Part shown: positions 1-64,000 of the stretch, one piece after another
How positions within the stretch are numbered: position 1 is the stretch's first letter
How the letters are laid out: every line of letters begins with the position of its first letter
Source: Elusimicrobia bacterium GWB2_63_22
GTDB lineage: Bacteria > Elusimicrobiota > Elusimicrobia > Elusimicrobiales > UBA9959
Assembly: GCA_001799735.1 (NCBI GenBank)
Contig: MGUA01000008.1
Location: forward strand, 7,175-71,174
DNA: 64,000 nt
Direction: 5' to 3'
Notes under the pieces: generated by a model
Databases searched by the model: none
What the model was told of the DNA's origin: nothing
The model's input: only the letters and a program-made list of their open reading frames with translations
Made by a program: the position numbers and the translations under genes

Positions 1-2
1 CT

Positions 3-1028
3 TTCCGGGCGGCCGAAGAAGTGCTGGACGCGCCCGACGCCGGCACGGTGCTGTCGCGGCTGTGGAACCCGTGGGGTGATCGGTCCTCGGCCATGCCGCG
101 GGGGTTCTTTCCCGCCCGCCTGGAAAAACTGGCCGCCGCCAGGCTCAGCCCGGAGCTGGAGCCTTACCGCGCCTTCCTGCGCGGCGCGCTGCTTTACTAC
201 ACCGGCGACTATCCCGGCGCCCTGCGCTCTTTTGATAAACTGCCCGCCCTGCCGGCGGAGCGCTACGGCTGGATGCGCTTCCCCGCCGGCCTGGCCGCGC
301 TGTACAGGCTGGATTTCAGCCGCGCCCTGAAAGAATTTTCCGCGAGCGAGAAAGCTATGGTCTCCATGGTTACCTCCATGGGCCGCCTGGCCGAAGTGTA
401 TTTCTGCACCGGCCGCGTCGCAGCCGGACTTAAAAAACTGCGCGGGGCGCAGGAGCTTGCCCCGCTGTGGGCCCGGGCCGGCCTGCTGGCCTGGGAGGGG
501 CAGCTGCTGCTTTTCGCCGGCAAGTATAAGGAGTCCCTCGCGCCGCTGGGCGAAGGCGCCCGGCGCGGCGACGACGCCGCCTACTGCTGGCGCGGCGCCG
601 CGCTGCTGCGGCTGGGCCGCCTGCGGGAGGCGCTGGCGGACCTGGACAAGGCCGTAGAGCTTTTTCCCACCGACAGGGAAGCGCGGACCTGGCGGACCGA
701 AGCCCGCCGCCTGGCCGGCGACCCGGCGGGGGCGCTGGCGGACCTGGAGTCGGTGCTGGCCCACGGGCCCAATAACTGGGCCTATATAAACCGCGCGCTG
801 CTGCGGAGCGACGCCGGCGACGAGAAGGGCATGCGCGAGGATTTCCGGAGGGTGGCCCCTGAAATACGCCGGGCCCTGGCGCGCGCTGCCGGGGGGCGGA
901 GCGTCCTCGCGAGGCTGGAAAAGGCGAGCGAGCTGGCCCTGGGCGACCGCCGCGACGAGAGCTATTTCAGCTATGCGTGGCTGCGCCGCGCCGCCGGCCG
1001 TTTTACAAAGCGCCGCGTCATTGACTAG
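3..1028 (+). CDS. TPR-repeat protein, probably 5'-partial (frame is open to the window edge)
   Basis: Frame of ORF 21..1028 has no stop back to nt 3. Ala/Leu/Arg-rich helical repeats with TPR-like spacing (e.g. ALLYYTGDYPGALRSFDK, AYCWRGAALLRLGRLREALADLDKAVELFP). Confidence 0.55.
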   Translation, partial: FRAAEEVLDAPDAGTVLSRLWNPWGDRSSAMPRGFFPARLEKLAAARLSPELEPYRAFLRGALLYYTGDYPGALRSFDKLPALPAERYGWMRFPAGLAALYRLDFSRALKEFSASEKAMVSMVTSMGRLAEVYFCTGRVAAGLKKLRGAQELAPLWARAGLLAWEGQLLLFAGKYKESLAPLGEGARRGDDAAYCWRGAALLRLGRLREALADLDKAVELFPTDREARTWRTEARRLAGDPAGALADLESVLAHGPNNWAYINRALLRSDAGDEKGMREDFRRVAPEIRRALARAAGGRSVLARLEKASELALGDRRDESYFSYAWLRRAAGRFTKRRVID

Positions 1029-1062
1029 AATATTATTGGATTTGAATACTTCAGGAGGAAAA

Positions 1063-2253
1063 ATGAACAACGCAGAACTCATCCGCAAGGCCGCCGACAA
1101 ATATAAGAAAGACATCGTGGCCTTCGCCCGCAACATCATCCGCACCCCCAGCTTCTCCTGCCAGGAAGGCAAGCTCGTGGAGCTGATCAAGAAGGAGATG
1201 GTGAAGGTCGGGTTCGACAAGGTGAAGATCGACTCGATGGGCAACATCATCGGCTTCATCGGCCACGGCAAAAAGAAGATCATGATGGACGCCCACATCG
1301 ACACCGTCGGTATCGGCGACCCCAAGGCCTGGAAGATAGACCCCTTCGCGGGCATCTACAAGAACGACACCATTTACGGCCGCGGCGCCACCGACCAGAA
1401 GCTGTCGATGGCCTCCATGGTCTACGCCGGCAAGATCATAAAGGACCTCAAGCTCCAAGGCGACTACACCCTTATGGTGGTCGGCTCCGTGATGGAGGAG
1501 GACTGTGACGGCCTGCCGCTGCTGCACATCATCAAAAAAGAGGGTATCCGCCCCGACTTCGTGGTGATCACCGAGCCCACCGACCTGAAGGTCTACCGCG
1601 GCCACCGCGGCCGCATGGAGATGAAGGTCATCACCAAGGGCCGCTCCTGCCACGCCTCCGCCCCCGAGCGCGGCGACAACGCCGTGGTGAAGATGGCCGA
1701 CATCACCAAGGAAATAACCGCCCTGAACAAGCGGCTCAAGGTGGACAAGTTCATCGGCAAAGGCACCGTGGCCGTTACCGCCATAGAGTGCAAGACCCCG
1801 TCCTACAACGCCGTGCCCGACGAATGCACTATCTACCTGGACCGCCGCCTGACCATAGGCGAGACGCTCAAGAGCTCGGTGGCCGAGATACAGCGCCTGC
1901 CCTCCGTGAAGCGGGCCAAGGCCAAGGTGGAAGTGCTGCAGTACGACGCCGTGGCCTGGACCGGCCTGAAAGTGGGCCAGGAAAAATATTTCCCGACCTG
2001 GGTGCTGCCGCGCGAACACAAGCTGGTGAACGCCGGCGTGGAAGCGGGGAAAGTGGCCCTCAAGAAAATGCCCGTGGTGGATAAGTGGGTGTTCTCCACC
2101 AACGGCGTGGCTTCGGCCGGCCGCCTGGGCATCCCCACCATCGGCTTCGGCCCCGGCAACGAGGTGCACGCGCACACCGTCAACGAGTTCATGCCGGCCG
2201 AGGACCTGGTGAAAGCCGCCGCGTTCTACGCCGCGCTGCCGCAGTTCCTGTAA
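1063..2253 (+). CDS. ygeY: YgeY-type M20 family peptidase/deacylase
   Basis: ATG at 1063 preceded by AGGAGGA. Long collinear identity blocks to my recollection of E. coli YgeY (MASMVYAGKIIKDL, YRGHRGRMEMKV, SAPERGDNA, DKWVFSTNGV, GFGPG). The 973 start in the track would overlap the upstream gene. Confidence 0.88.
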   Translation: MNNAELIRKAADKYKKDIVAFARNIIRTPSFSCQEGKLVELIKKEMVKVGFDKVKIDSMGNIIGFIGHGKKKIMMDAHIDTVGIGDPKAWKIDPFAGIYKNDTIYGRGATDQKLSMASMVYAGKIIKDLKLQGDYTLMVVGSVMEEDCDGLPLLHIIKKEGIRPDFVVITEPTDLKVYRGHRGRMEMKVITKGRSCHASAPERGDNAVVKMADITKEITALNKRLKVDKFIGKGTVAVTAIECKTPSYNAVPDECTIYLDRRLTIGETLKSSVAEIQRLPSVKRAKAKVEVLQYDAVAWTGLKVGQEKYFPTWVLPREHKLVNAGVEAGKVALKKMPVVDKWVFSTNGVASAGRLGIPTIGFGPGNEVHAHTVNEFMPAEDLVKAAAFYAALPQFL

Positions 2254-2272
2254 CAGGGGCTGCCTGAAAAAT

Positions 2273-2310
2273 AAAAGGCCGGTCACTTAACGTGACCGGC
2301 CTTTTATTTT
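2273..2310. terminator. Bidirectional intrinsic terminator between convergent genes
   Basis: AAAAGGCCGGTCAC / loop TTAAC / GTGACCGGCCTTTT, with an A-run on one side and a T-run on the other. Confidence 0.65.
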
Positions 2311-2320
2311 ATGTCCCGGC

Positions 2321-3793
2321 TCAGGCCGAGTGCTTTATGGAGGCCGGGGTGGCGCGCTTAAAGGCCCAGTCGCGGATGGCCTTGACCTGTTCGGACATGG
2401 TCTTGGAGAGCGGCACCATGCTGTGCGTCTGCAGCCAGATGTCGTCGGTGGTTACCGGCTTGCCCGACTGGCGCGCGTCGATGCGCGTGGCGATAATGGC
2501 CTGCTCTATCTCCGCGCCGCTCCAGCCGCTGGTGCAGGCGATGAGGCGGGGGATATCTATGCCGGAGGCGGTGCCCAGGTTGCGCTCCAGGTGGATCTGC
2601 AGGATCTGCGCGCGCTCGACATCGTCGGGCAGGTCGCAGAAGAACACCTGGTCGAAGCGGCCCTTGCGGATGACCTCGGCCGGCAGCATCTCGATGCGGT
2701 TGGCCGTGGCCGCCACAAAGATGAGCGGCGGCTTCTCCTGCATCCAGGTCAGGAATTCCGAGAAGATCATGGATTGCGGCGTGGCGGCTTCCTTCGGGAT
2801 GCTGAGACTGCTCTCCATCTCGTCTATCCAGAGCACGGCGGGCGCTATGCTCTCGATGGTGTCCAGGGCCCTGCGGAAAGCGGTTTCGGGGCTGCCGTAC
2901 TGGCCCGAGAAGACCATGCTCATGTTCAGGCGGAACAGCGGGACGTGCCAGAGCCCGGCGATGGCCTTGGCCAGCAGGCTCTTGCCGCAGCCGCTGACGC
3001 CCATTACCAGCACCCCTTTCGGGATCGGCATGCCGGAGTTGACGGCTTCCTGGTTGAACAGGTCCTTGCGCTTGGCCGCCCAGCTCTTTACGTTCTCCAG
3101 GCCGCCGACCGCGCTGGTGTCCACCTTGAGCGGCACGAACTCCAGGAAGCCCGCCTTCTTGGCGAGCATGCCCTTTTCGGCGAAGATCTCGTCGAGGATC
3201 TTGTGCTCCGAGGTGCCGGCGCTGAAAATGCGGTACAGCATGTGGTCGACTTCGGTCATGGTCAGGCCGCGCAGGGCCAGGACGATCTGCGGCTTGAGCT
3301 GCTCCGGCAGCGCCGCGCCGGGGAACTGCCGCTCTATGGCCAGCATCCGCGCCGCCAGCTCGTCCCCGGTGGGCACGTCCAGCTCTACCTGGCAGATCTC
3401 TTTTTCCAGGGATTCCGGCACCCCCGCCAGCGGCGAGATGAGCACGAGGGCCGACTGGTAGTCGCGGGCGGCGGAAAAATAGATCTCGCGCAGGCCGCGG
3501 ACCACCCGCGGGTCCGTCATGAAGTCCGCGAGGTCCTTCATTACGCAGAAGCCGCGCCGGGGCCGGGCGATGAGCTGCTGCAGCGCCGCCGCGGGGTCGC
3601 GCGTATCCACGCCTTCCACCGCCGGTTCCAGGCCGCGGACGCAGCTCCAGGTGCTGGACGTGCCGCCCGGGAAGCAAAGCTGCTCCAGCGGCTTGAGCCG
3701 CGCGATCACGCGGTCCTCTTCGGAGGTGTGCACGTGGATCAGCGGGCTGCGGCCCTGTACGGCGCGGACTACCTGTTCTTCAAATCTGGACAT
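2321..3793 (-). CDS. AAA+ ATPase, Ycf46-like architecture
   Basis: Walker A GVSGCGKSLLAKAIA, Walker B VLWIDEME, a C-terminal AAA lid and a roughly 230-aa N-terminal domain. Overall about 490 aa, as in Ycf46-type ATPases. No GAFTGA loop and no HTH. Confidence 0.8.
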   Translation of the reverse strand: MSRFEEQVVRAVQGRSPLIHVHTSEEDRVIARLKPLEQLCFPGGTSSTWSCVRGLEPAVEGVDTRDPAAALQQLIARPRRGFCVMKDLADFMTDPRVVRGLREIYFSAARDYQSALVLISPLAGVPESLEKEICQVELDVPTGDELAARMLAIERQFPGAALPEQLKPQIVLALRGLTMTEVDHMLYRIFSAGTSEHKILDEIFAEKGMLAKKAGFLEFVPLKVDTSAVGGLENVKSWAAKRKDLFNQEAVNSGMPIPKGVLVMGVSGCGKSLLAKAIAGLWHVPLFRLNMSMVFSGQYGSPETAFRRALDTIESIAPAVLWIDEMESSLSIPKEAATPQSMIFSEFLTWMQEKPPLIFVAATANRIEMLPAEVIRKGRFDQVFFCDLPDDVERAQILQIHLERNLGTASGIDIPRLIACTSGWSGAEIEQAIIATRIDARQSGKPVTTDDIWLQTHSMVPLSKTMSEQVKAIRDWAFKRATPASIKHSA

Positions 3794-3902
3794 AGTTGGG
3801 TTTTTCCTGCTGCTGTTTTTAATATGTTACAAATTTTGCCCCCGCCGGGGCCGCCTGTTGCGGTACCCGCGCCAGCATTGTTATCATAAGGTAACCGCAA
3901 CT

Positions 3903-4748
3903 ATGGCGCCTGTGAACTTGAAACTATCCGATTTTTCCGGGATGCGGGCCAAGGACGTCCTTGGCCTGTGGTACGGCTATAAAAAAATAATTTCGGCCGG
4001 GCTGGACCCCGGCCCGGCGAAAAAACTGGAAAAAGTTTTCTCCGGGTACGGCCTGGTCTTCGAGCGGATAGACGAGAGCTACGATTATAAAGGGCGCAGC
4101 CGCACCTACCTGGTCGCCAAAAAGACTTCTTATCTGAAAGCGGCGGCCGCCGCCTACTACGACAGCCGCTACGACGCCGTGGGCGCGCTGCTGGGCTACC
4201 CGGCCTGCTGCGTTAAGAAGCACAACGCCATTATCCGCGGCAAAGGCCCGATGAACGATTTTGTCCGGCGGTCCGCCGCCGGTACGGGCAGGTTCCGCTG
4301 GGAGCTGAACAATATCCTGGATTTCGACGGGCGCCTGAACGGGGAGCGCGCCGCCGGGTTCGACGTTTCCCTGGTGCCTCACGCCTCCCTCATCTCCCAT
4401 AACCCCTGCGCCTACGACTGCGCGCCCAGCCTCAAGATCGCCCGGCTCAACCTGGCCCTGCTGCGTCGGCACGGGGCGGGGAGCGAGGCGGACCCGGCGC
4501 TGCTGGCCAGGCCCGTGCTGTACGCCGACGACTTCAACTTCGCCGTGCTTAACGGGACGTCCGGCCCCGGCGGGGCGGCCTACTCGGGTACTGCCTGCGT
4601 GCTGGGCCTGGAGGAGCTCCGCGGGGCGCTCGGCCGCTGCGACCTGGCCGCGGTTTCCGGCCGGCGCCTTACGCTCTCGCGCAAAGGCCGGCCGGTGCTG
4701 CAAAAAGATTTCCCCGTAAAGCCCCTGCTCCTGCCTTTCGCCCTATGA
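3903..4748 (+). CDS. Uncharacterised Cys-rich protein (LLGYPACC ... HNPCAYDC), paralog of 31976..32875
   Basis: First ATG of the long ORF that does not overlap the divergent AAA gene. Shares ordered motifs with the second copy. Confidence 0.6.
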   Translation: MAPVNLKLSDFSGMRAKDVLGLWYGYKKIISAGLDPGPAKKLEKVFSGYGLVFERIDESYDYKGRSRTYLVAKKTSYLKAAAAAYYDSRYDAVGALLGYPACCVKKHNAIIRGKGPMNDFVRRSAAGTGRFRWELNNILDFDGRLNGERAAGFDVSLVPHASLISHNPCAYDCAPSLKIARLNLALLRRHGAGSEADPALLARPVLYADDFNFAVLNGTSGPGGAAYSGTACVLGLEELRGALGRCDLAAVSGRRLTLSRKGRPVLQKDFPVKPLLLPFAL

Positions 4749-6766
4749 CCATGCCCGCGGCGGCACTGGCCGTCCTGTTCTCCTTGCTGCCCCGGCCCGC
4801 CGGCGCGGGGGAGGCCGGGCTGGAGAAAACCCTCTGCGGCGACGTAAAGAAGCCGTTCTTCTCCGTCGACTGCGCTTACGACGGCGCCTGCCGGGCACGG
4901 CCGCAGCGGGCCGGCAGCGGGGCCGCGGCCTTCGGCGTGCCTAAGCCGGCCGGGGTTAAACGGGTATTCCTGGTGGGCGAGTCGGTGGCCCAGCTCCTGG
5001 GGACTCCCGGGGCCGGCTCCGGGGCCGAGATCGTAAATTGCGGCATGGGCGGCTATGAAAGCTCCCGCCTGAAGGACGTCTTTTCGGAAGTGCTCCGCTA
5101 TGAACCTGACCTGGTGGTGGTGCTGAGCGGCAATAACGAAGGGCCGGAGTATCCCTGCCCCGGCCTCGGGCCTGACCTGCGGCGCCGCCGCCTGCGCCTG
5201 CTGGAAAGGTTCTACTCCCTCACGTCTTCTGAATTACCGCCGGCCGTCCGGGCTTCCCTGAAGACCCACGAAGAGCGGCTGGAGGCCATGGCCGCTATGG
5301 CGGCTGAAAAAAAGGTGCCGCTGGTGTTCTGCACGCTGCCGGCCAACCTGGAGCTGCCTCCGCCGGGCCCGCTGCCTTTGGAAAACGAGCTGTTCGCCAG
5401 GGGCCTGTACCTGTTCGAAAAAAAAGATTTCAAGGCCGCAGCCGCCGCGTTCTCGGAACGCCTGGCCGCGGCCGGGACGGACCTGCACGCGCGCTTCTAC
5501 CTCGCCCGCGCGCTGGGAGCGCTGGGCCGCCCTGCCGAGGCCCGGGAGCAATATTTAAAAGTCGTTGAACTGGACCCGGCGCAGGGCCGCGCTTCGGGAG
5601 CGCGCAACGCCATGATAAGGCGCCTGGCGGCGCGGAGCGGGGCCGGGCTCTGCGATCTGGAGAAAATTTTTTCGGCGCTGTCCCCGGGCGGCCTGACGGG
5701 CTTCGGCCTTTTCTCCGACGGCGCGCACTGGCGGCAGGCTTACGGCCCCCCGGTCTGGAGGGAGATAGCGGCGGCCGCTGCGGCCAAAGGTATTTCATTG
5801 AAGGCCCCTGCCGCGGCGGGGGCGCCGGGCGGGAAAATTCCGGACGAAGAGCTGCGCAAGACCTTTTCTTACGCCGTGAGCGGCATCGACGCCGCCGGGG
5901 CGCATGGCGCCGACGGCAACACGCTGGCCGCCGGGGTGCTCAGCGAGCCGGCGCTGGCCGAGCTGGCTTTCCTGGACCGGGAAAGGCCGGGCCTGCTGAA
6001 AGGGCTGGCGCGGTCCGAAGCGGATTTTTTTGAGTTCTTCATCAGCAACGCCTGGTCCGCCGGTACGGCCGGGCGCCTGCCGGGACTGCGTTGGGACTTC
6101 ATGGCCCACCTGGCCGAACTGGAGCGCCGCAAGGGAAATTACAGGGAGGCGCTAGGTTTAACGGAGTCGGCTATTGAAGAGCTGCCGGACAGGATTTTCT
6201 ACAGGCTGATCAAGGCGCAGGCCCTGCACGGGCTGGGGCTGGAAAAAGAGGCCGCCGCTGAATTCGGCCTGCTTTACGGAGCGCCGGCGCTCAGGGCAAA
6301 GGCCTTAGCCGCCGCCCGGGCCCGCGGCCTGGACGTGCCCCCGTGGGCGGTTTCGGATAAAGCGGCCGGGGAGGAGAGGAAAGCTTCCAAGAAACTGTCC
6401 GACGAGGGCGTGGCGCTGGCCCGCTCCGGGGACGCCGCGGGCGCGGCAGCCCTGCTGGAGAAAGCCGTGGCCGCGTATCCCGGCAACGCCGAAGCGCGCT
6501 TTAGCCTCTGCTCGCTCGCTTTCTCCCGGAAAGACTACAAGGCCGCGCTGGCGGCCTGCGGCCTGGTGCGGCCGGCGGCGGCCTCCTACCCGGCCGGGCT
6601 GCGCGCCGGGATAACGGCCGACGCGCTTTACCTGGAAGGCCGCATCCTGGCCGAGGTTAAAAACCCCCTGGCGGCCCGGCACTTGCAGACGGCCCTGGAG
6701 CTGGCGCCCGCCGGCTGGCCGAGGCGCGCCGAGGCGCAGGCTATGCTGGGGACTATCCGCAGGTAG
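4745..6766 (+). CDS. Secreted SGNH/GDSL-like hydrolase domain fused to TPR repeats
   Basis: N-terminal signal-like segment. SGNH blocks FLVGESVAQ (Ser), NCGMGGY (Gly), LSGNNE (Asn). The C-terminal two thirds are TPR-like. ATGA overlap with the upstream gene. Confidence 0.6.
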   Translation: MTMPAAALAVLFSLLPRPAGAGEAGLEKTLCGDVKKPFFSVDCAYDGACRARPQRAGSGAAAFGVPKPAGVKRVFLVGESVAQLLGTPGAGSGAEIVNCGMGGYESSRLKDVFSEVLRYEPDLVVVLSGNNEGPEYPCPGLGPDLRRRRLRLLERFYSLTSSELPPAVRASLKTHEERLEAMAAMAAEKKVPLVFCTLPANLELPPPGPLPLENELFARGLYLFEKKDFKAAAAAFSERLAAAGTDLHARFYLARALGALGRPAEAREQYLKVVELDPAQGRASGARNAMIRRLAARSGAGLCDLEKIFSALSPGGLTGFGLFSDGAHWRQAYGPPVWREIAAAAAAKGISLKAPAAAGAPGGKIPDEELRKTFSYAVSGIDAAGAHGADGNTLAAGVLSEPALAELAFLDRERPGLLKGLARSEADFFEFFISNAWSAGTAGRLPGLRWDFMAHLAELERRKGNYREALGLTESAIEELPDRIFYRLIKAQALHGLGLEKEAAAEFGLLYGAPALRAKALAAARARGLDVPPWAVSDKAAGEERKASKKLSDEGVALARSGDAAGAAALLEKAVAAYPGNAEARFSLCSLAFSRKDYKAALAACGLVRPAAASYPAGLRAGITADALYLEGRILAEVKNPLAARHLQTALELAPAGWPRRAEAQAMLGTIRR

Positions 6767-6767
6767 G

Positions 6768-6986
6768 CTACCACATCTTTTCGAAGTCTGAGGGTGAGAA
6801 AACTTTTTCCCGGGGGCGCAGGCGCGGGCCGCCGGCGGGCCGCCGCAGGCCGAGGAAATCCCCGTGGAACGCTCTGTGCAGAAACGCCGCCGGGACGAGT
6901 ATGGCCCAATAAATGCAGAACAGCGCCGCGCCGGAGAGGGCGGCGGCCAGGAAGGTTTTAAATTTAAGCAGCGCGGTGTAGAGCAT
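6768..6986 (-). CDS. Small membrane protein, SxtJ-like (short)
   Basis: ATG overlaps the TGA of the upstream small ORF (TGATG). One hydrophobic segment plus a C-terminal tail ending ...DFEKMW, resembling SxtJ-family tails found after NodU-type carbamoyltransferases. An alternative upstream start cannot be excluded. Confidence 0.4.
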   Translation of the reverse strand: MLYTALLKFKTFLAAALSGAALFCIYWAILVPAAFLHRAFHGDFLGLRRPAGGPRLRPREKVFSPSDFEKMW

Positions 6987-7135
6987 CAGAATAAAGTGTA
7001 GACGAAGGGCGTAACGGCGGCCCCGCCCGACAGCAGCAGCAGGGCCCCGGCCGCCAGCAGCGCCAGTATCACCGGCAGCAGCCACCATTTTTTCCTCTCC
7101 TTCAGGAAGAGGAGCATATCCCGTAAAAATTCCAT
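6986..7135 (-). CDS. 49-aa DUF5989-like small membrane protein (below the ORF-track cutoff)
   Basis: My own translation gives MEFLRDMLLFLKERKKWWLLPVILALLAAGALLLLSGGAAVTPFVYTLF*. The KERKKWWLLP start and PFxYTLF end match the small protein family that typically follows carbamoyltransferases. Its ATG overlaps the carbamoyltransferase TAA (TAATG). Confidence 0.7.
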   Translation of the reverse strand: MEFLRDMLLFLKERKKWWLLPVILALLAAGALLLLSGGAAVTPFVYTLF

Positions 7136-8988
7136 TAACCCTGCCTCCCGGCCGGGGGCGCGGCCTTGCGGAAAATATAATTCCCGATGAACAGCGCGTC
7201 GAGCCCGGTAGCCATAAAGCAGCGCAGCGAATCTTCAGGGGAACAGACTATCGGTTCTCCCCGCACGTTGAAACTGGTGTTGAGGAGAACGCCGCAGCCG
7301 GTGAGGGCTTTAAATCCCGACAGCAGCCGGTGGAAGCGGGGATTGGCCTTGCCGTCCACCGTCTGCAGCCTGGCCGTGTAGTCCAGGTGCGTTACGGCCG
7401 GCAGGTCCGACCTGGCTATGCCGACCCGTTCGGAAGGAGCCAGGGCCGCGGTCCCGGGCGGCTCGGGCTTGCGGCGGTCCTGCCTGACCCGGTCCAGCAG
7501 CAGCATGTAGGGGGAAGAGAAACCGCCTTCGAACCAGGCGGCCGCGTCTTCGGCCAGTACGGCCGGGGCGAAAGGCCGGAAGGCCTCCCGCCGCTTTATC
7601 TTCAGGTTGACGCGCTCCTGCATCCCCGGGTCGCGGGCGTCGGCGAGGATGCTGCGGTTGCCGAGGGCCCTGGGCCCCCATTCGGCGCGCCCCTGGTGCC
7701 AGCCTATTACCCGGCCCTCCGCCAGCAGCGCCGCTGCCTCGGCGAACAGCGCGTCGTCCGAAACTTTATTGAAAGCCAGGCCCGACGCGCCCGCCGCGGC
7801 CTCTATCTCCGCGTCGGTGTACTCCGGCCCGAGCAGCGCCCCGCTCATACTGTCGCTCCCGCCGGCCTTCCGGGGTTGTTTGAAATAGATATGGTGCGCG
7901 CCCAGCGCCGCGCCGACCGCGCCGCCGGCGTCCCCGGCCGCCGGCTGCAGCCAGAGCCTCTCGAAGATCCCTTCGCGCAGCACCGCGGAGGCGGCGGCGC
8001 AGTTCAGGGCCACGCCCCCGGCGAGGCAGAGGTTGCGCGAGCCGGTCAGGCGCGCCGCCTCCCGCGCCAGCCTGATCAGGGCCTCTTCCGTCACCTGCTG
8101 CGCCGCCAGCGCCAGGTCGCAATACTCCGGCAAGAGCGGGCCTTCCGGAGCGCGCGGGGGGAACCCCAGCAGCGCCGCCCACCTGGCGTCGTCGGTCATG
8201 CGCAGGCCGGCTCCGTAGTCAAAGTAGTCCTGGTTGAGCCACACTGAACCGTCCTCGCCGAGCGAGACCAGTTCCGCGAGGATCTTCCTCTTTATTTCCT
8301 TCACGCGCTGCCCCGCCGGGTCGCCGTAAGGGGCGAGCCCCATAAGTTTGTACTCCCCGGAATTGACGCGGAAGCCGGCGTAGCAGGTAAAGGCCGAGTA
8401 GAGCAGGCCCAGCGAATGGGGGAAGCGCTGCTCGCGCAGCGCCTCAATGCCGGCGCCCGCCCCGCGGAAGATGCCGCCGCAGGCCCATTCGCCAGCCCCG
8501 TCGGCGGTAACGATGGCGGCCTCCTCGAAAGGGGACGGGTAGAAGGCGCTGGCCGCGTGGGAAAGGTGGTGCTCGGAGAAAAGAAGTTTAAGTTTGGCGG
8601 CGTCGTAAGGGGCCGCGGCGGCCAGGCCCTCGCGCAGGAGGCGCTTCATGAAGAGTTTTTCTCCGGCCCAGGCTTTAGCCGAAAGGACGAACTGCCCGCC
8701 CCCGCGGGGGGCGAAGGCGTAGGCGGTTTCCAGGAGGCGTTCGAATTTAAGCAGCGGCTTCTCGTAGAAAACCACGGCGTCCAGGGCGTCGGGGGCGAGC
8801 GCGCCCAGGCCAGCGCGCGCCCCGCCCTGCTCCAGGCAGGCTTTGACGGCGTTGGCCGGGAAGGAGCGGTCGTGCTTCTTCCTGGTGAACCGCTCCTCGT
8901 GGGCGGCAAATACGATTTCACCGTCCACGCTCAGCGCGGCGGCGGAGTCGTGGTAGAAAGCGGAGATGCCGAGTATCTTGAGGGACAT
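7135..8988 (-). CDS. NodU/CmcH-family carbamoyltransferase
   Basis: N-terminus MSLKILGISAFYHDSAAAL..., HEERFTRKKHD, and a C-terminal YrdC/Kae1-like half. About 617 aa, typical for the family. Confidence 0.9.
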   Translation of the reverse strand: MSLKILGISAFYHDSAAALSVDGEIVFAAHEERFTRKKHDRSFPANAVKACLEQGGARAGLGALAPDALDAVVFYEKPLLKFERLLETAYAFAPRGGGQFVLSAKAWAGEKLFMKRLLREGLAAAAPYDAAKLKLLFSEHHLSHAASAFYPSPFEEAAIVTADGAGEWACGGIFRGAGAGIEALREQRFPHSLGLLYSAFTCYAGFRVNSGEYKLMGLAPYGDPAGQRVKEIKRKILAELVSLGEDGSVWLNQDYFDYGAGLRMTDDARWAALLGFPPRAPEGPLLPEYCDLALAAQQVTEEALIRLAREAARLTGSRNLCLAGGVALNCAAASAVLREGIFERLWLQPAAGDAGGAVGAALGAHHIYFKQPRKAGGSDSMSGALLGPEYTDAEIEAAAGASGLAFNKVSDDALFAEAAALLAEGRVIGWHQGRAEWGPRALGNRSILADARDPGMQERVNLKIKRREAFRPFAPAVLAEDAAAWFEGGFSSPYMLLLDRVRQDRRKPEPPGTAALAPSERVGIARSDLPAVTHLDYTARLQTVDGKANPRFHRLLSGFKALTGCGVLLNTSFNVRGEPIVCSPEDSLRCFMATGLDALFIGNYIFRKAAPPAGRQG

Positions 8989-8991
8989 TCT

Positions 8992-9936
8992 CTAATGCCG
9001 CGGCCCCGCGCCCGGCTTTTTGGCGGACCGGTTGAAACCGGCCTTCAGCCTGGCCAGCAGGCCCGCGGGAGCCTTGCTCACCGGGCGCAGCTCGCCGTCG
9101 CCGAACCTGGCCGTATAATCCTTGCGGGGCCCGCTGCAGACGCCGGCCAGCGCGCAGCCTGTACAGCGCCCCGTGCGTTCCTTTTCCCCGAAATAATGCC
9201 GCTGTTCGCCGCGCGCCAGCATGTGGGCGTCTATCGAGCGGTGCTCGAAGCCTTTCATGAAGCACAGCGGCACGCTGTCTGCCAGGAAATTGGCCCCGCC
9301 GGCCTCCAGCAGGCCGAAGGCTTTCTGCAGCCAGGGCTCGGCCGCCGTGAGCGTGGGGACCAGGGCGGGCCGCTCGGCGCAGCCGCCCATAAGTTTGGGA
9401 AAGTTTATTTCCAGGTAAAAAAGCCCCGGGAATTCCTTCAGGACGAACCGGGCGTAGGCCGGCAGGCTCCTGAGTATCAGCGAGTTGAGTACCAGCGTCA
9501 CCCGGACGCTGCCCGGGCCGGCCAGCGCTATCAGATTCTTTACGGCGGCGACCCGTTTGTCAAAATTGCCCTTCGTGCGCGTCAACCGGTCGAACAGGGC
9601 GTCGTTGTGGGCCGGCAGGTTGACGTTGAACATCGTCACCCCGGCCTCGAGATAGCGCCGGGCGGTTTCCGGTTTTTCCAGGCCGAAACCGTTGGTCACC
9701 AGCACCCTGTCGCGCACGCCGTGGGCGGCCGCGTAGCGCACCCACTTGAGGACGTCCGGCGCCAGCGTGGGCTCTCCGCCTTCAAAACAGACGGTTCCCT
9801 TGAACTCCGCGATAACGGCCTTGATGCGTTTTGCGCCGTAGCGCAGCTTTTCTCCCGGCCTGGAGCAGAACAGGCAGCGCTGGTTGCAGCTGTCGGTCAG
9901 GCAGATTATCGGGATATTGTTCTTCGCTGATTTCAT
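8992..9936 (-). CDS. Radical SAM protein
   Basis: CNQRCLFC (CX3CX2C) near the N-terminus, GGEPTL, and a C-terminal Cys cluster (CTGCALAGVC). Ends 3 nt before the carbamoyltransferase start. Confidence 0.8.
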   Translation of the reverse strand: MKSAKNNIPIICLTDSCNQRCLFCSRPGEKLRYGAKRIKAVIAEFKGTVCFEGGEPTLAPDVLKWVRYAAAHGVRDRVLVTNGFGLEKPETARRYLEAGVTMFNVNLPAHNDALFDRLTRTKGNFDKRVAAVKNLIALAGPGSVRVTLVLNSLILRSLPAYARFVLKEFPGLFYLEINFPKLMGGCAERPALVPTLTAAEPWLQKAFGLLEAGGANFLADSVPLCFMKGFEHRSIDAHMLARGEQRHYFGEKERTGRCTGCALAGVCSGPRKDYTARFGDGELRPVSKAPAGLLARLKAGFNRSAKKPGAGPRH

Positions 9937-9951
9937 GTCGGTCTTATAGTA

Positions 9952-9990
9952 CTGCTCCCATGCCGGCCCCGGGGCCTGGCATGGGAGCAG
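9952..9990 (-). promoter_or_regulatory. Intercistronic GC-rich hairpin (19-bp stem, one bulge) between ygeW and the radical SAM gene
   Basis: CTGCTCCCATGCCGGCCCC / GGGGCCTGGCATGGGAGCAG. No U-tract follows on the minus strand. Confidence 0.5.
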
Positions 9991-10011
9991 TGGGACGGCT
10001 TGCCGCCGAGC

Positions 10012-11196
10012 TTACAGAACGCGCTTCTGCCCGGCCTTGAACAGGGCCTCGAGCACTTTGGCGGGGTTCTTCTTGGTGCAGGCGGTGATTATGGCCGCGA
10101 TGATGAAGGGCTTGTAGCCGGCTTCCTTGTAGGTGCCGATGCGGGCCTTTTCGAACACGCTGGCGCTCACTTCGCCGGCCTTGCAGCTGACGTCGGTGAT
10201 GTCGGCGGGCAGGCAGTGCATGTATACGGCCTCGCCGCCCTTGGTCAGCTTCATCTTGGCCTCGTCGCATTCCCAGTTCATGAACTTGGCGTTGTTGGCC
10301 AGGCACTCTTTCTCCAGGTCCTTGAGGCCGGCGTTGTCGCCCTTTTCGAGCAGCGCGGTGCGGCGCTCCATCACCTTGAACGGCGCCCAGCTCTTGGGGT
10401 AGACGATGTCGGCGTCCTTGAACGCGGTCTCCATGCTGTTGGAAACCTTAAAGGAACCGCCGGACTTCTGGGCGTTGGCCTGGGCCACCTTGATGGTCTC
10501 GGGCAGCAGGTCGTAGCCCTCGGGGTGGGCGAGCTCGACGTTCATGCCGTAGCGGGTCATGAGGCAGATGACGCCCTGCGGCACGGAGAGGGGCTTGCCG
10601 TAGCTGGGCGAGTAGGCCCAGGTCATGGCGATCTTCTTGCCCTTCAGGTTCTCGAAGCCGCCGAAATGGTTCTTTATGAACAGCATGTCCGACATGCTCT
10701 GGGTGGGGTGGTCCAGGTCGCACTGGAGGTTCACCACGGCCGGGCGCTGGTTCAGCACGCCCTGCTTGAAGCCGTCGTCCAGGGCCTCGGCCACTTCCTT
10801 CATGTAGGTGTGGCCCTTGCCGATGAACATGTCGTCGCGGATGCCGACGGCCTCGGTGAGGAAGGAGATCATGTTGGCGGTCTCTCGCACGGTCTCGCCG
10901 TGGGCGATCTGCGATTTGCCCTCGTCCAGGTCCTGCACGGCCAGGCCGAGCAGGTTGCAGGCGGAGGCGAAGGAGAAGCGGGTGCGGGTGGAATTGTCGC
11001 GGAAGTTGGAGACGGCCAGGCCGGTCTTGAACATGTCCACGGGGATGTTCTTGGCGTGCATTTCCTTAAGCAGCTCGGCTATCAGGAACACTTGCTTCAG
11101 TTCGGCGTCGGATTTTTCCCAGGTCAGCAGGAAATCCTTGCCGTAAAGGTCGGCGCCTATTTTTTCAAGTTCGGCTAAAGAGGTGTTTATGTCCAT
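10012..11196 (-). CDS. ygeW: YgeW-type (knotted) carbamoyltransferase
   Basis: STRTR motif (NSTRTRFSF) and an HCLP-type C-terminal motif (MHCLPA). Length of 394 aa from the internal ATG (MDINTSL...), which has GGAG upstream. Confidence 0.85.
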   Translation of the reverse strand: MDINTSLAELEKIGADLYGKDFLLTWEKSDAELKQVFLIAELLKEMHAKNIPVDMFKTGLAVSNFRDNSTRTRFSFASACNLLGLAVQDLDEGKSQIAHGETVRETANMISFLTEAVGIRDDMFIGKGHTYMKEVAEALDDGFKQGVLNQRPAVVNLQCDLDHPTQSMSDMLFIKNHFGGFENLKGKKIAMTWAYSPSYGKPLSVPQGVICLMTRYGMNVELAHPEGYDLLPETIKVAQANAQKSGGSFKVSNSMETAFKDADIVYPKSWAPFKVMERRTALLEKGDNAGLKDLEKECLANNAKFMNWECDEAKMKLTKGGEAVYMHCLPADITDVSCKAGEVSASVFEKARIGTYKEAGYKPFIIAAIITACTKKNPAKVLEALFKAGQKRVL

Positions 11197-11254
11197 AGGT
11201 AGTTGTTGTCTCCAGGTATTCAAATTGTAAACGTCCGCCGCAAATAACTCTCCA

Positions 11255-11284
11255 ATTAAATGTCTTTCCCCGTCCTATTGTCAA
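11255..11284 (-). promoter_or_regulatory. Candidate sigma70 promoter for ygeW
   Basis: Minus strand reads TTGACA, an 18-nt spacer, then TTTAAT, about 60 nt upstream of the ATG. Confidence 0.3.
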
Positions 11285-11292
11285 GACGGCCC

Positions 11293-12309
11293 TCAGGCCG
11301 CCGGGAGGTTCTCCCCGACGAAGGGGTCGGGAGCGGACAGGCTGCCGTAGACCGCCTCGGCCGCCGCCGGGCAGCCGCCGCGGCAATCGGCCGCCCGGGC
11401 GCAGTCCCGGCAGCGCTCCGGCAGCGCGGTCCTGAACCGGGCGACGTACGGGTGGGCCAGCAGTTCCGGCAGGTCGCTCCGCAGCAGGCTGCCCAGGAGC
11501 TCCGGGCTATGGTTGCAGACGCGGAGATTGCCGCTGAAATCCACCGTGTAGTAGGATCCCTTGCCGCCGCGGGGGCAGCTGCCGGAACGGATGTTTTTGT
11601 AGCGGGACAGGTCCAGCACGCAGGGCGGCACCGGCACCGAGGCCGCTACCGGGAACTTGTACTTCCCGGAGAAAGCGTCCAGCTCCGAAAGCGCCTTCTC
11701 CAGCTGCTCCGGCGCCGGCATAAACTCCAGGTGTTCCCGGCGGGCCGGGTTGAGGCGGTTGAACAGCAGGCCGCGCGCGCCCAGAAAAAGAGAAAAGCCG
11801 GCTGCCTCCGCGGCGCCGGAGACGTTGTCCCTGGTGGCCACGAAAACGGTGGAGAACGGGACGCCGGAGACCTTCAGCTCGGCTATGCCCGCGGTGACGG
11901 CGTCGAAGTCGTCGGAGCCTTTGACCCTGGCGTACAGGGCGCGGTCGGCCGCCGGCAGCGTGACCTGCGCCATGGAAACCCCGGCCGCCGCCAGCCGGCC
12001 GGCCGCGCCTGCGTCAAGCAGCGCGCCGTTGGTCAGCAGGTTCACCGACATGCCCTGCTCCCTGATAAAAGCCGCCAGGTCAAAAACCGCCGGCCAGAGC
12101 AGCGGCTCGCCCCCGGATAGGGCGATCTGCCGGGGCCTGGCCTGGCGCTTAAGCTTCAGTATTATCTTTTTCCAGTCTGCCAGGCCCAGGGAGGGCGCGG
12201 GGTAGGGTTGGTGGCGCCAGGCGTTGTAGCACCAGGCGCAGCCCTGGTTGCAGTCCGGGGTCAGCTCCAGTACGAAGGAACTCAGGTCCGCCTTCCTCCG
12301 GAACATCAA
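11293..12309 (-). CDS. Radical SAM/SPASM-domain protein
   Basis: CNQGCAWC (CX3CX2C), GGEPLL, and a C-terminal CRDCARAADCRGGC (CX2CX5CX3C) SPASM signature. Confidence 0.85.
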   Translation of the reverse strand: MMFRRKADLSSFVLELTPDCNQGCAWCYNAWRHQPYPAPSLGLADWKKIILKLKRQARPRQIALSGGEPLLWPAVFDLAAFIREQGMSVNLLTNGALLDAGAAGRLAAAGVSMAQVTLPAADRALYARVKGSDDFDAVTAGIAELKVSGVPFSTVFVATRDNVSGAAEAAGFSLFLGARGLLFNRLNPARREHLEFMPAPEQLEKALSELDAFSGKYKFPVAASVPVPPCVLDLSRYKNIRSGSCPRGGKGSYYTVDFSGNLRVCNHSPELLGSLLRSDLPELLAHPYVARFRTALPERCRDCARAADCRGGCPAAAEAVYGSLSAPDPFVGENLPAA

Positions 12310-12710
12310 TTTCCGCCGGAAACTGTTTTCTTCACGTCAGCCGGGGTATCCGTGAAAACCGTGCCGGATAATTTCCGGAAGGTTTCGGTGGAGACGCGGT
12401 CGCTGTACTTTTCCTGGAGCTCGGCGCGCTGCATCCGGTCCTCTTCCGTTTCAGGTCCCGCCTGTTCCGAGTGGCCCAGGCTGGCCGGCATATAGCACAT
12501 CACGCCGCCGGGATCGTAATCCTCGGAATGCAGCAGCACCCAGCCGGCGACCCAGAGGGCCAGCAGCCCCGGCAGGCCCAGCAGGAGGGCCAGCCCCTTC
12601 CAAAGGGCGCGCTTGTCCCGCGTTTTAGCGAAGCGGCGCAGGTATACCGCTGAAAAACCGATACAAACCAGATAGGCCGCCAGTATGCCCCACAAAATTA
12701 ACCAATCCAT
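12306..12710 (-). CDS. Two-TM membrane protein, hypothetical
   Basis: Two hydrophobic helices followed by an acidic soluble tail. Stop overlaps the rSAM/SPASM start (ATGA). Confidence 0.5.
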   Translation of the reverse strand: MDWLILWGILAAYLVCIGFSAVYLRRFAKTRDKRALWKGLALLLGLPGLLALWVAGWVLLHSEDYDPGGVMCYMPASLGHSEQAGPETEEDRMQRAELQEKYSDRVSTETFRKLSGTVFTDTPADVKKTVSGGN

Positions 12711-12868
12711 GGTTTCACCTCTCTCCCTGCAGCTGTCCGCTGCCGGATCGCCGCGGAAAATGTGTTCCGCGGCCGCATAACTATTATAGCGAAACGTAGG
12801 GGGGTTTCTTCAGGCGGCCCCATTTTTTATATGATATTCAGACCCGGGGACGTCCCGGGCGTTTTATC

Positions 12869-13564
12869 ATGAGAACCCTTAAACTCCTCCCTCTTTTTGC
12901 GCTGCTGGCCGCGGCTGCCTGCGCGCCGGGCTATACCGAGCTGCGGCGCGGCAAGGACGTTTACGCCGATTTCGCGGCCCTGAAGGCCGCCAACGCCGAA
13001 GGCCTGGATTATTCCCGCGAGGTCTACGACAGGGGCTCGGCCATCACGGTTTTAGCCGTGCACGGCGGCGACATAGAGACCGCCACCTCCCGGGTGGCCC
13101 GGCACGTGGCCGGCAAAGACCTGAACCTCTACCTTTTTAACGGCTGGCACGGCCAGTCCGGAGACCTGCACGTGACGTCGGCCCGGTTCGACGACCCGGA
13201 CGCGGTGCGCCTGGCCGCCGCGGCGACCCTCGGCATCTCCATCCACGCCCAGGCCGATCGCGGCACCTGGATCTGCGTGGGCGGCAGCAATACCGCCGCG
13301 GCGGGCCTGGTGACCAGGCGGCTGCTGGCGGCCGGCTTCGCCGCCGAGACCCCCTGCCGGCGCCTGCCGGGCACCTCCCCCAAAAATATCGTCAACCGCC
13401 CTTCCTCCGGTGGCGTGCAGCTGGAGCTGACGCTGCGCCTGCTGGAGAGGCTTGAAAGGAGCGGGGAAGAACTGTCAAGATTTAGCGAGGCCGTGCGGCA
13501 AGCCGCGCTGGAATCGCTGCCAAAAATTACGCAGCAGGCGATCAAAGAGGAGACATCAGAATGA
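12869..13564 (+). CDS. Poly-gamma-glutamate hydrolase family (DUF867/PghP-like) lipoprotein
   Basis: Lipobox LLAAAAC. Motifs VLAVHGGDIE, LYLFNG, GISIHA, ICVGGSN are typical of the family. Confidence 0.72.
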   Translation: MRTLKLLPLFALLAAAACAPGYTELRRGKDVYADFAALKAANAEGLDYSREVYDRGSAITVLAVHGGDIETATSRVARHVAGKDLNLYLFNGWHGQSGDLHVTSARFDDPDAVRLAAAATLGISIHAQADRGTWICVGGSNTAAAGLVTRRLLAAGFAAETPCRRLPGTSPKNIVNRPSSGGVQLELTLRLLERLERSGEELSRFSEAVRQAALESLPKITQQAIKEETSE

Positions 13565-14661
13565 AAAAGATAAGGATATTCGCTTTCGGCGGCAACGAAG
13601 TCGCCCCGGTGGGTCTGAAGGACAAGGACGGCAAGACCATCAACCCCGACATCGCCATGCAGTGGCAGCGCACCGCCGAGACCGGCAAGCTGGTGGCCGA
13701 CATTTTTGAAAAGCACCCGAACGACAAGTACGTGATCACCCACGGCAACGGCCCGCAGGTGGGCAATATCCTGATGCGCGCCGAGATGTGCCGCCCCACC
13801 ATGTTCCCGCTGCCGCTAGACGTCTGCGTGGCCGACACGCAGGGCGCGATGTCCTTTATGATGGCGCAGCTCAACAACGAGCTCAACATCCGCGGCATCG
13901 ACAACCTCCTGGCCGGCATCGTGACGCAGGTGGTGGTGGACAAGGACGATCCCGATTTCAAGACCCCTTCCAAGTACGTGGGCCAGTCCTACACCGCCGA
14001 CGAGGCCAAACAGCGCAAGGCCGAGGGCTGGGTGATGAAGATGTACAAGAAGGACGACAAGGGCAACGAGATCTGGCGCCGCGTGGTGCCCTCGCCCGTG
14101 CCCACCGACATTGTGGAGATAGACGCGATCGAGGCCCTGCTGGACAAGGGCATAGTGCCGATCACCGTGGGCGGCGGCGGCATCCCGGTGCGCGAAGTGC
14201 CGGCTGAAGTTAAGGACGGGGTTGAGACCTACACCACCAATTTCGGCGTTAAATTCAGCAAGCCGCATAAGGGCGACAAGCCGCTGAAGATGTACACCGG
14301 CGTGGAGGCCGTGATAGACAAGGACCTGGCCAGCGCCCTGCTGGGCTGCATGCTGATGAAGCGCGCCAAGGCCCGCGGCGAGGAAGTTGAGGTCAGCCTG
14401 ACCATCTTCACCGGCGAGGACGGCGCCAAGCTGAACTACCAGAAGCCCGACGAGAAGAGCCTGCGCGTGATCAAGGTCTCCGAGCTGGAGGCCATCTACA
14501 ACCAGGTGCCCCCGCCTTTCCCGGCGGGCTCGATGGGCCCCAAGATCAAGGCCGTGATAGAGTTCATCAAGAACGGCGGCTCCGTGGCCTACATCTCCAA
14601 GACCGAGCTGTTCGAGGAAACGCTGGCGGGCAAGGCCGGCACCACCGTCCTGCCCGGCTAG
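13561..14661 (+). CDS. Carbamate kinase family protein (long form, 366 aa)
   Basis: FGGNE..., THGNGPQVGN signature, GGGGIPV. ATGA overlap with the upstream gene. Confidence 0.8.
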   Translation: MKKIRIFAFGGNEVAPVGLKDKDGKTINPDIAMQWQRTAETGKLVADIFEKHPNDKYVITHGNGPQVGNILMRAEMCRPTMFPLPLDVCVADTQGAMSFMMAQLNNELNIRGIDNLLAGIVTQVVVDKDDPDFKTPSKYVGQSYTADEAKQRKAEGWVMKMYKKDDKGNEIWRRVVPSPVPTDIVEIDAIEALLDKGIVPITVGGGGIPVREVPAEVKDGVETYTTNFGVKFSKPHKGDKPLKMYTGVEAVIDKDLASALLGCMLMKRAKARGEEVEVSLTIFTGEDGAKLNYQKPDEKSLRVIKVSELEAIYNQVPPPFPAGSMGPKIKAVIEFIKNGGSVAYISKTELFEETLAGKAGTTVLPG

Positions 14662-14670
14662 GCGTCCCCT

Positions 14671-15909
14671 ATGAAAAAAATAAAGACTTTACAGTGCATA
14701 CGCTGCGGAAAAGACCATAAACTGACCGACACCAAGTACAACTGCACCGCCTGCGGCGGCAACCTGCAGGTGCTCTACGATTATAACCTGATCAAGAAGC
14801 GGTTGAACTACGACGTGCTCAAGGACAACCCGGAGCGCAGCATCTGGCGCTACCTGGACATCCTGCCGGTGGCGAGCATAAAAAACGTGCCGCCCGTGCA
14901 GGTGGGCTGGACGCCGCTCTACAAAGCGGAAAAACTGGGCGTCGAGGCCGGCGTGAACAACCTCTATATAAAGGACGACGGCCGCAATCCCAGCGCCTCG
15001 TTCAAGGACCGCGCCAGCGCGGTGGTGACGGCGCGCGCGCTGGAGCTGAAGGAGAAGGTGATCACCACCGCCTCCACCGGCAACGCCGCCTCTTCGCTCG
15101 CCTGTCTTACCGGCAGCCTGGACATGAAGACCATGATCTTCGTCCCGGAGACCGCCCCCCAGGCCAAGGTGGCGCAGCTGCTGGTCTACGGCGCCACGGT
15201 CATCATGGTGAAGGGCACCTACGACGACGCTTTCGAACTGTGTCTCAAGGCCTCGCAGGAGTACGGCTGGTACAACCGCAGCACCGGCATCAACCCGTTC
15301 ACCCGCGAAGGCAAGAAGACCTGCTCTTTCGAGATATGCGAGCAGATGAACTGGGAGACCCCGGACAAGGTGTTCGTCTCGGTCGGGGACGGCAATATCC
15401 TCAGCGGCATCTGGAAGGGCTTCGTGGAATTCCACCGCCTGGGCATCATAGAGCGCCTGCCGCAGCTGGTGGCGGTGCAGGCCGAGCATTCCGACTCTAT
15501 CAAGCGCGCCTTTGAGTCCGGCACGGACGTGCAGCCGGTCAGCGGGATCACCGTGGCCGACAGCATCTCGGTCAGCCTGCCGCGCGACGGCATGGCGGCC
15601 GTGATGGCCATAAAGGATTCCGGCGGCTTCGCGGTCAGCGTGACCGACGAGGAGATCCTGGCGGCCATCCCGCGCATAGCCCGCGGCTCCAACGTCTTTG
15701 CCGAACCGGCCGCGGCGGCCACCTACGCGGGCCTGCTGAAGGCCGTGAAGGAAGGGAAAGTGAAGGACAATGAGTCGGTGGTCCTCCTGATCAGCGGCAA
15801 CGGGCTGAAGGATATACAGAGCGCCATGAAGTCGGTGGGCAAGCCGTATCTCATCAACCCTGAAATAGGCGAGTTGAAGCGGCTGGTGGCTGATAACAAG
15901 CTGGCCTGA
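14671..15909 (+). CDS. Threonine-synthase-family PLP enzyme with N-terminal zinc ribbon
   Basis: CIRCGK...CTACGG ribbon, PLP-lysine motif SASFKDRAS, and a Gly-rich loop. About 410 aa, like short archaeal-type ThrC. Confidence 0.72.
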   Translation: MKKIKTLQCIRCGKDHKLTDTKYNCTACGGNLQVLYDYNLIKKRLNYDVLKDNPERSIWRYLDILPVASIKNVPPVQVGWTPLYKAEKLGVEAGVNNLYIKDDGRNPSASFKDRASAVVTARALELKEKVITTASTGNAASSLACLTGSLDMKTMIFVPETAPQAKVAQLLVYGATVIMVKGTYDDAFELCLKASQEYGWYNRSTGINPFTREGKKTCSFEICEQMNWETPDKVFVSVGDGNILSGIWKGFVEFHRLGIIERLPQLVAVQAEHSDSIKRAFESGTDVQPVSGITVADSISVSLPRDGMAAVMAIKDSGGFAVSVTDEEILAAIPRIARGSNVFAEPAAAATYAGLLKAVKEGKVKDNESVVLLISGNGLKDIQSAMKSVGKPYLINPEIGELKRLVADNKLA

Positions 15910-15923
15910 CGGCCGCCCGCAAC

Positions 15924-15968
15924 AAACCGCGCGTTACCCGGCATTACAGGGTAACGCGCGGTTTTTTT
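15924..15968 (+). terminator. Intrinsic terminator
   Basis: 16-bp stem AAACCGCGCGTTACCC / GGGTAACGCGCGGTTT followed by a T-run. Confidence 0.8.
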
Positions 15969-16104
15969 ATTACCTTAAGGCCCAGGCGGGCCTGGGTCCA
16001 AAAACCCCCTCTCCCGGGTCCCTATGCCCCTTATTATAGGTATATCTTTATATTAAGATTTAAGTGTGAAGTCATGTCCCTAACAGAATGGAGGGTGTAA
16101 CCGC

Positions 16105-17199
16105 ATGTTAAATAAACTTGTGGCAGTATTCGCTTGTCTCGGCTTTGCGGCCCAGGCCGGCGCCGAAGTTCAGTTCGACCAGAATATCGACGTCAAAAGC
16201 GTCATCGAACAGGCCAAAAGCTCCGATGTGAAAGCTCCTTATCCTTATTATGGCCCCCACCGCGTACGTTACAGCCGCGACTGCAGGAATTTCTCTTATT
16301 CCGGCGGTTACGCGCAGTCTTCGGAAAGGGTGTACCTGCAGAGCACGGAGTATATAGAGGATTGCCGCTTCGTACCCGCTCCTCCGCCTCCTCCTCCGAC
16401 GCCCCCGCAGCCCAATCCCAACGGCCCCAAGCCGCCGAAGCCCGGCAAGCCTGACAATCCCGGCCACCCGAAGGCCGCGGACGCCAAGGATTACAACCCC
16501 GGCTACCCCGGTTACAACCAGCCCGGTTTCCCGGCCTACCCCGGTAATGACGGCCCGCACGGCAATTATTCCTACTCCGGTCATTACGGCAATCAGCAGG
16601 GCACCTGGTACTGCCACGAGCGCGCCGGCCAGACCTTCCGCTCCACCGCGCAGATGAACGTGCCCGCCCGCCAGATGTACCCCTGGGAGAGCGAGACTTT
16701 CGAGGTCTGCCAGGAGGCCGACCGCCAGGGCTTCGACATAAAACGGTCCCCGTACCGCTACTCCGTGGACCGCGACGGCATGTACGACGTGACCTACAAC
16801 CTCACGCCTACCTACCGCACCCCCACGGCCCCCGACTCCAACGGCCTGAACGCCACCGCGTTCGCCTTCCGCGACGGCAAGTTCTTCCTGAACGTCTCCG
16901 ACAGGTGGACCAGCGAGTACGCCGGCGAGAAAGTCATGGTCAAGGTTGAGCTGATCAAGGACGGCTTCCTGTTCTTCAACAGCAGCCAGGGCGAGAAGGA
17001 GTTCACCTTCGACACCGCCGGCAGCTACGAGCTGGCCTTCGCCGAGGGCGACCTGACCAAGACCAAGGATTACGTGGACACCAGCTCCGACCTGCGCGGC
17101 CCCAAGAAGTTCTTCGTGAAATGGGGCTTCAGGCGCATCGGCAGCGTTTCCACCAACGAGTACGTCAAGAAAGGCGACACCGACAAGATAACGAAGTAA
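16105..17199 (+). CDS. Secreted protein with Pro-rich linker, tandem paralog A
   Basis: Signal peptide ...AAQAGA-EV, a PPPPPPTPPQPNPNGPKPPKPGKP low-complexity tract, and conserved blocks shared with the next gene. Confidence 0.65.
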   Translation: MLNKLVAVFACLGFAAQAGAEVQFDQNIDVKSVIEQAKSSDVKAPYPYYGPHRVRYSRDCRNFSYSGGYAQSSERVYLQSTEYIEDCRFVPAPPPPPPTPPQPNPNGPKPPKPGKPDNPGHPKAADAKDYNPGYPGYNQPGFPAYPGNDGPHGNYSYSGHYGNQQGTWYCHERAGQTFRSTAQMNVPARQMYPWESETFEVCQEADRQGFDIKRSPYRYSVDRDGMYDVTYNLTPTYRTPTAPDSNGLNATAFAFRDGKFFLNVSDRWTSEYAGEKVMVKVELIKDGFLFFNSSQGEKEFTFDTAGSYELAFAEGDLTKTKDYVDTSSDLRGPKKFFVKWGFRRIGSVSTNEYVKKGDTDKITK

Positions 17200-17273
17200 A
17201 ATCGTCGCCAGGGCTCCCCGCGGCAGCCGCCGCGGGGGTTCCTGTCTATACTGTTGAATAACGGAGGAAGTTA

Positions 17274-18374
17274 ATGAAGATCAATATAATAGCGGCGTTA
17301 GCGCTGCTCAGTTTCGCCGGCACCGCCGGTGCGGAAATAAACTTCGACAAAGGCGCGGACGTAAAAGGCGCCCTCAGCCAGACCTCGGAAGCGGCCGTGC
17401 CCCAGGTTAAATATCCCGGCTTTACCAGGTATTCCAGGGACTGTTCCCGGTTCACCTTCGACGCCAGCGGCGCCGAGGCCACCTCGGCCAGGGTGATGCT
17501 GGCCAGCACCGAGTACGTGCAGGAATGCCGTCCTTCGGGCGGCCATTATGTCCCCGGTCCCAACGGCGGCCCCGGCAGCTACGTGCCCGGCCCGCAGAAC
17601 TGCTGGGAGCGCCCCGGCCAGACCTGGCGCCAGAGCGCGCAGGTGCACATAGCGGCCCGCGCCCTGCTGCCCTGGGAGAACGAAAGCTTCGAGGTCTGCA
17701 TGGAAGGCCCGTGGCTGACCCTGAACCCGCTGAACGCGGCCTATAAATACAACGTCGGCCAGACCGGCGGTTACGACACCCTGTTCAGCCTGACCCCCCA
17801 GTACAAGACGGCCATGAAGCCTGACGTCAACGGCGTCAACATGACCGCCTTCTCCTACGACCCCGCCTCGAAGAGGTTCAAGGTGTCGCTCGCCGACAAG
17901 TGGGCCAAGGCTTATGCCGGCGAGAAGGTCGCCGTGAAGATAGAGCTCAAGCGGGACGTGGCCAACTGGTTCGACTCTTCGCTCGGTTCCAAAGAGTTCT
18001 CCTTCGACGCGGCCCCCGGCTACGAGCTGGACTTCGCCGCCGCCGACCTGGACAGGGGCGCCAAGAAGTATTACCTGAAATGGAGCTTCAAGCGCGTGGG
18101 CAAGCTCTCCAAAGACTCCTGGATGGAGAAGGGCGAAACCCTGCGCCTGGAGCTGGCCTCCTCCCCCGAGAAGGCCTACAGCGCGGACAACGTCTGCACG
18201 CTGGTGATGGATTCCCCGTACACCTGCGTGTACAGCTGCAAGGATGGGTCCTACATCTCCAGGCCCAACCCGTTCCCCGGCAACAACGGCTTTCCGCCTT
18301 ACGTGCCGCCCATGCCCCTGCATGGCTGCAGCATGACGACTCAGAACACCCCGCTGATCACCATCCGGCGCTGA
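17274..18374 (+). CDS. Secreted protein, tandem paralog B with Cys-rich C-terminal tail
   Basis: Signal peptide ...GTAGA-EI. Shares YSRDC, STEY..EC, W..ERPGQT.R..AQ, PWE.E.FEVC, AYAGEKV.VK.EL with paralog A. Confidence 0.65.
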   Translation: MKINIIAALALLSFAGTAGAEINFDKGADVKGALSQTSEAAVPQVKYPGFTRYSRDCSRFTFDASGAEATSARVMLASTEYVQECRPSGGHYVPGPNGGPGSYVPGPQNCWERPGQTWRQSAQVHIAARALLPWENESFEVCMEGPWLTLNPLNAAYKYNVGQTGGYDTLFSLTPQYKTAMKPDVNGVNMTAFSYDPASKRFKVSLADKWAKAYAGEKVAVKIELKRDVANWFDSSLGSKEFSFDAAPGYELDFAAADLDRGAKKYYLKWSFKRVGKLSKDSWMEKGETLRLELASSPEKAYSADNVCTLVMDSPYTCVYSCKDGSYISRPNPFPGNNGFPPYVPPMPLHGCSMTTQNTPLITIRR

Positions 18375-18386
18375 CCCGGATAGAGC

Positions 18387-18423
18387 AAAAAAAACACCCG
18401 CCGGAGACGGCGGGTGTTTTTTT
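18387..18423. terminator. Bidirectional intrinsic terminator
   Basis: A8-CACCCGCC / loop / GGCGGGTG-T7, between convergent genes. Confidence 0.75.
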
Positions 18424-18437
18424 ATGCCTGGCCGGCT

Positions 18438-20000
18438 TCAGCAGGGCAGGGTGAGGGTGAAAGCGGAGCCTTTCTGCAACTGGGACTTGGCGAAGACGCG
18501 GCCGCCGTGCACCTCGGCTATCTTGCGCACCAGCGACAGGCCAAGGCCCCAGCCGTCCACCTGGCCGGTGAAAGAGGCCTCTACCTGGTAAAACTTGTTG
18601 AAGATGTTGTCCAGCTCTTCTCCGGGGATGCCGGGGCCGTTGTCGCCTACGGACAGCAGGGCGAAATTATCCCTGGTCTGGGCGGAGAGGATCACCAGCT
18701 TGTCCTTGCCGGGGTTGAACTTTACGGCGTTGTCTATAAGGGCGCGCAGGGCCGCGGCCAGCACTTTGCGGTCGGCGCAGACCTTTACCGGCTCGGGCGC
18801 CGCGACCTTGATGGTGATCCCGGAGTTTTCGCCAAAACCGCTCCTGGCGCTTTCGGCTATCTCGTTAAGGAATTCCGCGGCGTCGAAATTTATCTTCTCC
18901 AGCGTGGGGGCCTCGAGGTTGTCTATGGTGACGAAGTCCAGCAGGCTTTCCACCAGGCCGGTGAGCTTCTGGCCCTGGCCGTAAATGGTGGCGGAGGACT
19001 TCTGCACTATGTCCGGCATGCCTTTGGCGGAGGACTCGTCCCTGAGGATCTGGGCGTAGCCGTTGATGCAGGCCAGCGGCGTCTTGAATTTGTGCGAGAT
19101 AAGCGACAGGAAGTTGCGGGCCATGCGCTCTTCCATGCGCTGGGCCGTGACGTCGGAGAGTATCCACAGGCGGCCTTCGGCCACCTGGTTGCCGTCCTTG
19201 TCTTCCTTCAGCAGCTTTATCGCCGAGCCGTCCAGGAAAAATTTCTTCGGCTTTTCCCTGTACAGGTCGAAACGCTTTATCAGCGCTTCCCCGTCCAGGA
19301 TCTCGTCCAGGCCGGGCTTGGCTTCGAAGTCCTGGAAGGCCCCGCGGATATTGGTGAATTTGTACTTGTCGTGCTCGAGATAGATCTTGGCGGAGTTGTT
19401 GATGATGAGGATCTCGCCCTCGAGGGTGGTAAGTATGGCGCCTTCCTTGATGCGCTTGAAAACTATCTCCATCTTGCGCTTCTCTTCCTTGACGGAGGAG
19501 AACAGGCGGGAGTTCTCTATGGCGATGGCGGCCTGGCTGGCGAAAGCTTCGAAAGCGGTCTTGTCGGAATCGGCGAAGTCACCGTCGATGCGGTTGACGG
19601 CCTGCACCACGCCTATCACCTTGCCCTTGATGATCATGGGGCAGGTCAGGAGCGAGCGCGTGATGAAGCCGCTCTTCGCGTCCGCCTTCTTTGAGTGGCG
19701 GGGATCGGCGGCGGTGTCGTTGATGATGATGGACCGGCCTTCCTTGGCGCAGGAGCCGGCTATGCCCTCGCCCAGCTTGAAGCGCATCTTCTGCACGTCC
19801 TCGGGCAGGCCGAGGGCCACGTCGAAATAGAGCTCCTGCGTTTTCTCGTCGAGCAGGTACAGGGAGGCGCGCTCCGCCCCTACCACGCGCGAAGCCAGGC
19901 GCATGATGGTGGTGAGCAATTCTGAAATATCCAGCTTTGAGGAAAGCAGGCGGGAGACCATTACCAGCATCTCGAGACTTTCCTGCGACTGCGTAATCAT
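18438..20000 (-). CDS. Sensor histidine kinase (GAF-PAS-HisKA-HATPase)
   Basis: N-terminal GAF-like region, H-box SHKFKTPL, N-box/G-boxes DNGPGIP and GWGLGLSLV. Confidence 0.85.
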   Translation of the reverse strand: MITQSQESLEMLVMVSRLLSSKLDISELLTTIMRLASRVVGAERASLYLLDEKTQELYFDVALGLPEDVQKMRFKLGEGIAGSCAKEGRSIIINDTAADPRHSKKADAKSGFITRSLLTCPMIIKGKVIGVVQAVNRIDGDFADSDKTAFEAFASQAAIAIENSRLFSSVKEEKRKMEIVFKRIKEGAILTTLEGEILIINNSAKIYLEHDKYKFTNIRGAFQDFEAKPGLDEILDGEALIKRFDLYREKPKKFFLDGSAIKLLKEDKDGNQVAEGRLWILSDVTAQRMEERMARNFLSLISHKFKTPLACINGYAQILRDESSAKGMPDIVQKSSATIYGQGQKLTGLVESLLDFVTIDNLEAPTLEKINFDAAEFLNEIAESARSGFGENSGITIKVAAPEPVKVCADRKVLAAALRALIDNAVKFNPGKDKLVILSAQTRDNFALLSVGDNGPGIPGEELDNIFNKFYQVEASFTGQVDGWGLGLSLVRKIAEVHGGRVFAKSQLQKGSAFTLTLPC

Positions 20001-20015
20001 CCGGTTACCGTTCCC

Positions 20016-20882
20016 TTAAAAGAATAGCTGCAGCAGCAGCTTGTAGTAGCTCTTCCAGGAGGAGCTGTCCTCTTTGTACGCGTTGTAGGCCATGTCCAGG
20101 TTGGACTTCTCGTTGAGGTTAAGCTTGATGCCGCCCGTGAAGGAATTCGCCTTGTCCGCGCGCCTGTAGGATATTTTACTATATCCCGCGTAAATATAGC
20201 TGTCGTATTCCGGTTTCATGTTGCGGGCTATCTGGGCCGTCATTATCCAGTCCGGCAGGGCCGTGATCTGCCTGAAGACCCCCATGTAGGCCAGGTCCGC
20301 CTGGTCCATGGCCGGGGTGACCAGCGTGGCGTTGGAAACCCCGTCGGGCTTGCTGAACGCGGCGGCCGAAGCCAGGAAGTAGAACTGGCCGTAAAAGGAT
20401 TTTTCCGCCTGCAGCTCGGCCGAGGACTGCGTGAAGCTCTTTTTTGCGGGCGCGAGGACCCCGGCGGCCAGGACCCTGGCTTTCTGCCTGGCCCAGGCGC
20501 CGGACACGCTCAGGCGCAGGTAGCTTTCGTCAGGCTCTTCGCTCATGGAGGTGAGCAGGAAGAGCTTGCCGCCGTACGCGCCGGAGCGGGTGTCGCCGTC
20601 CACGGGGTACAGGAAAGGCTTGAAAGAGACGGAGTACCGGGGGCCGGAGTACATCATGGGCACGCGGAACGAGAAGGTCTTGTGGTCGTAGACGCCGCTG
20701 TCCTTGTAGAAGGCGGCGTTAAGGCCGGCGGTGAGGTTCCTGGCCGGGATGGTGAAGAAGGTCAGGGAGTTCCTGTTGAGGCCGTTGGAACCGAAAGAGT
20801 AGTCGTTCTCCAGCCACCAGACGGCCCCGGCGGGCAGCACGCTCATGGCGGTAATGGCCGCCGCCAGCAGTAATCGTATCAT
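20016..20882 (-). CDS. Putative outer-membrane beta-barrel protein
   Basis: Signal peptide, alternating hydrophobic beta-strand pattern, and a C-terminal ...LLLQLFF (terminal Phe). Confidence 0.5.
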   Translation of the reverse strand: MIRLLLAAAITAMSVLPAGAVWWLENDYSFGSNGLNRNSLTFFTIPARNLTAGLNAAFYKDSGVYDHKTFSFRVPMMYSGPRYSVSFKPFLYPVDGDTRSGAYGGKLFLLTSMSEEPDESYLRLSVSGAWARQKARVLAAGVLAPAKKSFTQSSAELQAEKSFYGQFYFLASAAAFSKPDGVSNATLVTPAMDQADLAYMGVFRQITALPDWIMTAQIARNMKPEYDSYIYAGYSKISYRRADKANSFTGGIKLNLNEKSNLDMAYNAYKEDSSSWKSYYKLLLQLFF

Positions 20883-20972
20883 TGCCTATATTATATATTA
20901 AACTTTCCGCGGTAACGCGCGAAAATAAAAAGCCCCCCGGTGAAGGGGGGCTTTCGGGGCCTTGCGCAGCCG

Positions 20973-21920
20973 TTATTTCACGAAGACGAAGAGGTACTGC
21001 AGGAAGTCGTAAATATCGCAGTTTACCAGGTTTACGTCCACGGGGCTGTTGTTCATGTAGCCGCCGATATGGCCGTTGACCTTGTTGTAGGTCAGGTTAA
21101 CCGGGGCGGAAGCGGCGTAGCCTTTCACGCTCACTATGGTCTGGTCCGCGTAGCCCTGGCCCAGGTCGAACTCCAGCTTGAGCGGGGCGTTGTTAAGGTA
21201 GCCCTGCAGCAGGCCGCCCTTCCAGTTGACGGTGTAGTTGACCTGGCTGTGGTTGGCACCGCCGTAAACCCGCACCTCCTCGGTGCTCCAGTCGAACTTC
21301 AGGTTGACGGGGGAGAGATTGGCGCCGCCGGTTATGGTCTTCTCTTCGTGGTTGATGCGGACGTCGAGGGGGGAGTTGTTGATGCCGCCCTTTATGGTCC
21401 AGTCGAGCTTGTTGAGCTTCACGTCCACCTGGCTGTGGTTCATGCCGCCTTTTATGGTGCCCATCTTGACCGCGTAGGTGGATTTATTGCGAAGGCCGAA
21501 GAGCTGGTCATAAACCCGCTGGCCGACCCGGACCTCGGTTATGTAGTAGTAGCGGGCGAGGCCTACGGCCTGGTCGGCCGCGTCCTGGCCGGTTACGTCC
21601 GCGAAGATCATGTAGCCGCCGGTGTTGCTCTGGTAGGCCTGCACCTTGAAGCCGGCCTGGGTGAGCTCGCGCACCGCGGTGTAGGAGTCGAAGGCGCGGT
21701 CGATAAGGCCCACCAGTTTGTCGTTCATTTCCGGGGCGGCGGTGTTGACCTGTATCTTGCGCAGGGTCATCCACTGGTTAGACTTGGGAGCTTCGGGGGC
21801 CGGGACCTGGATCTCCGTTAAAGAGAGGCCGGCTTTGCCTATGACGGCGTTTTCCGCGGAGGCGGAAAGGATGGTGGAAAAAGAAAGTATCGCGGCGGCT
21901 ATATAGGGCATGTTCTTCAT
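20973..21920 (-). CDS. Secreted protein with about seven tandem 20-22-aa GG.N.SP(V/L)(D/N) repeats
   Basis: Signal peptide ...LSASA-EN. Repeats include KGGMNHSQVDVKL, KGGINNSPLDVRI, GGANLSPVNLKF, GGANHSQVNYTV, GYLNNAPLKLEF, GYAASAPVNLTY, GYMNNSPVDVNL. Confidence 0.6.
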   Translation of the reverse strand: MKNMPYIAAAILSFSTILSASAENAVIGKAGLSLTEIQVPAPEAPKSNQWMTLRKIQVNTAAPEMNDKLVGLIDRAFDSYTAVRELTQAGFKVQAYQSNTGGYMIFADVTGQDAADQAVGLARYYYITEVRVGQRVYDQLFGLRNKSTYAVKMGTIKGGMNHSQVDVKLNKLDWTIKGGINNSPLDVRINHEEKTITGGANLSPVNLKFDWSTEEVRVYGGANHSQVNYTVNWKGGLLQGYLNNAPLKLEFDLGQGYADQTIVSVKGYAASAPVNLTYNKVNGHIGGYMNNSPVDVNLVNCDIYDFLQYLFVFVK

Positions 21921-22116
21921 TCAGTACTACCTCCGTATGCTTTTGGATAACTATATTCTGCCAGAAAACGGGCTGTTCCGCATCGGGCGCAGGACCCAGC
22001 CGGGCGCCGTATTTGGGCCCAGACGCGGCGTAGGCCTTGTGCGCGCGCCCCGGCACTTGACAGGTCAAAGCCGTCTGCTATAATATTTGCGTATTGAGTC
22101 AGCCAAAGGATCCCTT

Positions 22117-23511
22117 ATGCTAAAACTGCTGGTTTCTCTCGTTCTGCTGGCGCCTGCTGCCGCGCGCGCGGACGAACCGCTCAGGATTAATTTCGAGGGC
22201 CGGACTTACAGCGTCGGCGCTCCTTCCGCGGCTCTGCCCGCCATGGACAAAGCCTTCTTCTCGCTGCCGGGCGCCAAGGCCGCCAAGAAAAAATGGACCG
22301 TCATGGTCTTCGTGAACGGCAAGAACGACCTGGAGAGCGCGGGCCTGCTGAACCTGAACATGATGGAGCTGGTCGGCTCCAACAAGGACGTCAGCATAGT
22401 GGCCGAGATCGGCCGCATGAAGGGCCAGGCGCAGGGCGACACCGCCGACGACGGCGACTGGACGGGGTCGCGCCGCATCTACGTGCAGAAGGACGACGAC
22501 ATGGAGAAGATAAAGTCGCCGGCCGTGATGACCACCCCCACGGTGGACATGGGCGACTACAAGCGCGCGGTGGACTTTGTGAAATGGTCCAAAAAAAACT
22601 ACCCCGCCGAGAAATACCTGCTCATCCTGTGGGACCACGGCTCCGGCTGGATGGACCCGCGCAAGGAGGCCAAGGCCGCGGCTTCCAATGACAAGGGCAT
22701 TTCTTTCGACGACGAGACCGGCAACTACATCCGCACCCGCGAGATCGGCTCCATCGTGCGCGAGGCCGGCGGCGTGGACGTGCTGGCTTTCGACGCCTGC
22801 CTGATGCAGATGGGCGAGGTGCTCAGCGAAGTGAAGGGCAGCGCCCAGGTCATGGTAGGCTCCGAGGAGACCATCTCCGGGGTCGGCTATCCCTACCACA
22901 TCTTCCTTTCGGCCATGGCCAAAGAGCCGGGCATGAGCGCCGAGAAGCTCGGCACCATCCTGGTGGAAGCCTACAAGATGTTCTACGAGACCACCATCAA
23001 GAAGGGCGCGCAGCTTTCGGCCGTGCGCGTGGCCAAGGCCAATGAGTTCGAAACGCGGGTGAAGGAAGTGGCCGCGGCCGCCAGGGCCGCCAACGACGTG
23101 CCCGCCCTGAAGGCGGCCCGCGCCGGCGTGATGCGCTTCGACATGATAGGCGTGGCCAGCGACCCCCAGAAGCAGATCTCCTTCTACGGGGACCTGTACA
23201 ATTACCTGCAGCTGATGGAGAACGCCATGACGGCCGCCACGCCCGCCGCCGCGGACTTCAAGGCCAAGTCCGCCGCGCTGCGCCAGTTCATAGTGAAGGA
23301 CCTGGTCATCTACAACAGGTATTACGACAAGGACCGGACCGGCCGCTCCTTCGCCGACACGCACGGCATCTCGGTGTATATCCCGCCGGTGATAGAGGCG
23401 ATAGACCAGGCCAAGCTGGAAGGCATCTTCGAGGGCAAGTACCAGGACTTCGTGTTCGCCAGGAACACGGGCTGGCACGACTTCGTGACTTTCCTTTACG
23501 GGGCCAAGTAG
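22117..23511 (+). CDS. Clostripain-family (C11) cysteine peptidase, secreted
   Basis: ATG at 22117 gives the signal peptide MLKLLVSLVLLAPAAARA. Catalytic His context LILWDHGSGW and Cys context AFDACLMQ. Confidence 0.8.
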   Translation: MLKLLVSLVLLAPAAARADEPLRINFEGRTYSVGAPSAALPAMDKAFFSLPGAKAAKKKWTVMVFVNGKNDLESAGLLNLNMMELVGSNKDVSIVAEIGRMKGQAQGDTADDGDWTGSRRIYVQKDDDMEKIKSPAVMTTPTVDMGDYKRAVDFVKWSKKNYPAEKYLLILWDHGSGWMDPRKEAKAAASNDKGISFDDETGNYIRTREIGSIVREAGGVDVLAFDACLMQMGEVLSEVKGSAQVMVGSEETISGVGYPYHIFLSAMAKEPGMSAEKLGTILVEAYKMFYETTIKKGAQLSAVRVAKANEFETRVKEVAAAARAANDVPALKAARAGVMRFDMIGVASDPQKQISFYGDLYNYLQLMENAMTAATPAAADFKAKSAALRQFIVKDLVIYNRYYDKDRTGRSFADTHGISVYIPPVIEAIDQAKLEGIFEGKYQDFVFARNTGWHDFVTFLYGAK

Positions 23512-23532
23512 GCGTCGGGAGGCAGGAAACAG

Positions 23533-23564
23533 GAAGGGCCGCAGGTGCGGCCCTTCTTCTTTTT
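23533..23564. terminator. Bidirectional intrinsic terminator
   Basis: GAAGGGCCGC / AGGT / GCGGCCCTTC followed by TTCTTTTT. Confidence 0.65.
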
Positions 23565-26109
23565 ACGGTCGGAATTGTTGCAGGTCCTGCGCCAGCCTGC
23601 TCCTCACCTGCGGCGGCAGGTCCCCGCGCGCCAGTGCTTGCCGGTAGAGTTCTCCGGCCTCGGCCCGGCGCCCGGCTTTCAGGCGCAGCGCGGCGAGGTT
23701 CAGGCCGGCCTGCCAGTTCTCCTTGAGCGCATTGGTAAAATCTTTTCCGGCTTCTTCGTCCCGCCCCAGCAGCATCAGGAGGACGCCGCGGTCGTTTAGG
23801 ATGTCGGCGTCGCCGGGGGCGGCTCCGGCGGCTTTTGAAATGGCTTCCAGCGCTTCGGGGTAACGCCCGGCGCCCTGCAGCAGCAGGGCCGAGCGCCGCA
23901 GCGGATCCGGCTCTCTGGCCAGAGCGCCTGCCGCCACGGCCAGCAGCGCCGCCTTATCTTTTCTCCCCGACTTTAAATAGATCTCGGCTCCGTCCAGCAG
24001 GAGGCCCGGACGGGTCCCGGCTTCAGCCCCCGCGCCTGCCAGCGCAAGAACCAGCGGATCTTGCGGGCGAAGGCTTTTTAGTTTTTCCGCCCGTGCCCTG
24101 TCCCCGGAGACGGCAGCGGCCAGCAGCCCGAGTTCTTCGGGAGAATATTTACCGCGGTCCGGGCCAGTCCTCGCCAGCAGCAGCCCGGCGGCCCGCTCTT
24201 CGAAGAGGGCCAGCGCGGCCGCGCCGGGGCCAGGCGTCCGGCTGAAGCTGCCGCCCTTGAGAGGTATGGCCGCCATGGCCAGCTGCGCGGCCGCGGCCCC
24301 GCCGGCGGCCGGTTCTATCGCCCCTATAAGTCCCGGTTTTACGGCGAGGGTGGCTATAGCCGAGCGCCCGGCGGAGGTTTCGGAGGACAGGGAAAGGAAC
24401 TTGAGCCCCTGGAGTTTGAGGCTCGCGGGAAAGACGTGCTCCAGCCTGTCCAGTATGATCAGGCGCCGCCCCGCGGGCCAGTAGAGCAGGGCTTCGTAGA
24501 TCAGGCGGTCCTGGAAATCCGGGTTGCTGCTCCGCAGCCTCTCCTGTATGGCCTGGTCGCCGCCGTAGGGCGTGCCGCGCAGGGTGTTGAGGTCCTTGTT
24601 CCAGCGCGCGTATTCGGCAGCGAGCGAGCGCTCCGCCGCCTCCCGCCGGCCCAGCTCCAGCTGCCGCAGGCCCCGCAGCAGGTCCTCTCCAAAATATGCG
24701 GCCGCAAATTCCGCCCGCACGGTTTCGGGGCGCGTGGAATCCATCATGCGCAGTATGTCCCCGGCGCCTGAATACTGTTTATCCCCGGAGAGCCGGGCCG
24801 ACTCGCGCAGCGCGGCCAGGCCTTCTTCGGTGCGCAGCTGCGTCACCAGGTATTCGCCTTTCTTGTACAGCAGCCAGGGCTGTTCCGGGTTTTTTTCCAG
24901 CGCCGCCTCCACGCCGGAGAGGCAGTCCAGGCCGGCGGCCCTGCCGGGATAGGCCAGCACTACGTAATCTACGGCCAGCGCGGCCAGCAGGGCCGGCAGC
25001 AGTAGGAGGCGGGCCGTCCGGACCCCGGCGCCGGCGGGCGCGGCGGCTTTTGCCACGGCGCAAACTCCGCCTGCGGCGAGCAGGCCCAGCAGGTAGGCCA
25101 GCGGGTAGAAATAGCGGATCTCTATCGACATCAGGCTGTGCACGGCTATGAAATACAGCGTGAGCGCGGCCGGGCCCGGGGGCGCGCTTTTGCGCAGGTA
25201 TAAAAGCGCCAGCGCGGCCAGCAGGGCGTGCAGCGGGTAGATGAGGAGTATATGCCAGACCCGTTTTGCGGTGGCGGAACTATAGGCCAGCGGGCTGGTT
25301 GCCACCTGTCGCGCGGCCCAGGCCAGGGCGTTGTCGTCCTGGTCCAGGCCGGCCAGGGCGCGCGGGTTGCCTTCCATGGTGTAGACGCTGCCCAGCACGC
25401 CGGTTATTACGTTGCTGTCGGCGCGGCCCACTTCGAAGGGCGTGAATTTGCCGTAGACAAAATGGTTCAGCCGGGCCCAGGGGAGCAGCAGTATGTAGGC
25501 GCCGAAGAGGAAAACGGTGGCTTCCTTTAGTATAGTCTTGCGCGGCCTGGCCCCGCGGGCCAACTGCAGCAGGGCCATCAGCGGCGGCAGCAGGAATAGC
25601 GTGGAGCGCACTAGCAAGGTAACTCCGAGCGCCAGCCCGGAGAGCAGGCTGGCCAGCGCTCCGGGCGCGGCTTCGCGGGCGGCCTCCAGGTTAAGGTAGA
25701 GCAGTATCAGCAGGGTAAAGAAAACCTGCTCCGGGTCATGCGGCGCGGGAAGGGCCAGGCTGACGGCCGCGGCCGCGAGCGCGTAAATAAGCCCGCCCGC
25801 TCCGCCGTTGCGCAGGCGGCCCAGGTTGTAGGCGAGCAGCACTATCAGGAACAAGGCGGCGCTCACGGCGCCTATCAGCCGCGCCGGATCGAAATCCACA
25901 AAAGTCATCAGCACGCTGAGCAGCGGCATGCTGTAGGAGATGCCCGGTTCGTTAATGCCGTGGAGCAGTTCCCAGCCGCGCCCGGCGTAAGGCAGCAGCA
26001 CCCAGCCGCGGCCTTCCGTATCCCCGAGATGCGCGGCGGCCAGCGCGGCGGCCGCCAGCACCGGTAGGGCTAACAGGATGTTCCTGACAAAGGGGGGGAG
26101 CTTTTGCAT
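23563..26109 (-). CDS. GT-C fold (ArnT/PMT-like) membrane glycosyltransferase fused to C-terminal TPR repeats
   Basis: About 10 N-terminal TM helices followed by about 450 aa of TPR-like repeats. Confidence 0.65.
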   Translation of the reverse strand: MQKLPPFVRNILLALPVLAAAALAAAHLGDTEGRGWVLLPYAGRGWELLHGINEPGISYSMPLLSVLMTFVDFDPARLIGAVSAALFLIVLLAYNLGRLRNGGAGGLIYALAAAAVSLALPAPHDPEQVFFTLLILLYLNLEAAREAAPGALASLLSGLALGVTLLVRSTLFLLPPLMALLQLARGARPRKTILKEATVFLFGAYILLLPWARLNHFVYGKFTPFEVGRADSNVITGVLGSVYTMEGNPRALAGLDQDDNALAWAARQVATSPLAYSSATAKRVWHILLIYPLHALLAALALLYLRKSAPPGPAALTLYFIAVHSLMSIEIRYFYPLAYLLGLLAAGGVCAVAKAAAPAGAGVRTARLLLLPALLAALAVDYVVLAYPGRAAGLDCLSGVEAALEKNPEQPWLLYKKGEYLVTQLRTEEGLAALRESARLSGDKQYSGAGDILRMMDSTRPETVRAEFAAAYFGEDLLRGLRQLELGRREAAERSLAAEYARWNKDLNTLRGTPYGGDQAIQERLRSSNPDFQDRLIYEALLYWPAGRRLIILDRLEHVFPASLKLQGLKFLSLSSETSAGRSAIATLAVKPGLIGAIEPAAGGAAAAQLAMAAIPLKGGSFSRTPGPGAAALALFEERAAGLLLARTGPDRGKYSPEELGLLAAAVSGDRARAEKLKSLRPQDPLVLALAGAGAEAGTRPGLLLDGAEIYLKSGRKDKAALLAVAAGALAREPDPLRRSALLLQGAGRYPEALEAISKAAGAAPGDADILNDRGVLLMLLGRDEEAGKDFTNALKENWQAGLNLAALRLKAGRRAEAGELYRQALARGDLPPQVRSRLAQDLQQFRP

Positions 26110-26141
26110 AGGGGCTTGGCCGGCGGGCGGCCGCGGTCTTT

Positions 26142-27188
26142 ATGATACAATTTTCCTGCATAATGAAGAGAACGCTGCTGGTCAACCTCGGGGAATCGCC
26201 GGAAAACTACCATTTCGAGCGGGCCCTGCTGCGCGCCCTGCCCGCGCGCGGAAGCGCGCTGGACATAGTTCACGATTTCGACCACGACTATTCCTTTATA
26301 GGCCGCGGCCTGCCGCCCGGCGCGCGCCGCCTGAAATACTCCGGCCTGGCCGGGCTTAAAAAACTTTTCGGCAAGCCTTACGACCTGGTGCTCGTGCTGG
26401 ATTTTCCCAAGCGGGAGCGCTGCGCGCCCGGTTTTATCTGGCTGCTGCGCGGGGCGCAGGCCGGCAAGAAAGTCTTTATCGCCAATCACCTTATCCCCAT
26501 GCCCGGGGATAATTTCACCGCCGACCTGGCGCGTAAGGTTAAAGCCCTCTCCGCTGTCGATGCCGGCTATATGCTGGAGTTCGACGACGCCCGGCTCTGG
26601 GCCGTGACCGGCCTGGCCGGAAGGCGGCTGCTAAAGCGCGGCTACGCCACGGACTGCACCTATTATTCCCCTGTTAAGGGCGGCTCCGGGGACTATGTGT
26701 TTTCAGCCGGCTCCACCGGCCGCGATTTCAAGGCGCTGGCCGCCGGAGTTAAGCGCTCCGGCCTCGGCCTGAAAATTTTCAGCGGTTCCCGGCCCCCGGC
26801 CCTGCCGAAGGGCGCTGCGTTCCTGCCGCTGTCTGAGAACCTGCATAACCTGAAAGCCGCCGTAGCCGGCGCCCGCGCCGTGGTAATCCCGGTGAAGGAC
26901 GGCCACGTGAACGAGGCCGCCGGCAACTCTATCGCCTTCCTCGCCATGGCCCTCGGCCGCCCCGTCCTCACCCGCCGCACCCGCTACATGTCCCGCTTTA
27001 TAAAGGACGGCGCCAGCGGCTTTTTCTACGACCGGCTCTCCCCGGCCGCTATAGAAACCGGCCTCAGGCGGATCTCCTCCCTGTCCCCGGCAAAACTAAA
27101 AAAACTCTCCGCCGCCGCCCGCGCCGCCATCCTCCGCCATGCCAGCCTCGACTCCTTCTGCTCCGCCCTCCTGCGCCGCTTCCGCTGA
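26142..27188 (+). CDS. Glycosyltransferase-like protein (GT-B C-terminal half recognisable)
   Basis: FSAGSTGRDF ... EAAGNSIAFLAMALGRPVL resembles the GT4 E-x7-E region. Alternative ATG at 26163 (MKRTLLVNLG). Confidence 0.45.
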   Translation: MIQFSCIMKRTLLVNLGESPENYHFERALLRALPARGSALDIVHDFDHDYSFIGRGLPPGARRLKYSGLAGLKKLFGKPYDLVLVLDFPKRERCAPGFIWLLRGAQAGKKVFIANHLIPMPGDNFTADLARKVKALSAVDAGYMLEFDDARLWAVTGLAGRRLLKRGYATDCTYYSPVKGGSGDYVFSAGSTGRDFKALAAGVKRSGLGLKIFSGSRPPALPKGAAFLPLSENLHNLKAAVAGARAVVIPVKDGHVNEAAGNSIAFLAMALGRPVLTRRTRYMSRFIKDGASGFFYDRLSPAAIETGLRRISSLSPAKLKKLSAAARAAILRHASLDSFCSALLRRFR

Positions 27189-27246
27189 GGCCTGACTTGC
27201 CTCCATTTGCTAAAATAATTTTCATTAGGGGTTTTAGGAGATCTTA

Positions 27247-28353
27247 ATGAAACTTTTAAGGCTTGCCGCCTGGGTGTTATTCGTTTGTAATTCTGCCAAT
27301 GCTTACGCCGCTCCCGCGATAGCCGGGAAATTGGGCAAGATCTCGGATAGCCTTACCGCCGCCTACGGCGTATCCGCAGGCGCAAAAGAAAAGCCCAGCG
27401 CCGCAGTCTTCACTTTTAACACTTCCAAAGAACTCGAAAAGATGCGTATCGGCTTTGCTGTTTCCGAAATGCTGTCGCATCAGCTCGCTAAAAGCGGGAA
27501 ATTCCAGCTTTTGGAAAGAACCGAGCTTAACCGTGTTCTCGGCGAGCTTAAGCTCAGCCTGTCCGGGGTTACTGAGCAGGAGGACGCCATAAGCGCTGGC
27601 AAGTTGGCGAGAGCGGATATGCTGGTGATGGGAAGCGTGGAGAAAATGGGAAAGTCATACCATGTTAACGCGCGCCTGGTTAACGCCGAAACGGGCGAGG
27701 TTGTAGCTACCGCGTATGAATCTCTGCCCATCTCGGCTTTTGAAGAGGAGGCTAAAGATTATGTGGTTATGGTTCCTAAGACGCAGACGATAGGTATTTA
27801 TTTTCTTGGCAGCTATCGCGTGATGGCGAAAGTCCCGTCTACTACCAATACTTATCCGCCGGGCTGGGTTACGTATATCACCACCAATCCCGAGAGATCA
27901 AAAGTGATGTTGCCTGGTTTTGGCATACGCTACGCCCCGTTTGAACATTTTTTGATAGACGTCGCGTATATGAATTCGGCGGCTTCAAAAAGAACAGGTA
28001 ACAGAGAATCCGACAATGCGTTCTGTGCCGGGCCATATACATCTAATTTTTCCATGTTCAGGGCCGTAGCGGGTCCTAAGGGAAGGTTGTTCGACGGTTT
28101 CTCGTATTCTCTGGGGGTTGGGGCTACTGTGGTCAGCATCAGTAGAAGCGGGCAGGCCAGTTATACTACTCCTACGGCGCTTGCGGGGTTTGAGTTCCGC
28201 CCGCAGCAGAGGCTGGGTTTGGCGGTATCTGTGGGGTATGACTTTGTAACTAAAACCGCCATGGGCAACCAGTGGGGTGCCGGAGACGCATATTTCAAGA
28301 TTACTCGTCTCCCGCATTTTTACCTGGAACCCTCCCTGGCCCTATATTTCTAA
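27247..28353 (+). CDS. Secreted protein: CsgG/LpoB/FlgO-like N-domain plus C-terminal beta-barrel-like domain
   Basis: Signal peptide. GKFQLLERTELNRVLGELKLSLSG ... ADMLVMGSV ... YHVNARLVNAETGEVV. C-terminus ends ...PSLALYF. Confidence 0.5.
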   Translation: MKLLRLAAWVLFVCNSANAYAAPAIAGKLGKISDSLTAAYGVSAGAKEKPSAAVFTFNTSKELEKMRIGFAVSEMLSHQLAKSGKFQLLERTELNRVLGELKLSLSGVTEQEDAISAGKLARADMLVMGSVEKMGKSYHVNARLVNAETGEVVATAYESLPISAFEEEAKDYVVMVPKTQTIGIYFLGSYRVMAKVPSTTNTYPPGWVTYITTNPERSKVMLPGFGIRYAPFEHFLIDVAYMNSAASKRTGNRESDNAFCAGPYTSNFSMFRAVAGPKGRLFDGFSYSLGVGATVVSISRSGQASYTTPTALAGFEFRPQQRLGLAVSVGYDFVTKTAMGNQWGAGDAYFKITRLPHFYLEPSLALYF

Positions 28354-28491
28354 ATCAGATGAATAAAGGTGCCGCCATGTTAGCAATAACGGAGTAGTGC
28401 GCGGTTTCACCAGGTGCGGCGGGGGCTCTTTTAATTTGTTAGAATTTAAGCGTCGTCCTACATCTCTGGCGGGTCTTGAGGTTAAACACTG

Positions 28492-30024
28492 ATGGATCAG
28501 ATCCTTATCTTGGACTTCGGCAGCCAGTACACCCAGCTTATCGCCCGCAGACTTCGCAGCCTGCGGGTTTATTGCGAAATACTCCCCTTCAGCGCCCCGG
28601 TAGAGGACATCCTCGCCAGGTCGCCGCGCGGCATCATCCTTTCCGGCGGGCCATCCAGCGTTTACGCCAAGGACGCGCCCAAGCCGGACCCGGCCATCTT
28701 TAACCTCGGCGTGCCGGTGCTCGGCGTCTGCTACGGCATGCAGCTGCTCGCCCACGAGTTCGGCGGCCGGGTGGCCAAGGCCGCCTCCCGCGAATACGGC
28801 TTCAGCAAACTCAAGGTCCTTAAGGGGTCGCGCCTGCTTAAAGGCATCCCCGGCGGGGTGAACGTCTGGATGAGCCACGGTGACGAGGTAAAACAGGTCC
28901 CGGCCGGCTTCCGCGTTACCGCCAGGGCCGACGGTTCCGACATCTCCGCGATGGAGAACCCGGACCGCAATCTTTACGCGCTGCAGTTCCACCCCGAGGT
29001 GCACCACACCGAGCACGGCGTGAAGATGCTGGAGAACTTCGCGCGCGGCGTCTGCGGCTATACGGACCGCTGGACCCCGGCCTCCTTCCTCGCCGACAGC
29101 ATAGCTGAAATTAAAAAGCAGGCCGGCGGCAAAGCGGTCATCTGCGGCCTCTCCGGCGGCGTGGACTCATCTGTGGCCGCGGTGCTGGCGCACCGGGCCA
29201 TAGGCGACAAGCTTAACTGCATCTTCGTGGACACCGGCGTGCTGCGTCACGGCGACCGCGAGCGCATGACCGAGGTCTTCAAGAAAAAATTCGGCTACAA
29301 GCTTAAGATCGTGGACGCCTCGGCGCTGTTCCTGGGCCGGCTTAAGGGCGTCACCTCGCCCGAAAAGAAGCGCAAGATCATCGGCCATACCTTTATAGAA
29401 GTCTTCGACCGGGAAGCTAAAAAAGTTAAAGGCGCGTCCTGGCTGCTGCAGGGCACGCTTTACCCCGACGTCATCGAATCCGTCTCGGTCAAAGGCCCCT
29501 CCGCCGTGATCAAGAGCCACCACAATGTGGGCGGCCTGCCGGCGAAGATGAAGATGGGGCTGATAGAGCCGCTGCGCTATTTCTTCAAGGACGAAGTGCG
29601 CGAACTCGGCCGCAGCCTGAAAATTCCCGAGGCCGTGCTGATGCTGCATCCCTTCCCCGGCCCGGGCCTGGCCATACGCGTGCTGGGCGAGGTTACCCCG
29701 GACAGGCTTAAGATCCTGCGCGAGGCCGACCGGGTGATGCGCGAGGAGATACAGAAGGCCGGCTGGTACGCCAGGATCTGGCAGGCTTTCTGCGTGCTGC
29801 TGCCGGTGCGCTCCGTAGGCGTAATGGGCGACGAGCGCTCCTACGAATATACCATAGCCATCCGCTGCGTCAGCTCGGTGGACGGCATGACGGCGGACTG
29901 GAGCCGCCTGCCGCACGACCTGCTGCAGAAAATTTCCTCCAGGATAGTCAGCGAGGTGCGCGGCGTCAACCGCGTGGTCTACGACGTCACCTCCAAGCCG
30001 CCGGCCACCATAGAATGGGAATAA
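28492..30024 (+). CDS. guaA: GMP synthase (glutamine-hydrolysing)
   Basis: ILILDFGSQYTQLIARR, the GATase Cys context, SGGVDSSV PP-loop, and a C-terminal ...PPATIEWE. Confidence 0.96.
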   Translation: MDQILILDFGSQYTQLIARRLRSLRVYCEILPFSAPVEDILARSPRGIILSGGPSSVYAKDAPKPDPAIFNLGVPVLGVCYGMQLLAHEFGGRVAKAASREYGFSKLKVLKGSRLLKGIPGGVNVWMSHGDEVKQVPAGFRVTARADGSDISAMENPDRNLYALQFHPEVHHTEHGVKMLENFARGVCGYTDRWTPASFLADSIAEIKKQAGGKAVICGLSGGVDSSVAAVLAHRAIGDKLNCIFVDTGVLRHGDRERMTEVFKKKFGYKLKIVDASALFLGRLKGVTSPEKKRKIIGHTFIEVFDREAKKVKGASWLLQGTLYPDVIESVSVKGPSAVIKSHHNVGGLPAKMKMGLIEPLRYFFKDEVRELGRSLKIPEAVLMLHPFPGPGLAIRVLGEVTPDRLKILREADRVMREEIQKAGWYARIWQAFCVLLPVRSVGVMGDERSYEYTIAIRCVSSVDGMTADWSRLPHDLLQKISSRIVSEVRGVNRVVYDVTSKPPATIEWE

Positions 30025-30506
30025 ATAAGTTAGCCCTGCTGCTCCTGCTGCCCGCCGCCTTCCTGGCCGCCTGCGGAGTGCAGCCCCGCGCCGCCGCTAA
30101 ACCGCAGCGGGAGCGCCCGCCCTGCGAGCGCAGCGCGGCCCTGCTGCCCGGGACCGGTTTTGAGCCGGCGCTGGACGGAGTTCGCACGGCCGCCGCTAAC
30201 GGGCTGCTGGCGAAGATAGCGGCCTGCGAGGCGCTGCCTTTTGCCGAGGATCACACGGTCTTCGGCAACCGCGAAGGCCGCCTGCCGCCGCGGCCGCGCG
30301 GCTATTACCTGGAGTACAGTTTCCCGGTGCCGGGGCGCAAGGCGGGCGACGCGCCGGCGCAGGTGAACGTAGGCACGGCGACGCTGGTCAGCGGGACCAT
30401 CACTACTCCGCGCGGGCCGGAGCGGCTGGTCATAGGCGGCGGGCGGGAGATCTACTACACGCCGGACCATTATTTAAATTTCGTGGCGCTGACGATAGCC
30501 AGGTAG
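30015..30506 (+). CDS. Barnase/RNase N1-T1 superfamily ribonuclease, lipoprotein
   Basis: Lipobox LAAC. FGNREGRLP..RGYYLEY (Glu), RGPERLVIG (Arg), YYTPDHYLNF (His) align with barnase FSNREGKLP / WREADI / RNSDRILY / TTDHYQTF. Start overlaps the guaA stop. Confidence 0.75.
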   Translation: MGINKLALLLLLPAAFLAACGVQPRAAAKPQRERPPCERSAALLPGTGFEPALDGVRTAAANGLLAKIAACEALPFAEDHTVFGNREGRLPPRPRGYYLEYSFPVPGRKAGDAPAQVNVGTATLVSGTITTPRGPERLVIGGGREIYYTPDHYLNFVALTIAR

Positions 30507-30517
30507 AAGGAGAACTC

Positions 30518-31975
30518 ATGCTTCAGGACAAGATAGAACTGGGTCTTACTTTCGACGATGTGCTGCTGCTGCCGGCCAAGTCTTCGGTCATGCCGAAGCA
30601 GACCGACATCGCGACGAACCTCACGAAAACCATAAAGCTCAACGTCCCGCTGATCTCCGCGGCCATGGACACGGTGACCGAAGCGGGCCTGGCCATAGCC
30701 ATGGCGCGCGAGGGCGGCCTCGGCATCATCCACCGCGCCATGCCGGCGCACCAGCAGGCGCTGGAAGTGGCCAAGGTTAAAAAGCACGAGAGCGGCGTCA
30801 TCTCCGCGCCGCTGACCGTCTCGCCGGACGAGAAACTGCAGGACGCCCTGGCGCTGATGGCCAAGCACGGCGTTTCCAGCGTGGCCGTGATCTCCCGCGG
30901 TAAACTGGTGGGCCTGCTGACCAACCGCGACGTGCGCTTCCTGAAGGACCTCGACAAGAAAGTCTCCTCCGCGATGACCACCAAGCTCATCACGGCCCGC
31001 CCCGGCACCACGCCGGCGCAGGCCGAGAAGATCCTGCAGGAGCACCGCATAGAGAAGCTGCCGCTGGTGGGCCGCAACGGCGAGCTGAAGGGCCTCATCA
31101 CGGTGCGCGACATCCTCAACACCAAGCAGTACCCCGACGCCTGCAAGGATAAGGCCGGCCGGCTGCGCGTGGGCGCGGCCATAGGCGCCGGGCCCGACGC
31201 GGTGGAGCGGGCAGGCGAGCTGGTGGCGGCCGGCGCCGACATTATTTCGCTGGACTCCGCGCACGGCCATTCCGCCAATGTTCTCAGAACGCTTAAGGAA
31301 GTGAAGCGCCGCTACGGCTGCGAGGTGATAGCCGGCAACGTGGCCACCTACCAGGGCGCGCTGGACCTGATAAAGGCCGGCGCCGACGCCATAAAGGTGG
31401 GCATAGGCCCCGGTTCCATCTGCACCACGCGCGTTATCTCGGGCGTGGGCGTGCCGCAGCTCACCGCGGTGAGCGCCGCCGTGAAGGCCGCCGCGCGCAG
31501 CAAGACCCCCGTCATAGCCGACGGCGGCATCAAGTTCTCCGGCGACATCACCAAGGCCATGGCCGCCGGCGCCAGCTGCGTGATGCTGGGCACCCTGCTG
31601 GCCGGCACCGAGGAGGCACCCGGCGACATCATCCTCTTCCAGGGCCGCTCCTACAAGGCCTACCGCGGCATGGGTTCCGTCGGGGCCATGGAGGCCGGCT
31701 CCAAGGACCGCTACGGCCAGGCCGGGGTGGAGAGGGACAAGCTGGTCCCCGAAGGCATAGAAGGTCAGGTCCCGTACAAGGGCACTGTGGCCGCCATTAT
31801 CCACCAGCTCACCGGCGGCCTGCGCGCGGGCCTGGGCTACTGCGGCTGCAAGAACCTCGCGGACCTCAGGCGGCGCGCGCGCTTTGTGCGCATCTCCAAC
31901 GCCGGCCTTAAAGAAAGCCACGTCCACGACGTTAAGGTCACCAAGGAAACCCCCAACTACGCGAGCAAAGATTAA
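30518..31975 (+). CDS. guaB: IMP dehydrogenase
   Basis: [14 protein letters not shown] pair, catalytic [11 protein letters not shown] loop. Confidence 0.96.
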
Positions 31976-32875
31976 GTGATCACCCGGCTGGCTAAAAAAA
32001 TAGGCGCCCTGTCCGAGATCCGGGATACCGACCCCGGCTTCTCGGACCTGGCCGCCCTGCTCACCGGCATAAAGCCGGTGCTCTACACCGACTTCGACGG
32101 AGCCGACTGGCCCTACCTGAAGGACCTCTGTTTAAAGCTGAAGATGGAGTACCTGCTGCCCGAGGCGCTGTTCGGCCGCAAGGGGTTCAAGGCCGCGCCC
32201 AAATACGGCAAGAAGATGCTGCTGATAGGGCGCAAAAAGAAGGACCTGGAGGCCGCGGCCGCCAGTTGGGGCCGTGCCGAGACCACGCGCGAGTGGGGGC
32301 TGCTGCTGGGCTACCCGCCCTGCTGCGTGGACGCCTACCTGGACTGGAAAGAGAATTATTCGGAGCGTACGGACCTGATACGCCGTACCCACGAGCTGAC
32401 CCCGGCCGCGAAAAAATACCATTTCGGCCTGAACAACGTCTGCAATTTCTTTTCAAGGCTGACGCCGGGCGACGCCGCGCTGTACCGGAAGGTGGGGGAT
32501 ATCAACTATAAAAAGGGTTTCCCGCTGGCCAATATGCACGTGATCAGCTGGCACCCCTGCTCCTACGCCTGCAAAAAAAGCGCCGCAGCGGCGGACAAAA
32601 TATTTTCGTTCTTCAAGGTTTACCTGCCGGAACACGCCGCCATGCTGCGCGCGGTGCTGGCGCGGCCGGTGCTGGTGTACGGCAAGTACGAGTTCCTGTC
32701 TTTCGAGGGGAAAGTGGTCAAGGACGAACTGCGCTTCTCCGGCGTGGGCGCGCCCTACTCCCTGATGGACTCCCCGCTGCGCCCCGGCGCGCTTAAGCTT
32801 TCCGCCGTGGCCCGCCTGGGCGCCGGCCGCCCGGCGGGCAAAGAACCCTTCCTGCTGAACTTCTCCGCTAAATAA
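31976..32875 (+). CDS. Uncharacterised Cys-rich protein (LLGYPPCC ... WHPCSYAC), paralog of 3903..4748
   Basis: GTG start immediately after the guaB TAA. Shares ordered motifs with the first copy. Confidence 0.6.
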   Translation: MITRLAKKIGALSEIRDTDPGFSDLAALLTGIKPVLYTDFDGADWPYLKDLCLKLKMEYLLPEALFGRKGFKAAPKYGKKMLLIGRKKKDLEAAAASWGRAETTREWGLLLGYPPCCVDAYLDWKENYSERTDLIRRTHELTPAAKKYHFGLNNVCNFFSRLTPGDAALYRKVGDINYKKGFPLANMHVISWHPCSYACKKSAAAADKIFSFFKVYLPEHAAMLRAVLARPVLVYGKYEFLSFEGKVVKDELRFSGVGAPYSLMDSPLRPGALKLSAVARLGAGRPAGKEPFLLNFSAK

Positions 32876-32883
32876 GTCCCGGC

Positions 32884-33663
32884 TTACTCGCCCTTGAACT
32901 TGGGCTTGCGCTTCTCCATGAAGGCCTTGATGCCTTCCTCGTAGTCGCCGCTGTTGTACACCTTGCGGCGCAGGGCCTGGATGCGTTCGAAGGATTCGGG
33001 GCTTATGGGGTGGGCTTCCGAGAGGATGCGGAACTGTTCTTTGATGACCGACACGGCCAGCGGCGAGTTGCCGGCTATGATCTTGGCGAGGCCGAAGGTG
33101 AATTCCTCTATCTCCTTGGAGCGGATGAGGTGGTTGAGGATGCCGAAATGGTAGGCGCGGTCGGCTTTAACCGGCTCGGCCGTGAAGAACATCTCCTTGG
33201 CGATGTTGCTGCCCACGCGGTTGATGAAGTGCATGATGCCGGAAGCGTTATAGGGCAGGCCCATCTTCACCGGGGTGATGGCGAAGGTGGCGGTCTCGTC
33301 GCCCACGGCCAGGTCGCAGGTGACGGCCAGGTCGGTGGCGCCGCCCCACACGCTGCCCTGGATCATGGCGATCACCGGGCCGGGGTAATTCTGGATGGCG
33401 CGGAAAGCTATCTCCATCGGGCTGTCGTAGGCCAGGGGATCGTTGTGCACCTTGGGCAGCTGGGTGATGTCGTGGCCGGCGGACCAGACCCGCGAGTCCT
33501 TGGCCGCGCGCAGGATGATGACCGGGACTTTCTTGGCCTTGAGGTCCTCCAGCGCCGCCACCAGCTCGTCGCAGAGTTCCAGGCTCAGCGCGTTGCGGCG
33601 GGCCGGGTTGTTGAGCGTCAGTACGCCTATCCCGTCTTTAACGTTCTTGAGTATCAGGGCCAT
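32884..33663 (-). CDS. scpB: Methylmalonyl-CoA decarboxylase (crotonase family, ScpB/YgfG-like)
   Basis: Near-collinear similarity to my recollection of E. coli YgfG (VWSAGHDI, GSVWGGA, MGLPYN, FERIQ..RR.VY.S.DY.EG..AF.EKRKP.F.G). Confidence 0.8.
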   Translation of the reverse strand: MALILKNVKDGIGVLTLNNPARRNALSLELCDELVAALEDLKAKKVPVIILRAAKDSRVWSAGHDITQLPKVHNDPLAYDSPMEIAFRAIQNYPGPVIAMIQGSVWGGATDLAVTCDLAVGDETATFAITPVKMGLPYNASGIMHFINRVGSNIAKEMFFTAEPVKADRAYHFGILNHLIRSKEIEEFTFGLAKIIAGNSPLAVSVIKEQFRILSEAHPISPESFERIQALRRKVYNSGDYEEGIKAFMEKRKPKFKGE

Positions 33664-33713
33664 ATGCTCTCCCGGCTGAAAAGTTTTATCTGGACTAATT
33701 GTATAATTTTGAG

Positions 33714-34964
33714 ATGAAATGTCTACCCGCTTTCTTGTGCCTTTTTATTTTTTGCGGTGGAGCAGGCGCCGCCGGGAGCCCGGGGAAAGCCGAAACCGCG
33801 GCGCGTGAACTTTCGCTGCGGGTGGCTGAAAACCCCGGGGGGGTGGAACGGCTCTTCGATAAAAAATTCTTCCGTGGCGTGTCGCTGGCCCAGCTTGAGG
33901 AGATCCTCGTCTCGCTGCGCCGGGAAGCCGGCCGCGTTACCGGCGTGCGGCTGGAGCGGGCCGAAGGGGAGCTGGCCGGGCGTTTCGTCTATTCCACGGA
34001 CGCGGGCTACGAGATCCCGGTCTCCCTGACGCTGGACCCGGAGACCGGCCTGATCGGCGGGCTGTTCTTCAAGGTTCCCTACAAAAAGGACGCCACGCTG
34101 GCCGGGGTAGAGGCCGGGCTGGCCGGGCTGCCGGGCCGCGCCGGCCTGCTGGCCGTGCGCCTGGGCAAAGAGCCGCAGCGCCTCGCCGGGCTCAACGAGA
34201 AGGAGTATTTCGCCGTCGGCTCGGTTTTCAAACTTTACGTGCTGGGCGCCATGCTGGAGGAGCGGGTGCCGTGGAGCCGGGTGTTCAGGCTGGGGAGTGC
34301 GGACAAGTCGCTGCCGTCGGGGCGCCTGCAGGAGTGGCCGGACGGCTCCCCGCTGACGGCCCATACGCTGGCCGCCATGATGATCTCGGAGAGCGACAAT
34401 ACCGCCTCGGACCTGCTGATCTCCGCCGTAGGCCGCCGCAACATAGAATCCAGGCTGGCGGCGCTGGGACACTCCGACCCGGCGCGGCTTACGCCTTTCC
34501 TTAAAACCTCGGAGCTGTTCCGCCTGCGCTCCGACACCGGGGCCGCGGTGAAATACCTCAACCTGCCGGCCGGGGAAAAATACGCCTTCCTGGCGGGCCT
34601 GGAGACGCCGCTCGCCGCCGAGAAGGTAAAGCGCAGCCCGTTCGGCGTGGATAAACTGGAGTGGCCCGCTTCCCCGTCGGACGTCTGCGCGCTGATGCAG
34701 TATTTCGCCGCCGGCGGCAGCGACGCCGCGCTGGATATTCTTGGCCTGAATAAAGGCCTGGACATCCCGCCCGCCTTCTCCTACGCCGGGTATAAGGGCG
34801 GTTCGGAGCCCGGCGTGCTGTCCGCGGCCTGGCTGCTCAGGCGGGGCGAGACGGACTGGTACTGCCTGGCCGGCTCCTGGAACAGCGACAAGGAAGACCT
34901 GGACGAGGGCAAGTTCTTCGGCTTCATGCAGTCGGCGCTGCGCGCCCTGGGCGCCGTGAAGTAG
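33714..34964 (+). CDS. Secreted class-A beta-lactamase-like serine hydrolase
   Basis: Signal peptide from the ATG at 33714. SxxK (SVFK), SDN (SESDNTASD), KTG-like (YKGGSEPG). Confidence 0.7.
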   Translation: MKCLPAFLCLFIFCGGAGAAGSPGKAETAARELSLRVAENPGGVERLFDKKFFRGVSLAQLEEILVSLRREAGRVTGVRLERAEGELAGRFVYSTDAGYEIPVSLTLDPETGLIGGLFFKVPYKKDATLAGVEAGLAGLPGRAGLLAVRLGKEPQRLAGLNEKEYFAVGSVFKLYVLGAMLEERVPWSRVFRLGSADKSLPSGRLQEWPDGSPLTAHTLAAMMISESDNTASDLLISAVGRRNIESRLAALGHSDPARLTPFLKTSELFRLRSDTGAAVKYLNLPAGEKYAFLAGLETPLAAEKVKRSPFGVDKLEWPASPSDVCALMQYFAAGGSDAALDILGLNKGLDIPPAFSYAGYKGGSEPGVLSAAWLLRRGETDWYCLAGSWNSDKEDLDEGKFFGFMQSALRALGAVK

Positions 34965-34995
34965 GCCATAAGGTATAATTCCTGCAGGAGAAACC

Positions 34996-36453
34996 ATGCC
35001 GCTCAAGAATCAAGAGAAGGAAACCGCGGAACTTAAACCGCAGCCCGAGGCGCCGCTCAGGGCGCTCTACAAAAAAACCTTCGGCCGCGAGCCGGAGACC
35101 TTCGAGCCTTTAAAGGCGGACGGTTCCGCCCGCCGCCTGTTCCGCCTTGGCGGCAGCGGCCGCTCCGTCATAGGCGCCTTCGGCCCCGATAAGCTGGAGA
35201 ACCGCGCTTTCCTGTCTTTCTCCCGGCATTTCCGCGCCGAAAGGTTGCCGGTGCCCGAGATTTACGCCGAGGACTCTCCCCAGGGCGTGTACCTGGAGGA
35301 AGACCTCGGCAGCACCACCCTGTTCGAATACCTGACGGCCGAGCGCAAAGGCAGCGAGCTGCCCCCGCAGGTGATGGCCTCCTATAAAAAAGTTCTCGAC
35401 TGGCTCCCCAAATTTCAGGCGCAGGCCGGCCGCGGGCTGGACTTCAAGTTCTGTTACCCGCGCGACAGCTTCGACCGGCAGTCCATAATGTGGGACCTGA
35501 ACTATTTCAAGTACTACTTCCTCAAGCTGGCCAAGATCCCGTTCAACGAGGCCAAGCTCGAGGAGGATTTCGTCCGGTTCGCCGATTTCCTGCTGGAAGC
35601 CCCGGCGGATTATTTTCTCTACCGCGACTTCCAGAGCCGCAACATCATGCTGCGGGACGGCGAGCCGTGGTTCATAGACTACCAGGGCGGCCGCCGCGGC
35701 GCGCCGCATTACGACCTGGCCTCGCTGCTCTACGACGGCAAAGCCGACCTCGCCCCGGAGACCCGCGACGAGCTGCGCCGGTATTACCTCGAGGCCTCGG
35801 GCCAGAAGGCCGCGGAGTTCATGCGCCATTACCCGGCCTTCGTCTATATCCGCATCATGCAGGCCATGGGCGCCTACGGCCTGCGCGGTTTCTACGAGCG
35901 CAAGACCCATTTCCTCGCCAGCGTGCCCTACGCGGTGCGCAACATAGAGTGGCTGCTCAGGAACACGGAGCTCGAGGTGAAAGTGCCGGAGCTGACCGCC
36001 TGCTTCAAGCGCATCTCGGCCTCCTCGGCGCTGCGCCAGTTCGGGCAGACCAAGTTAGGCCTTACCGTGCGCGTGATGAGCTTTTCCTACAAGAACGGCG
36101 TGCCGCTGGATGACCGCGGCCACGGCGGCGGGTTCATCTTCGACTGCCGCGCCCTGCCCAACCCGGGGCGCTACGAGGAGTACGCCCAGCTCACCGGCCG
36201 GGATAAACCGGTGATGGACTTCCTGCTCAAGGAGCCGGAAGTTTCCAAATTCCTGGAGAGCGTCTACGCCCTGACCGACCTGAGCGTGGAGAACTACCTC
36301 TCGCGCAATTTCAGCTCGCTGTCCGTGGCTTTCGGCTGTACCGGTGGCAGGCACCGCTCGGTGTTCTGCGCCGAGGCGCTGGCCGCCCGCGTTAAGGGCC
36401 GCTACGGCGCGCGGGTGGAGCTGTCCCACCGCGAGATCGGGGCCGCCAAATGA
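34996..36453 (+). CDS. Fusion: AmgK-like anomeric sugar kinase (APH fold) plus RapZ C-terminal domain
   Basis: N-half has YRDFQSRNIML ... IDYQGGRRGAPHYDLASLLYD. C-half has FSYKNGVP ... FDCRALPNPGRY ... LTGRDKPV ... FGCTGGRHRSV, matching the RapZ C-terminal domain. Confidence 0.75.
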   Translation: MPLKNQEKETAELKPQPEAPLRALYKKTFGREPETFEPLKADGSARRLFRLGGSGRSVIGAFGPDKLENRAFLSFSRHFRAERLPVPEIYAEDSPQGVYLEEDLGSTTLFEYLTAERKGSELPPQVMASYKKVLDWLPKFQAQAGRGLDFKFCYPRDSFDRQSIMWDLNYFKYYFLKLAKIPFNEAKLEEDFVRFADFLLEAPADYFLYRDFQSRNIMLRDGEPWFIDYQGGRRGAPHYDLASLLYDGKADLAPETRDELRRYYLEASGQKAAEFMRHYPAFVYIRIMQAMGAYGLRGFYERKTHFLASVPYAVRNIEWLLRNTELEVKVPELTACFKRISASSALRQFGQTKLGLTVRVMSFSYKNGVPLDDRGHGGGFIFDCRALPNPGRYEEYAQLTGRDKPVMDFLLKEPEVSKFLESVYALTDLSVENYLSRNFSSLSVAFGCTGGRHRSVFCAEALAARVKGRYGARVELSHREIGAAK

Positions 36454-37163
36454 AAGCAATGGTCTTCGCGGCGGGCCTTGGCACCCGCCTGCGCCCCCTG
36501 ACCGACGAGCTCCCTAAGGCGCTCGTGGACATCGGCGGCGTGCCCGCGCTGGAGCTGGTGCTCCGGCGCCTGGCGGCGGCCGGCGTGACCGGGGCGGTGG
36601 TGAACACACATCATTTTCACGAGAAGATAGCGGCTTTCCTGCGCTCCAAAAATAATTTCGGGCTCAGGCTTGAGCTGTCGCGGGAGGAAGCCTTCCCGCT
36701 GGAGACCGGCGGGGGGCTGAAGAAAGCCGCGGCTTTCTTCGACGACGGGCGCCCGTTCTTCGCGTATAACGCCGACGTGTATTCCGAGCTGGACCTGCGC
36801 GCCCTTTACGCGGCGCACCTGGCCTCCGGGGCGCTGGCCACGCTGGCCGCGCGCGAGCGGCCTTCGGCGCGGCGGCTGGTGTTCGACCAGAACATGAATT
36901 TAAAAGGCCGCGAGGGGGAGTCCTCCCTGCCGGGCCTGCGGCCGCTGGCTTTCAGCGGCATCCAGGTGGTCTCGCCTTCCATCTTTTCAAAGATGACGGA
37001 GACCGGCGTGTTCTCCGTCACGGGGGTGTACCTGCGGCTGGCCGCGGCAGGTGAAAAAATAAAAGGCTTCGAGGACGTTTCCCCGTTCTGGTGCGATATC
37101 GGGGACCTGGCGCGGCTTGAGACCGTGCGCCGCCGCGCGGCGCAGACGGGGGCCGTGAAATGA
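36450..37163 (+). CDS. murU: MurNAc-alpha-1-P uridylyltransferase-like nucleotidyltransferase
   Basis: MKAMVFAAGLGTRLRPLTDELPKALV N-terminus. Overlaps the kinase gene stop (ATGA). Confidence 0.72.
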   Translation: MKAMVFAAGLGTRLRPLTDELPKALVDIGGVPALELVLRRLAAAGVTGAVVNTHHFHEKIAAFLRSKNNFGLRLELSREEAFPLETGGGLKKAAAFFDDGRPFFAYNADVYSELDLRALYAAHLASGALATLAARERPSARRLVFDQNMNLKGREGESSLPGLRPLAFSGIQVVSPSIFSKMTETGVFSVTGVYLRLAAAGEKIKGFEDVSPFWCDIGDLARLETVRRRAAQTGAVK

Positions 37164-37615
37164 TAGTCACCGACCTGGGGCTGCTGGAGCGGCAGGCGGG
37201 CATGACGCCCGGGCTGGCGCAGGCGCTGGAATTTTTGCGCCGGCCGGGGACGGGCGCTCTGCCCGACGGCCGCTACCCGATAGACGGGGAGAAAGTTTTC
37301 GCCATAGTGCAGCGCTACGTTACCTCCGCGCCGGCGGAGCCGAAGTTCGAGGCGCACCGGGCCTACCTGGACGTGCAGTACCTCGCCCAGGGCTCGGAGG
37401 TCATAGGCTGGGCGCCGCTGGCGCGCCTGGAGCTGACCGAGGCCTACGACGCGGAGAAGGATATTTGTTTCGGACGGGTGCGCGGGGGCTGGACGCCCGC
37501 GCTGGTAGAGGCCGGCCGGCTGGCCGTGCTGTGGCCGGAGGACGCCCACGCGCCGCGGCTGGCGGCGGACGCCCCGGCGGAAGTAATTAAAATCGTAGTA
37601 AAGGTGGCCCTATAA
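37160..37615 (+). CDS. YhcH/YjgK/YiaL (DUF386) family protein
   Basis: About 150 aa with G..YPIDGEKVFAIVQRY.T......FEAHR.Y.D.QY...G.E.IGW. Confidence 0.65.
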   Translation: MIVTDLGLLERQAGMTPGLAQALEFLRRPGTGALPDGRYPIDGEKVFAIVQRYVTSAPAEPKFEAHRAYLDVQYLAQGSEVIGWAPLARLELTEAYDAEKDICFGRVRGGWTPALVEAGRLAVLWPEDAHAPRLAADAPAEVIKIVVKVAL

Positions 37616-38019
37616 TGTTGCTCAAAGAACTGATACGCGTGACCATAAACCTGGAGATGGAATCTGTTTCCATCTTCGAGGTGGAGGCTGAAACGTTCGG
37701 CCGCTCCCATGAGAAGGGGGCGGAGATCAAGGAAATTTTCCTGCGGCTGGCCCGGGAGAAACGGACGCGCCTTAAGAAGCTGGGCGGGTACTTCAAGGAA
37801 GGCACCGGCTTCCGGGAACGGAGCACCCAACCATCCCGCTCCATAGAGGCGGCGATGCGCAATCATGTCTCGCGCTCCGAGCGCGCGATAGTCTGCTACA
37901 CCGGCCTTTACAAGCAGCTCACCAAACAGATCTTCAAGGACGCGATGGCGGCGATGCTGGCCGACGAGCGCGTGATGCTGGCCGACCTGAAAGCGTTCCA
38001 AGCCGGGTTTAAGAAGTAA
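37615..38019 (+). CDS. Hypothetical helical protein
   Basis: Overlapping start/stop with the upstream gene. No recognisable motifs. Confidence 0.4.
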   Translation: MLLKELIRVTINLEMESVSIFEVEAETFGRSHEKGAEIKEIFLRLAREKRTRLKKLGGYFKEGTGFRERSTQPSRSIEAAMRNHVSRSERAIVCYTGLYKQLTKQIFKDAMAAMLADERVMLADLKAFQAGFKK

Positions 38020-38020
38020 A

Positions 38021-39709
38021 TTATTTCTTTTCCAGCGCCGCCAGCCGCGCCAGGTTCTGTCGCGCGCTGACCAGGCCGGGGGCGACTTTCAGCGCCCTGC
38101 TGAAAAGCTCCCGGGCTCCGGCGGGGTCCCCGCCCATGGCGAGCAGGATGCCGTAGTCGTTGAGCCCTTCCAGATCGTAAGGATTTATCTCCAGCAGCCG
38201 CGTGTAGAAAGCGGCCGCGGGCAGCCGTCTGCCCGCCCCGGCGTTAAGCCTGGCGGCGGCCAGCAGCGAGGGGGCGTAGCGCGGGTCCGCCTGCAGGGAG
38301 GCGGCCAGGGCGGCGCCGGCCTCTTTTTTGCCGGCGGCGGCCAGGACGCAGTACCTGTTGTAATGGGTTTCGGCGCTCCCGGGTTTTGCGGCCAGGGCCG
38401 CGTCCAGCGCGGCCAGCGCGCCGGGCGTGTCGCCGCCCCGCCAGCGCGCCAGCGCCAGGCCGTTGAGGTACATGGCGTTGCCGGGGTCTTCCGTGGTTAT
38501 TTTCTCAAGTATGGGCAGGCTTTCGGCCGTTCTGCCGAGCAGGTAATATTCCCGCGCCAGGTTGTAGAGCATCGGCTTGGACTGCGAGCGCCGCGCCCCG
38601 TGCTCGTAGATCTTCAGGTCTGTGTCGCGCCGGGTGATGTTTACCGCCGAGGCCATTATCAGAATCAGCGCGGCCGCCGGGAAAAGCTTGCGCAACGGGT
38701 AGAGGGCGCTAGCGGCCCAGAGGAAAAGCCCGGCGTTGGCGAGGTAGACCCAGTGGTCCAGCATCAGGTCGTTGGTCGCCAGCAGCGGCATTTTAGGGGC
38801 GAGGTTGAGCAGGTACCAGCCCGCGCAGAACAGCGCGGCTCTCCCGCCTTTTTTCCACAATAACAATCCCGCTCCAGCCAGCAGCGGCAGCGCCAGGTAG
38901 TTGAGCGCCGCCGAGGCCGGCTGCATGCGGTGGGAATGCATGCCAAAAGGCAGCAGCGCTTCCTTAAGATAAACCAGCACTGTCTGCGGTACCTTAAGGA
39001 AGAGGCCGGAGAGCACCGGCAGAAAACCTTTGGACAGCGCGTCCAGGCCCAACGCCTGGTGGCGCAGGAAAAGGTAGAGGGGGATAAAAGCGAAGAACGG
39101 CAGCAGCTTGAGATATTCTTTTCTGTCTTTTTTCAGATACCAGAAACACAGCGCGCCGAGCGCCGGGGTTATTATCCCGTTCTCCTTGAAGCCGGCCGCG
39201 GCCAGGAAGAGGAGGAAAGAAAGGATGGTCCGGCCTTTGACCAGCAGCAGCAGCGAGGCCAGCGTGCAGGCCGCCGAGGCCAGCTCCGCCCGCCCTGCCA
39301 CCACGAGCAATTGCTCGACGGCGGCGGGGTGCACCGCCAGCAGAATTCCGGCGCAGAGGGCCGCTCCCCGGCCCAGGCCCAGCGCCATGGCCAGGTAGAA
39401 GAACAGTACGGCCGCCGCGGCGTGGGCAGCGAAATTGGTGAGGTGATAACCGAAGGGTCTGTAGCCCCAGACCGCGAAATCGGTCATGTTGCTGACGGTC
39501 TGCAAGGGCCGGTAATAGTTGAGGCCCTGCGAAAAAGGGTCTCCCTTGAAAGCCGCTCCCAGATTGGCCGCGGTGAGCTCTAGCCTCGGATTCTGCTCTA
39601 TCATCCGGTGGTCGTCCCACAAGAACCCGACCTTCAGCGTCAGCCCAAAAGCCAGCAACGCGGCCAGTAATATCCCCGCCGGCGCAAACCAGGGTCTCTC
39701 TTTGAGCAT
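38021..39709 (-). CDS. TMTC-like GT-C membrane protein (DUF1736-like) with C-terminal TPR repeats
   Basis: Start at MLKERPWF (ATG 39709). WDDHRMI, YYRPLQTVSNMTDFAVWGYRPFGYHLTNFAAH, multiple TM helices, then TPR. The upstream extension in the track runs through a structured non-coding element. Confidence 0.68.
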   Translation of the reverse strand: MLKERPWFAPAGILLAALLAFGLTLKVGFLWDDHRMIEQNPRLELTAANLGAAFKGDPFSQGLNYYRPLQTVSNMTDFAVWGYRPFGYHLTNFAAHAAAAVLFFYLAMALGLGRGAALCAGILLAVHPAAVEQLLVVAGRAELASAACTLASLLLLVKGRTILSFLLFLAAAGFKENGIITPALGALCFWYLKKDRKEYLKLLPFFAFIPLYLFLRHQALGLDALSKGFLPVLSGLFLKVPQTVLVYLKEALLPFGMHSHRMQPASAALNYLALPLLAGAGLLLWKKGGRAALFCAGWYLLNLAPKMPLLATNDLMLDHWVYLANAGLFLWAASALYPLRKLFPAAALILIMASAVNITRRDTDLKIYEHGARRSQSKPMLYNLAREYYLLGRTAESLPILEKITTEDPGNAMYLNGLALARWRGGDTPGALAALDAALAAKPGSAETHYNRYCVLAAAGKKEAGAALAASLQADPRYAPSLLAAARLNAGAGRRLPAAAFYTRLLEINPYDLEGLNDYGILLAMGGDPAGARELFSRALKVAPGLVSARQNLARLAALEKK

Positions 39710-39729
39710 TTTGAGATTATACCAAGTGA

Positions 39730-39906
39730 GGGGGCAGCGGGTGCTCCTCCCCAAAACCCGGCTTGCCGCAGGGAAACCGTTGGCCGTCTGACGAGCATAG
39801 CTCTTGATACGGCACGGGCATAGCCCAGCGCGGTTTCCCCCCCGCGGGAAATTAAGCGGGGCCCCCCTTTCCCCAAGGGTTTTGGGGAGGAGCACCCGCC
39901 GCCCCC
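39730..39906. repeat. 177-nt element: 30-bp near-perfect inverted repeat (39730-39759 / 39877-39906) enclosing a multi-hairpin core
   Basis: GGGGGCAGCGGGTGCTCCTCCCCAAAACCC versus GGGTTTTGGGGAGGAGCACCCGCCGCCCCC. Inner helices: GGGAAACCG/CGGTTTCCC, GCCGT/ACGGC, GGGC/GCCC, CCCCGC/GCGGGG. Confidence 0.7.
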
Positions 39907-39927
39907 TATAAAAGGTAAAATGTCACT

Positions 39928-40695
39928 ATGACAAAAACGGCGGACGGGTCGGAGGTTTACTGGGACGGCGATCATTACGACGCCTTCAACCAGCCCTATG
40001 AGGACGACCTCGCCTTCTACCTGGCCGAGGCCCGGAAAGCCCGCGGCCCCGTGCTGGAGCTGGCCTGCGGCACCGGCCGCCTGACCATACCGTTAAAGAA
40101 GAAGGGCATCGACATCACCGGGCTGGATTACGCCGCCCCCATGCTGGCCCGCGCCCGCGCCAAGGCCGCCGTCGCCGGCGTGAAAATAGATTTCAAAGCC
40201 GGCGACGCCAGGAATTTCCGTCTGGGCCGCAAGTTCAAACTTATCTTTATCGCCTTCAATTCCATGCAGCATTTCGGCCGCCGGCCCGAGCTGGAGGGCT
40301 TTTTCCGTTCCGTCAGGGCGCACCTCGCCCCGGGCGGGCGTTTTATCTTCGACGTGTTCAGCCCGGACCCCCGCTACCTCACCCGCGACCCGGAGGAGAT
40401 GCTGCCGGTGGCCTACTACGATGCCCCGGGCGGCGGCGGCAAGGTGCTGGTCAACGAAACCTACTCCTACGATAAAATGGCCCAGACCTCGCGCATCGTC
40501 TGGCATTACCGGAGCGAGAAAACAGGCAAAACGGTCAAAAAAAGCCTTAATTTACGGTGTTTTTTTCCTGAAGAGCTGCAGGCGCTGCTGCACTACAACG
40601 GTTTCAGGGCGCTCAGGCGTTACGGGGATTTCAAGCGCAGGCCTTTCGGCGAGGCGTCCATGAAGCAGGTCGTGGTCTGCGCCCCAGTATTGTAA
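39928..40695 (+). CDS. Class I SAM-dependent methyltransferase
   Basis: Motif I VLELACGTGRLT, plus the acidic post-I GLDYA. Confidence 0.8.
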   Translation: MTKTADGSEVYWDGDHYDAFNQPYEDDLAFYLAEARKARGPVLELACGTGRLTIPLKKKGIDITGLDYAAPMLARARAKAAVAGVKIDFKAGDARNFRLGRKFKLIFIAFNSMQHFGRRPELEGFFRSVRAHLAPGGRFIFDVFSPDPRYLTRDPEEMLPVAYYDAPGGGGKVLVNETYSYDKMAQTSRIVWHYRSEKTGKTVKKSLNLRCFFPEELQALLHYNGFRALRRYGDFKRRPFGEASMKQVVVCAPVL

Positions 40696-40727
40696 AGCCT
40701 CCTCCGATTTGGTATCATTAACCTACT

Positions 40728-41036
40728 ATGAATACCTATGAGTTAATGCTGATTATAAATCCCCAGCTTACCGACGCGGAAGTCGGCGAAGCGGTGGAAA
40801 AGTCCAAGAAGATCCTTACTGATGAGAAGGGCGAGGTGCTGGCCGAAGACAGGCTGGGCCGCAAGAAGTTCTCCCACGCCGTCGGCAAGAATCGCGACGG
40901 CTTCTACGTTTATATGAAGATCAAGGCGACTCCCGAGAGCGTCAAGGTCATCAACCATAACCTGAAGCTGCAGGAGACCGTTCTGCGCTCCCTGCTTATG
41001 AAAGCGGCCGTTGAGCAGCCGGTTAAAAAGGCCTAA
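40728..41036 (+). CDS. rpsF: 30S ribosomal protein S6
   Basis: MNTYELMLIINP... and the conserved rpsF-ssb-rpsR-rplI order. Confidence 0.9.
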   Translation: MNTYELMLIINPQLTDAEVGEAVEKSKKILTDEKGEVLAEDRLGRKKFSHAVGKNRDGFYVYMKIKATPESVKVINHNLKLQETVLRSLLMKAAVEQPVKKA

Positions 41037-41055
41037 GGAACCCCGCGGGGGCCCT

Positions 41056-41511
41056 ATGGACATACGGATACCGGAAATTAACCAGGTCATGATAGCCGGA
41101 AGGCTTACCCGTGATCCTGAACTGCGCTTCACGCAGAAGCAGCAGGGTGTAGCTTCCCTCTCCGTTGCCGTAAACCGCCGTTACCAGGACCAGGCCACCA
41201 GCGAATGGAAGGACGACACCACTTTTGTGTCCGTCACCGTCTGGGGTCCCGCAGCCGAGCGCTGCAAGGACAAGATGAAGAAAGGCAGCCCTGTCCTGAT
41301 AGAGGGGCGGCTGACCGCTTCCGAGTATACCGATAAGACCGGTCAGAAGCGCAAAGAGATGAAAGTAACCGCCCGCAGGGTGCAGTTAATGGCCTACGGC
41401 GAAGCGGCGGGCGGCGAGACGCCCCAGCAGCACGACTCCGAGGAGCCGGCGGCTGTCGAGACGGCGGAGCCCAGGGGCGACGCTTCCGGCATAGAAGAAG
41501 TACCCTTTTAA
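41056..41511 (+). CDS. ssb: Single-stranded DNA-binding protein
   Basis: INQVMIAGRLTRDPELRFT OB-fold start and an acidic tail ending ...EEVPF. Confidence 0.9.
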   Translation: MDIRIPEINQVMIAGRLTRDPELRFTQKQQGVASLSVAVNRRYQDQATSEWKDDTTFVSVTVWGPAAERCKDKMKKGSPVLIEGRLTASEYTDKTGQKRKEMKVTARRVQLMAYGEAAGGETPQQHDSEEPAAVETAEPRGDASGIEEVPF

Positions 41512-41533
41512 AAACCAGTAGGAGCTATCACAT

Positions 41534-41869
41534 ATGGAGAACAAAGAAACTACCCCCAGTCAGAGCCCGACCCCCGCGCCGGCCGCAGCCAGGCCGCCCA
41601 TGGGCGCCCCCATGCACCGCGAAGGCGGTCCCGGTCCTCGCCGCCCCGGCGGCCGCAGGTTCGCCCCGCGCCGCAAGGTCTGCAGGCTCTGCGCTGAACA
41701 CATTGACCTGGTGGACTATAAGCAGGCTCAGATCGTAAAGAGCTTCTGCACCGACACCGGCAAGATCCTTTCCCGGCGCATCACCGGCGCCTGCGCCAAG
41801 CACCAGCGCCAGATCATGAGGGCGGTAAAGATCAACCGCAACCTGTCCCTCATGTCCTATAACGGCTAA
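41534..41869 (+). CDS. rpsR: 30S ribosomal protein S18 with about 45-aa Pro/Ala/Arg-rich N-terminal extension
   Basis: CRLC..HIDLVDYK, ...KILSRRITG.CAKHQR. GGAG 9 nt upstream of the ATG. Confidence 0.88.
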   Translation: MENKETTPSQSPTPAPAAARPPMGAPMHREGGPGPRRPGGRRFAPRRKVCRLCAEHIDLVDYKQAQIVKSFCTDTGKILSRRITGACAKHQRQIMRAVKINRNLSLMSYNG

Positions 41870-41885
41870 TACTGGAGTATTAATC

Positions 41886-42335
41886 ATGAAAGTCATACTA
41901 AAAAAAGACGTCACCAACCTCGGCCGCTCCGGCGACATTAAGACCGTAAAAGACGGTTACGCCCGGAATTTCCTGATGCCCCGCGGCCTGGTGGAAACCG
42001 CCACCCCCGGCGCCCTCAGCGCCTGGAAGAACAGCGCCGACAAACGCGCCAAGCGCGTCGCCGGCGAGAACGAGGCCCTCGGGGGCCTGGCCAGGCGCCT
42101 TTCCGCGATCACCCTGTCCTTCTCCCGCCCCGTCTCCGAAGAGGGCGTCATGTTCGGTTCCGTGGCCAAGAGCGACATCATAAAGAACCTGGCCGCCGCC
42201 GACATCGAGATAGACAAAGACATGATCCGCCTGCCGGCCTCCATAAAGGCCGTCGGCACCTTCGAAGTCGAGATCGTCCTCAAGGCTGACATCGCGGCCA
42301 AGATCAAGGTCGCCGTTTCGGCCCAGAGCAAGTAA
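41886..42335 (+). CDS. rplI: 50S ribosomal protein L9
   Basis: MKVILKKDV.NLG..GD...VKDGYARNFL.P.G. Confidence 0.9.
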   Translation: MKVILKKDVTNLGRSGDIKTVKDGYARNFLMPRGLVETATPGALSAWKNSADKRAKRVAGENEALGGLARRLSAITLSFSRPVSEEGVMFGSVAKSDIIKNLAAADIEIDKDMIRLPASIKAVGTFEVEIVLKADIAAKIKVAVSAQSK

Positions 42336-42351
42336 CTTCAACTCTTGGAAC

Positions 42352-42390
42352 GCCCGGGCCAGCTTTAACCAGCCGGCCCGGGCTTTACTT
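42352..42390 (+). terminator. Possible terminator/attenuator after rplI
   Basis: GCCCGGGCC ... GGCCCGGGC 9-bp stem followed by TTTACTT. Confidence 0.4.
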
Positions 42391-42410
42391 AAAAGCAGCA
42401 GGGGGAGTAT

Positions 42411-43793
42411 ATGACCTACAGCAAGGTTCCTCCAAATTCACTCGACGCGGAAATGGCCGTCCTCGGGGCCATGCTCATCGAGAAAGAAGTCATAGAGAAC
42501 ATTACCGAGGTTCTCCAGCCTAAACATTTTTACAGCGAACAGCACCGCAAGATCTATGAGGCGATGCTGGAACTGCGCGGGCGCAACCAGCCCGTGGACG
42601 TGGTCACGCTTTCCGAAGAGCTCAAAAAGACCGGCCGCCTGGAAGAACTGGGCGGCCAGAAGTACCTGGGCGACCTGATGGACAAGGTCTCCACCTCCGC
42701 CCATACCCAGGCCTACGCCCAGATAGTCAAAGAGAAGGCCCAGCTGCGCGAACTCATCCGCGTCTCCACCAGCATCGTGGAAAAGTCCTTCGAGGGCGCC
42801 GAGGACGTGGGCAAGATCATGGATTTCGCCGAGGAGCAGGTGCTGGGCGTGGCGCAGCGCCATACCTCGCACGGCTTCAGCCCGGCTTCCGAGCTGGCCA
42901 CCGAGGTGCTCGGCCGCATAGAGAAGTACTACTCCAACCACAATTCCATCACCGGCGTGCCCACCGGCTTCTCCAAGCTCGACGAGATGACCGGCGGCCT
43001 GCAGAAGTCCGACCTGATCATCCTGGCGGCCCGCCCCAGCCAGGGCAAGACCGCCATGGCCCTCAATATGGCCTACCACGCCTGCGTGGAGAAAGGCATC
43101 CCGACGGCTTTCTTCTCGCTGGAAATGAATAAATATTCCATCATGCAGCGCATGATCTGCTCCGCGGCCCGCGCCAACCTGGGCGGCGTGCGCAACGGCC
43201 GCCTGCCGCGCGAGATCTGGCCGCAGCTGACGCGCTACACCGGCGAGGTCTCCAAGGCCCCGCTGTTTATAGACGATTCCCCGGGCCTCAACATCCTCGA
43301 GATCCGCAACCGCACGCGCAAGCTGATGAGCCAGCTCAAGAGCGAGAACAAGACGCTCGGCCTGATCGTCATCGACTACCTGCAGCTCATCCGCGGCGCC
43401 GGCAAGATCGAGAGCCGCCAGCAGGAAGTGTCCGAAATTTCCCGCCTGCTCAAGGACCTGGCCCGCAGCCTGGAAGTCCCCGTGATGGCGCTGTCGCAGC
43501 TCAACCGCCGCAGCGAAGACAAGGCCCGTGAGGGCAACCGCCCGCAGCTGTCCGACCTGCGCGACTCCGGCTCCATCGAGCAGGACGCCGACGTGGTGGG
43601 CCTGATCCATCGCCCCGAATATTACAACCGCACCGACCCGACGCTCAAAAACAAGGCTATTCTCATCATCGCCAAGCAGCGCAACGGGCCGGTGGGCGAC
43701 GTGGAGCTCGCTTTCTTCAACGAGTTCACCAAGTTCGAGAACCCCGCCATGCCCAGCATAGAGAACGCCGTGCCCGAAGAGGCAGTGTTCTAG
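42411..43793 (+). CDS. dnaB: Replicative DNA helicase
   Basis: PPNSLDAEMAVLGAML, Walker A ARPSQGKT, IVIDYLQL, SQLNR. Confidence 0.95.
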   Translation: MTYSKVPPNSLDAEMAVLGAMLIEKEVIENITEVLQPKHFYSEQHRKIYEAMLELRGRNQPVDVVTLSEELKKTGRLEELGGQKYLGDLMDKVSTSAHTQAYAQIVKEKAQLRELIRVSTSIVEKSFEGAEDVGKIMDFAEEQVLGVAQRHTSHGFSPASELATEVLGRIEKYYSNHNSITGVPTGFSKLDEMTGGLQKSDLIILAARPSQGKTAMALNMAYHACVEKGIPTAFFSLEMNKYSIMQRMICSAARANLGGVRNGRLPREIWPQLTRYTGEVSKAPLFIDDSPGLNILEIRNRTRKLMSQLKSENKTLGLIVIDYLQLIRGAGKIESRQQEVSEISRLLKDLARSLEVPVMALSQLNRRSEDKAREGNRPQLSDLRDSGSIEQDADVVGLIHRPEYYNRTDPTLKNKAILIIAKQRNGPVGDVELAFFNEFTKFENPAMPSIENAVPEEAVF

Positions 43794-43798
43794 AGGTC

Positions 43799-44905
43799 AT
43801 GGCTCCCGCCACCATCCTGCGGCCCACGCGCGCCGAAATACGGCTTTCGGCCGTGCGGCGCAACCTGCAGAAACTTAAGAAAACAGCCGCCCCCGCGCGG
43901 CTGCTTTTCGTGGTAAAGGCCAACGCCTACGGCCATGGCGCCGTGGAGCTGGCCCGCCTGGCCGAGCGGGAAGGCCTGGTCTGGGGCTTCGGCGTCTCCT
44001 CCGTGGAGGAGGGCCTGGCCCTGCGGGGCGCGGGCGTGCTGGCGCCGGTGCTGGTGCTGGGGAGCCTCTATCCCTTTGAAAGCTTCGTCGAGGCCATCAA
44101 CGCGGACCTGATGGTTACCATCGCCAGCCTGGACGCCGCCAGGCAGGTGGCCGAAGCCGCGCGCCGGCTGGGCAAAAAAGCCGTCTGCCACATCAAGCTC
44201 GAGACCGGCATGGGCCGCATCGGCGCCCGCCGGCCTTCCGTCCTTAAAATTTACGACGAACTTTCTTCCTCCGGAGCCGTCTCGGTGGCGGGACTCTACA
44301 CCCACCTGTCCAGCGCCGATTCCGACCCGGAGTATACGGGCCAGCAGCTGGCTTTCTTCAGCGAAACCTCGGCGGAGCTGGAGCTGCGCGGCGCGCGCGG
44401 CCTGGCGCTGCACGCCGCCAATTCCTGCGCCGCGGTGAAATACCCGGTCAGCCGGCTGGACATGGTGCGCTGCGGCATAGCCGCCTACGGGCTGGCCGAG
44501 GGCTTCGAGCCGGCGCTGGCGCTGAAGACGAAAATAATTTTCATCAAGAACGTGCGCGAAGGCGCCTATGTGAGCTACGATAAATCTTTCCGCGCCGACC
44601 GCGGCATGAAGATCGCCACCATCCCCGCCGGCTACGGCGACGGCTACCTGCGGCGCTTCTCCAACAAGGCCGACGTGCTGATAGGCGGCCGGCGCTGCCG
44701 CGTGCTGGGCAACGTTACCATGGACATGACCATGGTGGACGTCACCGGCGTGAAGGACGCCTCCGTCGGGTCCGAGGCCGTGCTGCTGGGCCGGCAGGGC
44801 GACGAGGAGATAACTGCGGCCGAGCTGGCCGACCTCGCCGGCACCATCACCTACGAGATCGTCACGCTGATCACCTCCCGGGTGCCGAGGGTGTACCTGG
44901 AATGA
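43799..44905 (+). CDS. alr: Alanine racemase
   Basis: VVKANAYGHG PLP-lysine motif, with a C-terminal beta domain. Confidence 0.9.
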   Translation: MAPATILRPTRAEIRLSAVRRNLQKLKKTAAPARLLFVVKANAYGHGAVELARLAEREGLVWGFGVSSVEEGLALRGAGVLAPVLVLGSLYPFESFVEAINADLMVTIASLDAARQVAEAARRLGKKAVCHIKLETGMGRIGARRPSVLKIYDELSSSGAVSVAGLYTHLSSADSDPEYTGQQLAFFSETSAELELRGARGLALHAANSCAAVKYPVSRLDMVRCGIAAYGLAEGFEPALALKTKIIFIKNVREGAYVSYDKSFRADRGMKIATIPAGYGDGYLRRFSNKADVLIGGRRCRVLGNVTMDMTMVDVTGVKDASVGSEAVLLGRQGDEEITAAELADLAGTITYEIVTLITSRVPRVYLE

Positions 44906-45690
44906 AACACTATATAACCGAGCACATAGGCCACGAGTTCATCGGCCTTACCGAGGCCCTGGGCGCCTCGGCGCTCATGCTCAAGTCCGTGGTCTTCTGG
45001 TTCTTCCGCTCCCGGTTCGAGCTTTCCGAAACCATCAAGCAGTGCGTCAAGATCGGCGTGGATTCCGTCACCGTTACGGTGCTGACCAGCTTTTTTACCG
45101 GCATGGTGCTGGCCCTGCAGATGGGCCACTCGATGCGCAACCTCTTCAGCGAGCCGATGTACATCGGCACCATGGTGGCCTTCACGATGCTCAAGGAACT
45201 GGGCCCGGTGCTGACCTCCGTGGTGGTGGCCGGCCGCGCCGGCGCCGTGGTGACCGCCGAGATCGGCACCATGCGGGTGACCGAGCAGATAGACGCGCTC
45301 TACACGCTGGGCACCAACCCCACGCGCCACCTGCTGGTGCCGCGCTACATCGCCTTCATGATCATGCTGCCGCTCTTGACCGTGCTGGCTGATTTTCTGG
45401 GCGTGGCCGGCGGCTGCCTGGTCGGCGTGGTAAAACTGGACATCTCCCCGGCGGTCTACTTTGACGACATCCTGACCTATCTCGACATCGCGGATTTCAT
45501 GCACGGCTTCCTGAAGACCTTCTTCTTCGCCTTCATGATAGCCACGGTCTCGTGCTATAAAGGCATGAGCACTAAGGGCGGGGCCGAAGGCGTGGGCAAG
45601 TCCACCACCGAGGCCGTGGTGGCCAGCATGGTGCTGGTGATGGTGCTGGACTACTTTATCAGCGCGCTGCTGGTGGCGGTGGGCATATGA
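44902..45690 (+). CDS. mlaE: MlaE-family ABC transporter permease
   Basis: About 260 aa with 5-6 TM helices and an EIGTMRVTEQIDAL motif. Confidence 0.85.
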   Translation: MKHYITEHIGHEFIGLTEALGASALMLKSVVFWFFRSRFELSETIKQCVKIGVDSVTVTVLTSFFTGMVLALQMGHSMRNLFSEPMYIGTMVAFTMLKELGPVLTSVVVAGRAGAVVTAEIGTMRVTEQIDALYTLGTNPTRHLLVPRYIAFMIMLPLLTVLADFLGVAGGCLVGVVKLDISPAVYFDDILTYLDIADFMHGFLKTFFFAFMIATVSCYKGMSTKGGAEGVGKSTTEAVVASMVLVMVLDYFISALLVAVGI

Positions 45691-46427
45691 TAGAGATAAA
45701 GGATCTCAGCAAGGCTTTCGGCGAGAAATGCATCTTCGACGGCGTCTCCGTGGATATAAAGGAGGGGGAACTGTTCAGCGTGATCGGCCCCTCCGGCATC
45801 GGCAAGAGCACCTTCATTAAATGCCTGATCCGGCTGCTCAAGCCGGACAGCGGCAGCATCCTGGTGGACGGCCAGGACATCGCCGTCACCAACAACGAAT
45901 TTACCCTGGCCAAGGTGCGCCGCAGTTTCGGCTACCTGTTCCAGGAGGGGGCGCTGTTCGACTCCCTGACGGTGATGGAGAACGTGGCTTTCGGCTTGAA
46001 ATACCTGACGGACGTGCCCAAGGCCGACTACCCGCGCATAGTCAAAGAGAAGCTGGCGCTGGTGGGGCTCAAGGACGTGGAGCAGCTTAAGCCTTCCGAA
46101 TTGTCGGTCGGTATGAAGAAGCGCGTGTCGCTGGCGCGGTCCATAGCGGCCGAGCCGAAGTACATGCTCTACGACGAGCCCACCACCGGCCTGGACCCGG
46201 TGACTACCGGCATGGTAAAAGAACTCATCACGGACATGCGCGACAAACTGGGCATCACCTCGGTGGTGGTCACCCACGACCTTAGCCTGGCGCTGGAGAT
46301 CTCCAGCCGGGTGGCCATGCTCTACGACGGCAAGTTCGCCGAAGTGGCCGAACCGGCCAAGTTCCGCCAGTCCGAAAACCCCGCCGTCAAAGAATTCATG
46401 GAAATCTCCCACCTCTCCCGCAAATAA
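45687..46427 (+). CDS. mlaF: MlaF-family ABC transporter ATP-binding protein
   Basis: Walker A GPSGIGKST, signature LSVGMKKRV, Walker B MLYDEPT. Confidence 0.88.
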   Translation: MIEIKDLSKAFGEKCIFDGVSVDIKEGELFSVIGPSGIGKSTFIKCLIRLLKPDSGSILVDGQDIAVTNNEFTLAKVRRSFGYLFQEGALFDSLTVMENVAFGLKYLTDVPKADYPRIVKEKLALVGLKDVEQLKPSELSVGMKKRVSLARSIAAEPKYMLYDEPTTGLDPVTTGMVKELITDMRDKLGITSVVVTHDLSLALEISSRVAMLYDGKFAEVAEPAKFRQSENPAVKEFMEISHLSRK

Positions 46428-46429
46428 TT

Positions 46430-46543
46430 GGGGTCAGGTCTTGAATCTTGACATTTTCGGCCAGTTTAAAGCTGACGGGTGTTGGCGGCAAAAAACAGTC
46501 TTTGCTCCGCCCTGCCAAATGTCAAGATTCAAGACCTGACCCC
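46430..46543. repeat. REP doublet (REPIN-like): two inverted 27-28-nt copies separated by 59 nt
   Basis: GGGGTCAGGTCTTGAATCTTGACATTTT at 46430-46457; its reverse complement at 46517-46543. Confidence 0.8.
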
Positions 46544-46684
46544 AGACCCCATTCGCCCCAATCTCCTCAATAAAGCCGCTAGGTTCCCCTGTCGGCCATT
46601 TTTTGCAGGCTGTAGAACCCGACATGCGGTTGTCGGGGGGATCTCTTACAATATAGGGGATAGTTTTGCAAAGAGGGGGGGATT

Positions 46685-47533
46685 ATGGCCAGGCCATTAC
46701 GCATAGAGTACCCGGGTGCTCTATATCACGTCACGTCTCGCGGCAACAGGCGGGCACAGGTCTTCATTGACGACGAGGACCGCAGTAAGTTCCTGAGTAT
46801 CCTTGCCGACGTCAATCGCCGCTTCGAGACGCACTGTCACGCTTACTGCCTGATGGGGAATCATTATCATCTAGTGCTGGAGACGCCCCGCGGCAATCTT
46901 TCCGCGGCGATGCGGCAGTTGAACGGGGTTTATACACAGAAGTACAACTGGCTGCACAACAAGGTCGGGCATGTGTTCCAAGGGCGGTACAAGGCGATAA
47001 TCATAGAGCGGGACGCGCACCTGCTGGAAGCCGCGCGCTACGTGGTGCTCAATCCGGTAAGGGCGGGTATCGCCCGTGGGCCGGAAGATTGGCCTTGGAG
47101 CAGCTATTTGGCTACCGCCGGGTTGGCTGAGCCCGAACCTTGCCTGGACACGAGGTGGCTGCTGGGGCAATTCGGCCAGGAACCGACTGACGCAACGAAA
47201 AGATACGTCGATTTTGTCCTCGAGGCCACAGATATCGACCTCGAGACCCAGATAGTCTCGGGTATGGTGCTGGGAAGTGAAGAATTCGCTGCCTGGTGCA
47301 GACAGCAGGCGCTGGACTCCGGTAACATGCGTGAAGTTCCCAAGGCGCAGAGGTTTGCCGGAAGGCCTGACCTTGCCAATATACTGAACGGCCCAGGCAG
47401 AAAGGTCTGGAAGGTGTTCGAAGCTGTGGAAACCCACGGCTATTCCCAGAAAGCCGTGGCTGACGTGCTCGGGGTTCATTACTCGGCGGTCAGCAAGCTG
47501 CTGTCCCGCAAAATGTCAAGATTCAAGACCTGA
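46685..47533 (+). CDS. REP-associated tyrosine transposase (IS200-like Y1 HUH) with C-terminal DnaA-C-like HTH
   Basis: YHVTSRGN, AYCLMGNHYHLVLE (HUH), GHVFQGRYKA (catalytic Tyr), and a C-terminal YSQKAVADVLGVHYSAVSKLLSR. Confidence 0.85.
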   Translation: MARPLRIEYPGALYHVTSRGNRRAQVFIDDEDRSKFLSILADVNRRFETHCHAYCLMGNHYHLVLETPRGNLSAAMRQLNGVYTQKYNWLHNKVGHVFQGRYKAIIIERDAHLLEAARYVVLNPVRAGIARGPEDWPWSSYLATAGLAEPEPCLDTRWLLGQFGQEPTDATKRYVDFVLEATDIDLETQIVSGMVLGSEEFAAWCRQQALDSGNMREVPKAQRFAGRPDLANILNGPGRKVWKVFEAVETHGYSQKAVADVLGVHYSAVSKLLSRKMSRFKT

Positions 47534-47537
47534 CCCC
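47510..47537. repeat. Third REP copy; encodes the last residues and stop of the RAYT
   Basis: AAAATGTCAAGATTCAAGACCTGACCCC, identical to the reverse complement of the copy at 46430. Confidence 0.85.
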
Positions 47538-47604
47538 ATCCACTTTTTATATAATGGATATCGTATATAGATATCATTCGGCCGAAGCCCTGTAAAAGGA
47601 TGTC

Positions 47605-48897
47605 ATGAACGGCGAGATGAAAGTAGGCGTATTCGTACTGGTGTGTTCCGTGCTTTTCGGGACCGCCGTTTTTCTGCTGGGCGATTATTCCTTCCAGAAG
47701 TTCTACCCCATTTACGCGGAATTCTCCGACGTGGCCGGCCTGCCCGACAAGTCCACCGTAAAACTTTCCGGCGTCGAAGTCGGCAAGATAAAAGAGATCT
47801 ACCTTAAGAACGACAAGGTCGTGGTAGAGGTGGCCGTGCGCGAGGGCGTGAAGATTTACAGGGACGCCCGCTTCCTGGTGGGCTCCACCAGCATGATCGG
47901 CTCCAAGTTCCTGCAGGTGGACCAGGGTACGCCCGCCGCCGGGGTTATAGAGGCCGGCTCCACCGTAAAGGGCGACGACGCCCTGCCGCTCGACCGCGCG
48001 CTCGGCCGCGCCGTGAGCAGCCTGCAGAAGATGGTGGAGGATATCAACGGGCAGGGCCGCCTGGCCCGGGACCTCAACGAGGTGATGACTAACCTGCGCG
48101 AGATCACCGCCAACGTCAACGACCTGGTCTCCAATAGCCAGCCCCACGCGGAGAAAGTGGTGGAGCGCCTGGATTCCATCACCGCCAAGCTCGACGCCAT
48201 GCTGGACAAGACCGACGCTATCGTGGACAAGGTCAACCGCGGCGAGGGCGTGGCCGGCGCGCTGGTCTCGGACCAGAAGATGAAAGCCGACGTTACCGAG
48301 GCGGTCAGCAACATCCGCGACGCCAGCGTTTCCGTCAAGGAAGCCCTGGGCCGGGTGGGCGGCTTCCGCACCTACCTGAAATGGGACTACAAGTACGAGC
48401 CGGCCGCCAAGGCCTCCAAGAGCAATTTGGGCGTCAGGATCTATCCCCGCCCGGGCCGCTACTACTACCTCGGCGGGGCCAACATGATAAACGTAAAGGA
48501 CGCCACGCACGGCACCGACTACGAGACGCTCAACACCATAGACGCCCAGCTGGGCTGGGAGCGGGGCGGGTTTGATTTCTACGCCGGCGTGCTGCACGGC
48601 GCGAGCGGCGCGGGCCTGCGCTGGCGCCCGTTCCTGAATTCCCGGTGGGACCGGCTGGCCCTGTTCGTGGAGGGCTCCGAATTCTCGCGCAACAGGCGCA
48701 TAAAGGGCCGCTCGTTCAACGACCCGCGCTACGACGTGGGCGTGGATGTGACGCTTAATAAATATGTGTCCGCCGGCATGCGGCTTAACGATATGGCGGA
48801 AACCAAACGGGTCAATTACACCACGCGGGTGCTGTTCGAAGACAAGGACATAGCGTACCTGTTCGGCTTCGCCACGCTGGGGTCCATGGCCAAGTGA
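47605..48897 (+). CDS. mlaD: MlaD/MCE-domain protein with long C-terminal extension (430 aa)
   Basis: N-terminal TM helix, MCE core FSDVAGLPDKSTVKLSGVEVGKI, a coiled segment, then a beta-rich C-terminal region. Confidence 0.8.
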   Translation: MNGEMKVGVFVLVCSVLFGTAVFLLGDYSFQKFYPIYAEFSDVAGLPDKSTVKLSGVEVGKIKEIYLKNDKVVVEVAVREGVKIYRDARFLVGSTSMIGSKFLQVDQGTPAAGVIEAGSTVKGDDALPLDRALGRAVSSLQKMVEDINGQGRLARDLNEVMTNLREITANVNDLVSNSQPHAEKVVERLDSITAKLDAMLDKTDAIVDKVNRGEGVAGALVSDQKMKADVTEAVSNIRDASVSVKEALGRVGGFRTYLKWDYKYEPAAKASKSNLGVRIYPRPGRYYYLGGANMINVKDATHGTDYETLNTIDAQLGWERGGFDFYAGVLHGASGAGLRWRPFLNSRWDRLALFVEGSEFSRNRRIKGRSFNDPRYDVGVDVTLNKYVSAGMRLNDMAETKRVNYTTRVLFEDKDIAYLFGFATLGSMAK

Positions 48898-48898
48898 T

Positions 48899-50311
48899 AT
48901 GAAGCTAAAGACCATTTACCGTTGCCAGGAATGCGGCCAGGCCACCCCCAAGTGGGCCGGCAAATGCCCGTCCTGCGGCGGTTGGAACACGCTGGTGGAG
49001 GAGGCCGAAGAGGTGCTCACCAAGGCGTCGGCCAAGAGCCGCGGTCTTACCGATTTTTCCGAACCCCCGGTGAAGCTGTCCGAGGCGCGGGCCATGAAGG
49101 TGGAGCACGCCTCTACCGGCATCTCCGAGCTGGACCGCGCGCTGGGCGGCGGGCTGGTGAAGGGCCAGGTGGTGCTGCTGGCGGGCCCGCCCGGCATAGG
49201 CAAGAGCACGCTGACGCTGGAGAGCTGCGCGGCGCTCGCCTCCGGCGCCTTCAAGGCCGGCAAGGTCCTTTACGTTTCCGGAGAGGAATCGCTGGCGCAG
49301 GTGGGCTCGCGGGCCGAGCGCCTGGGCGCCAGGCCCGACAACGTATACCTGATGTCGGAGACCAACCTGGCGCGCATCATAGAGGAGTTCCGCAATTTAA
49401 AGCCCGCTTTCCTGGTGATAGACTCCATCCAGACCGTCTACCACCCGGACTTCGTGGGCAGCCCCGGCTCCGTGGGGCAGATCCGCGAATGCGCCTCCGA
49501 GCTGCTTAAGACCGTAAAATCCGCCGGCGTGCCGCTGTTCCTGCTGGGCCACGTCACCAAGGAGGGCTCGCTGGCCGGCCCCAAGGTGCTGGAGCACATA
49601 GTGGACACCGTGCTCTATTTCGACGCCGAGAAGAACAACGCTTTCCGCGTTCTGCGCCCGCACAAGAACCGCTTCGGCGCCGTGGATGAGACGGGTATTT
49701 TTGAGATGACCTCCAAGGGCCTGCGCCCCGTGGACGACGCCGGCCTGCTGCTGGCCGAGACCGACCGCGACCGGCCGCTGGCGGGCCGCGCTTTCGCCGT
49801 GGCCTTCGAGGGTGCCCGGCCCATGCTGGCCGAGATCCAGGCGCTGGCGTCCCGCTCCTACCTGCCGTACCCGCGCCGCACCGTCACCGGCATAGACCTC
49901 AACCGCGCGCAGATGCTTATCGCCGCGCTGGAAAAGAACGTGGGACTGCGCTTCGACGAGATGGACGTGTTTGTGTCGCTGGCCGGCGGCATAAAGCTCA
50001 AGGACCCGGCGCTGGACCTGGCCTTCTGCGCCGCGCTGATCAGCTCCGCCAAGGACATCCCCCTGCCGCCCGACTGCGTCTTCCTGGGCGAGGTGGGGAT
50101 ACTGGCCCAGTCCGCGAGCCCCGGCTTCATGGACCGCCGCCTGGCCGAGGCCGAGCGCCTGGGCTTTAAAACCGTTTTCGTTCCGCGCCAGCCTAAGAAG
50201 GACGAGGGGCGCTTTAAAGGCCTCCGGCTGGAAGTGGTGCGCGACATGGGCGCGCTGTACGCCGCCCTCATGAGATTGACCCCCGCGAAAGCGGGGACTA
50301 AGAAGGAATAA
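48899..50311 (+). CDS. radA: DNA repair protein RadA
   Basis: CQECG....KW.G.CP.C..WN zinc finger, Walker A GPPGIGKST, KNRFG, and a Lon-like C-terminal domain. Confidence 0.95.
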   Translation: MKLKTIYRCQECGQATPKWAGKCPSCGGWNTLVEEAEEVLTKASAKSRGLTDFSEPPVKLSEARAMKVEHASTGISELDRALGGGLVKGQVVLLAGPPGIGKSTLTLESCAALASGAFKAGKVLYVSGEESLAQVGSRAERLGARPDNVYLMSETNLARIIEEFRNLKPAFLVIDSIQTVYHPDFVGSPGSVGQIRECASELLKTVKSAGVPLFLLGHVTKEGSLAGPKVLEHIVDTVLYFDAEKNNAFRVLRPHKNRFGAVDETGIFEMTSKGLRPVDDAGLLLAETDRDRPLAGRAFAVAFEGARPMLAEIQALASRSYLPYPRRTVTGIDLNRAQMLIAALEKNVGLRFDEMDVFVSLAGGIKLKDPALDLAFCAALISSAKDIPLPPDCVFLGEVGILAQSASPGFMDRRLAEAERLGFKTVFVPRQPKKDEGRFKGLRLEVVRDMGALYAALMRLTPAKAGTKKE

Positions 50312-50321
50312 GGAGCAACAC

Positions 50322-51329
50322 ATGATAGTATGGATCTTCAGGGCCGTGGCCTTAATCGGCACGCCTGTGCTAACCTGGCTGACCGTCTCCAAGGACCTTA
50401 AAGGGCTCGCCTTCGGCGCGCTGATAGGCCTGGTGATAATCGGCATAGAGTACGTCTTCGAGAACGTCAGCCTGTTCTCGCTCATCATCGGCATCATCGG
50501 CGCGGTGGTCGGCATCATCCTCTCCAAACTGCTGGACTACACCGTCTTCCAGATAGGCAACTCCAGCCTCAACGACGTCTGGGCTACCTACAACCCGGTG
50601 ATCCGTTACGCGCTGGCGCTGCTGGGCATGATAGTCAGCGTCAAAAAGATCCCCGAGATCGACGACCTGGACAAGAACATCCTCTCGCTCGGCCGCAAGG
50701 GCGGCAAGAACATGAAGGTGCTCGACATCTCGGCCATCGTGGACGGCCGCGTGCTGGACATCTGCGACACGCATTTCATCACCGGCGGCATGATTACCCC
50801 GCGCTTCGTGGTGCAGGAGCTGCACTCCCTGGCCGAAAGCAACGACCCGATCAACCGCGCCAAGGGCCGCCGCGGCCTGGACATCCTCGCCCGCCTGCAG
50901 GAATCGCGCGACATCCCGTTCCGCGTCCTGGACCGGGAGATAAAAGATACCAGCGACAACCAGATAAAGCTGGTGATCATAGCCAAAGAGCTCGGCGCCT
51001 CTATCATCACGACCGACTTCAACATCAACAAGCTGGCCGCGCTGGAGAACGTAACGGTGCTCAATGTCAACGACCTGACCATAGCCCTTAAGCCGGTGGT
51101 GCTGCCCGGCGAGGACATGAACGTGTTCGTGATGAAGGACGGCAAAGAGAAAGAGCAGGGCATCGGCTATCTCGACGACGGCACCATGATAGTCATCGAG
51201 GACGGCCGCGATTTTATAGGCAAAAAAGTGGACGCCGTGGTGCAGTCCATCCTGCAGACCTCGCAGGGCCGCATCATCTTCACCAGGGTCAAGGGGAAAG
51301 GCGCGGCGCAGGGGCCCAAGCAGCCTTAA
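50322..51329 (+). CDS. Membrane-anchored PIN/TRAM-domain protein (YacL-like)
   Basis: N-terminal TM helices, a PIN-like VLDISAIVDGR...D, and a C-terminal TRAM-like beta domain. Confidence 0.75.
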   Translation: MIVWIFRAVALIGTPVLTWLTVSKDLKGLAFGALIGLVIIGIEYVFENVSLFSLIIGIIGAVVGIILSKLLDYTVFQIGNSSLNDVWATYNPVIRYALALLGMIVSVKKIPEIDDLDKNILSLGRKGGKNMKVLDISAIVDGRVLDICDTHFITGGMITPRFVVQELHSLAESNDPINRAKGRRGLDILARLQESRDIPFRVLDREIKDTSDNQIKLVIIAKELGASIITTDFNINKLAALENVTVLNVNDLTIALKPVVLPGEDMNVFVMKDGKEKEQGIGYLDDGTMIVIEDGRDFIGKKVDAVVQSILQTSQGRIIFTRVKGKGAAQGPKQP

Positions 51330-51338
51330 GAGCGCCCT

Positions 51339-52529
51339 ATGCCCGGCAGGAAAGTTAAAACCGGCGGCGCCGAGGCCATAATACTGGCCGGCGGCTCGGG
51401 CGCGCGCATGGGCCGGGACAAGCAGTACCTGCTCCTGGCCGGCCGCCCGATGATAGAGCGGACCGTAGAAGCCTTCGCCGGCAGCGGGCTATTCGACAGC
51501 GTCATCCTGGCGCTCGGGCCGGAGAACCTGGCGAAGTACGGGCCGGGCTGGGAAGAGGCGGGGATAAAGACTGTTCCCGCCGGAGAAACCCGCACGGAAT
51601 CTCTCAGGAACGCTTTTAAACTGGTGGGCGCCGGCGCGGCGCTGGTGGCCGTGCACGACGGGGCCAGGCCCCTGGTTACCAGGGAGCTGATACAGGCCTG
51701 CCTCGCAAAGGCGGCCGAGGCCGGCGCTGCCGTGCCGGCCGTGCCGCTGAAGGATACGGTAAAGACAGTGGCGGCGGACGGTAAAGTTTTCGAGCGCACG
51801 CCCGCGCGCGCCTCGCTGCTGGCGGTGCAGACGCCGCAGTGCTACAGGCGCGAAGTGCTGGCCGCCATACTGGACGCGGCCGGCCGAGGCAAAGATTACA
51901 GCGACGAATCCCAGGTGCTCGAAGAGCTCGGGCTCAAGGCCGCGGTGGTGCCTTCAAACTACCGCAACATCAAGGTGACCACCCCGGAAGACCTGGTGAT
52001 AGCGGAGGCTTTTATGAAAGACGAAAAAACCATCAGCACGCGCGCCAAGATCCCCCTGGCCCGCGCCGGTTTCGGCTACGACATCCACCGCCTGGTGGAG
52101 GGGCGCCCGCTGATCCTGGGCGGCGTGAAGATAGAGCATGCCAAGGGCCTGCTCGGCCATTCCGACGGCGACGTGCTGCTGCACTCCATCTGCGACGCGC
52201 TGCTCGGCGCGATCTCCGCCGGGGAGATCGGCGTTTATTTTCCGCCCACGGACCTTACCCTCATGGGCATCTCCAGCATAGCTATAGCGGAGAAGACCAT
52301 AGAGATCCTCGCCTCCAAAAAAGCGCGCATCATTAACGTGGACGCCACCATAGTGGCGGAAGAGCCCAAGCTTAAGCCCCATTACGAGGCCATGCGCAGC
52401 TCCGTGGCCGCGATCCTCAAGATGGACAAGGCCGACGTCAGCATAAAGGCCAAGAGCCGCGAAGGCCTGGGCGACATCGGCCACGGCGAGGCCATGTCCT
52501 GCTACGCCGCGGTGAGCGTGCTTAAATGA
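51339..52529 (+). CDS. ispDF: Bifunctional IspD/IspF (MEP cytidylyltransferase / MEcPP synthase)
   Basis: N-half ILAGGSG.RMG..KQ, VHDGARP. C-half GYDIHRL, GHSDGDVLLH, the IspF signature. Confidence 0.9.
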   Translation: MPGRKVKTGGAEAIILAGGSGARMGRDKQYLLLAGRPMIERTVEAFAGSGLFDSVILALGPENLAKYGPGWEEAGIKTVPAGETRTESLRNAFKLVGAGAALVAVHDGARPLVTRELIQACLAKAAEAGAAVPAVPLKDTVKTVAADGKVFERTPARASLLAVQTPQCYRREVLAAILDAAGRGKDYSDESQVLEELGLKAAVVPSNYRNIKVTTPEDLVIAEAFMKDEKTISTRAKIPLARAGFGYDIHRLVEGRPLILGGVKIEHAKGLLGHSDGDVLLHSICDALLGAISAGEIGVYFPPTDLTLMGISSIAIAEKTIEILASKKARIINVDATIVAEEPKLKPHYEAMRSSVAAILKMDKADVSIKAKSREGLGDIGHGEAMSCYAAVSVLK

Positions 52530-52948
52530 TGAAATTCCCGGCGCGCCTGCTGCTGCCGCTCGCCGTGGCGCTGGCCGGCTGCGCGGTTCCCGAGGCCGCG
52601 CGCGGCCCCCAGGTGCAGGCGCCCTCGGGCCCCGGCGCCGCGATAACCTTTGAAAAACGCACTTTTAAGCTGGTGAGGATCCCGGACCCGGAGCTGGAGG
52701 CGGCCCTGGAGGGCCTGCTTACCGCCAGCTACGAGGAGGCGGTGAAGAACCACGCCGGCGACAACCCGATGGACATCGGCTTCACCTATTCCCTGGCCCC
52801 CAAAGGCGCCGTCTACCCGTTCTCCGAGATAGAGGTCTCCTGCATCCTGCAGGAAAAATACGCCCGGCGTAAAGGCCCCGAACTGTGCGGCTACTTCTTT
52901 ACGCAGCTGGACGGAAAAATCAGGAAGGCCGTGGCCGGCCGCCAATAG
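52526..52948 (+). CDS. Lipoprotein, hypothetical
   Basis: Lipobox LAGC. Overlaps the ispDF stop. Confidence 0.5.
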   Translation: MMKFPARLLLPLAVALAGCAVPEAARGPQVQAPSGPGAAITFEKRTFKLVRIPDPELEAALEGLLTASYEEAVKNHAGDNPMDIGFTYSLAPKGAVYPFSEIEVSCILQEKYARRKGPELCGYFFTQLDGKIRKAVAGRQ

Positions 52949-52963
52949 AGAGCGACACCGAAT

Positions 52964-54376
52964 ATGAACTTCAGGATCTACAACACGCTGACCAGGCAGA
53001 AAGAGATTTTTAAACCGATAAAAGACGGCGAAGTCGGCATCTACACCTGCGGCCCCACTGTCTACCATTACGCGCACATCGGCAACCTGCGCACCTACAT
53101 AACGGAAGACGCTTTTGTCCGCATGCTGAAATTTTTCAGCTGGAAGGTAAAGCGCGTGATGAACATCACCGACGTGGGCCACCTGACCTCGGACGCCGAC
53201 ACCGGCGAGGACAAGATGGAAGTGGGCGCCCGCCGCGAGGGTAAATCCGCCTGGGACGTGGCCAAATTTTACACCGAGGCTTTCTTCAAGGACTACAAGT
53301 CCCTCAACTGCCTGCCCGCCGACGTGCTGTGCCCCGCTACGGACTACATACAGGAAATGATAGACATGGTGCTGGCCCTCGAGAAGAAGGGCTACACCTA
53401 CAGCATAGCCGGCGACGGCGTTTATTTCGACACCTCCAAATTGCCGGATTACGGCAAGCTGGTGGGCAAGAGCCACATAGAAGGCATACAGGAAGGCGCG
53501 CGCGTGGAGGCCAATGCCGCCAAGCGCAACCCCGCCGACTTCTCCGTCTGGAAATTCGCCGCTCCCGGCGAGCAGCGCCAGATGGAATGGGCGTCCCCGT
53601 GGGGCAAAGGTTTTCCCGGCTGGCACATGGAGTGCTCGGCCATGGCGGTCAAACACCTCGGCGAGACCATAGACATACACTGGGGCGGCGAGGACCACGT
53701 GGCGGTGCACCACACCAACGAGATCGCCCAGAGCGAGGCGGCCAGCGGCAAGCCGTTCGCCCATTACTGGATGCACGCCCGGTTCCTGGTGATGGGGAAT
53801 CTCGGCAAGATGTCCAAGAGCTCCGGTGATTTTCTCACCACTTCTTCCCTGCCCGAGAAAGGCTACGACCCGCTGGCCTACCGCTACTACTGCATGCTGA
53901 CGCATTACCGCAAGCAGCTGGAATTTACCTGGGAAGCCGTGGAAGCGGCTGCCCGCGGCCTGGACGGCCTGCGCGCGCTGGCGCAGCGGGTGAAGGCCGA
54001 GGCCGGCGCCGCGCCGCAAGCCCTGGACCGCGAGGCCAAGCATTACAAAGACTTCTGCGAGGCCCTGGCCGACGACCTGAACATGCCTGCCGCGATGGCC
54101 GTGCTGTGGGAGACGCTTAAAGACAATGCCATCCCCGCGCCGCAGCGCCTGGCTTTCGCCCTGGCGGCCGAGGAAGTTACGGCCCTGGACCTTTTTAAAG
54201 TTAAAGAAGCCGGTGAACTGCCGGCCGAGCTTGCGGCGCTGATAAAGGACCGCGAGGCCGCCCGCGCGGCCAAGGACTGGAAGAAGTCCGACGAGCTGCG
54301 CAAGGCGCTTTCCGATAAAGGCGTGCTGATAGAGGACGCCCCCGGCGGCACCAAGTGGCGGCTGGTCCGCGGCTAG
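52964..54376 (+). CDS. cysS: Cysteine--tRNA ligase
   Basis: CGPTVYHYAHIGN (HIGH), KMSKS, WHMEC zinc site. Confidence 0.95.
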   Translation: MNFRIYNTLTRQKEIFKPIKDGEVGIYTCGPTVYHYAHIGNLRTYITEDAFVRMLKFFSWKVKRVMNITDVGHLTSDADTGEDKMEVGARREGKSAWDVAKFYTEAFFKDYKSLNCLPADVLCPATDYIQEMIDMVLALEKKGYTYSIAGDGVYFDTSKLPDYGKLVGKSHIEGIQEGARVEANAAKRNPADFSVWKFAAPGEQRQMEWASPWGKGFPGWHMECSAMAVKHLGETIDIHWGGEDHVAVHHTNEIAQSEAASGKPFAHYWMHARFLVMGNLGKMSKSSGDFLTTSSLPEKGYDPLAYRYYCMLTHYRKQLEFTWEAVEAAARGLDGLRALAQRVKAEAGAAPQALDREAKHYKDFCEALADDLNMPAAMAVLWETLKDNAIPAPQRLAFALAAEEVTALDLFKVKEAGELPAELAALIKDREAARAAKDWKKSDELRKALSDKGVLIEDAPGGTKWRLVRG

Positions 54377-54385
54377 GCTGCGGGC

Positions 54386-54415
54386 TTGTTAAAAAAGGGG
54401 CTTTTTTGGTAAAAT
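54386..54415 (+). promoter_or_regulatory. Candidate sigma70 promoter for tRNA-Gly
   Basis: TTGTTA, 18 nt, TAAAAT, ending about 20 nt before the tRNA 5' end. Confidence 0.3.
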
Positions 54416-54435
54416 AATCAGGTAGTTAGGCAAAT

Positions 54436-54509
54436 GCGGGCGTGGTTCAGTGGTAGAACGCGACCTTGCCAAGGTTGAGATGTGGGTTCGATTCCCATCG
54501 CCCGCTCCA
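54436..54509 (+). tRNA. tRNA-Gly (anticodon GCC), CCA encoded
   Basis: Acceptor GCGGGCG/CGCCCGC, D-arm GTTCAGTGGTAGAAC, anticodon loop CTTGCCAAG, T-arm GTGGGTTCGATTCCCAT, discriminator T plus CCA. Confidence 0.95.
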
Positions 54510-54522
54510 GATTTAATGTATT

Positions 54523-54550
54523 AGGCCATCCCTTCGGGATGGCCTTTTCC
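54523..54550 (+). terminator. Intrinsic terminator after tRNA-Gly
   Basis: AGGCCATCCC / TTCG / GGGATGGCCT followed by TTTCC. Confidence 0.7.
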
Positions 54551-54555
54551 ATTAT

Positions 54556-54778
54556 GCGGGCTATGGGAATCTTTCCTTATGGGGAGGCTCGCTGCCGCTC
54601 GCATGTCGCCCGCTAAGAAAACTAAATCCTGGGCTATGGGAATCATTCCTTACGGAAGAACGGTCGCTGCCGCTCCCTGTCGCCCGCTCAGAAAACCAAA
54701 TTCTGGGCGATGGGAATTATTCCTTATGAAGAGGCTAGCTGCCGCTCGCGGGCTTATGTTTCCTGCAAAACTTGCCGG
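54556..54778. repeat. Three tandem 73-74-bp repeats
   Basis: Units start at 54558, 54631 and 54705 (GGGC[TG]ATGGGAAT...). Conserved GCTGCCGCTC core. Units 1 and 2 end in TCGCCCGCT, identical to the tRNA-Gly 3' acceptor strand. Confidence 0.85.
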
Positions 54779-54874
54779 GATTTAAGTAAGCCAGGGAGGG
54801 GAGTGTGGTGCCGCGCTTGGAACCCGCACCGTGGACTTGCGGCATCTTCACAAATCCTTTTGCAAACATTTCCA

Positions 54875-54896
54875 TGCGAAAATATTTATTTTCACA
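54875..54896. promoter_or_regulatory. Dyad symmetry TGCGAAAATA-TT-TATTTTCACA, candidate enhancer-binding-protein site
   Basis: 9 of 10 positions are symmetric. Centred about 105 bp upstream of the sigma54 -24 element. AAAATATTTA recurs 20 bp downstream. Confidence 0.3.
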
Positions 54897-54989
54897 TAAA
54901 AATATTTAATCGAAGCGGATAAGCCAGAGCTGACAATGGGGAGAGCGGTTACGTGGGCTGGCAGGCCCAAAAGACGGCGCTCGGTGCGC

Positions 54990-55005
54990 TGGCATATAAA
55001 TTGCT
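54990..55005 (+). promoter_or_regulatory. Candidate sigma54 (-24/-12) promoter
   Basis: TGGCAT-ATAAA-TTGCT versus the consensus TGGCAC-N5-TTGCW, with correct spacing. 54 nt upstream of the peptide ATG. Confidence 0.55.
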
Positions 55006-55058
55006 CCGTTTGTGGTACAGGCGCAGCAAAAAGAATATTTAACGGAGGATAGAAGAAA

Positions 55059-55268
55059 ATGAATATAGATCTAGCGGTAAAATCCTTGAACATGACAGAC
55101 GGAGAAGTGCTGACCTTGGAAAAAGCCAAGAGTCGCATGGAATTCGAAGCCCTGCCGTTGATGGTGGCGGCCCACCTTCCGGAAGCGGCTTCCACAAGAT
55201 GTGGCACTTATAGCGATCCGGACGACCCCTGCCCGGATGATGATCCTCTCGACTACAAAGGGTCGTAA
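55059..55268 (+). CDS. 69-aa candidate RiPP precursor peptide (acidic Cys/Asp/Pro-rich C-terminus)
   Basis: GGAGGA 9 nt upstream of the ATG. Sequence ends ...EAASTRCGTYSDPDDPCPDDDPLDYKGS. Located directly upstream of a radical SAM/SPASM gene. Confidence 0.65.
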   Translation: MNIDLAVKSLNMTDGEVLTLEKAKSRMEFEALPLMVAAHLPEAASTRCGTYSDPDDPCPDDDPLDYKGS

Positions 55269-55288
55269 GCTAAAATCTTACCCAACTG

Positions 55289-55325
55289 CTGCCGGGGAAC
55301 CGAAGACAACTCGGTTTCCCGGCAG
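55289..55325 (+). promoter_or_regulatory. Hairpin after the peptide gene (possible attenuator or mRNA stabiliser)
   Basis: CTGCCGGGGAACCGA / AGACAAC / TCGGTTTCCCGGCAG (one mismatch) followed by TTTAC. Confidence 0.5.
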
Positions 55326-55433
55326 TTTACGCTTCCCCTGGAATCGAATATTTGTAAACAATGGCCCGCTACCGCTATAATAAGCACAAGCTCCGGCTGC
55401 GGACTGGGGCCCGGTTTTACAGGATAATGCAAG

Positions 55434-56846
55434 ATGAAATACTACATCAGCCGGTACTTGAACGCTATTGATCTTGGGGAAACTGTCCTTTTATTTAACG
55501 GGGTCAACGGCTGCCTGGACGAGGTTTCAGGAAAACCCGCCGCTATCCTTAAGTCCGGGAATTCTGAGCTGCTGACTTCCCTGACCGAAGGTGACCAGGC
55601 CGCGCTTCTGAAGCGCGGACATATAACCAGTCTCACCCCGGAGGAGGAACTGCTGCGCTTCAGGGAGTACGCCTCCGCCCTCCATAAAAAACTGGAAACT
55701 GATTCCCAGACAGGCGGCATCATGCTGCTGATGAGCTATAACTGCAATCTGGCCTGCAAATACTGCTATCAGCAGAAGCACAGGCCGCAGAAGTCCAAGG
55801 CGCTCATTACCCCGGAACTGGTCGAGGCTGTTTTTGAAAAACATATTTTCCAAATGATTCCCGGAGCGCGGCTCCAGGGTTCAGATATCTCTTTCTACGG
55901 CGGCGAACCTTTCCTGCCCGCGAACGAGCCCGCCATACGGAAAGCCCTGGAGTACGCGAAAAAATACGGGATGACGGCGTCAGCCATTTCCAACGCCACT
56001 AAAACCGACCTGATGCCGGACATTTTTGGGCCAGGCCCGGGGCAGGTCAGCCGCGTCCAGGTTTCATTGGACGGCAGCAGGGAACTGCACGACGTCTCCA
56101 GGGTGCCGCTATCCGGAGAAAGAACTTATGACAAGATCCTCGAGAATATTTCATTGCTTCTCGAGCGCAAAACAGCGGTCAGCATAAGGCTTAACCTGGA
56201 CCGGCGCACTCTGGCGTCCGTGCCGCAGCTTATCGCGGAACTTAAAGCGAAGAACATCCTCGGCAACAAATACGCGACCATCTGCGCCAGTCCGCTGCAC
56301 GACAATATCGCGGAGGTTGACGCCACGGACTTCATGGGCCTTGCCGAGTTATCCGCGCAGGTCTTCAGCCTCGGGATAGACCTGGAACATCCGGTAAGCC
56401 TTCACGCCAGCGATGCCAGTTACCTGCTCAGCCTGAAAGCCGGGATCGGCCTGACGCACACCTCGTTCTGCATGCAGACAATGCAGCGGACTCTGGTCCT
56501 GGATCCTTTCGGCGACCTGTACGCCTGCTTCGAGGAGGCCGGGTATCCGGAGTTCCGCGTAGGCCATGTTTCGCAAAACGGGGTGGAGTTTTTCCCCCTC
56601 CGCGATACATACAAGAGACGGCATATCGCGAACATGGCGGACTGTTTAAAATGCCCGGTAGCTCTTGCCTGCGGCGGCCAGTGCGGGGCGAGATGCCGCG
56701 CCAAGACCGGAGATCTGTTTAAGCCTCATTGCGGGGACATAAAACAGGTAATACTTGAAGGTCTGAAGCTGGCCTATCTCAAATGGCGGTCTGACCCGGA
56801 AAAAACCGCGCCGCGGTCCGGGCCTCCGGTTTCTACGCACGGATAA
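55434..56846 (+). CDS. Radical SAM/SPASM peptide-maturase-like enzyme with about 95-aa N-terminal extension
   Basis: CNLACKYC (CX3CX2C), FYGGEPFL, and SPASM motifs C...GDLYAC and CLKCPVALACGGQC (CX2CX5CX3C). Confidence 0.88.
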   Translation: MKYYISRYLNAIDLGETVLLFNGVNGCLDEVSGKPAAILKSGNSELLTSLTEGDQAALLKRGHITSLTPEEELLRFREYASALHKKLETDSQTGGIMLLMSYNCNLACKYCYQQKHRPQKSKALITPELVEAVFEKHIFQMIPGARLQGSDISFYGGEPFLPANEPAIRKALEYAKKYGMTASAISNATKTDLMPDIFGPGPGQVSRVQVSLDGSRELHDVSRVPLSGERTYDKILENISLLLERKTAVSIRLNLDRRTLASVPQLIAELKAKNILGNKYATICASPLHDNIAEVDATDFMGLAELSAQVFSLGIDLEHPVSLHASDASYLLSLKAGIGLTHTSFCMQTMQRTLVLDPFGDLYACFEEAGYPEFRVGHVSQNGVEFFPLRDTYKRRHIANMADCLKCPVALACGGQCGARCRAKTGDLFKPHCGDIKQVILEGLKLAYLKWRSDPEKTAPRSGPPVSTHG

Positions 56847-56849
56847 ACT

Positions 56850-57965
56850 ATGCCCGACAGCGATCCTTTGACATACAAGAACCATCTGAAGAGGGCTTAT
56901 TTCGTAAAGTACGGGGAAAAGGTCCTGGCGATAACCGACACCTCGTGCTACCACCTGGCCGAGGAGACGGCCCTGCTGGCTGCTAATTTGCCTGAAAAAG
57001 GCAAAAAAGAAGCCTACCTCTGTTTTTTGTCGGGGTTGGGGGTGACGAAGCCGGAAAAGATATTCGAAAAGCTTCTTGATATAGGGGCCTTGCACATAAA
57101 TGTCGCGCGCACCTGGAAAGATATAGCAGGCATGGTTATATCGCCGAAGCTGAGGCTGATCGGGCCGCAGCTCCAGGAAAAGGTGCTGGGCTCTATCGGA
57201 GTGGGAGCGGCCGGCCTTAAGAGATCGGCCGGAGCGCTCTGCTGGCTGTCTTTCCCGGGTTTGATCTGGGGAATTGCGCTGCTGTTTTCCGGCCCCGGCG
57301 CCTCTCAAGCTTCGCCGTCCGGCAATGCGAGCGGCTTAGCGGTGCTTCTCCTGGTCATAGCCAGCAGTCTGCTGCACGAGCTTGGCCACTCTTTCGCCGC
57401 CGCGGCTTCCGGCATAGGTTTCCGGCCCATTGGTTTTTCGGTCTATCTCATCTATCCGGTTTTTTATACCAATGTTTCAGGCATCGACAAACTTGACCTG
57501 AAAGCGAAGGCGTTCATAGATTGCGGCGGTTTTATCCCGCAATCCATTTTCCTGTTTTTCCTATTGATGGTCAGTTCCGCTTTCGGGAGCGCCGCCGCCG
57601 CGGAAGCCGCGCGCTGGATAGTCTATATAGTCCTTTTCAACCTTAATCCTTTATTGAGAACCGACGGGTACTGGCTGTATAAAGATATCTATGCAGAGCT
57701 GAAAGCCAGCCCCTGGGCCCGGGCCATGCATTACCTGTACCTGTCGGCGTTCTTTGTTTTCTCGGTGTACTTCCTGTGGTTCATCTATTCCAGGCTCGGC
57801 GGCTTCTGGGGCGAGCTGAAGATTCTGGCGCGTTCTCCGGAATATCTGTTCCAGGGCGGGTATCGCATACTGCTGGGGGCATATTTTATTTTTCTCGGCC
57901 TGACCGGCGGACTCCGCCGGTTCAAGGAAGGCCGCAAGGAATGGGACGAGCTCCGCAGGAGTTAA
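56850..57965 (+). CDS. M50 (site-2-protease-like) membrane zinc metalloprotease with N-terminal soluble domain
   Basis: HELGH in a TM segment plus the NLNPLLRTDG (NxxPxxxxDG) motif. Multiple TM helices. Starts 4 nt after the rSAM stop. Confidence 0.72.
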   Translation: MPDSDPLTYKNHLKRAYFVKYGEKVLAITDTSCYHLAEETALLAANLPEKGKKEAYLCFLSGLGVTKPEKIFEKLLDIGALHINVARTWKDIAGMVISPKLRLIGPQLQEKVLGSIGVGAAGLKRSAGALCWLSFPGLIWGIALLFSGPGASQASPSGNASGLAVLLLVIASSLLHELGHSFAAAASGIGFRPIGFSVYLIYPVFYTNVSGIDKLDLKAKAFIDCGGFIPQSIFLFFLLMVSSAFGSAAAAEAARWIVYIVLFNLNPLLRTDGYWLYKDIYAELKASPWARAMHYLYLSAFFVFSVYFLWFIYSRLGGFWGELKILARSPEYLFQGGYRILLGAYFIFLGLTGGLRRFKEGRKEWDELRRS

Positions 57966-57966
57966 C

Positions 57967-58821
57967 GTGGGCATGATGAAAAAACCTTTCAGGCGCGCTT
58001 TCATAGAGATAACCAACAGCTGCAACCTGGCTTGCGGTTTCTGCGCCTCGTCGTCGCGGCCCAAGACCGAGATGACGCTGGAGAATTTCGAGCGCGCGGC
58101 CGCGCAGGCCGGGGAGCTGGCGGCGGTGCTGTTCCTGCACCTGCTGGGCGAACCTTTCATGCATCCGCGGCTTCCTGAGCTGCTGGCGGCCTGCTCCCGC
58201 CTGGGGCTGAAGGTGAACCTGGTCACCAACGGCCTGCTGCTCAATAAGTTCGGGCCGGCTATTTTCACGGAGGGCTGCCTGAACCAAGTCTCCGTCTCCC
58301 TTCAGGCTTTAAGCGGATTGCCTCCCGAACGGCGCGCCGCGGAGCTGGGCGGCCTTATGCAGTTCGCGCTGCGGCGGCCGACGGGGCTTATAGTCAGTTT
58401 CAGGCTGCGCGGGAACCCGGACGACGCTTTTGTTAAGGATACTAAAGCGGCGGTGCTTGAAGCGCTGGCTGGCGGCGGCCCCGGCGAGAAAGTGCGCGAC
58501 GGGCTTAAGCTGCGCGAGGGCGTGTATCTGAATTTCGGCAGTATTTTCGACTGGCCCGGCGGCCCGGGCGGCAGGCCCAAGAAGGGCTGCCTGGGGCTGC
58601 GGCATCATTTCGGCATTTTAAGCGACGGGCGGGTGGTGCCCTGCTGCGCGGATGTCGACGGCGCCATGGCGCTGGGGAACGTCAACGAGAAACCGTTGGC
58701 GGAGATCCTTTCCGGCCCCAGGGCGCTTGCCCTGCGCGACAGCATAGCCGGCCGCACACCCATGCCACCCTTCTGCGCCTCCTGCGGCTTCACCGCTCCC
58801 GATATAGAACCCGCCCCGTGA
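57967..58821 (+). CDS. Second radical SAM enzyme (short, with C-terminal auxiliary Cys motifs)
   Basis: CNLACGFC (CX3CX2C), HLLGEPF, C-terminal C...GRVVPCC and FCASCG. GTG at 57967 or ATG at 57973/57976. Confidence 0.85.
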   Translation: MGMMKKPFRRAFIEITNSCNLACGFCASSSRPKTEMTLENFERAAAQAGELAAVLFLHLLGEPFMHPRLPELLAACSRLGLKVNLVTNGLLLNKFGPAIFTEGCLNQVSVSLQALSGLPPERRAAELGGLMQFALRRPTGLIVSFRLRGNPDDAFVKDTKAAVLEALAGGGPGEKVRDGLKLREGVYLNFGSIFDWPGGPGGRPKKGCLGLRHHFGILSDGRVVPCCADVDGAMALGNVNEKPLAEILSGPRALALRDSIAGRTPMPPFCASCGFTAPDIEPAP

Positions 58822-58832
58822 TCTGAATATGG

Positions 58833-58886
58833 AATCCGGGGACACAATACTTAATTCTGTCCAATTAAGTATTGTGTCCCCGGATT
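58833..58886. repeat. Perfect 24-bp inverted repeat with 6-nt spacer
   Basis: AATCCGGGGACACAATACTTAATT / CTGTCC / AATTAAGTATTGTGTCCCCGGATT, 12 nt after the last rSAM stop. No T-tract. Confidence 0.85.
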
Positions 58887-58945
58887 GCCACGAACGGGGG
58901 GCGGTTTGCTTTAAGGCGGGGGAAAGAGTAGAGTTAATAGACCCC

Positions 58946-59941
58946 ATGGCCAAACAACCTGAACTTATCAAAGAAATCGAGACGCTGCTTGCCGCGGACG
59001 GCAGGGTAGACACCGCGCTGTCGGTGGTGTTCTTCAAGGACCGGCTCGCCTATAAGCTCAAGCGGGAGATAAAGACCGGCTTTGTGGATTACTCCACGCT
59101 GCGCAAGAGAAAGGCCATGTGCGAGCGCGAGTTCCTTATAAACAAGAAGAACTCCCCGGACCTGTATATCGCCGTGGCCGCCGTGTGCCGCGGCCGGGAC
59201 GGCGCCTTAAAACTTTGGGGCGGCAAGGGCCCCCTGCCAGGAGTCCCGGTGGAATACCTGGTAGAGATGAACCGGTTCAGGGAGAAGGACCTGCTGAGCA
59301 ACCTGGCCAGGGCCGGGTCGCTGGACTCCGCAATTTCCGACGTGCTGATAGAGCGGGTGGCGGCCATGCACGCCGCGGCCCCGCGCGTTCCGGCCGGGAA
59401 CTACGACAAAAAATTCCGCAAGGCGGTGGACATCTCCATCCGCCAGTTCCGCGAATCCGCGGCCGGGGTGCTGCCGCCGGACGCCTGGAGGGACGTAAGC
59501 GCCAAGCTGCTGCGCGCCTTCGAGCGCTGCGCGCCCGTGCTGAAAAAAAGAGGGAAGAGTAACATAAAGGACTGCCACGGGGACCTGCACCTGGGCAACG
59601 TCTGCCTTTACGGCGGGCGGCCGCGCGTCTTCGACGCGGTGGAGTTCAATCCCGAATTCACGCACATCGACACGTTTTACGACCTGGCTTTCCTGCTGAT
59701 GGACTACCATCACCACAGGATGCCCAGGCAGGCCGAAAGGGCCGCCGATAAATACCTGGCCGCGGCGGGGCTGGACCGCGCGGATTTCGCGGCGCTGATG
59801 CCGCTCTACATGGGGCTGAGGGCCGTGATCCGCAGCAGCATTTCGGCCGCCGGCTCAAAATGCGTGCGGGGGGAACCGCAGCGGCGCTTAAGGGCGGAAG
59901 CCGTGCGCTACCATGGAGAGGCCCTGGAGTACCTGGAGTAG
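58946..59941 (+). CDS. APH-fold phosphotransferase family protein
   Basis: The ATG at 58946 avoids the palindrome. VFFKDRLAYKLKR, CHGDLHLGNV, FDAVEFNPEFTHIDTFYDLAFLLMD. Confidence 0.68.
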   Translation: MAKQPELIKEIETLLAADGRVDTALSVVFFKDRLAYKLKREIKTGFVDYSTLRKRKAMCEREFLINKKNSPDLYIAVAAVCRGRDGALKLWGGKGPLPGVPVEYLVEMNRFREKDLLSNLARAGSLDSAISDVLIERVAAMHAAAPRVPAGNYDKKFRKAVDISIRQFRESAAGVLPPDAWRDVSAKLLRAFERCAPVLKKRGKSNIKDCHGDLHLGNVCLYGGRPRVFDAVEFNPEFTHIDTFYDLAFLLMDYHHHRMPRQAERAADKYLAAAGLDRADFAALMPLYMGLRAVIRSSISAAGSKCVRGEPQRRLRAEAVRYHGEALEYLE

Positions 59942-59959
59942 AGAGCATCTCCGGAAAAT

Positions 59960-59987
59960 AAAAAGGCCGTCACATGACGGCCTTTTT
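59960..59987. terminator. Bidirectional intrinsic terminator
   Basis: AAAAAGGCCGTCA...TGACGGCCTTTTT between convergent genes. Confidence 0.7.
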
Positions 59988-60004
59988 GCTTTATGCGACC
60001 GCAG

Positions 60005-60448
60005 CTATTGCGGCAGGGCGGAGACGGACAGCCAGTAGCGCCCGAACTGGCAGATCACGTCCTTGAAGCATTCGAAACTGGCCGGCTTGGTGATAAAAGA
60101 GGCGGCGCCGTATTCGTAGCTGCGGGTTATGTCCTCGCTGGAGGAGGAGGTGGTCAGCATGGTGACCGGGATCTTTTTGAACAGCGGGTCGGCCTTGAGC
60201 CGGCGGAGCAGCGCGAAGCCGTCCATCATCGGCAGGCTGATGTCCAGCAGCATCAGGTCGGGCATCACGGGCTTCCGGCCCGCATACTTGCCCCGGCAAT
60301 GCAGGTAGTCCAGCGCTTCGGCCGCGTCGGTTACGGTGGCGAGGGTGTGCTTGAACCCCATGGAGGCGAAAACCTTTTTCGCCATAAGGGTGTCGTCTTC
60401 GCTGTCATCCACCAGCAGGATCTTGAGGCCTGAATAATAAATACCCAT
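60005..60448 (-). CDS. Stand-alone response-regulator receiver domain
   Basis: ILLVDDSEDD, the phospho-acceptor context LMLLDISLPMMDG, and TMLTTS. Confidence 0.85.
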   Translation of the reverse strand: MGIYYSGLKILLVDDSEDDTLMAKKVFASMGFKHTLATVTDAAEALDYLHCRGKYAGRKPVMPDLMLLDISLPMMDGFALLRRLKADPLFKKIPVTMLTTSSSSEDITRSYEYGAASFITKPASFECFKDVICQFGRYWLSVSALPQ

Positions 60449-60734
60449 ATTCCCTCCCCCGGTATAGAAATAACCTTGCGGCTAAACGACCAAGCCTTTG
60501 CCTGTCGTTACAGCCGCTCCCCCCTCGCCATAATATAGCAGACCTATTGGATATATCAAGGTTATCTTCAGTACATATAGATTCCCCGATATTACGCAGG
60601 GCGGCCGCCGCCTCCGGTCCTAAGGGCCTAGGCCCTGGGGCTGCCAAGGCCTACGCCGGCATAGGCATTAAAACAGGGCCCCGTTGGGTACTTGGCCTCT
60701 TATGAAACCGGTCCCTTTGCGCTACACTAGAGTA

Positions 60735-63035
60735 ATGACCCATACCACTTCCACCTCCAAAGCCTTCGCGGTAGTTTTCTTCTCCCTGGTCTGCGCCCTT
60801 CAGGCGCCCGCCTACTCGGCAGAGTTCTCCACTTATTTTGACGGCACCAATAAAGCCTCCATGGCCGAGCTGGTCGGCGGCCTGCGCGCGGAAGCCGCCG
60901 GCGCGACGGACCCCAAAGCCCCGGCTCCCCAGCCCGCCCAGCCTACCGCCCCCGGCAACAACGAACTCCTCCATTTCTGGGAAGACCTCAAGAGCGACGT
61001 GTTCGACGACATTTGTAAGGACGTGGAGATCCCGCTGGAACAGGGTTTCGACCTCGGCGATATCGCCGGCATCGAAGGCAAGTTCAAGCGCTACATGAAG
61101 CAGTTCCCCGACAACAAGATAGCCGTGATAGACGAAGTCGGCGTCAAGCTGGACGCGGGTCATACCTTTACCGACCTCTTCGACGTGAACGGCAACACTT
61201 TCAATATCGGCCTCTCCGGCGGCCTGGAAGGCAAATCGGTGGTGGTGCGCAAGACCAACGAGGACAAGTACTGCAAGAACCTGCTGAAGCTGGCCGACCT
61301 GCGCAAGGTGAAAACCATCCTGCCCGTCAACGCCAAGCGCATCGGCGAGATGCAGGTCAACGAGATCTGGAAGTTCCCCGCCCGCCTGCACATGGGCGTC
61401 AGCGGCGGCCTGGGCTACCCCGTGCAGCCCTGGCTCTCCATCGCCTTCTCGCTGGGCACCTCCAAAGAGATGAAGCCCTCCGTCACCCTTTTCAAGATGG
61501 ACGAGAGCAAGATCCGCATGCGCATCCGCCTGGACCGCATCACCGTCAAGAGCGCGGGCGCCTCCGTGGGCACCTCGTTCGACGCGGGCATGATCGGCCT
61601 GCCCGAGGCCGAGGGGTTCCTGATGAAGGAACTCAACAAGACCCTGGTGAAGGAATTTAACAAGTACATCGCGCTCAAGTTCGGCCTCTCCACCAGCCGC
61701 GCCAAGGGCCAGAAGATCCTGCTCGAATTCATCATCGACGCCAAGGACCCGGAGCAGGTGGCCAAGCTGGTCGACTTCCTCAAGGGCGACCTGGGCATCA
61801 TCAGGAAACTCATCCAGATGGGCGTGCGCTTTAACGACTTCTCCTCTCTGGACGACACCGCCGCCGGCCAGCAGGCCCTCAACAGCGTGTCCGACGTGGC
61901 CGCCAGCGGCCTGGGGCTCAACTCCACCTTCGCCGGCTCCAACCACTTCAATAGCACCTCCCACGCCATGAACATCGTGCTGCCCGTGGTGCTGCACCGC
62001 GAGTCCAATAACGGCCAGCGCTACGACCGCTACCAGGTCTCCGGCAGCGAGCAGGTGCTGCACGTGCATAACGCCTCCAAGAACGAGTCGGTCAGCAACA
62101 TCAACGTGCCCTTCATCGGCAAGATCTTCAAGCACAACACCAACCAGAACTTCTACGTGGTCAACTACGAGGACAAGAACGGCGCCGTGTCCGACGGGGC
62201 CGTGGTCTACCAGCGCTACGAAGGCTACATCAAGCACAACGAGACCGACTCCCGCGGCATGGTCCGGAGCATGAACGAGATCCTCAAGTTCGCCGGCACC
62301 CAGGGCGACGGCGTCAACAACGACTTCACCATAGACGTGGACGCCATGTTCCCGCACCTCGCCGCCGAGGACGCCAACCCTTCCGACACCGACATGGACG
62401 GCAACCCCGTGCGCGACACCCGCCGCTACAAGTCGGCGCTGATGTCCTTCTCCCTGGTATTTACCAGGGAGGCCGTGCGCGACATCATAGCCGCCCCCTC
62501 CGTGCTCATCATGAAGGCCGTCGCCAACGTGATGGAGGGCCTGGACCGCGAGATCATCAGCAAGGTGCAGCACCTCTTCAAGATCGGCAATAACGGCAAG
62601 GTGGATTACGACTGGAAGGCCGCCAGCAAGCTCCTGCGCGACTACCAGCGCGACGGCGAGGACGCCTTCGACCCGCTCTCCGTGGTCAACTCCTTCTGCT
62701 CCAACGTGGCCGCCATCATCTCCGACATCGCCAGCGTGCGCAACATAGGCGACCAGAAAGAAAAATCCGAGCGCCTGTCCCGGGTGCTGGCCGGCAAAGG
62801 CAAGAGCGGCCTGGGCTACGAAGGCCTGATGCAGGTGCTGATACAGCTGGTGGACGTGAAGGATATCTACGCCAGCCTCAACGTGCAGACCGACAAGCGC
62901 ATCAAGGGCGAAGAGAATATCGCCAACAGCTACAACATCTACAACACCAATCTGCAGGCCGGCTACGGCGCGCAGCTGGGCAACGCCAACTCCATCCGCG
63001 ACCGCTTCTCCGACCCCTCGGTGCTGAGCGACTAA
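60735..63035 (+). CDS. Large secreted protein of unknown function
   Basis: Signal peptide MTHTTSTSKAFAVVFFSLVCALQAPAYS-AE (alternative starts at 60684 and 60702). Normal amino-acid composition, unlike the 800-aa antisense ORF. Followed by a terminator. Confidence 0.6.
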   Translation: MTHTTSTSKAFAVVFFSLVCALQAPAYSAEFSTYFDGTNKASMAELVGGLRAEAAGATDPKAPAPQPAQPTAPGNNELLHFWEDLKSDVFDDICKDVEIPLEQGFDLGDIAGIEGKFKRYMKQFPDNKIAVIDEVGVKLDAGHTFTDLFDVNGNTFNIGLSGGLEGKSVVVRKTNEDKYCKNLLKLADLRKVKTILPVNAKRIGEMQVNEIWKFPARLHMGVSGGLGYPVQPWLSIAFSLGTSKEMKPSVTLFKMDESKIRMRIRLDRITVKSAGASVGTSFDAGMIGLPEAEGFLMKELNKTLVKEFNKYIALKFGLSTSRAKGQKILLEFIIDAKDPEQVAKLVDFLKGDLGIIRKLIQMGVRFNDFSSLDDTAAGQQALNSVSDVAASGLGLNSTFAGSNHFNSTSHAMNIVLPVVLHRESNNGQRYDRYQVSGSEQVLHVHNASKNESVSNINVPFIGKIFKHNTNQNFYVVNYEDKNGAVSDGAVVYQRYEGYIKHNETDSRGMVRSMNEILKFAGTQGDGVNNDFTIDVDAMFPHLAAEDANPSDTDMDGNPVRDTRRYKSALMSFSLVFTREAVRDIIAAPSVLIMKAVANVMEGLDREIISKVQHLFKIGNNGKVDYDWKAASKLLRDYQRDGEDAFDPLSVVNSFCSNVAAIISDIASVRNIGDQKEKSERLSRVLAGKGKSGLGYEGLMQVLIQLVDVKDIYASLNVQTDKRIKGEENIANSYNIYNTNLQAGYGAQLGNANSIRDRFSDPSVLSD

Positions 63036-63051
63036 GCAGCTGCTGAAGCGC

Positions 63052-63089
63052 AAAAAAAGCCCCCGGCTTCGGCCGGGGGCTTTTTTTTG
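63052..63089. terminator. Bidirectional intrinsic terminator
   Basis: A7-GCCCCCGGC / TTCG / GCCGGGGGC-T8. Confidence 0.8.
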
Positions 63090-63105
63090 TTGTCGCCTGG
63101 CGTTC

Positions 63106-64000
63106 TTACCGGATCTTGCCGTCCACGCCGAAGATGTAGGCCATCAGGGCGGCGCGGGCCCACATGCCGTTGCGCTCCTGCCGCCAGAACACGGCGCGGG
63201 GGTCTTCGTCCACGGAGACTTCTATCTCGTGGCGGCGCGGCAGCGGGTGCATGATCACGCAGGTCTTCTTGATGTCCTTCAGGTGCTCCTGGCGGAAGTA
63301 GAAGGGGGAATAGTCCACGCCTTTGCTCTCGCCGGCCTTGTCGTGCTCGTCCTGGATGCGGGTCATGTAGATGGCGTCGGCGGTCTTCATTACGCCCTTG
63401 AAGTCCTCGGTCTCCTGGAACGGGATGTTGTGGCGCTTGAGGAAGTCCAGGATGTCGGCCTCCATGCGGAACTCTTTGGGCGAGACGAAGGACAGCGAGA
63501 TCTTCTTGTAGTTCTTCATCAGGTAGGACAGCGAGCGCACCGTGCGGCCGCGCTTGAGGTCGCCCACCATGACGATGTGCTTGTTGTCTATGTCGCCGTC
63601 GAAGCTGCGGTAGAGGGTGTAGACGTCGAGCAGGGCCTGCGTGGGGTGCTGGTCCTTGCCGGAGCCGCCGCTGATTATCGGCACCGGGCGGCCGGTGCGG
63701 TTCATCAGCCACGCGGTCTTCTCCACAAAGCCGGGCGTCGGGTGGCGCATGATGATCATGTCCACGTAGCTCGAGAAAGTGCGCACCGTATCCTCGGGCG
63801 TCTCACCCTTCACTTCGGAGGAGGTGGAGCTGTCGCGGATCTCCGAGGTCTTGATGCCCAGGACGTGGCAGGCGTTGAGGAAGGACATGAACGTGCGGGT
63901 GGAGGGCTGCGCGAAGTACAGCATGGCCCGCTTATCCGAGAGCAGCCCGGAGATGTAGTCGGCGCCGTCCTTGTGCTGCGTCACCTCGCGCAGGCGGTCG
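63106..64000 (-). CDS. pyrB: Aspartate carbamoyltransferase catalytic chain, N-terminus beyond the window
   Basis: PSTRTFMSF, HPTQ, and HPLPR (ATCase-type rather than the HCLP of OTCase). The frame is open to nt 63999. Confidence 0.85.
   Translation of the reverse strand, partial: DRLREVTQHKDGADYISGLLSDKRAMLYFAQPSTRTFMSFLNACHVLGIKTSEIRDSSTSSEVKGETPEDTVRTFSSYVDMIIMRHPTPGFVEKTAWLMNRTGRPVPIISGGSGKDQHPTQALLDVYTLYRSFDGDIDNKHIVMVGDLKRGRTVRSLSYLMKNYKKISLSFVSPKEFRMEADILDFLKRHNIPFQETEDFKGVMKTADAIYMTRIQDEHDKAGESKGVDYSPFYFRQEHLKDIKKTCVIMHPLPRRHEIEVSVDEDPRAVFWRQERNGMWARAALMAYIFGVDGKIR

Follow-up and report, generated by a model that had tools for sequence, protein, structure and literature searches.

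A dispersed family of hairpin repeats in Elusimicrobia that resembles miniature mobile DNA and harbors a nested 46-nt module

Short structured repeats, such as the REP, REPIN, BIME and Correia elements, are well studied in Proteobacteria; to our knowledge, they have received almost no attention in the Elusimicrobia and other uncultivated phyla. REPINs, whose 16-mer REP ends are conserved, whose apex is variable and whose 5' tetranucleotide is GTAG, are reportedly mobilized by RAYT Y1 transposases (Nunvar 2010; Ton-Hoang 2012). They are extragenic, present in multiple copies, capable of forming hairpins in single-stranded DNA or mRNA, and marked by many compensatory changes; in their excision products the left end and the spacer are removed and the 3' end is left, which gives a hairpin whose 5' tail is the complement of the end that stays behind (Bertels & Rainey 2011, PMC3116915). 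Classical MITEs (Correia/CREE of Neisseria, ERIC, RUP and Nezha) are dispersed, non-coding intergenic hairpins of 100-200 nt that are polymorphic for presence or absence and have conserved terminal inverted repeats matching an IS transposase, along with a target-site duplication (e.g. TA). The ends of IS200/IS605 elements and PATEs form strand-specific hairpins in single-stranded DNA, with distinct subterminal LE and RE hairpins, and these elements insert without target duplication and in fixed orientation at a short target. In the attC sites of integrons, structure rather than sequence is conserved in a folded, strand-specific single strand with conserved R'' and R' ends, a variable center and extrahelical bases, and the sites stand in cassette arrays beside an integrase.

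Here we describe a hairpin from a 64-kb stretch of DNA (the window, by which we mean the whole stretch analyzed) that belongs to an Elusimicrobia bacterium in groundwater metagenomes of the Rifle aquifer. We propose, at a probability of roughly 0.6, that this hairpin is a non-autonomous element of REPIN/MITE-like behavior, which moves in the form of single-stranded DNA and has a second mini-element within it (Table 1). It looks like miniature mobile DNA and not like a dedicated RNA gene, because it is one copy of a multi-copy family and has itself been invaded by a 46-nt module. Judging from comparison with its relatives, the 177 nt that were singled out by a sequence-only reading of the window are two nested elements, a composition invisible from the window alone.

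Table 1. Coordinates of the hairpin, its parts, its gene setting and other features of the window
Feature	Coordinates	Strand	Remarks
Whole inserted unit (outer hairpin and nested module)	39728-39907	-	edges good to about 2 nt; strand assigned as that on which stem mismatches become G-U/G-T
Left arm, closing stem	39729-39759	.	copy-specific sequence; stem pairs covary across 56 copies
Conserved core, left	39760-39781	.	linker GGCTTGCCGCA, 5' half of P3 and TT
P3 helix	39771-39779 / 39831-39839		GGGAAACCG / CGGTTTCCC
Nested 46-nt module in P3 loop	39782-39827	.	boundary ambiguous by 1 nt (G)
Module hairpin 1	39783-39787 / 39809-39813		GCCGT / ACGGC around GAGC-ATA-GCTC (39793-39803); internal loop CTGAC/TTGAT
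Module hairpin 2	39816-39826		GGGC-ATA-GCCC
Conserved core, right	39828-39876	.	3' half of P3, P2 and C-rich tract
P2 hairpin	39840-39845 / 39856-39861		CCCCGC / GCGGGG; loop GGGAAATTAA
C-rich tract	39862-39876		CCCCCCTTTCCCCAA
Right arm, closing stem	39877-39907	.	stem pairs covary across 56 copies
TPR membrane protein gene	start at 39709	-	ATG
-10-like boxes	39716-39721 and 39913-39921		on either side of the hairpin
Class I SAM methyltransferase gene	39928-40695	+	ATG at 39928; followed by rpsF-ssb-rpsR-rplI-dnaB
RAYT gene	46685-47533	+	282 aa; C-terminal HTH
Repeats bounding the RAYT gene	46429-46456 / 46517-46544 / 47510-47538	+ / - / -	perfect 28/29-nt repeat TGGGGTCAGGTCTTGAATCTTGACATTT
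tRNA gene	54436-54506	+	Rfam, 70.3 bits
Palindrome, 24+6+24	58833-58886		perfect; AATCCGGGGACACAATACTTAATT / AATTAAGTATTGTGTCCCCGGATT
Palindrome, 20+1+20	9951-9991		near-perfect; ACTGCTCCCATGCCGGCCCC / GGGCCTGGCATGGGAGCAGT

The arms of the closing stem are 31 nt long, complementary at 30 of 31 positions and 117 nt apart, and the arm sequence is found at just these two sites in the window, against none expected by chance in 100 dinucleotide shuffles. The sole mismatch (A39736 opposite C) is A-C on the plus strand and G-U on the minus strand. The predicted minimum free energy is -118.4 kcal/mol on the plus strand (z = -8.15) and -126.5 kcal/mol on the minus strand (z = -9.22), that is, eight to nine standard deviations better than shuffled sequences, none of 200 of which folded as well. 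The sequence-only reading, which had described a highly structured element in a divergent intergenic region, with a long near-perfect stem, that single mismatch and four inner helices, is borne out on each of these points, the four helices all being backed by homologues. The hairpin lies between the minus-strand gene of the TPR membrane protein and the plus-strand gene of the methyltransferase; a listed 624-aa open reading frame that runs through it proved to be an artefact of an upstream GTG, the true TPR start being the ATG of Table 1. Of the two -10-like boxes, TATAAT stands on the minus strand 6 nt ahead of the TPR ATG, and TAAAAT closely precedes the methyltransferase ATG. At an orthologous site that lacks the element (locus L102, 2461-2500), the spacer between the divergent genes is just 39 nt, which suggests that both mRNAs would be leaderless or have very short leaders, and that where the site is filled the GC-rich arms would take the place of the -35 regions.

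The hairpin has about 56 distinct relatives in Elusimicrobia genomes and in groundwater and sediment metagenomes, several per genome bin. An exact-pattern scan of the GTDB genomes (one per species) yielded 12 true members, all from Elusimicrobia-type MAGs, one of which holds five of the 12, each on another contig. Using the right half of the core as the pattern, a scan of JGI metagenomes recovered 66 loci with about 56 distinct copies, and the genome bins Ga0154402 and Ga0154435 have four to five copies each. GWC2_61_19 and GWA2_61_42 are further family-bearing examples among the Elusimicrobiales. An nhmmer search with the family profile gave 99 matches in 820 kb of fetched loci, some of which carry two copies, and a single match in the window (39716-39908). 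Over 39780-39877, metagenome contigs reach 30-70 times the depth seen in the flanks, and there are 'loose ends' at 39780, 39814 and 39828; parts of the hairpin therefore occur in many other contexts. Presence of the family depends on lineage, some groundwater lineages of Elusimicrobia having it and others not.

Without an insert the family unit measures about 133-165 nt and consists of a closing stem of about 30 bp, CCYGG, a linker, GGAAACCG-TTGCG-CGGTTTCC (P3), CCC, P2 with a variable stem and an A/T-rich loop, CCCCCCYTTCCCCAA, and the other side of the closing stem. Within the nearly invariant core, GGAAACCGTT is invariant in the 56 copies, and there is little or no variation in GCGCGGTTTCCCCCC and CYTTCCCCAA, whereas the sequence of the closing stem is new in almost every copy, even within one genome, and still complementary. 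One subfamily carries an additional conserved 5' leader (ACCGCGAGATGCSMAGTC) and 3' end (CCCCTCCG), both lacking from the subfamily of the window copy. All copies are intergenic, and their orientation relative to the flanking genes is without bias (14 same/same, 14 opposite/opposite, 11 convergent and four divergent); several adjoin intrinsic terminators. Position-specific logos of both flanks of subfamily A, in which conservation sets in about 5 nt ahead of ACCGCGAG, contain no -35/-10 promoter at a fixed distance, and a scan of the family consensus found neither a promoter nor a terminator belonging to the element.

Other structured repeats are found in the vicinity of the family copies. A second conserved hairpin family of about 150-200 nt (..GGCGGAGACCGYRGGG ... 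GAGGCTTGCGTAG ... CACGGTGTG ... CCCYRCGGTAGGCCGCC), without a match in Rfam, lies 20-60 nt downstream of copies at L097, L053, L086, L070, L039, L066, L032, L035, L088 and L041, with which it forms mosaic clusters of structured repeats. The window's perfect 24+6+24 palindrome is probably a representative of a third repeat family, since related sequences adjoin family copies in L049 and L056. For the near-perfect 20+1+20 palindrome no relatives were found among the fetched loci.

Alignment of the 56 copies to the specified structure reveals compensatory, double-sided changes in 22 of the 24 aligned pairs of the closing stem; one such pair, for example, is GC in 16 copies, UA in 15, AU in 11 and CG in eight. 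The covariation score of the stem is 0.219 versus 0.063 in column shuffles, none of 500 of which reached the former value, and controls with slid partners stayed at or below 0.074. RNAalifold also predicts the closing stem from the 56 copies, with 17 pairs showing double-sided changes. In P3, 100% of the pairs are formed and none shows any variation, and the stem of P2 varies with compensation (CCCAGCC/GGCTGGG, CCGCC/GGCGG). The three module helices have compensatory changes in five of 13 pairs: in hairpin 1, GCCGT/ACGGC is replaced by GCCGC/GCGGC and GAGC/GCTC by GCGC/GCGC, and in hairpin 2, GGGC/GCCC is replaced by AACC/GGTT, GGCC/GGCC or ATGC/GCAT. As judged from these substitutions, the closing stem and the module helices are under structural selection.

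The same alignments bear on the strand that folds. When arms are aligned to each other, transition mismatches take the form of G-U (G-T) 74 times on the minus strand versus 33 times on the plus strand, counts that are not independent events because the copies are related. The pair table of RNAalifold is asymmetric in the same direction, and the three additional mismatches of the orthologous copy in L098 are all A-C on the plus strand. Because stem mismatches are mostly A-C on the plus strand, the minus strand appears to be the folding strand. The weak preference for the minus strand in the sequence-only reading is thus strengthened by a family-wide asymmetry and by the stronger fold; the direction is consistent, and it would fit a minus-strand RNA and minus-strand single-stranded DNA alike.

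Orthologous loci were gathered through homologues of the methyltransferase. In four of them (L098, L099, L100 and L101; methyltransferase 92-83% identical, with 87% in between) the same site is filled and the order TPR-methyltransferase-rpsF is kept; none of the four outer copies contains the 46-nt module, and that of L101 (83%) belongs to another subfamily, with arms that are different yet complementary. In L102 (79%, same synteny) there is a clean empty site, ..ATTATACCAAGT/CCTAAAAAG.. versus ..ATTATACCAAGTGA[GGGGG...CCCCC]TATAAAAGG.. in the window (in another rendering of the junction, ..GAATTATACCAAGT/CCTAAAAAGATAAAATG..), and relatives more distant than this have no element and other upstream genes. 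Since filled relatives are thus set against a clean empty site, the alignments establish the whole hairpin, arms included, as the unit that was gained or lost, on the basis of one clean empty site (L102), which is compatible with loss instead of gain. On a related contig (X7), position 39726 is joined to 39883, so that the left arm and the core are gone and a 25-nt remnant of the right arm (39883-39907) is left. Among the 56 copies, 34 have no target-site duplication, nine have one of 1 nt and 13 one of 2 nt, with none beyond 2 nt; those of 2 nt consist of TC, a dinucleotide that belongs to the conserved ends of the subfamily. The insertion sites of the family have no clear target motif.

Several contigs have irregularities at or next to the element. 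One (L009) starts within the hairpin, and joints between 'opposite strands' occur at the inverted repeat; another (L010) is a chimera in which the left part of a module-free copy, that of the L033/L049 locus, runs on into the right part of the window's own copy. The repeat thus gives rise to breaks and chimeras in assemblies. A third contig (L007), aligned with 37244-41809 of the window, changes at 39662 from about 87% identity on the left side to 100% over more than 2 kb on the right side. It is a mosaic due to recombination or else a chimera, and the break falls in the 5' end of the TPR gene beside the hairpin. Its 100% identity was considered as a sign of constraint on the hairpin and is uninformative in this regard, since more than 2 kb rightward is identical too.

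The 46-nt module is absent from most family copies, including the orthologues in L098-L101, and the nearest relatives of module-bearing copies are without it. Where present, it lies exactly at GGAAACCGTT^GCGCGG, in one orientation and in members of every subfamily. The module is thus a separate, more recent and lineage-specific insertion into the P3 loop. Solo modules occur in unrelated contexts in Elusimicrobia MAGs (L015, L016, L019, L028 and L092), where their sites are intergenic, and also in many metagenome contigs; a scan of viral contigs for the module gave no matches. The left flank of the module is TT in four of six distinct contexts, with no firm target motif. One family copy (L021, 1330-1450) contains two tandem modules, the first of which is degenerate and placed after GGAAGAT, outside the P3 loop. 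In another copy (L034, 3534-3806, minus strand), P2 is followed by an insert that differs from the module; it measures about 115 nt and has three hairpins, including ACCGC-ATA-GCGGT. The C-ATA-G triloop on short stems recurs in many small modules of Elusimicrobia genomes.

A bolder reading, to which we give rather little credence, is that the module (GGCCGTCTGAYGAGC-ATA-GCTCYNGATACGGC-AC-NNNC-ATA-GNNN) is itself a self-contained 'homing' mini-element, which would enter the hairpin loops of other repeats in a site- and orientation-specific manner and spread across Elusimicrobia. It would stand with the outer family and the other C-ATA-G hairpin modules in a hierarchy of structured replicators nested in one another, which would depend on an unrecognized enzyme or on RNA-level copying, and its conserved internal loop CUGAY/YNGAU would be a putative recognition or catalytic site. 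If so, few known mobile units would be as small as the module.

For the hairpin as a whole, the mobile reading that we prefer would have the element copied through a single-stranded intermediate, with the hairpin formed in minus-strand DNA as in IS200/IS605 elements and REPINs. An enzyme supplied in trans, most plausibly a HUH Y1 (RAYT-like) transposase, would recognize the conserved core and the small C-ATA-G-type hairpins, and selection for transposition competence would keep the stem complementary while its sequence drifts. Within the mRNAs of neighboring genes the hairpin would also fold as RNA, which would be a by-product and not its raison d'être. In behavior the family is closest to REPINs: its members are short and non-coding, occur in multiple copies that are all extragenic, fold into a long hairpin marked by compensatory changes, and take part in higher-order clusters; the 39726-39883 joint matches the geometry of asymmetric excision with the 3' end retained, and a RAYT is encoded in the same window. 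The layout, however, is inverted relative to that of REPINs, in that conservation lies in the apex and variation in the arms, and the corresponding 5' tetranucleotide is AGTC-like in one subfamily. The RAYT is flanked by another repeat, and copy density looks lower, with one copy in 64 kb; both this density and the inverted layout count against the mobile reading.

Of the alternatives raised by the sequence-only reading, a MITE comes closest, in that the many dispersed copies expected of one are indeed present, and size, intergenic placement and presence/absence polymorphism agree as well. Nevertheless, the family has neither the conserved terminal inverted repeats nor the duplication of classical MITEs, and it is not assigned to them because its 30-bp arms differ between copies and covary, and because no target-site duplication exceeds 2 nt. 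With IS200/IS605 ends and PATEs the element would share strand-specific hairpins without target duplication, and the module likewise always has the same orientation within the P3 loop, in most cases following TT; on the other hand, there is one long closing stem instead of separate LE and RE hairpins, functional IS200/IS605 ends are usually longer than the 46 nt of the module, and no TnpA or TnpB is linked. The attC sites resemble the family in their strand-specific conservation of structure over sequence, but none of their ends, extrahelical bases or integrase-linked arrays is seen here.

The window does encode an enzyme of the class that mobilizes hairpins of this sort in single-stranded form, a RAYT whose gene lies 7 kb from the hairpin (NF047646, 86.8 bits, the cut-off being 80; PF01797, 47.4 bits). 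This gene is bounded by its own repeats (Table 1), the first two of which form a 116-nt REPIN-like doublet, and the 92% relative L098 lacks the RAYT insert between its ABC_tran and MlaD genes. RAYT homologues in L107 and L109 have their own 29-31-nt terminal inverted repeats of the same kind (GGGGTCAGGTCTTG...), and the family profile at E<=1 detected no family copy beside any of the three genes. The window RAYT was accordingly rejected as the cognate enzyme, being flanked, as are the two homologues, by GGGGTCAGGTCTTG... repeats and not by family copies. No Y1 gene was found within about 6 kb of about 100 family loci, tblastn with the RAYT against all fetched loci returned no further copy, and these loci held no autonomous version in which the core halves are split by an ORF. 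That no family-linked mobilizing enzyme was found near the approximately 100 loci, and that there is no target-site duplication beyond the possible 2-nt TC, both weigh against mobility.

The strongest rival, which we consider unlikely, holds that the copies are paralogous structured sRNA genes, or an RNA module within mRNAs, expressed from the window's minus strand, in which the conserved G-rich junction and loops (UUGGGGAAAGGGGGG.., GGGGGGGAAACCGCGC, minus strand) would bind a protein or target RNA and the 46-nt module would serve as an optional peripheral domain. Extensive covariation in the closing stem and module hairpins, together with a near-invariant unpaired core, is expected of a functional RNA no less than of a mobile hairpin, and tolerance of G-U on one strand and retention at the orthologous site in relatives with methyltransferases 83-100% identical point the same way. 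Words of the family are also present in sediment and soil metatranscriptome contigs (summed contig word depth 2-240); these Logan contigs, however, are unstranded, often continue into the flanks and could be DNA, and, recording presence only, indicate just that some copies undergo transcription or that the samples contain DNA. Against an RNA gene stand the random orientation relative to genes, the absence from both flanks of any promoter or terminator conserved at a fixed distance, the subfamily replacement in L101 and the empty site in L102, and the nesting of unrelated hairpin modules inside the element; furthermore, a near-perfect 30-bp RNA duplex would be an RNase III substrate. The discrete RNA gene of about 180 nt favored by the sequence-only reading finds no support, in view of the dispersed multi-copy family, the empty site, the lack of an orientation preference and the lack of fixed promoters and terminators.

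Neither did comparison with known RNAs lend support to this rival. In an Rfam 15 scan of the whole window at gathering score the only match was one tRNA (Table 1), in agreement with the earlier impression that the hairpin belongs to no recognizable RNA family. A local scan at E<10 gave nothing credible, the best match (E = 0.065, 24 bits against a gathering score of 50) being a chance resemblance to a flavivirus CRE, and a scan of 19 family loci returned tRNAs only. A hammerhead ribozyme, for which we required a CUGANGA ... GAAA core around three stems, was considered on account of CUGAYGAG in the module and rejected: there is no GAAA after the apical stem, nor an Rfam hammerhead match at E<10. 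A domain V of group II introns, suggested by GCCGUAU on the minus strand, lacks the GNRA loop and the 2-nt bulge, and a K-turn or C/D-like loop, suggested by tandem GA, has an unsuitable bulge geometry.

Less probable again is a host-domesticated cis element in DNA or mRNA, with a role akin to those proposed for REP/BIME. It would act as a bidirectional transcription barrier or an mRNA-stabilizing hairpin, or its conserved core would be bound by a protein of the nucleoid or topoisomerase type, and its usefulness in intergenic regions would account for its being kept there. The strictly intergenic, orientation-independent placement would suit such a role, as would long-term retention at one locus, the excess of convergent gene ends over divergent ones (11 versus 4) and the proximity of several copies to intrinsic terminators. 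A terminator or stabilizer, however, would have no need of a conserved 60-nt core, the window copy stands between the -10 boxes of divergent genes and not at a 3' end, and presence is polymorphic between relatives without visible compensation. Finally, although assemblers do break or fold back at the inverted repeat (L009, L010 and the 'opposite strands' joints), a chance palindrome or assembly artefact can be dismissed, as the hairpin is assembled identically in at least nine independent assemblies, its arm is not expected by chance and its approximately 56 homologues covary.

A full-text literature search with the core and module sequences, and for papers on non-coding RNAs or hairpins of Elusimicrobia, returned nothing relevant, and the family is previously undescribed. 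It represents a variant of the REP/REPIN/MITE kind from an uncultivated phylum, with an inverted architecture and a 46-nt element that recurs at one loop position, so that elements nest in each other's loops at one precise point. It also offers a clean natural example of compensatory evolution over about 30 bp of helix. In practical terms, such hairpin repeats break metagenome assemblies and create chimeras, and they mimic structured-RNA candidates in covariation screens; recognizing them therefore avoids false calls of non-coding RNAs. If the mobilizing enzyme is found, the family could uncover a new substrate logic among HUH/Y1 (or other) transposases that act on single strands.

What the first reader, a model, noticed from the sequence alone, without database searches (positions are those of the whole stretch)
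55059..58821. Candidate novel RiPP cassette: precursor peptide, radical SAM/SPASM maturase, M50 membrane protease and a second radical SAM enzyme
There are four co-oriented genes with 4-nt and 1-nt gaps between the last three. (1) A 69-aa peptide with a strong RBS. (2) A 470-aa rSAM enzyme with a full SPASM signature and a roughly 95-aa N-terminal extension where peptide-recognition domains are usually found. (3) A polytopic protein with the HExxH and NxxPxxxxDG motifs of M50 site-2 proteases, a plausible leader peptidase and/or exporter partner. (4) A 284-aa second rSAM enzyme with auxiliary Cys motifs. There is no ABC exporter, no lanthipeptide or YcaO enzyme, and no separate PqqD gene. I do not recognise this combination (peptide plus two rSAM enzymes plus M50) or this peptide as a described RiPP class.
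Basis: partly seen in the sequence, partly recalled or inferred. Interest (0 to 1): 0.85.

Follow-up and report, generated by a model that had tools for sequence, protein, structure and literature searches.

The report
Uncharacterised three-gene Elusimicrobial RiPP cassette
This is a real, compact gene set for making a modified Cys-containing peptide (precursor, radical-SAM/SPASM maturase, membrane metalloprotease).

Summary
All four ORFs exist as described, but only the first three form a unit. The unit is a 69-aa precursor (55059-55268), a 470-aa RRE-rSAM-SPASM maturase (55434-56846) and a 371-aa M50-like HExxH intramembrane protease (56850-57965).

In every orthologous metagenomic locus with enough upstream sequence (about 16 non-redundant loci, all those with an assigned taxon Elusimicrobiota), the maturase sits directly upstream of the protease. 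Eleven of 13 loci also carry one to three small ORFs with the same leader, (I/V)KSLN(L/M)T.GE.LTLEKA.DRMEFEALP, followed by a hypervariable core with at least 2 Cys.

The second rSAM (57967-58821) is absent from all of those loci. It has host-like GC3 (0.79, against 0.59-0.69 for the cassette). Its 88%-identical orthologue lies elsewhere in a genome that also carries the cassette.

No NCBIfam equivalog cut-off is reached. The best structural match of the maturase is the thioether synthase CteB.

The most likely mechanism is leader-guided Cys thioether cross-linking, then leader removal and possibly export by the protease. This is inferred, not shown.

A peptide-rSAM-M50 gene order is already known from epipeptides (epeXEP), but these enzymes are not orthologous to that system. 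I class it as a new variant of a known kind, of moderate interest.

The parts
54436..54509 (+). tRNA-Gly(GCC). This is the left landmark of the compositionally distinct segment that holds the cassette.
   Evidence: ARAGORN; Rfam tRNA 70.3 bits; terminator-like hairpin at 54523-54545.
54558..54749 (.). 74-nt tandem repeat, 2.6 copies, between the tRNA and the cassette. It may be decayed integration scars. Its relation to the cassette is unproven.
   Evidence: TRF score 261; each unit carries a piece resembling the tRNA 3' end (D5); unique in the window; no Rfam family.
55059..55268 (+). Precursor peptide, 69 aa. The leader is about residues 1-35 (MNIDLAVKSLNMTDGEVLTLEKAKSRMEFEALPLM). The core is about residues 36-69 (…STRCGTYSDPDDPCPDDDPLDYKGS; 2 Cys, Asp/Pro-rich). 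RBS GGAGGA at 55044-55049.
   Evidence: Leader HMM E = 6e-25; 22 further homologues among 1.84 billion representative proteins; mean pairwise identity 63% in the leader and 36% in the core, and every core has at least 2 Cys.
55288..55326 (+). Perfect 16-bp hairpin immediately after the precursor stop codon. It is a possible partial terminator or RNA stabiliser that sets the precursor-to-enzyme ratio (inferred).
   Evidence: dG -32.4 kcal/mol, z = -4.45, 0 of 200 shuffles as stable; comparable hairpins follow the precursors in L082 and L096.
55434..56846 (+). rSAM-A, 470 aa. It has an N-terminal RRE-like domain (about residues 1-92), a radical-SAM core (CxxxCxxC at 104-111) and a SPASM domain (346-433, seven invariant Cys). 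It is the class-defining maturase.
   Evidence: NCBIfam and Pfam; invariant residues; AF2 pLDDT 90.4 with a beta-beta-beta-alpha-alpha-alpha N-domain; full-length Foldseek match to CteB at E = 2e-18, then TigE and anSME.
56850..57965 (+). M50-like intramembrane zinc metalloprotease, 371 aa. A soluble N-domain (about 1-115) is followed by a membrane domain with H176ExxH180 and N264xxPxxxxD272G. It is the presumed leader peptidase and possibly the exporter.
   Evidence: Pfam M50 25.3 bits (gathering score 27.2); NCBIfam YydH/LiaK and daptide HExxH proteases, weak; best PDB sequence hit is MjS2P 3b4r at E = 0.047; invariant motif residues; always found next to rSAM-A.
57967..58821 (+). rSAM-B, a radical SAM protein with a Twitch-like truncated SPASM domain. 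It is NOT part of the conserved cassette and is a resident Elusimicrobial gene of unknown function. Its likely true start is ATG 57976.
   Evidence: Absent from all orthologous cassettes; family of more than 160 clusters across Elusimicrobia; found at other loci, L116 and L117; GC3 0.79 against 0.59-0.69 for the cassette; alignment to P0122.

Best explanation
**What it is.** Window 55059-57965 is a minimal three-gene RiPP cassette of an undescribed family that is essentially confined to Elusimicrobiota. It lies next to tRNA-Gly in a segment whose codon composition differs from the host genes around it.

**How it most likely works.**
1. The 69-aa precursor is translated. Its conserved leader (…KSLNMT.GE.LTLEKA..RMEFEALP) is bound by the N-terminal RRE domain of rSAM-A. 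The domain is shown by a structure prediction. The binding is inferred.
2. rSAM-A cleaves SAM reductively at its CxxxCxxC cluster and uses its two SPASM auxiliary clusters. With these it installs intramolecular cross-links from the core cysteines, most probably Cys-S to carbon thioethers of the sactipeptide or ranthipeptide type. In this peptide the likely acceptors are in the Asp/Pro-rich stretch around C48 and C58. This step is inferred and is the least certain.
3. The M50-like intramembrane zinc protease (H176, H180 and D272 as ligands, E177 as the catalytic residue) removes the leader somewhere after the EFEALP motif. Because no transporter is present, it may also release the product across the membrane, as has been proposed for EpeP. 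This step is inferred.

**What is not part of it.** The downstream rSAM-B and the APH-like kinase are resident neighbours, not components.
For: **Synteny.** rSAM-A is directly upstream of the M50-like gene in every orthologous locus that extends far enough (L081-L103).

**Precursor.**
- Leader-bearing small ORFs, in 1-3 copies, precede the enzymes in 11 of 13 non-redundant loci.
- 35 distinct precursors were collected. Leader identity is 63% and core identity 36%. Cores are 11.7% Cys, and every core has 2-12 Cys.

**Maturase.**
- Its best partial NCBIfam matches are all peptide maturases, mostly for Cys-rich peptides: TIGR04463, PapB, CefB, the geopeptide maturase and SCIFF.
- The SPASM domain model is passed.
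- The AF2 model has pLDDT 90.4 and an RRE-type beta3-alpha3 N-domain.
- Foldseek gives the thioether synthase CteB as the top hit, full length, at E = 2e-18.
- Only seven Cys are invariant in the SPASM region, with no conserved eighth Cys. To my knowledge this matches the situation reported for CteB.

**Distant relatives.** rSAM relatives at 35-38% identity sit beside Cys/Asp-repeat peptides (CDSDNCDSDSCDSDSC and CDTDCDDVGKCDVDGSCDVD) with S41 and C39-ABC processing genes.

**Protease.**
- The HExxH and NxxPxxxxDG motifs are invariant in 23 homologues.
- M50 proteases already have documented leader-removal roles in RiPP pathways: EpeP, TglG and TmoG (PMC10885120).

**Exclusion of rSAM-B.**
Against: - No experiment exists, and rSAM-SPASM chemistry cannot be read from 16-19% identity. 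TigE (C-C cyclopropanation, E = 6e-16) and anSME (E = 1e-14) score almost as well as CteB.
- No NCBIfam equivalog cut-off is approached, for example 110 bits against 525.
- This particular core has only two Cys, the family minimum.
- The M50-like membrane domain has no significant structural match. It sits just under the Pfam gathering score.
- The RRE-like nature of the protease N-domain rests only on topology and on weak hits to McbB, TigE and ThcOx (E at least 0.27). hhalign finds no similarity to the rSAM-A N-domain.
- Many homologous precursors carry long Pro-rich tails, which is unusual for compact RiPPs.
- rSAM-B lies 1-10 nt downstream on the same strand, so it could be co-transcribed here.
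Confidence: 0.66

Rival explanations
1. The three-gene RiPP cassette is the same, but rSAM-A performs a different radical reaction. Candidates are epimerisation as in epipeptides, a C-C or C-O cross-link, cyclopropanation, or Cys oxidation. In this reading the cysteines form disulfides or bind metal.
For: - The gene order peptide-rSAM-M50 is the same as epeX-epeE-epeP (PMC10885120).
- TigE and anSME are near-equal structural matches.
- No thioether-family cut-off is met.
- The FlmE/OhkG family, which aligns over the full length of rSAM-A, is itself uncharacterised.
Against: - EpeE is a poor match. Foldseek gives E = 3e-7 with TM 0.34, and it is absent from the PDB profile hits.
- The only feature shared by all 35 cores is Cys.
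- The cores contain no repeated TVGG-type, K..W-type or other known acceptor motifs.
Confidence: 0.2
2. It is a four-gene cassette in which rSAM-B is a second tailoring enzyme acting on the same peptide, recruited at least in this genome.
For: - rSAM-B is on the same strand, with only a 1-10 nt gap after the M50-like gene.
- An AGGAG Shine-Dalgarno sequence lies inside the end of the M50 gene.
- rSAM-B has an auxiliary-cluster (Twitch-like) domain.
Against: - rSAM-B is in 0 of about 16 orthologous cassettes.
- The rSAM-B family is spread across Elusimicrobia, with more than 160 clusters, in unrelated contexts.
- In MAG GWA2_61_42 the cassette and rSAM-B are on different contigs.
- Against that MAG's proteins, rSAM-B is 88% identical, while rSAM-A is 70% and M50 is 58%.
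- GC3 is 0.79 for rSAM-B and 0.59-0.69 for the cassette.
Confidence: 0.07
3. It is not a natural-product pathway. The small protein would be a regulatory or structural substrate of regulated intramembrane proteolysis, which is the classical role of site-2 proteases. Alternatively it would be a cross-linked enzyme subunit, as with QhpC and QhpD. Either way rSAM-A would act as a protein maturase.
For: - M50 proteases usually cleave anti-sigma factors.
- QhpD (TIGR03906) is among the partial hits, at 70.6 bits.
- Some precursors are long (up to about 150 aa) with Pro-rich tails.
Against: - The hypervariable cores, multi-copy precursor genes and conserved leader are hallmarks of RiPPs.
- No sigma or anti-sigma pair and no dehydrogenase genes are conserved nearby.
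- PADLOC shows nothing beyond generic similarity to the rSAM core.
Confidence: 0.07

Closest known systems
SCIFF and sactipeptide-type maturases, exemplified by CteB (PDB 5WGG/5WHY; NCBIfam TIGR03974)
   Same: The three-domain architecture is the same: an N-terminal RRE, a radical-SAM barrel and a seven-Cys SPASM domain. CteB is the best structural match, over the full length, at E = 2e-18. The substrate is also Cys-rich and leader-bearing.
   Different: Identity is only 16%. TIGR03974 scores 83 bits against a cut-off of 425. The precursor is not a SCIFF peptide: its leader is different and its core is hypervariable. The partner is an M50-like protease, which SCIFF systems lack.
Ranthipeptides: PapB/PapA (freyrasin) and NCBIfam NF047865; also QhpD, which makes Cys-Asp/Glu thioethers
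   Same: The core is Cys- and Asp-rich. More distant clade members have periodic C-D-x-D repeats resembling Cys/Asp cross-link motifs. PapB is the second-best NCBIfam hit. PapB links Cys to Asp or Glu (PMC9413430).
   Different: The score is 102 bits against a cut-off of 340. There is no regular CxxxD spacing in the window peptide or in most of its homologues. The leader family is different.
Epipeptide locus epeXEPAB (yydFGHIJ) of Bacillus subtilis
   Same: The gene order is the same: precursor, radical-SAM/SPASM enzyme, intramembrane M50 metalloprotease. EpeP is thought to both cleave and export the peptide (PMC10885120). The best NCBIfam hit of the protease is the YydH/LiaK family.
   Different: The protease scores 35 bits against a cut-off of 225. 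EpeE is a weak, partial structural match (E = 3e-7). There is no epeAB-type ABC transporter. The cores are Cys-rich, unlike EpeX.
Daptide intramembrane metalloprotease (NCBIfam NF041824) and pearlin M50 proteases TglG/TmoG
   Same: These are membrane HExxH proteases dedicated to RiPP processing. The daptide model aligns at equivalent positions in a protein of equal length (residues 151-276 against model positions 149-279 of 379).
   Different: The score is 30.6 bits against a cut-off of 300. Those pathways use no rSAM maturase.

Membership tests
RiPP biosynthetic cassette (general definition) | A precursor peptide with a conserved leader and a variable core, encoded next to the modifying enzyme | tested here: met
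   35 distinct precursors; leader identity 63% against core identity 36%; found upstream of rSAM-A in 11 of 13 loci.
RiPP biosynthetic cassette (general definition) | A RiPP recognition element (RRE, beta3-alpha3 winged helix) on or beside the maturase | tested here: met
   The AF2 model has strands at 9-13, 18-22 and 28-31 and helices at 33-41, 44-49 and 52-61, with pLDDT above 92. The full-length Foldseek alignment to the RRE-bearing CteB and TigE includes this region. This is prediction only; binding was not tested.
RiPP biosynthetic cassette (general definition) | The peptide is actually modified and its leader removed | not testable with these tools
   This needs co-expression and mass spectrometry.
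Radical SAM / SPASM subfamily | A CxxxCxxC cluster motif plus a SPASM domain with the seven-Cys motif | tested here: met
   C104/108/111; C346, C365, C404, C407, C413, C417 and C433 are invariant in 18 homologues. TIGR04085 scores 41.8 bits, above its cut-off of 27.
TIGR04463 / PapB (NF047865) / CefB (NF038107) / geopeptide (TIGR04280) / SCIFF (TIGR03974) maturase equivalogs | Whole-protein score at or above the curated NCBIfam cut-off | tested here: not met
   Scores against cut-offs: 109.6 vs 525, 102.4 vs 340, 100.4 vs 600, 99.3 vs 400 and 83.3 vs 425.
Anaerobic sulfatase maturase, or cofactor maturases (PqqE, MftC-type) | Score at or above the cut-off, with no dedicated precursor bearing a variable core | tested here: not met
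   anSME TIGR03942 scores 78 bits against a cut-off of 349. A hypervariable precursor is present.
Epipeptide system (epeXEPAB / yydFGHIJ) | A YydG/EpeE-type rSAM epimerase | tested here: not met
   EpeE gets only Foldseek E = 3e-7 with TM 0.34 over about 290 columns. It is absent from the PDB profile hits at E up to 1e-3 and is not among the top 25 NCBIfam hits.
Epipeptide system (epeXEPAB / yydFGHIJ) | A YydH/EpeP-family M50 protease (NF058609) and an EpeAB ABC transporter | tested here: not met
   NF058609 scores 35 bits against a cut-off of 225. No ABC transporter lies in window 48-64 kb, and none is conserved in the homologous loci.
Peptidase family M50 (site-2 protease) | HExxH in one transmembrane helix and NxxPxxxxDG (the third zinc ligand, Asp) in another | tested here: met
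   H176ELGH and N264LNPLLRTDG, with motif residues invariant in 23 homologues.
Peptidase family M50 (site-2 protease) | Pfam PF02163 gathering score, or a significant match to a solved S2P structure | tested here: inconclusive
   The protein scores 25.3 bits against a gathering score of 27.2. Many homologues do carry a precomputed PF02163 hit. MjS2P 3b4r is the best PDB sequence hit, but at E = 0.047. There is no significant Foldseek hit.
RRE-fused protease (N-domain of the M50-like protein) | The N-terminal domain adopts the RRE fold and binds the leader | tested here: inconclusive
   Predicted topology is beta-beta-beta-beta-alpha-alpha-alpha over residues 8-77. The top Foldseek hits are the RRE-bearing McbB (probability 0.95, E = 0.27), TigE and ThcOx, and none is significant. 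hhalign against the rSAM-A N-domain gives probability 0.4%.
   It is in 0 of about 16 loci. rSAM-B orthologues sit in unrelated contexts.
Prokaryotic viperin (considered for rSAM-B next to a kinase) | Score at or above the cut-off, plus the viperin C-terminal domain | tested here: not met
   NF038283 scores 36 bits against a cut-off of 180. The PADLOC pVip match covers only the rSAM core, residues 14-114. The C-terminus is a Cys-bearing Twitch/SPASM domain.

The most novel reading that the evidence does not exclude
This is a new RiPP class restricted to Elusimicrobiota. A CteB-like rSAM/SPASM enzyme would install a cross-link type or topology not yet described on hypervariable Cys/Pro/Asp cores. 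A single intramembrane M50-like protease, carrying its own leader-recognition (RRE-like) domain, would couple leader recognition, cleavage and export, so that no ABC transporter is needed.
Probability: 0.3. Interest if true: 0.75.

Novelty: new variant of a known kind. Interest (0 to 1): 0.55.

Why it matters
Within the full-text library I searched, no RiPP has been characterised from Elusimicrobiota. Every protein of this family is labelled only "hypothetical" or "radical SAM protein".

The family is sizeable, with roughly 100 or more 90%-identity clusters each for the maturase and the protease. It has a sharply defined leader and very diverse cores. That makes it a ready-made, compact three-gene target for heterologous expression, for discovering the rSAM chemistry, and for leader-guided peptide engineering.

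If the protease N-domain proves to be an RRE, it would be an example of a membrane protease that recognises RiPP leaders directly.

It also matters for annotation. The adjacent second rSAM should not be counted as part of the cluster.

Tried and rejected
1. **Genome-collection scan with the rSAM-A alignment.** The tool picked generic rSAM motifs (CNLxCxYC, YGGEPFL). It returned only relatives at 21-29% identity, mostly from Firmicutes (L001-L080). I recovered by scanning metagenomes with the M50-like alignment and by exact-protein look-ups.
2. **hhalign of the rSAM-A N-domain against the M50-like N-domain.** No similarity was found, so a shared RRE origin cannot be claimed.
3. **Foldseek of the M50-like model against the PDB.** Nothing was significant, and no S2P structure was recovered.
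4. **Literature searches**. I searched RiPP + radical SAM + Elusimicrobia, + intramembrane metalloprotease, and daptide + M50. No paper describes this family. The supplement of the Mitchell-lab rSAM compendium is not held.
5. **Defence-system reading.** PADLOC gives only generic rSAM-core similarity to viperins. I rejected this reading.
6. **Kinase as a cassette member.** It reappears near a cassette only in L091 and has host-like GC3. I rejected this too.
7. **Leader HMM on the distant loci.** Only the Vecturithrix precursor scores, marginally (E = 0.04). The leader family is therefore barely traceable outside Elusimicrobiota.
8. **Mobile-element signs.** There is no integrase, and I found no att-like duplication of the tRNA end at the right border. 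"Island" is supported only by composition and by the position next to a tRNA.

Full report
**Observation**

- **Precursor, 55059-55268 (69 aa).** A GGAGGA Shine-Dalgarno sequence lies 9 nt upstream of the ATG.
- **rSAM-A, 55434-56846 (470 aa).** It carries C104xxxC108xxC111 and a full SPASM signature: C346, C365, C404xxC407x5C413x3C417 and C433. It passes the SPASM domain model (TIGR04085, 41.8 bits, cut-off 27) and Pfam Radical_SAM.
- **M50-like protein, 56850-57965 (371 aa).** It has H176ELGH and N264LNPLLRTDG, with hydrophobic helices from residue 120 onward.
- **rSAM-B, 57967-58821 (284 aa).** It has CxxxCxxC and a shortened, Twitch-like SPASM domain with four or five Cys.

Two details need correcting. 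The rSAM-A to M50 gap is 3 nt. By alignment with an 88%-identical orthologue, rSAM-B most likely starts at ATG 57976.

**Which genes belong together**

Homologues of rSAM-A form a tight family. About 100 clusters share 44-99% identity, and every named one comes from Elusimicrobia or Elusimicrobiota MAGs. The M50-like protein has a parallel family. All members are annotated "hypothetical", and the named ones are Elusimicrobia apart from one Oligoflexia protein.

I fetched orthologous loci in two ways: exact-protein look-up (L081-L083) and a metagenome scan seeded with the M50-like alignment (L084-L103). In every locus that reaches far enough upstream, rSAM-A sits directly before the M50-like gene. 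Clustering all ORFs gives M50-like in 21 non-redundant loci, counting the window, and rSAM-A in 16.

An HMM of the window peptide's N-terminus finds one to three small ORFs upstream of rSAM-A in 11 of 13 non-redundant loci with upstream sequence.
- In L090 the precursor's leader has been replaced by an IS3-like transposase, and only the core remnant is left.
- L095 has no recognisable precursor.

Ten loci carry an additional secreted TPR protein between the precursor and rSAM-A. The window lacks it, as do L082 and L096, so the window holds the minimal form of the cassette.

**rSAM-B is a neighbour, not a component**

- None of the orthologous cassettes has rSAM-B within its flanks.
- rSAM-B belongs to a separate family of more than 160 clusters, widespread in Elusimicrobia.
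- In MAG GWA2_61_42 the cassette (P0041 and P0258, locus tags A2X35_07745 and _07740) and rSAM-B (P0122, A2X35_09505) lie on different contigs. There rSAM-B is followed by an MltA-like gene. In another genome it follows a metallo-beta-lactamase-fold gene.
- Against that MAG's proteins, rSAM-B is 88% identical, while rSAM-A is 70% and the M50-like protein 58%.
- GC3 is 0.59 for the precursor, 0.69 for rSAM-A and 0.68 for M50. It is 0.79 for rSAM-B, 0.80 for the kinase and 0.82-0.88 for cysS, ispDF and radA.

The three-gene cassette is therefore a compositionally distinct segment. It lies between tRNA-Gly(GCC) (54436-54509) and a resident gene. The APH-like kinase recurs near a cassette only once, in L091. 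I treat it as flanking DNA.

**The precursor family**

A phmmer search with the 69-aa peptide against 1.84 billion representative proteins returned 22 hits. All are 55-114 aa and carry the same leader. With the locus-derived ORFs this makes 35 distinct precursors.
- The leader consensus is M-N-x3-(I/V)(I/V)KSLN(L/M)TxGExLTLEKAxDRMEFEALP. Mean pairwise identity over its last 28 residues is 63%.
- Core identity is 36%, even with gapped alignment.
- Cores are 24-121 aa long. Their composition is 14% Pro, 11.7% Cys and 8.6% Asp.
- Every core has 2-12 Cys, and the first Cys lies 4-19 residues after EFEA.
- One subfamily shares the motif C(D/E)CxGP(V)GY…C(H/N/R)PY.
- Several precursors end in long Pro-rich repeats.

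The window peptide (…STRCGTYSDPDDPCPDDDPLDYKGS) sits at the low-Cys, Asp-rich end of this spectrum.

A perfect 16-bp hairpin follows the precursor's stop codon (55288-55326, z = -4.45). Similar hairpins follow the precursors in L082 and L096. This fits the attenuator arrangement common in RiPP operons, but that reading is an inference.

**The maturase**

No NCBIfam equivalog cut-off is approached. The best partial matches are nevertheless all peptide maturases, mainly for Cys-rich substrates:

| NCBIfam family | Score (bits) | Cut-off (bits) |
|---|---|---|
| TIGR04463 | 110 | 525 |
| PapB (ranthipeptide) | 102 | 340 |
| CefB (Cys-every-fifth) | 100 | 600 |
| Geopeptide maturase | 99 | 400 |
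| FlmE/OhkG | 99 | 500 |
| SCIFF | 83 | 425 |
| anSME | 78 | 349 |

The FlmE/OhkG family belongs to an orphan RiPP group whose rSAM chemistry is unknown (PMC12703449).

The AF2 model is confident (pLDDT 90.4, pTM 0.88). Its N-terminus shows three strands followed by three helices, which is the RRE topology. Foldseek against the PDB gave these matches:

| PDB match | E-value | Note |
|---|---|---|
| CteB (sactionine/thioether synthase) | 2e-18 to 6e-17 | Full length, 466-488 aligned columns |
| TigE | 6e-16 | |
| anSME | 1e-14 | |
| SuiB | 1e-10 | |
| ChlB | 2e-10 | |
| EpeE (epimerase) | 3e-7 | Partial |

A profile search of PDB sequences agrees with this ranking.

More distant relatives at 35-38% identity, in Candidatus Vecturithrix and a deltaproteobacterial MAG, sit next to peptides with striking Cys/Asp repeats. 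The Vecturithrix peptide (CDSDNCDSDSCDSDSC) follows a GG-type leader that weakly matches the Elusimicrobial leader HMM. The deltaproteobacterial peptide carries CDTDCDDVGKCDVDGSCDVD. These loci have different processing genes: an S41 peptidase, a C39-ABC exporter and an M42-like protein.

The wider clade is therefore dedicated to Cys/Asp-rich peptides. The M50 partnership is specific to the Elusimicrobial branch.

**The protease**

- HExxH and NxxPxxxxDG are invariant in 23 homologues.
- Pfam M50 is just sub-threshold for this protein, at 25.3 bits against 27.2. Many homologues do pass.
- The best NCBIfam hits are the RiPP-dedicated YydH/LiaK and daptide HExxH proteases, both weak.
- The best PDB sequence hit is the M. 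jannaschii site-2 protease, at E = 0.047.
- The AF2 model (pLDDT 81.7) shows a soluble N-domain of about 115 aa with beta4-alpha3 topology.
- The only Foldseek hits with appreciable probability are the RRE-bearing McbB, TigE and ThcOx. None is significant. hhalign sees no similarity to the rSAM-A RRE.

A leader-recognition role for this N-domain is therefore a hypothesis, not a finding.

**Mechanism**

The precursor, the RRE-rSAM-SPASM architecture and the M50-type motifs are shown by computation. The following steps are inferred:
1. The rSAM-A RRE binds the leader.
2. rSAM-A forms Cys-derived thioether cross-links by a radical mechanism.
3. The membrane protease removes the leader near EFEALP and may export the product. 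Export has been proposed for EpeP (PMC10885120).

The thioether assignment rests on four observations:
- Cys is the only universal core residue.
- The nearest families and the nearest structure point that way.
- The SPASM region has seven conserved Cys and no conserved eighth. To my own knowledge this matches the CteB literature.
- The distant relatives act on Cys/Asp-repeat peptides.

I rate the thioether chemistry at about 50% given that this is a RiPP cassette, and the RiPP cassette reading itself at about 85-90%.

**Comparison with known systems, and novelty**

The system works like a sactipeptide, ranthipeptide or SCIFF system and has the gene order of the epipeptide operon. It fails the membership test of every named family (see the membership table). 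The literature searches found no description of it.

I classify it as a new variant of a known kind: a new precursor and maturase family with an unusual dedicated protease, from a phylum with no characterised RiPPs. Interest is moderate, at 0.55.

Noticed in passing
window 54558-54749: A 74-nt tandem repeat of 2.6 copies (81% matches) lies directly after tRNA-Gly and its terminator hairpin. The period equals the tRNA length, and each unit contains a TGTCGCCCGCT piece resembling the tRNA 3' end. It is unique in the window and has no Rfam match. It may be decayed integration scars or tRNA-derived repeats.
   Followed up: partly
window 58833-58886: A perfect 24-bp inverted repeat with a 6-nt loop lies immediately after the rSAM-B stop codon, and it is unique in the window. 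It falls inside the first 20 codons of the mechanically listed 370-aa kinase ORF. The kinase therefore probably starts at ATG 58946 (MAKQPELIKEIE…).
   Followed up: partly
window 54868-54907: Two adjacent 20-nt AT-rich direct repeats (ATTTCCATGCGAAAATATTT / ATTTTCACATAAAAATATTT) lie about 150 nt upstream of the precursor gene. They could be an operator or promoter element.
   Followed up: no
L090 1634-2773: In one orthologous cassette the precursor gene has lost its leader to an IS3-like transposase insertion. The Cys-rich core remnant (…CECKGPVGYQDCHPFTNCPSNNCRPVS) is still readable, so that cassette appears inactivated.
   Followed up: partly
L081 5146-5886; L083 5218-5976, and 8 further loci: A secreted TPR protein of about 250 aa is encoded between the precursor and rSAM-A in 10 of 16 cassettes. 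It is absent from the window. Its role is unknown (chaperone, immunity or receptor).
   Followed up: partly
L083 8542-9555, L093 6139-7191, L095 4266-5324, L099 989-2107; L091 1401-2237, L094, L101: Two further recurrent accessory genes flank some cassettes. One is a secreted protein of about 340 aa with no Pfam match (5 loci). The other is a 278-aa DUF4097 'toastrack' protein (3 loci).
   Followed up: partly
L083/L103, L093, L096 and window 54436-54509: Cassettes often lie within about 0.3-2 kb of a tRNA gene: Val, Met and Ser in those loci, and Gly in the window. This suggests preferential insertion near tRNAs, although I saw no integrase in the window or among the called genes of L081-L083.
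   Followed up: partly
L083 4820-5140, L093 2290-2715, L099 2070-2618, L086 443-772: Several precursors end in long low-complexity Pro-rich repeats such as (PDTE)n, (PDDT)n, (PQ)n and (PTPN)n. This is unusual for RiPP cores and is unexplained.
   Followed up: no
window 57967-58821 and L116/L117: rSAM-B represents a widespread, uncharacterised Elusimicrobial family of short (about 277 aa) radical SAM proteins with a single-cluster Twitch-like domain. It occurs in variable genomic contexts. In L116 it is preceded by two small ORFs (65 and 90 aa).
   Followed up: partly
window ~11950-12276 (-): Another radical-SAM-like coding region elsewhere in the window shows weak similarity to both rSAM-A and rSAM-B (tblastn E about 1e-6). 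I did not examine it.
   Followed up: no

Follow-up and report, generated by a model that had tools for sequence, protein, structure and literature searches.

A predicted radical SAM-modified, Cys-rich peptide family and its cassette in Elusimicrobia

A small open reading frame (ORF) in a 64,000-nucleotide stretch of DNA from Elusimicrobia bacterium GWB2_63_22 (contig MGUA01000008.1; this whole stretch is referred to as the window) encodes a peptide with two cysteines in an acidic C-terminus and lies directly upstream of a radical SAM gene. The locus raises the question of whether this ORF encodes a genuine precursor of a ribosomally synthesized and modified peptide (RiPP) and, if so, what becomes of its cysteines. 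A preliminary description of the sequence had proposed a leader/core layout and, by analogy with PapB, sulfur-to-carbon links between Cys and Asp. Elusimicrobia are almost uncultured, and we found no literature linking them to RiPPs, SPASM maturases or precursor peptides; the sole paper in which the terms “Elusimicrobia” and “ranthipeptide” occur together surveys sediments and has no bearing on such systems.

The precursor gene and its surroundings

The following features of the locus are referred to throughout the text.

54436-54509, + strand: tRNA-Gly(GCC), found by ARAGORN and Rfam
54558-54780, + strand: three direct repeats of ~74 nt, two of which carry a copy of a tRNA 3'-end-like 11-mer
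54990-55005, + strand: perfect sigma54-type -24/-12 element TGGCAT-ATAAA-TTGCT, 69 nt before the precursor ATG
55044-55049, + strand: Shine-Dalgarno sequence GGAGGA, 9 nt before the precursor ATG, identified by inspection of the sequence
55059-55268, + strand: precursor ORF (69 aa), ATG at 55059, stop at 55266-55268
55059-55163, + strand: precursor leader, residues 1-35, MNIDLAVKSLNMTDGEVLTLEKAKSRMEFEALPLM, conserved in homologues
55164-55268, + strand: variable linker and core, residues 36-69, VAAHLPEAASTRCGTYSDPDDPCPDDDPLDYKGS, and stop
55200-55202, + strand: Cys48 (TGT) of the core
55209-55211, + strand: Tyr51 of the core
55230-55232, + strand: Cys58 (TGC) of the core
55288-55326, + strand: 16-bp GC-rich RNA hairpin in the gap between the precursor and rSAM1, -32.4 kcal/mol
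55434-56846, + strand: rSAM1, a peptide maturase (470 aa) with predicted RRE, radical SAM and SPASM domains, 165 nt downstream of the precursor
56850-57965, + strand: M50/site-2-protease-like polytopic HExxH metalloprotease (371 aa), the presumed leader peptidase
57967-58821, + strand: rSAM2, a short radical SAM/SPASM protein (284 aa), adjoining the cassette and co-oriented with it
58829-59941, + strand: APH-like kinase, adjoining rSAM2 and co-oriented with it

The 69-aa translation quoted for the ORF in the preliminary description is exact, with Cys48 and Cys58 at the positions given there. Of the final 22 residues, 7 are Asp and 5 are Pro, in agreement with the Asp/Pro-rich C-terminus that had been noted, and the two reported spacings, C48-GTYS-D53 (C-x4-D) and C58-P-D60-D61-D62, are both present. 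A 69-codon ORF is not significant by itself, because 100 ORFs of at least 40 aa were counted in 16 kb of this GC-rich window. More informative is a 24-codon block of the leader compared over 13 distinct DNA versions: pairwise differences at codon positions 1, 2 and 3 stand at 503:258:1044, and invariant leader residues are encoded by 2-4 synonymous codons. This bias, together with the synonymous codons at invariant residues, indicates purifying selection at the protein level. A strain variant from another groundwater run differs within the ORF solely by a synonymous change at Thr13. The codon-position pattern, the synonymous-only strain variant and the homologues described below show that the gene is real, and from these sequence patterns we consider it highly probable that ORF 55059-55268 is a genuine RiPP precursor. 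The sequencing runs that contain the locus are all DNA runs; metatranscriptomes prepared from those samples have 0 words in common with it.

A precursor gene is adjacent to and co-oriented with a maturase gene in 15 related loci, where the conserved unit consists of 1-5 tandem precursors, an rSAM1 orthologue and an M50-like protein. The M50-like gene follows rSAM1 in the window and in loci L001, L004, L007, L008, L012, L013, L017 and L018; L006 is the exception among the loci whose sequence continues past rSAM1. A TPR lipoprotein of ~245 aa often precedes rSAM1 in the sister loci and a DUF4097 protein follows the protease, while the window has neither. We found no transporter gene within the window's cassette.

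rSAM2 and the kinase were considered as further members of the cassette and rejected. More than 150 homologues of rSAM2 were found at 51-88% identity, all those with a source name from Elusimicrobia; elsewhere they occur beside MltA, lactamase_B and other genes, in contexts free of precursors, and neither rSAM2 nor the kinase was found in any other precursor locus. Both genes also have the GC content of the flanks (0.60-0.66), as opposed to 0.50-0.58 over 54400-57800, and the jump falls exactly at the M50/rSAM2 junction. The cassette thus lies in a low-GC segment, whose left edge is marked by the tRNA gene and the repeats. They are probably resident neighbours outside the cassette. Because of this GC step, the tRNA gene and the repeats that copy the tRNA 3' end, the cassette of three genes has the appearance of an island integrated beside tRNA-Gly.

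The hairpin between the precursor and rSAM1 folds with z = -4.45, and 0/200 shuffled sequences fold as well. Only UUUA follows it, so it is not a canonical terminator; possible roles are those of an attenuator, a partial terminator or an element that stabilises the transcript. An Rfam scan of 54300-55500 returned the tRNA only.

Leader and cores of the precursor family

A word-indexed search identified 2 relatives with the peptide as a query and 31 homologues with a leader profile. An exhaustive HMMER profile search of 1.84 billion cluster representatives (clustered at 50% identity) returned 57 representatives at E<1e-3, 43 of them at E<1e-10. Two large repeat proteins among the 57, P0199 and P0190, the latter a Big-like repeat containing LTIEKASQAITFEAL, were discarded as chance matches to the leader profile. 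Six-frame scans of fetched loci yielded additional uncalled precursor copies, and the family as we now see it has about 90 distinct relatives of 51-144 aa from Elusimicrobia MAGs and metagenomes.

The leader (approximately residues 1-35) has the consensus M..x..I.KSLN[ML]T.GE[AV]LTLEKA.DRMEFEALPL[ML], and N11, L18, T19, L20, E21, R26, E28, F29 and E30 are invariant in the 31 homologues. Past PLM conservation collapses, and Cys alone recurs across the family. The leader/core layout proposed from the single sequence is therefore real, but its boundary lies at about residue 35 rather than about 45, because conservation stops after PLM.

The 89 distinct cores, which form ~70 clusters, are hypervariable and contain 2-12 Cys each. 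Cys makes up 14.7% of core residues, and the cores of most relatives are rich in Asn, Thr, Tyr and Gly and not in Asp. Among 70 non-redundant cores the Cys count is odd in 37 and even in 33; a scaffold held by disulfides alone would not be expected to show so many odd counts. Comparison with curated precursor models (9 precursors against NCBIfam and 3 against Pfam, at E up to 10) returned no meaningful match. All precursor homologues with a source name come from Elusimicrobia MAGs, and the genome records of related loci are Elusimicrobia in four of six cases, with one labelled Hydrogenedentota and one unclassified. Judged by these searches, the family is previously uncurated and so far restricted to Elusimicrobia.

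The window peptide belongs to a subgroup of four members (with P0002, P0015 and P0007), in which only A44, C48, Y51, C58 and P59 are invariant past the leader. The position four residues after the second Cys is acidic in all four (D, D, E, E), and the position five residues after the first Cys is acidic in three (D, D, D), with Trp in P0007. A metagenome scan for further 2-Cys acidic members of this subgroup found 5 loci, all in other subgroups. A looser relative is P0187, with C-R-S-Y-D-P-G-C-D-A-D.

Could the window ORF nevertheless be a decayed or non-functional relic of a cassette that is inactive in this organism? Only one precursor is present in the window, and its Cys count is the lowest in the family; the TPR lipoprotein and DUF4097 genes of most sister loci are absent, and no RNA run contains the locus. 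Against this, the leader, the ribosome binding site, the sigma54 element and the rSAM1 and M50 genes are all intact. The identical locus and peptide were found on 24 contigs from several samples, in groundwater and sediment metagenomes, three other metagenomic relatives keep the C-x-x-Y...C-P architecture, and the change in the strain variant is silent. We consider a relic very improbable.

The maturase, the protease and the fate of the cysteines

Pfam identifies Radical_SAM and Fer4_12 in rSAM1. The CX3CX2C motif (C104/C108/C111) and a 7-Cys SPASM motif (C346-x13-G-x4-C365, C404-x2-C407-x5-C413-x3-C417, C433) are invariant in six orthologues, which share 54-69% identity over the whole protein and 67-75% over the best segment. 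The SPASM region of the six has no eighth invariant Cys, which we infer to be compatible with an open Aux I site. Among solved structures, a profile of the orthologues matched CteB best (5WGG/5WHY, E 2.9e-16), followed by TigE (8VPO, 1.2e-12), anSME (~4e-12) and ChlB (4e-9). The TigE alignment pairs rSAM1 residues 5-191 with TigE 8-215 and takes in the crystallographic RRE of TigE (residues 3-85). A Pfam RRE/PqqD search of the first 95 residues of rSAM1 gave no match, and it is this homology to TigE that points to an N-terminal RRE.

The highest NCBIfam scores of rSAM1 were for TIGR04463 (110 bits against a cut-off of 525), PapB (NF047865; 102.4 against 340), CefB (100), the geopeptide maturase (99), FlmE/OhkG (99, a family for which we found no relevant literature), the nif11 maturase (88), the SCIFF maturase (TIGR03974; 83.3 against 425), anSME (78), DynA (77) and QhpD (71). 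All curated-family scores are 3-5 fold below their cut-offs, so similarity does not fix the reaction. The closest characterised relatives are CteB, PapB, QhpD and the SCIFF maturase, and rSAM1 appears from these comparisons to be a separate clade of RiPP SPASM maturases whose nearest characterised neighbours are mostly Cys-thioether formers. Six active-site residues of CteB, F112, F152, T186, S210, H363 and Q364 (PMC10288494), correspond in our alignment to Y112, Y155, I185/S186 (where the alignment is uncertain), S211, F366 and E367 of rSAM1; in this comparison against CteB alone, one of the six is identical and two are conservative changes. A single-sequence AF2 model of rSAM1 (pLDDT 38, pTM 0.29) was unusable.

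The earlier suggestion of S-to-C crosslinking gains support from this adjacent enzyme of the RRE-rSAM-SPASM type, whose closest characterised relatives form Cys thioethers, and from the presence of at least 2 Cys in every core. We consider thioether chemistry by rSAM1 to be about evenly balanced with a slight lean in its favour, and the precursor is probably cross-linked through both of its Cys by this enzyme.

The acceptor residues were examined with motif statistics on the 70 non-redundant cores, each of which was shuffled internally to provide the control. One possibility is the one first suggested, namely PapB/QhpD-style links to the Asp beta-carbon (Cys48-Asp53 and Cys58-Asp60-62), which would make the product a freyrasin-type ranthipeptide. 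PapB is among the top NCBIfam matches of rSAM1 and forms thioethers between Cys and Asp or Glu in Cys-Xn-Asp sequences with n=0-6 (PMC9413430). The spacing had been said to differ from C-x3-D; C58...D62 is itself C-x3-D, and because of the wide tolerance of PapB the spacing neither helps nor hurts the Asp hypothesis. Acidic residues at the two subgroup positions described above fit it as well, apart from the Trp in P0007. Across the family, on the other hand, the Cys/Asp pattern is not enriched: C-x3-[DE] was counted in 28/70 cores, where 33.3 would be expected (z = -1.3), and C-x4-[DE] in 31/70 against 32.3, both at or below chance, and acidic residues are enriched around Cys only before it, at -1 (z = 5.8) and -2 (z = 4.0). 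Enzymes of the rSAM1 family at 63-69% identity are paired with cores that contain little Asp or none, C.CN..SYTVC.PNK among them, and the PapB score of rSAM1 lies far under the cut-off of that model. What the alignment of homologous ORFs retains of the original proposal is the invariance of both Cys and the acidic residue after the second Cys within the subgroup; the Cys/Asp pattern is not a family feature, and Cys-to-Asp linkage as the chemistry of this cassette seems unlikely to us.

A different residue stands out. At position +3 after Cys, Tyr (z = 9.1), Lys (8.6), Asn (6.9), Phe (4.1) and Asp (3.1) are enriched, and C-x-x-Y, the strongest family-wide signal, was found in 37/70 cores against 14.0 expected, a count reached in 0/1000 shuffles. 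The broader motif C..[YFW] occurs in 45/70 cores against 23.8 expected. These C-x-x-Y/K/N events are not all independent, because shared modules (CHPY[KR], C.CKGPVGY and C.CN..SYT.C) contribute to them. In the window peptide the motif is C48-G-T-Y51, and forms of it elsewhere in the family include CHPY[KR] and C[RG][TL]Y.

SPASM enzymes are also known to catalyze C-C, C-O and C-N cross-links, epimerisation and oxidation. The conserved Tyr could be read as a sign of non-thioether chemistry, in which rSAM1 would carry out epimerisation of the kind found in the YydG/YydH epipeptide system, would form a C-C or C-O cross-link on Tyr51 or would oxidise Cys, with the two Cys left to form a disulfide or to bind a metal. 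The gene order of precursor, rSAM and M50-like protease is that of yydFGH, the best NCBIfam match of the protease is YydH/LiaK, anSME, DynA, cyclophane and TigE families match rSAM1 at similar levels, and the Cys count of the window peptide (2) is even. Yet Cys is the sole universal core residue and odd Cys numbers are no rarer than even ones, thioether-forming families and CteB come out ahead of the rest, and the YydH match of the protease reaches 35 bits against a cut-off of 225. In addition, the 25 best matches of rSAM1 include no YydG-type model, and rSAM1 has no GYW motif of cyclopropyl synthases. A reaction of this kind is, in our estimation, a minor possibility and rather unlikely.

The M50-like protein has weak matches to Peptidase_M50, YydH/LiaK and, below the cut-off, the daptide protease. 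H176-E-L-G-H180 and N264-L-N-P-x-x-R-T-D272 are invariant in its orthologues, and we take these HExxH and NPxxxxD motifs to be the two site-2-protease signatures of family M50.

Regulation, proposed pathway and known systems

The sigma54-type element is the only match to TGGCAYN5TTGCW on both strands of the 64-kb window, where 0.10 would be expected. It recurs ahead of the first precursor in 12/15 related loci, at a distance of 47-77 nt from the ATG in 11 loci and 123 nt in L017. Immediately upstream of their precursors, L019 and L020 carry genes for an SBP_bac_5 protein, a histidine kinase and a divergently transcribed sigma54-activator response regulator; L007 and L008 have an SBP_bac_5 protein and a kinase upstream, and L018 has a sigma54 activator downstream. 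These modules in sister loci hint at a signalling function. No GAFTGA-type activator was found in the 64-kb window; the regulator present there is a receiver-only response regulator (60005-60448, - strand). A 146-aa ORF on the + strand at 59993-60433 was dismissed as a shadow of this gene.

Our favoured reading, which we hold with modest confidence, is that the peptide is the precursor of a leader-bound, thioether-bridged and protease-released RiPP of an uncurated family. Transcription would start from the putative sigma54 promoter, whose sequence is conserved across loci. The leader (residues ~1-35) would be bound by the N-terminal RRE of rSAM1, as homology suggests, and rSAM1 would remove a hydrogen atom from an acceptor residue. 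It would then link the Cys48 and Cys58 thiols to carbons of residues slightly further downstream, so that two small thioether rings form. A candidate acceptor for Cys48 is Tyr51, in the family-wide enriched C-x-x-Y motif, and candidates for Cys58 are Asp61 and Asp62 (C-x2/3-D), where an acidic residue is kept in the subgroup. Removal of the leader at or after PLM may be performed by the M50-like membrane metalloprotease, as the gene order and its HExxH/NPxxxxD motifs suggest. The mature product is predicted to be a strongly acidic, Pro-rich and doubly bridged peptide of ~22-34 residues, possibly released as a signal.

A bolder version of this pathway is speculative, and we think it improbable as a whole. 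The family-defining link would be a new short-range bridge between Cys(i) and residue(i+3), with Cys-x-x-Tyr as the archetype, S-to-Tyr attachment at the side-chain or alpha carbon and a 4-residue ring, formed by an rSAM/SPASM clade distinct from the curated ones. The product, secreted and under sigma54 regulation, would act as a signal to the SBP_bac_5/histidine kinase/NtrC-type modules found beside sister cassettes. The importance of the system would rise sharply if either the bridge or the signalling loop proved true, the bridge being a possible new Cys-x-x-Tyr linkage. The family is in any case now defined, with a recognisable leader, a dedicated rSAM/SPASM clade, a presumed intramembrane leader protease and a conserved sigma54 promoter element. 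The ~90 precursors are natural substrate variants for one enzyme scaffold and may prove useful for peptide-stapling biocatalysis of the PapB type, while the cassette could be used to test whether a RiPP is under sigma54/two-component control. Since the window peptide has the smallest number of Cys (2), it is the simplest substrate for solving the chemistry.

Among known systems, PapA/PapB (freyrasin) resembles the window cassette in having a leader and a Cys-containing core, an RRE-rSAM-SPASM maturase and Cys-to-Asp spacings that the window peptide shares within the n=0-6 range of PapB. However, PapA has six regular C-x3-D/E repeats while the window peptide has two Cys, the leaders are unrelated, rSAM1 is well short of the PapB cut-off (102 bits of 340), C-x3-[DE] is not enriched in the window family, and the window cassette has an M50 protease. 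The SCIFF system with CteB/ScfB is similar in its Cys-rich C-terminal core and its maturase with an N-terminal RRE and two-cluster SPASM domain, and CteB is the closest solved structure. It differs in that rSAM1 reaches 83 of the 425 bits required by TIGR03974 and in that the core is the conserved part of SCIFF precursors, of which each genome has one, whereas the window family is conserved in the leader and hypervariable in the core, with 1-5 precursors per locus.

The YydF/YydG/YydH system shares the order of a small precursor, an rSAM/SPASM-type enzyme and a polytopic HExxH membrane protease. rSAM1 is, however, not YydG-like, the window cassette has no ABC transporter, and its family's cores are Cys-rich; epimerisation needs no Cys. 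TIGR04463 (rSAM_vs_C_rich) is the best-scoring curated family for rSAM1 and its name indicates Cys-rich substrates, but the score remains far from the cut-off (110 of 525 bits), and the match is uninformative on mechanism because, to our knowledge, the chemistry of this family is uncharacterised. The TigE/TvgB cyclopropylglycine synthases (PDB 8VPO) provide the second-best structure, with an alignment covering the RRE and the start of the rSAM barrel, yet substrates of the window family do not have Val/Ile repeats of the TVGG/TIGSVS type. A GYW motif ahead of the SPASM domain is strictly conserved in these synthases (PMC10878394) and is absent from rSAM1 and 5 aligned homologues.

The rSAM1 cassette falls outside the PapB family (by score), SCIFF/CteB, YydFGH and the cyclopropyl synthases. 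As predicted from its genes, the system would work like a sacti- or ranthipeptide cassette, of the kind in which an rSAM/SPASM enzyme modifies a Cys-rich RiPP, with the chemistry itself a prediction. Its distinctive features are a presumed intramembrane leader protease, putative sigma54 control and hypervariable multi-precursor loci.

The edge of the cassette and its downstream neighbours

The cassette of precursor, rSAM1 (RRE/radical SAM/SPASM) and M50-like protease genes lies in a segment of lower GC content (0.50-0.58 at 54400-57900 in the window) than its flanks (0.60-0.66). Features at its two edges and further downstream are listed below.

54436-54780: tRNA-Gly(GCC), then three direct repeats of ~74 nt
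57967-58821, + strand: gene for a short radical SAM protein (277-284 aa) whose SPASM/twitch-like domain is truncated, with counterparts in the related loci L014-L016
60005-60448, - strand: receiver-only response regulator (Pfam Response_reg, 3.2e-19)

Two of the three repeats each contain the tRNA 3'-end-like sequence TGTCGCCCGCT, and the segment looks like an island integrated at tRNA-Gly(GCC). The short radical SAM protein is 51-88% identical to more than 150 homologues; every one of these with a named source comes from Elusimicrobia. Genes around it differ between loci and include MltA, lactamase_B and others; this protein is without a RiPP link.

A 146-aa ORF at 59993-60433 (+) was rejected as a shadow ORF, the true gene being the response regulator on the opposite strand. 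Mirror ORFs of ~780-800 aa occupy both strands at 60684-63035 (+) and 60651-63053 (-). Gene callers choose the + strand (766-777 aa), whose product had no match in Pfam or NCBIfam. A 757-aa gene adjoining pyrB is found again in L012, which suggests conserved synteny.

Variation in precursors and cassettes

A single cassette may hold as many as five or four distinct precursors (L018 2567-7547 and L013 7330-8536; here and below, coordinates after L-numbers are positions in related loci), and some of those in L018 are located 3' of the protease gene. C-terminal modules recur among precursors, namely CDC.GPVGYI.CHPY[KR], CPSKG[LM]A, CWDWW and Pro-rich tails. In L002 (about 1196-1640), L003 and L006 (about 1046-1474) the precursors have very long cores of ~80 aa with 12 Cys. 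No ATG is present near the leader of these precursors; their reading frame is open far upstream and overlaps the end of the preceding gene.

A SAM-methyltransferase-like gene takes the place of the precursor/TPR lipoprotein region before rSAM1 in L005 (5511-6001) and L001 (5153-5960), and in L005 the TPR gene is reduced to its final ~20 codons. These cassettes are therefore rearranged and probably orphaned.

Promoters and sensing genes

54990-55005, + strand: sigma54-type -24/-12 promoter (TGGCAT-N5-TTGCT) ahead of the precursor operon

This is the only match to the element in the 64-kb window, where 0.10 would be expected. This conserved element likewise precedes the first precursors of L004, L007, L008, L012 and L017-L023; it is absent from the long-core loci L002, L003 and L006.

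The element was also observed ahead of other small ORFs that show no similarity to the leader in L008 (14476-14693, 46 aa) and L013 (13957-14150, 38 aa, containing C-R-C). These may be further small peptides sharing a sigma54 regulon with the precursors.

Genes for a peptide-binding SBP_bac_5 protein and a histidine kinase lie directly 5' of precursors in L019 (652-5750), L020 (1308-5904), L007 (4463-8480) and L008 (1961-5035). L020 and L008 additionally have a YcaO-like gene (weak similarity), and L019 and L020 a divergent sigma54-activator response regulator. Such an arrangement suggests a peptide-sensing autoregulatory loop.
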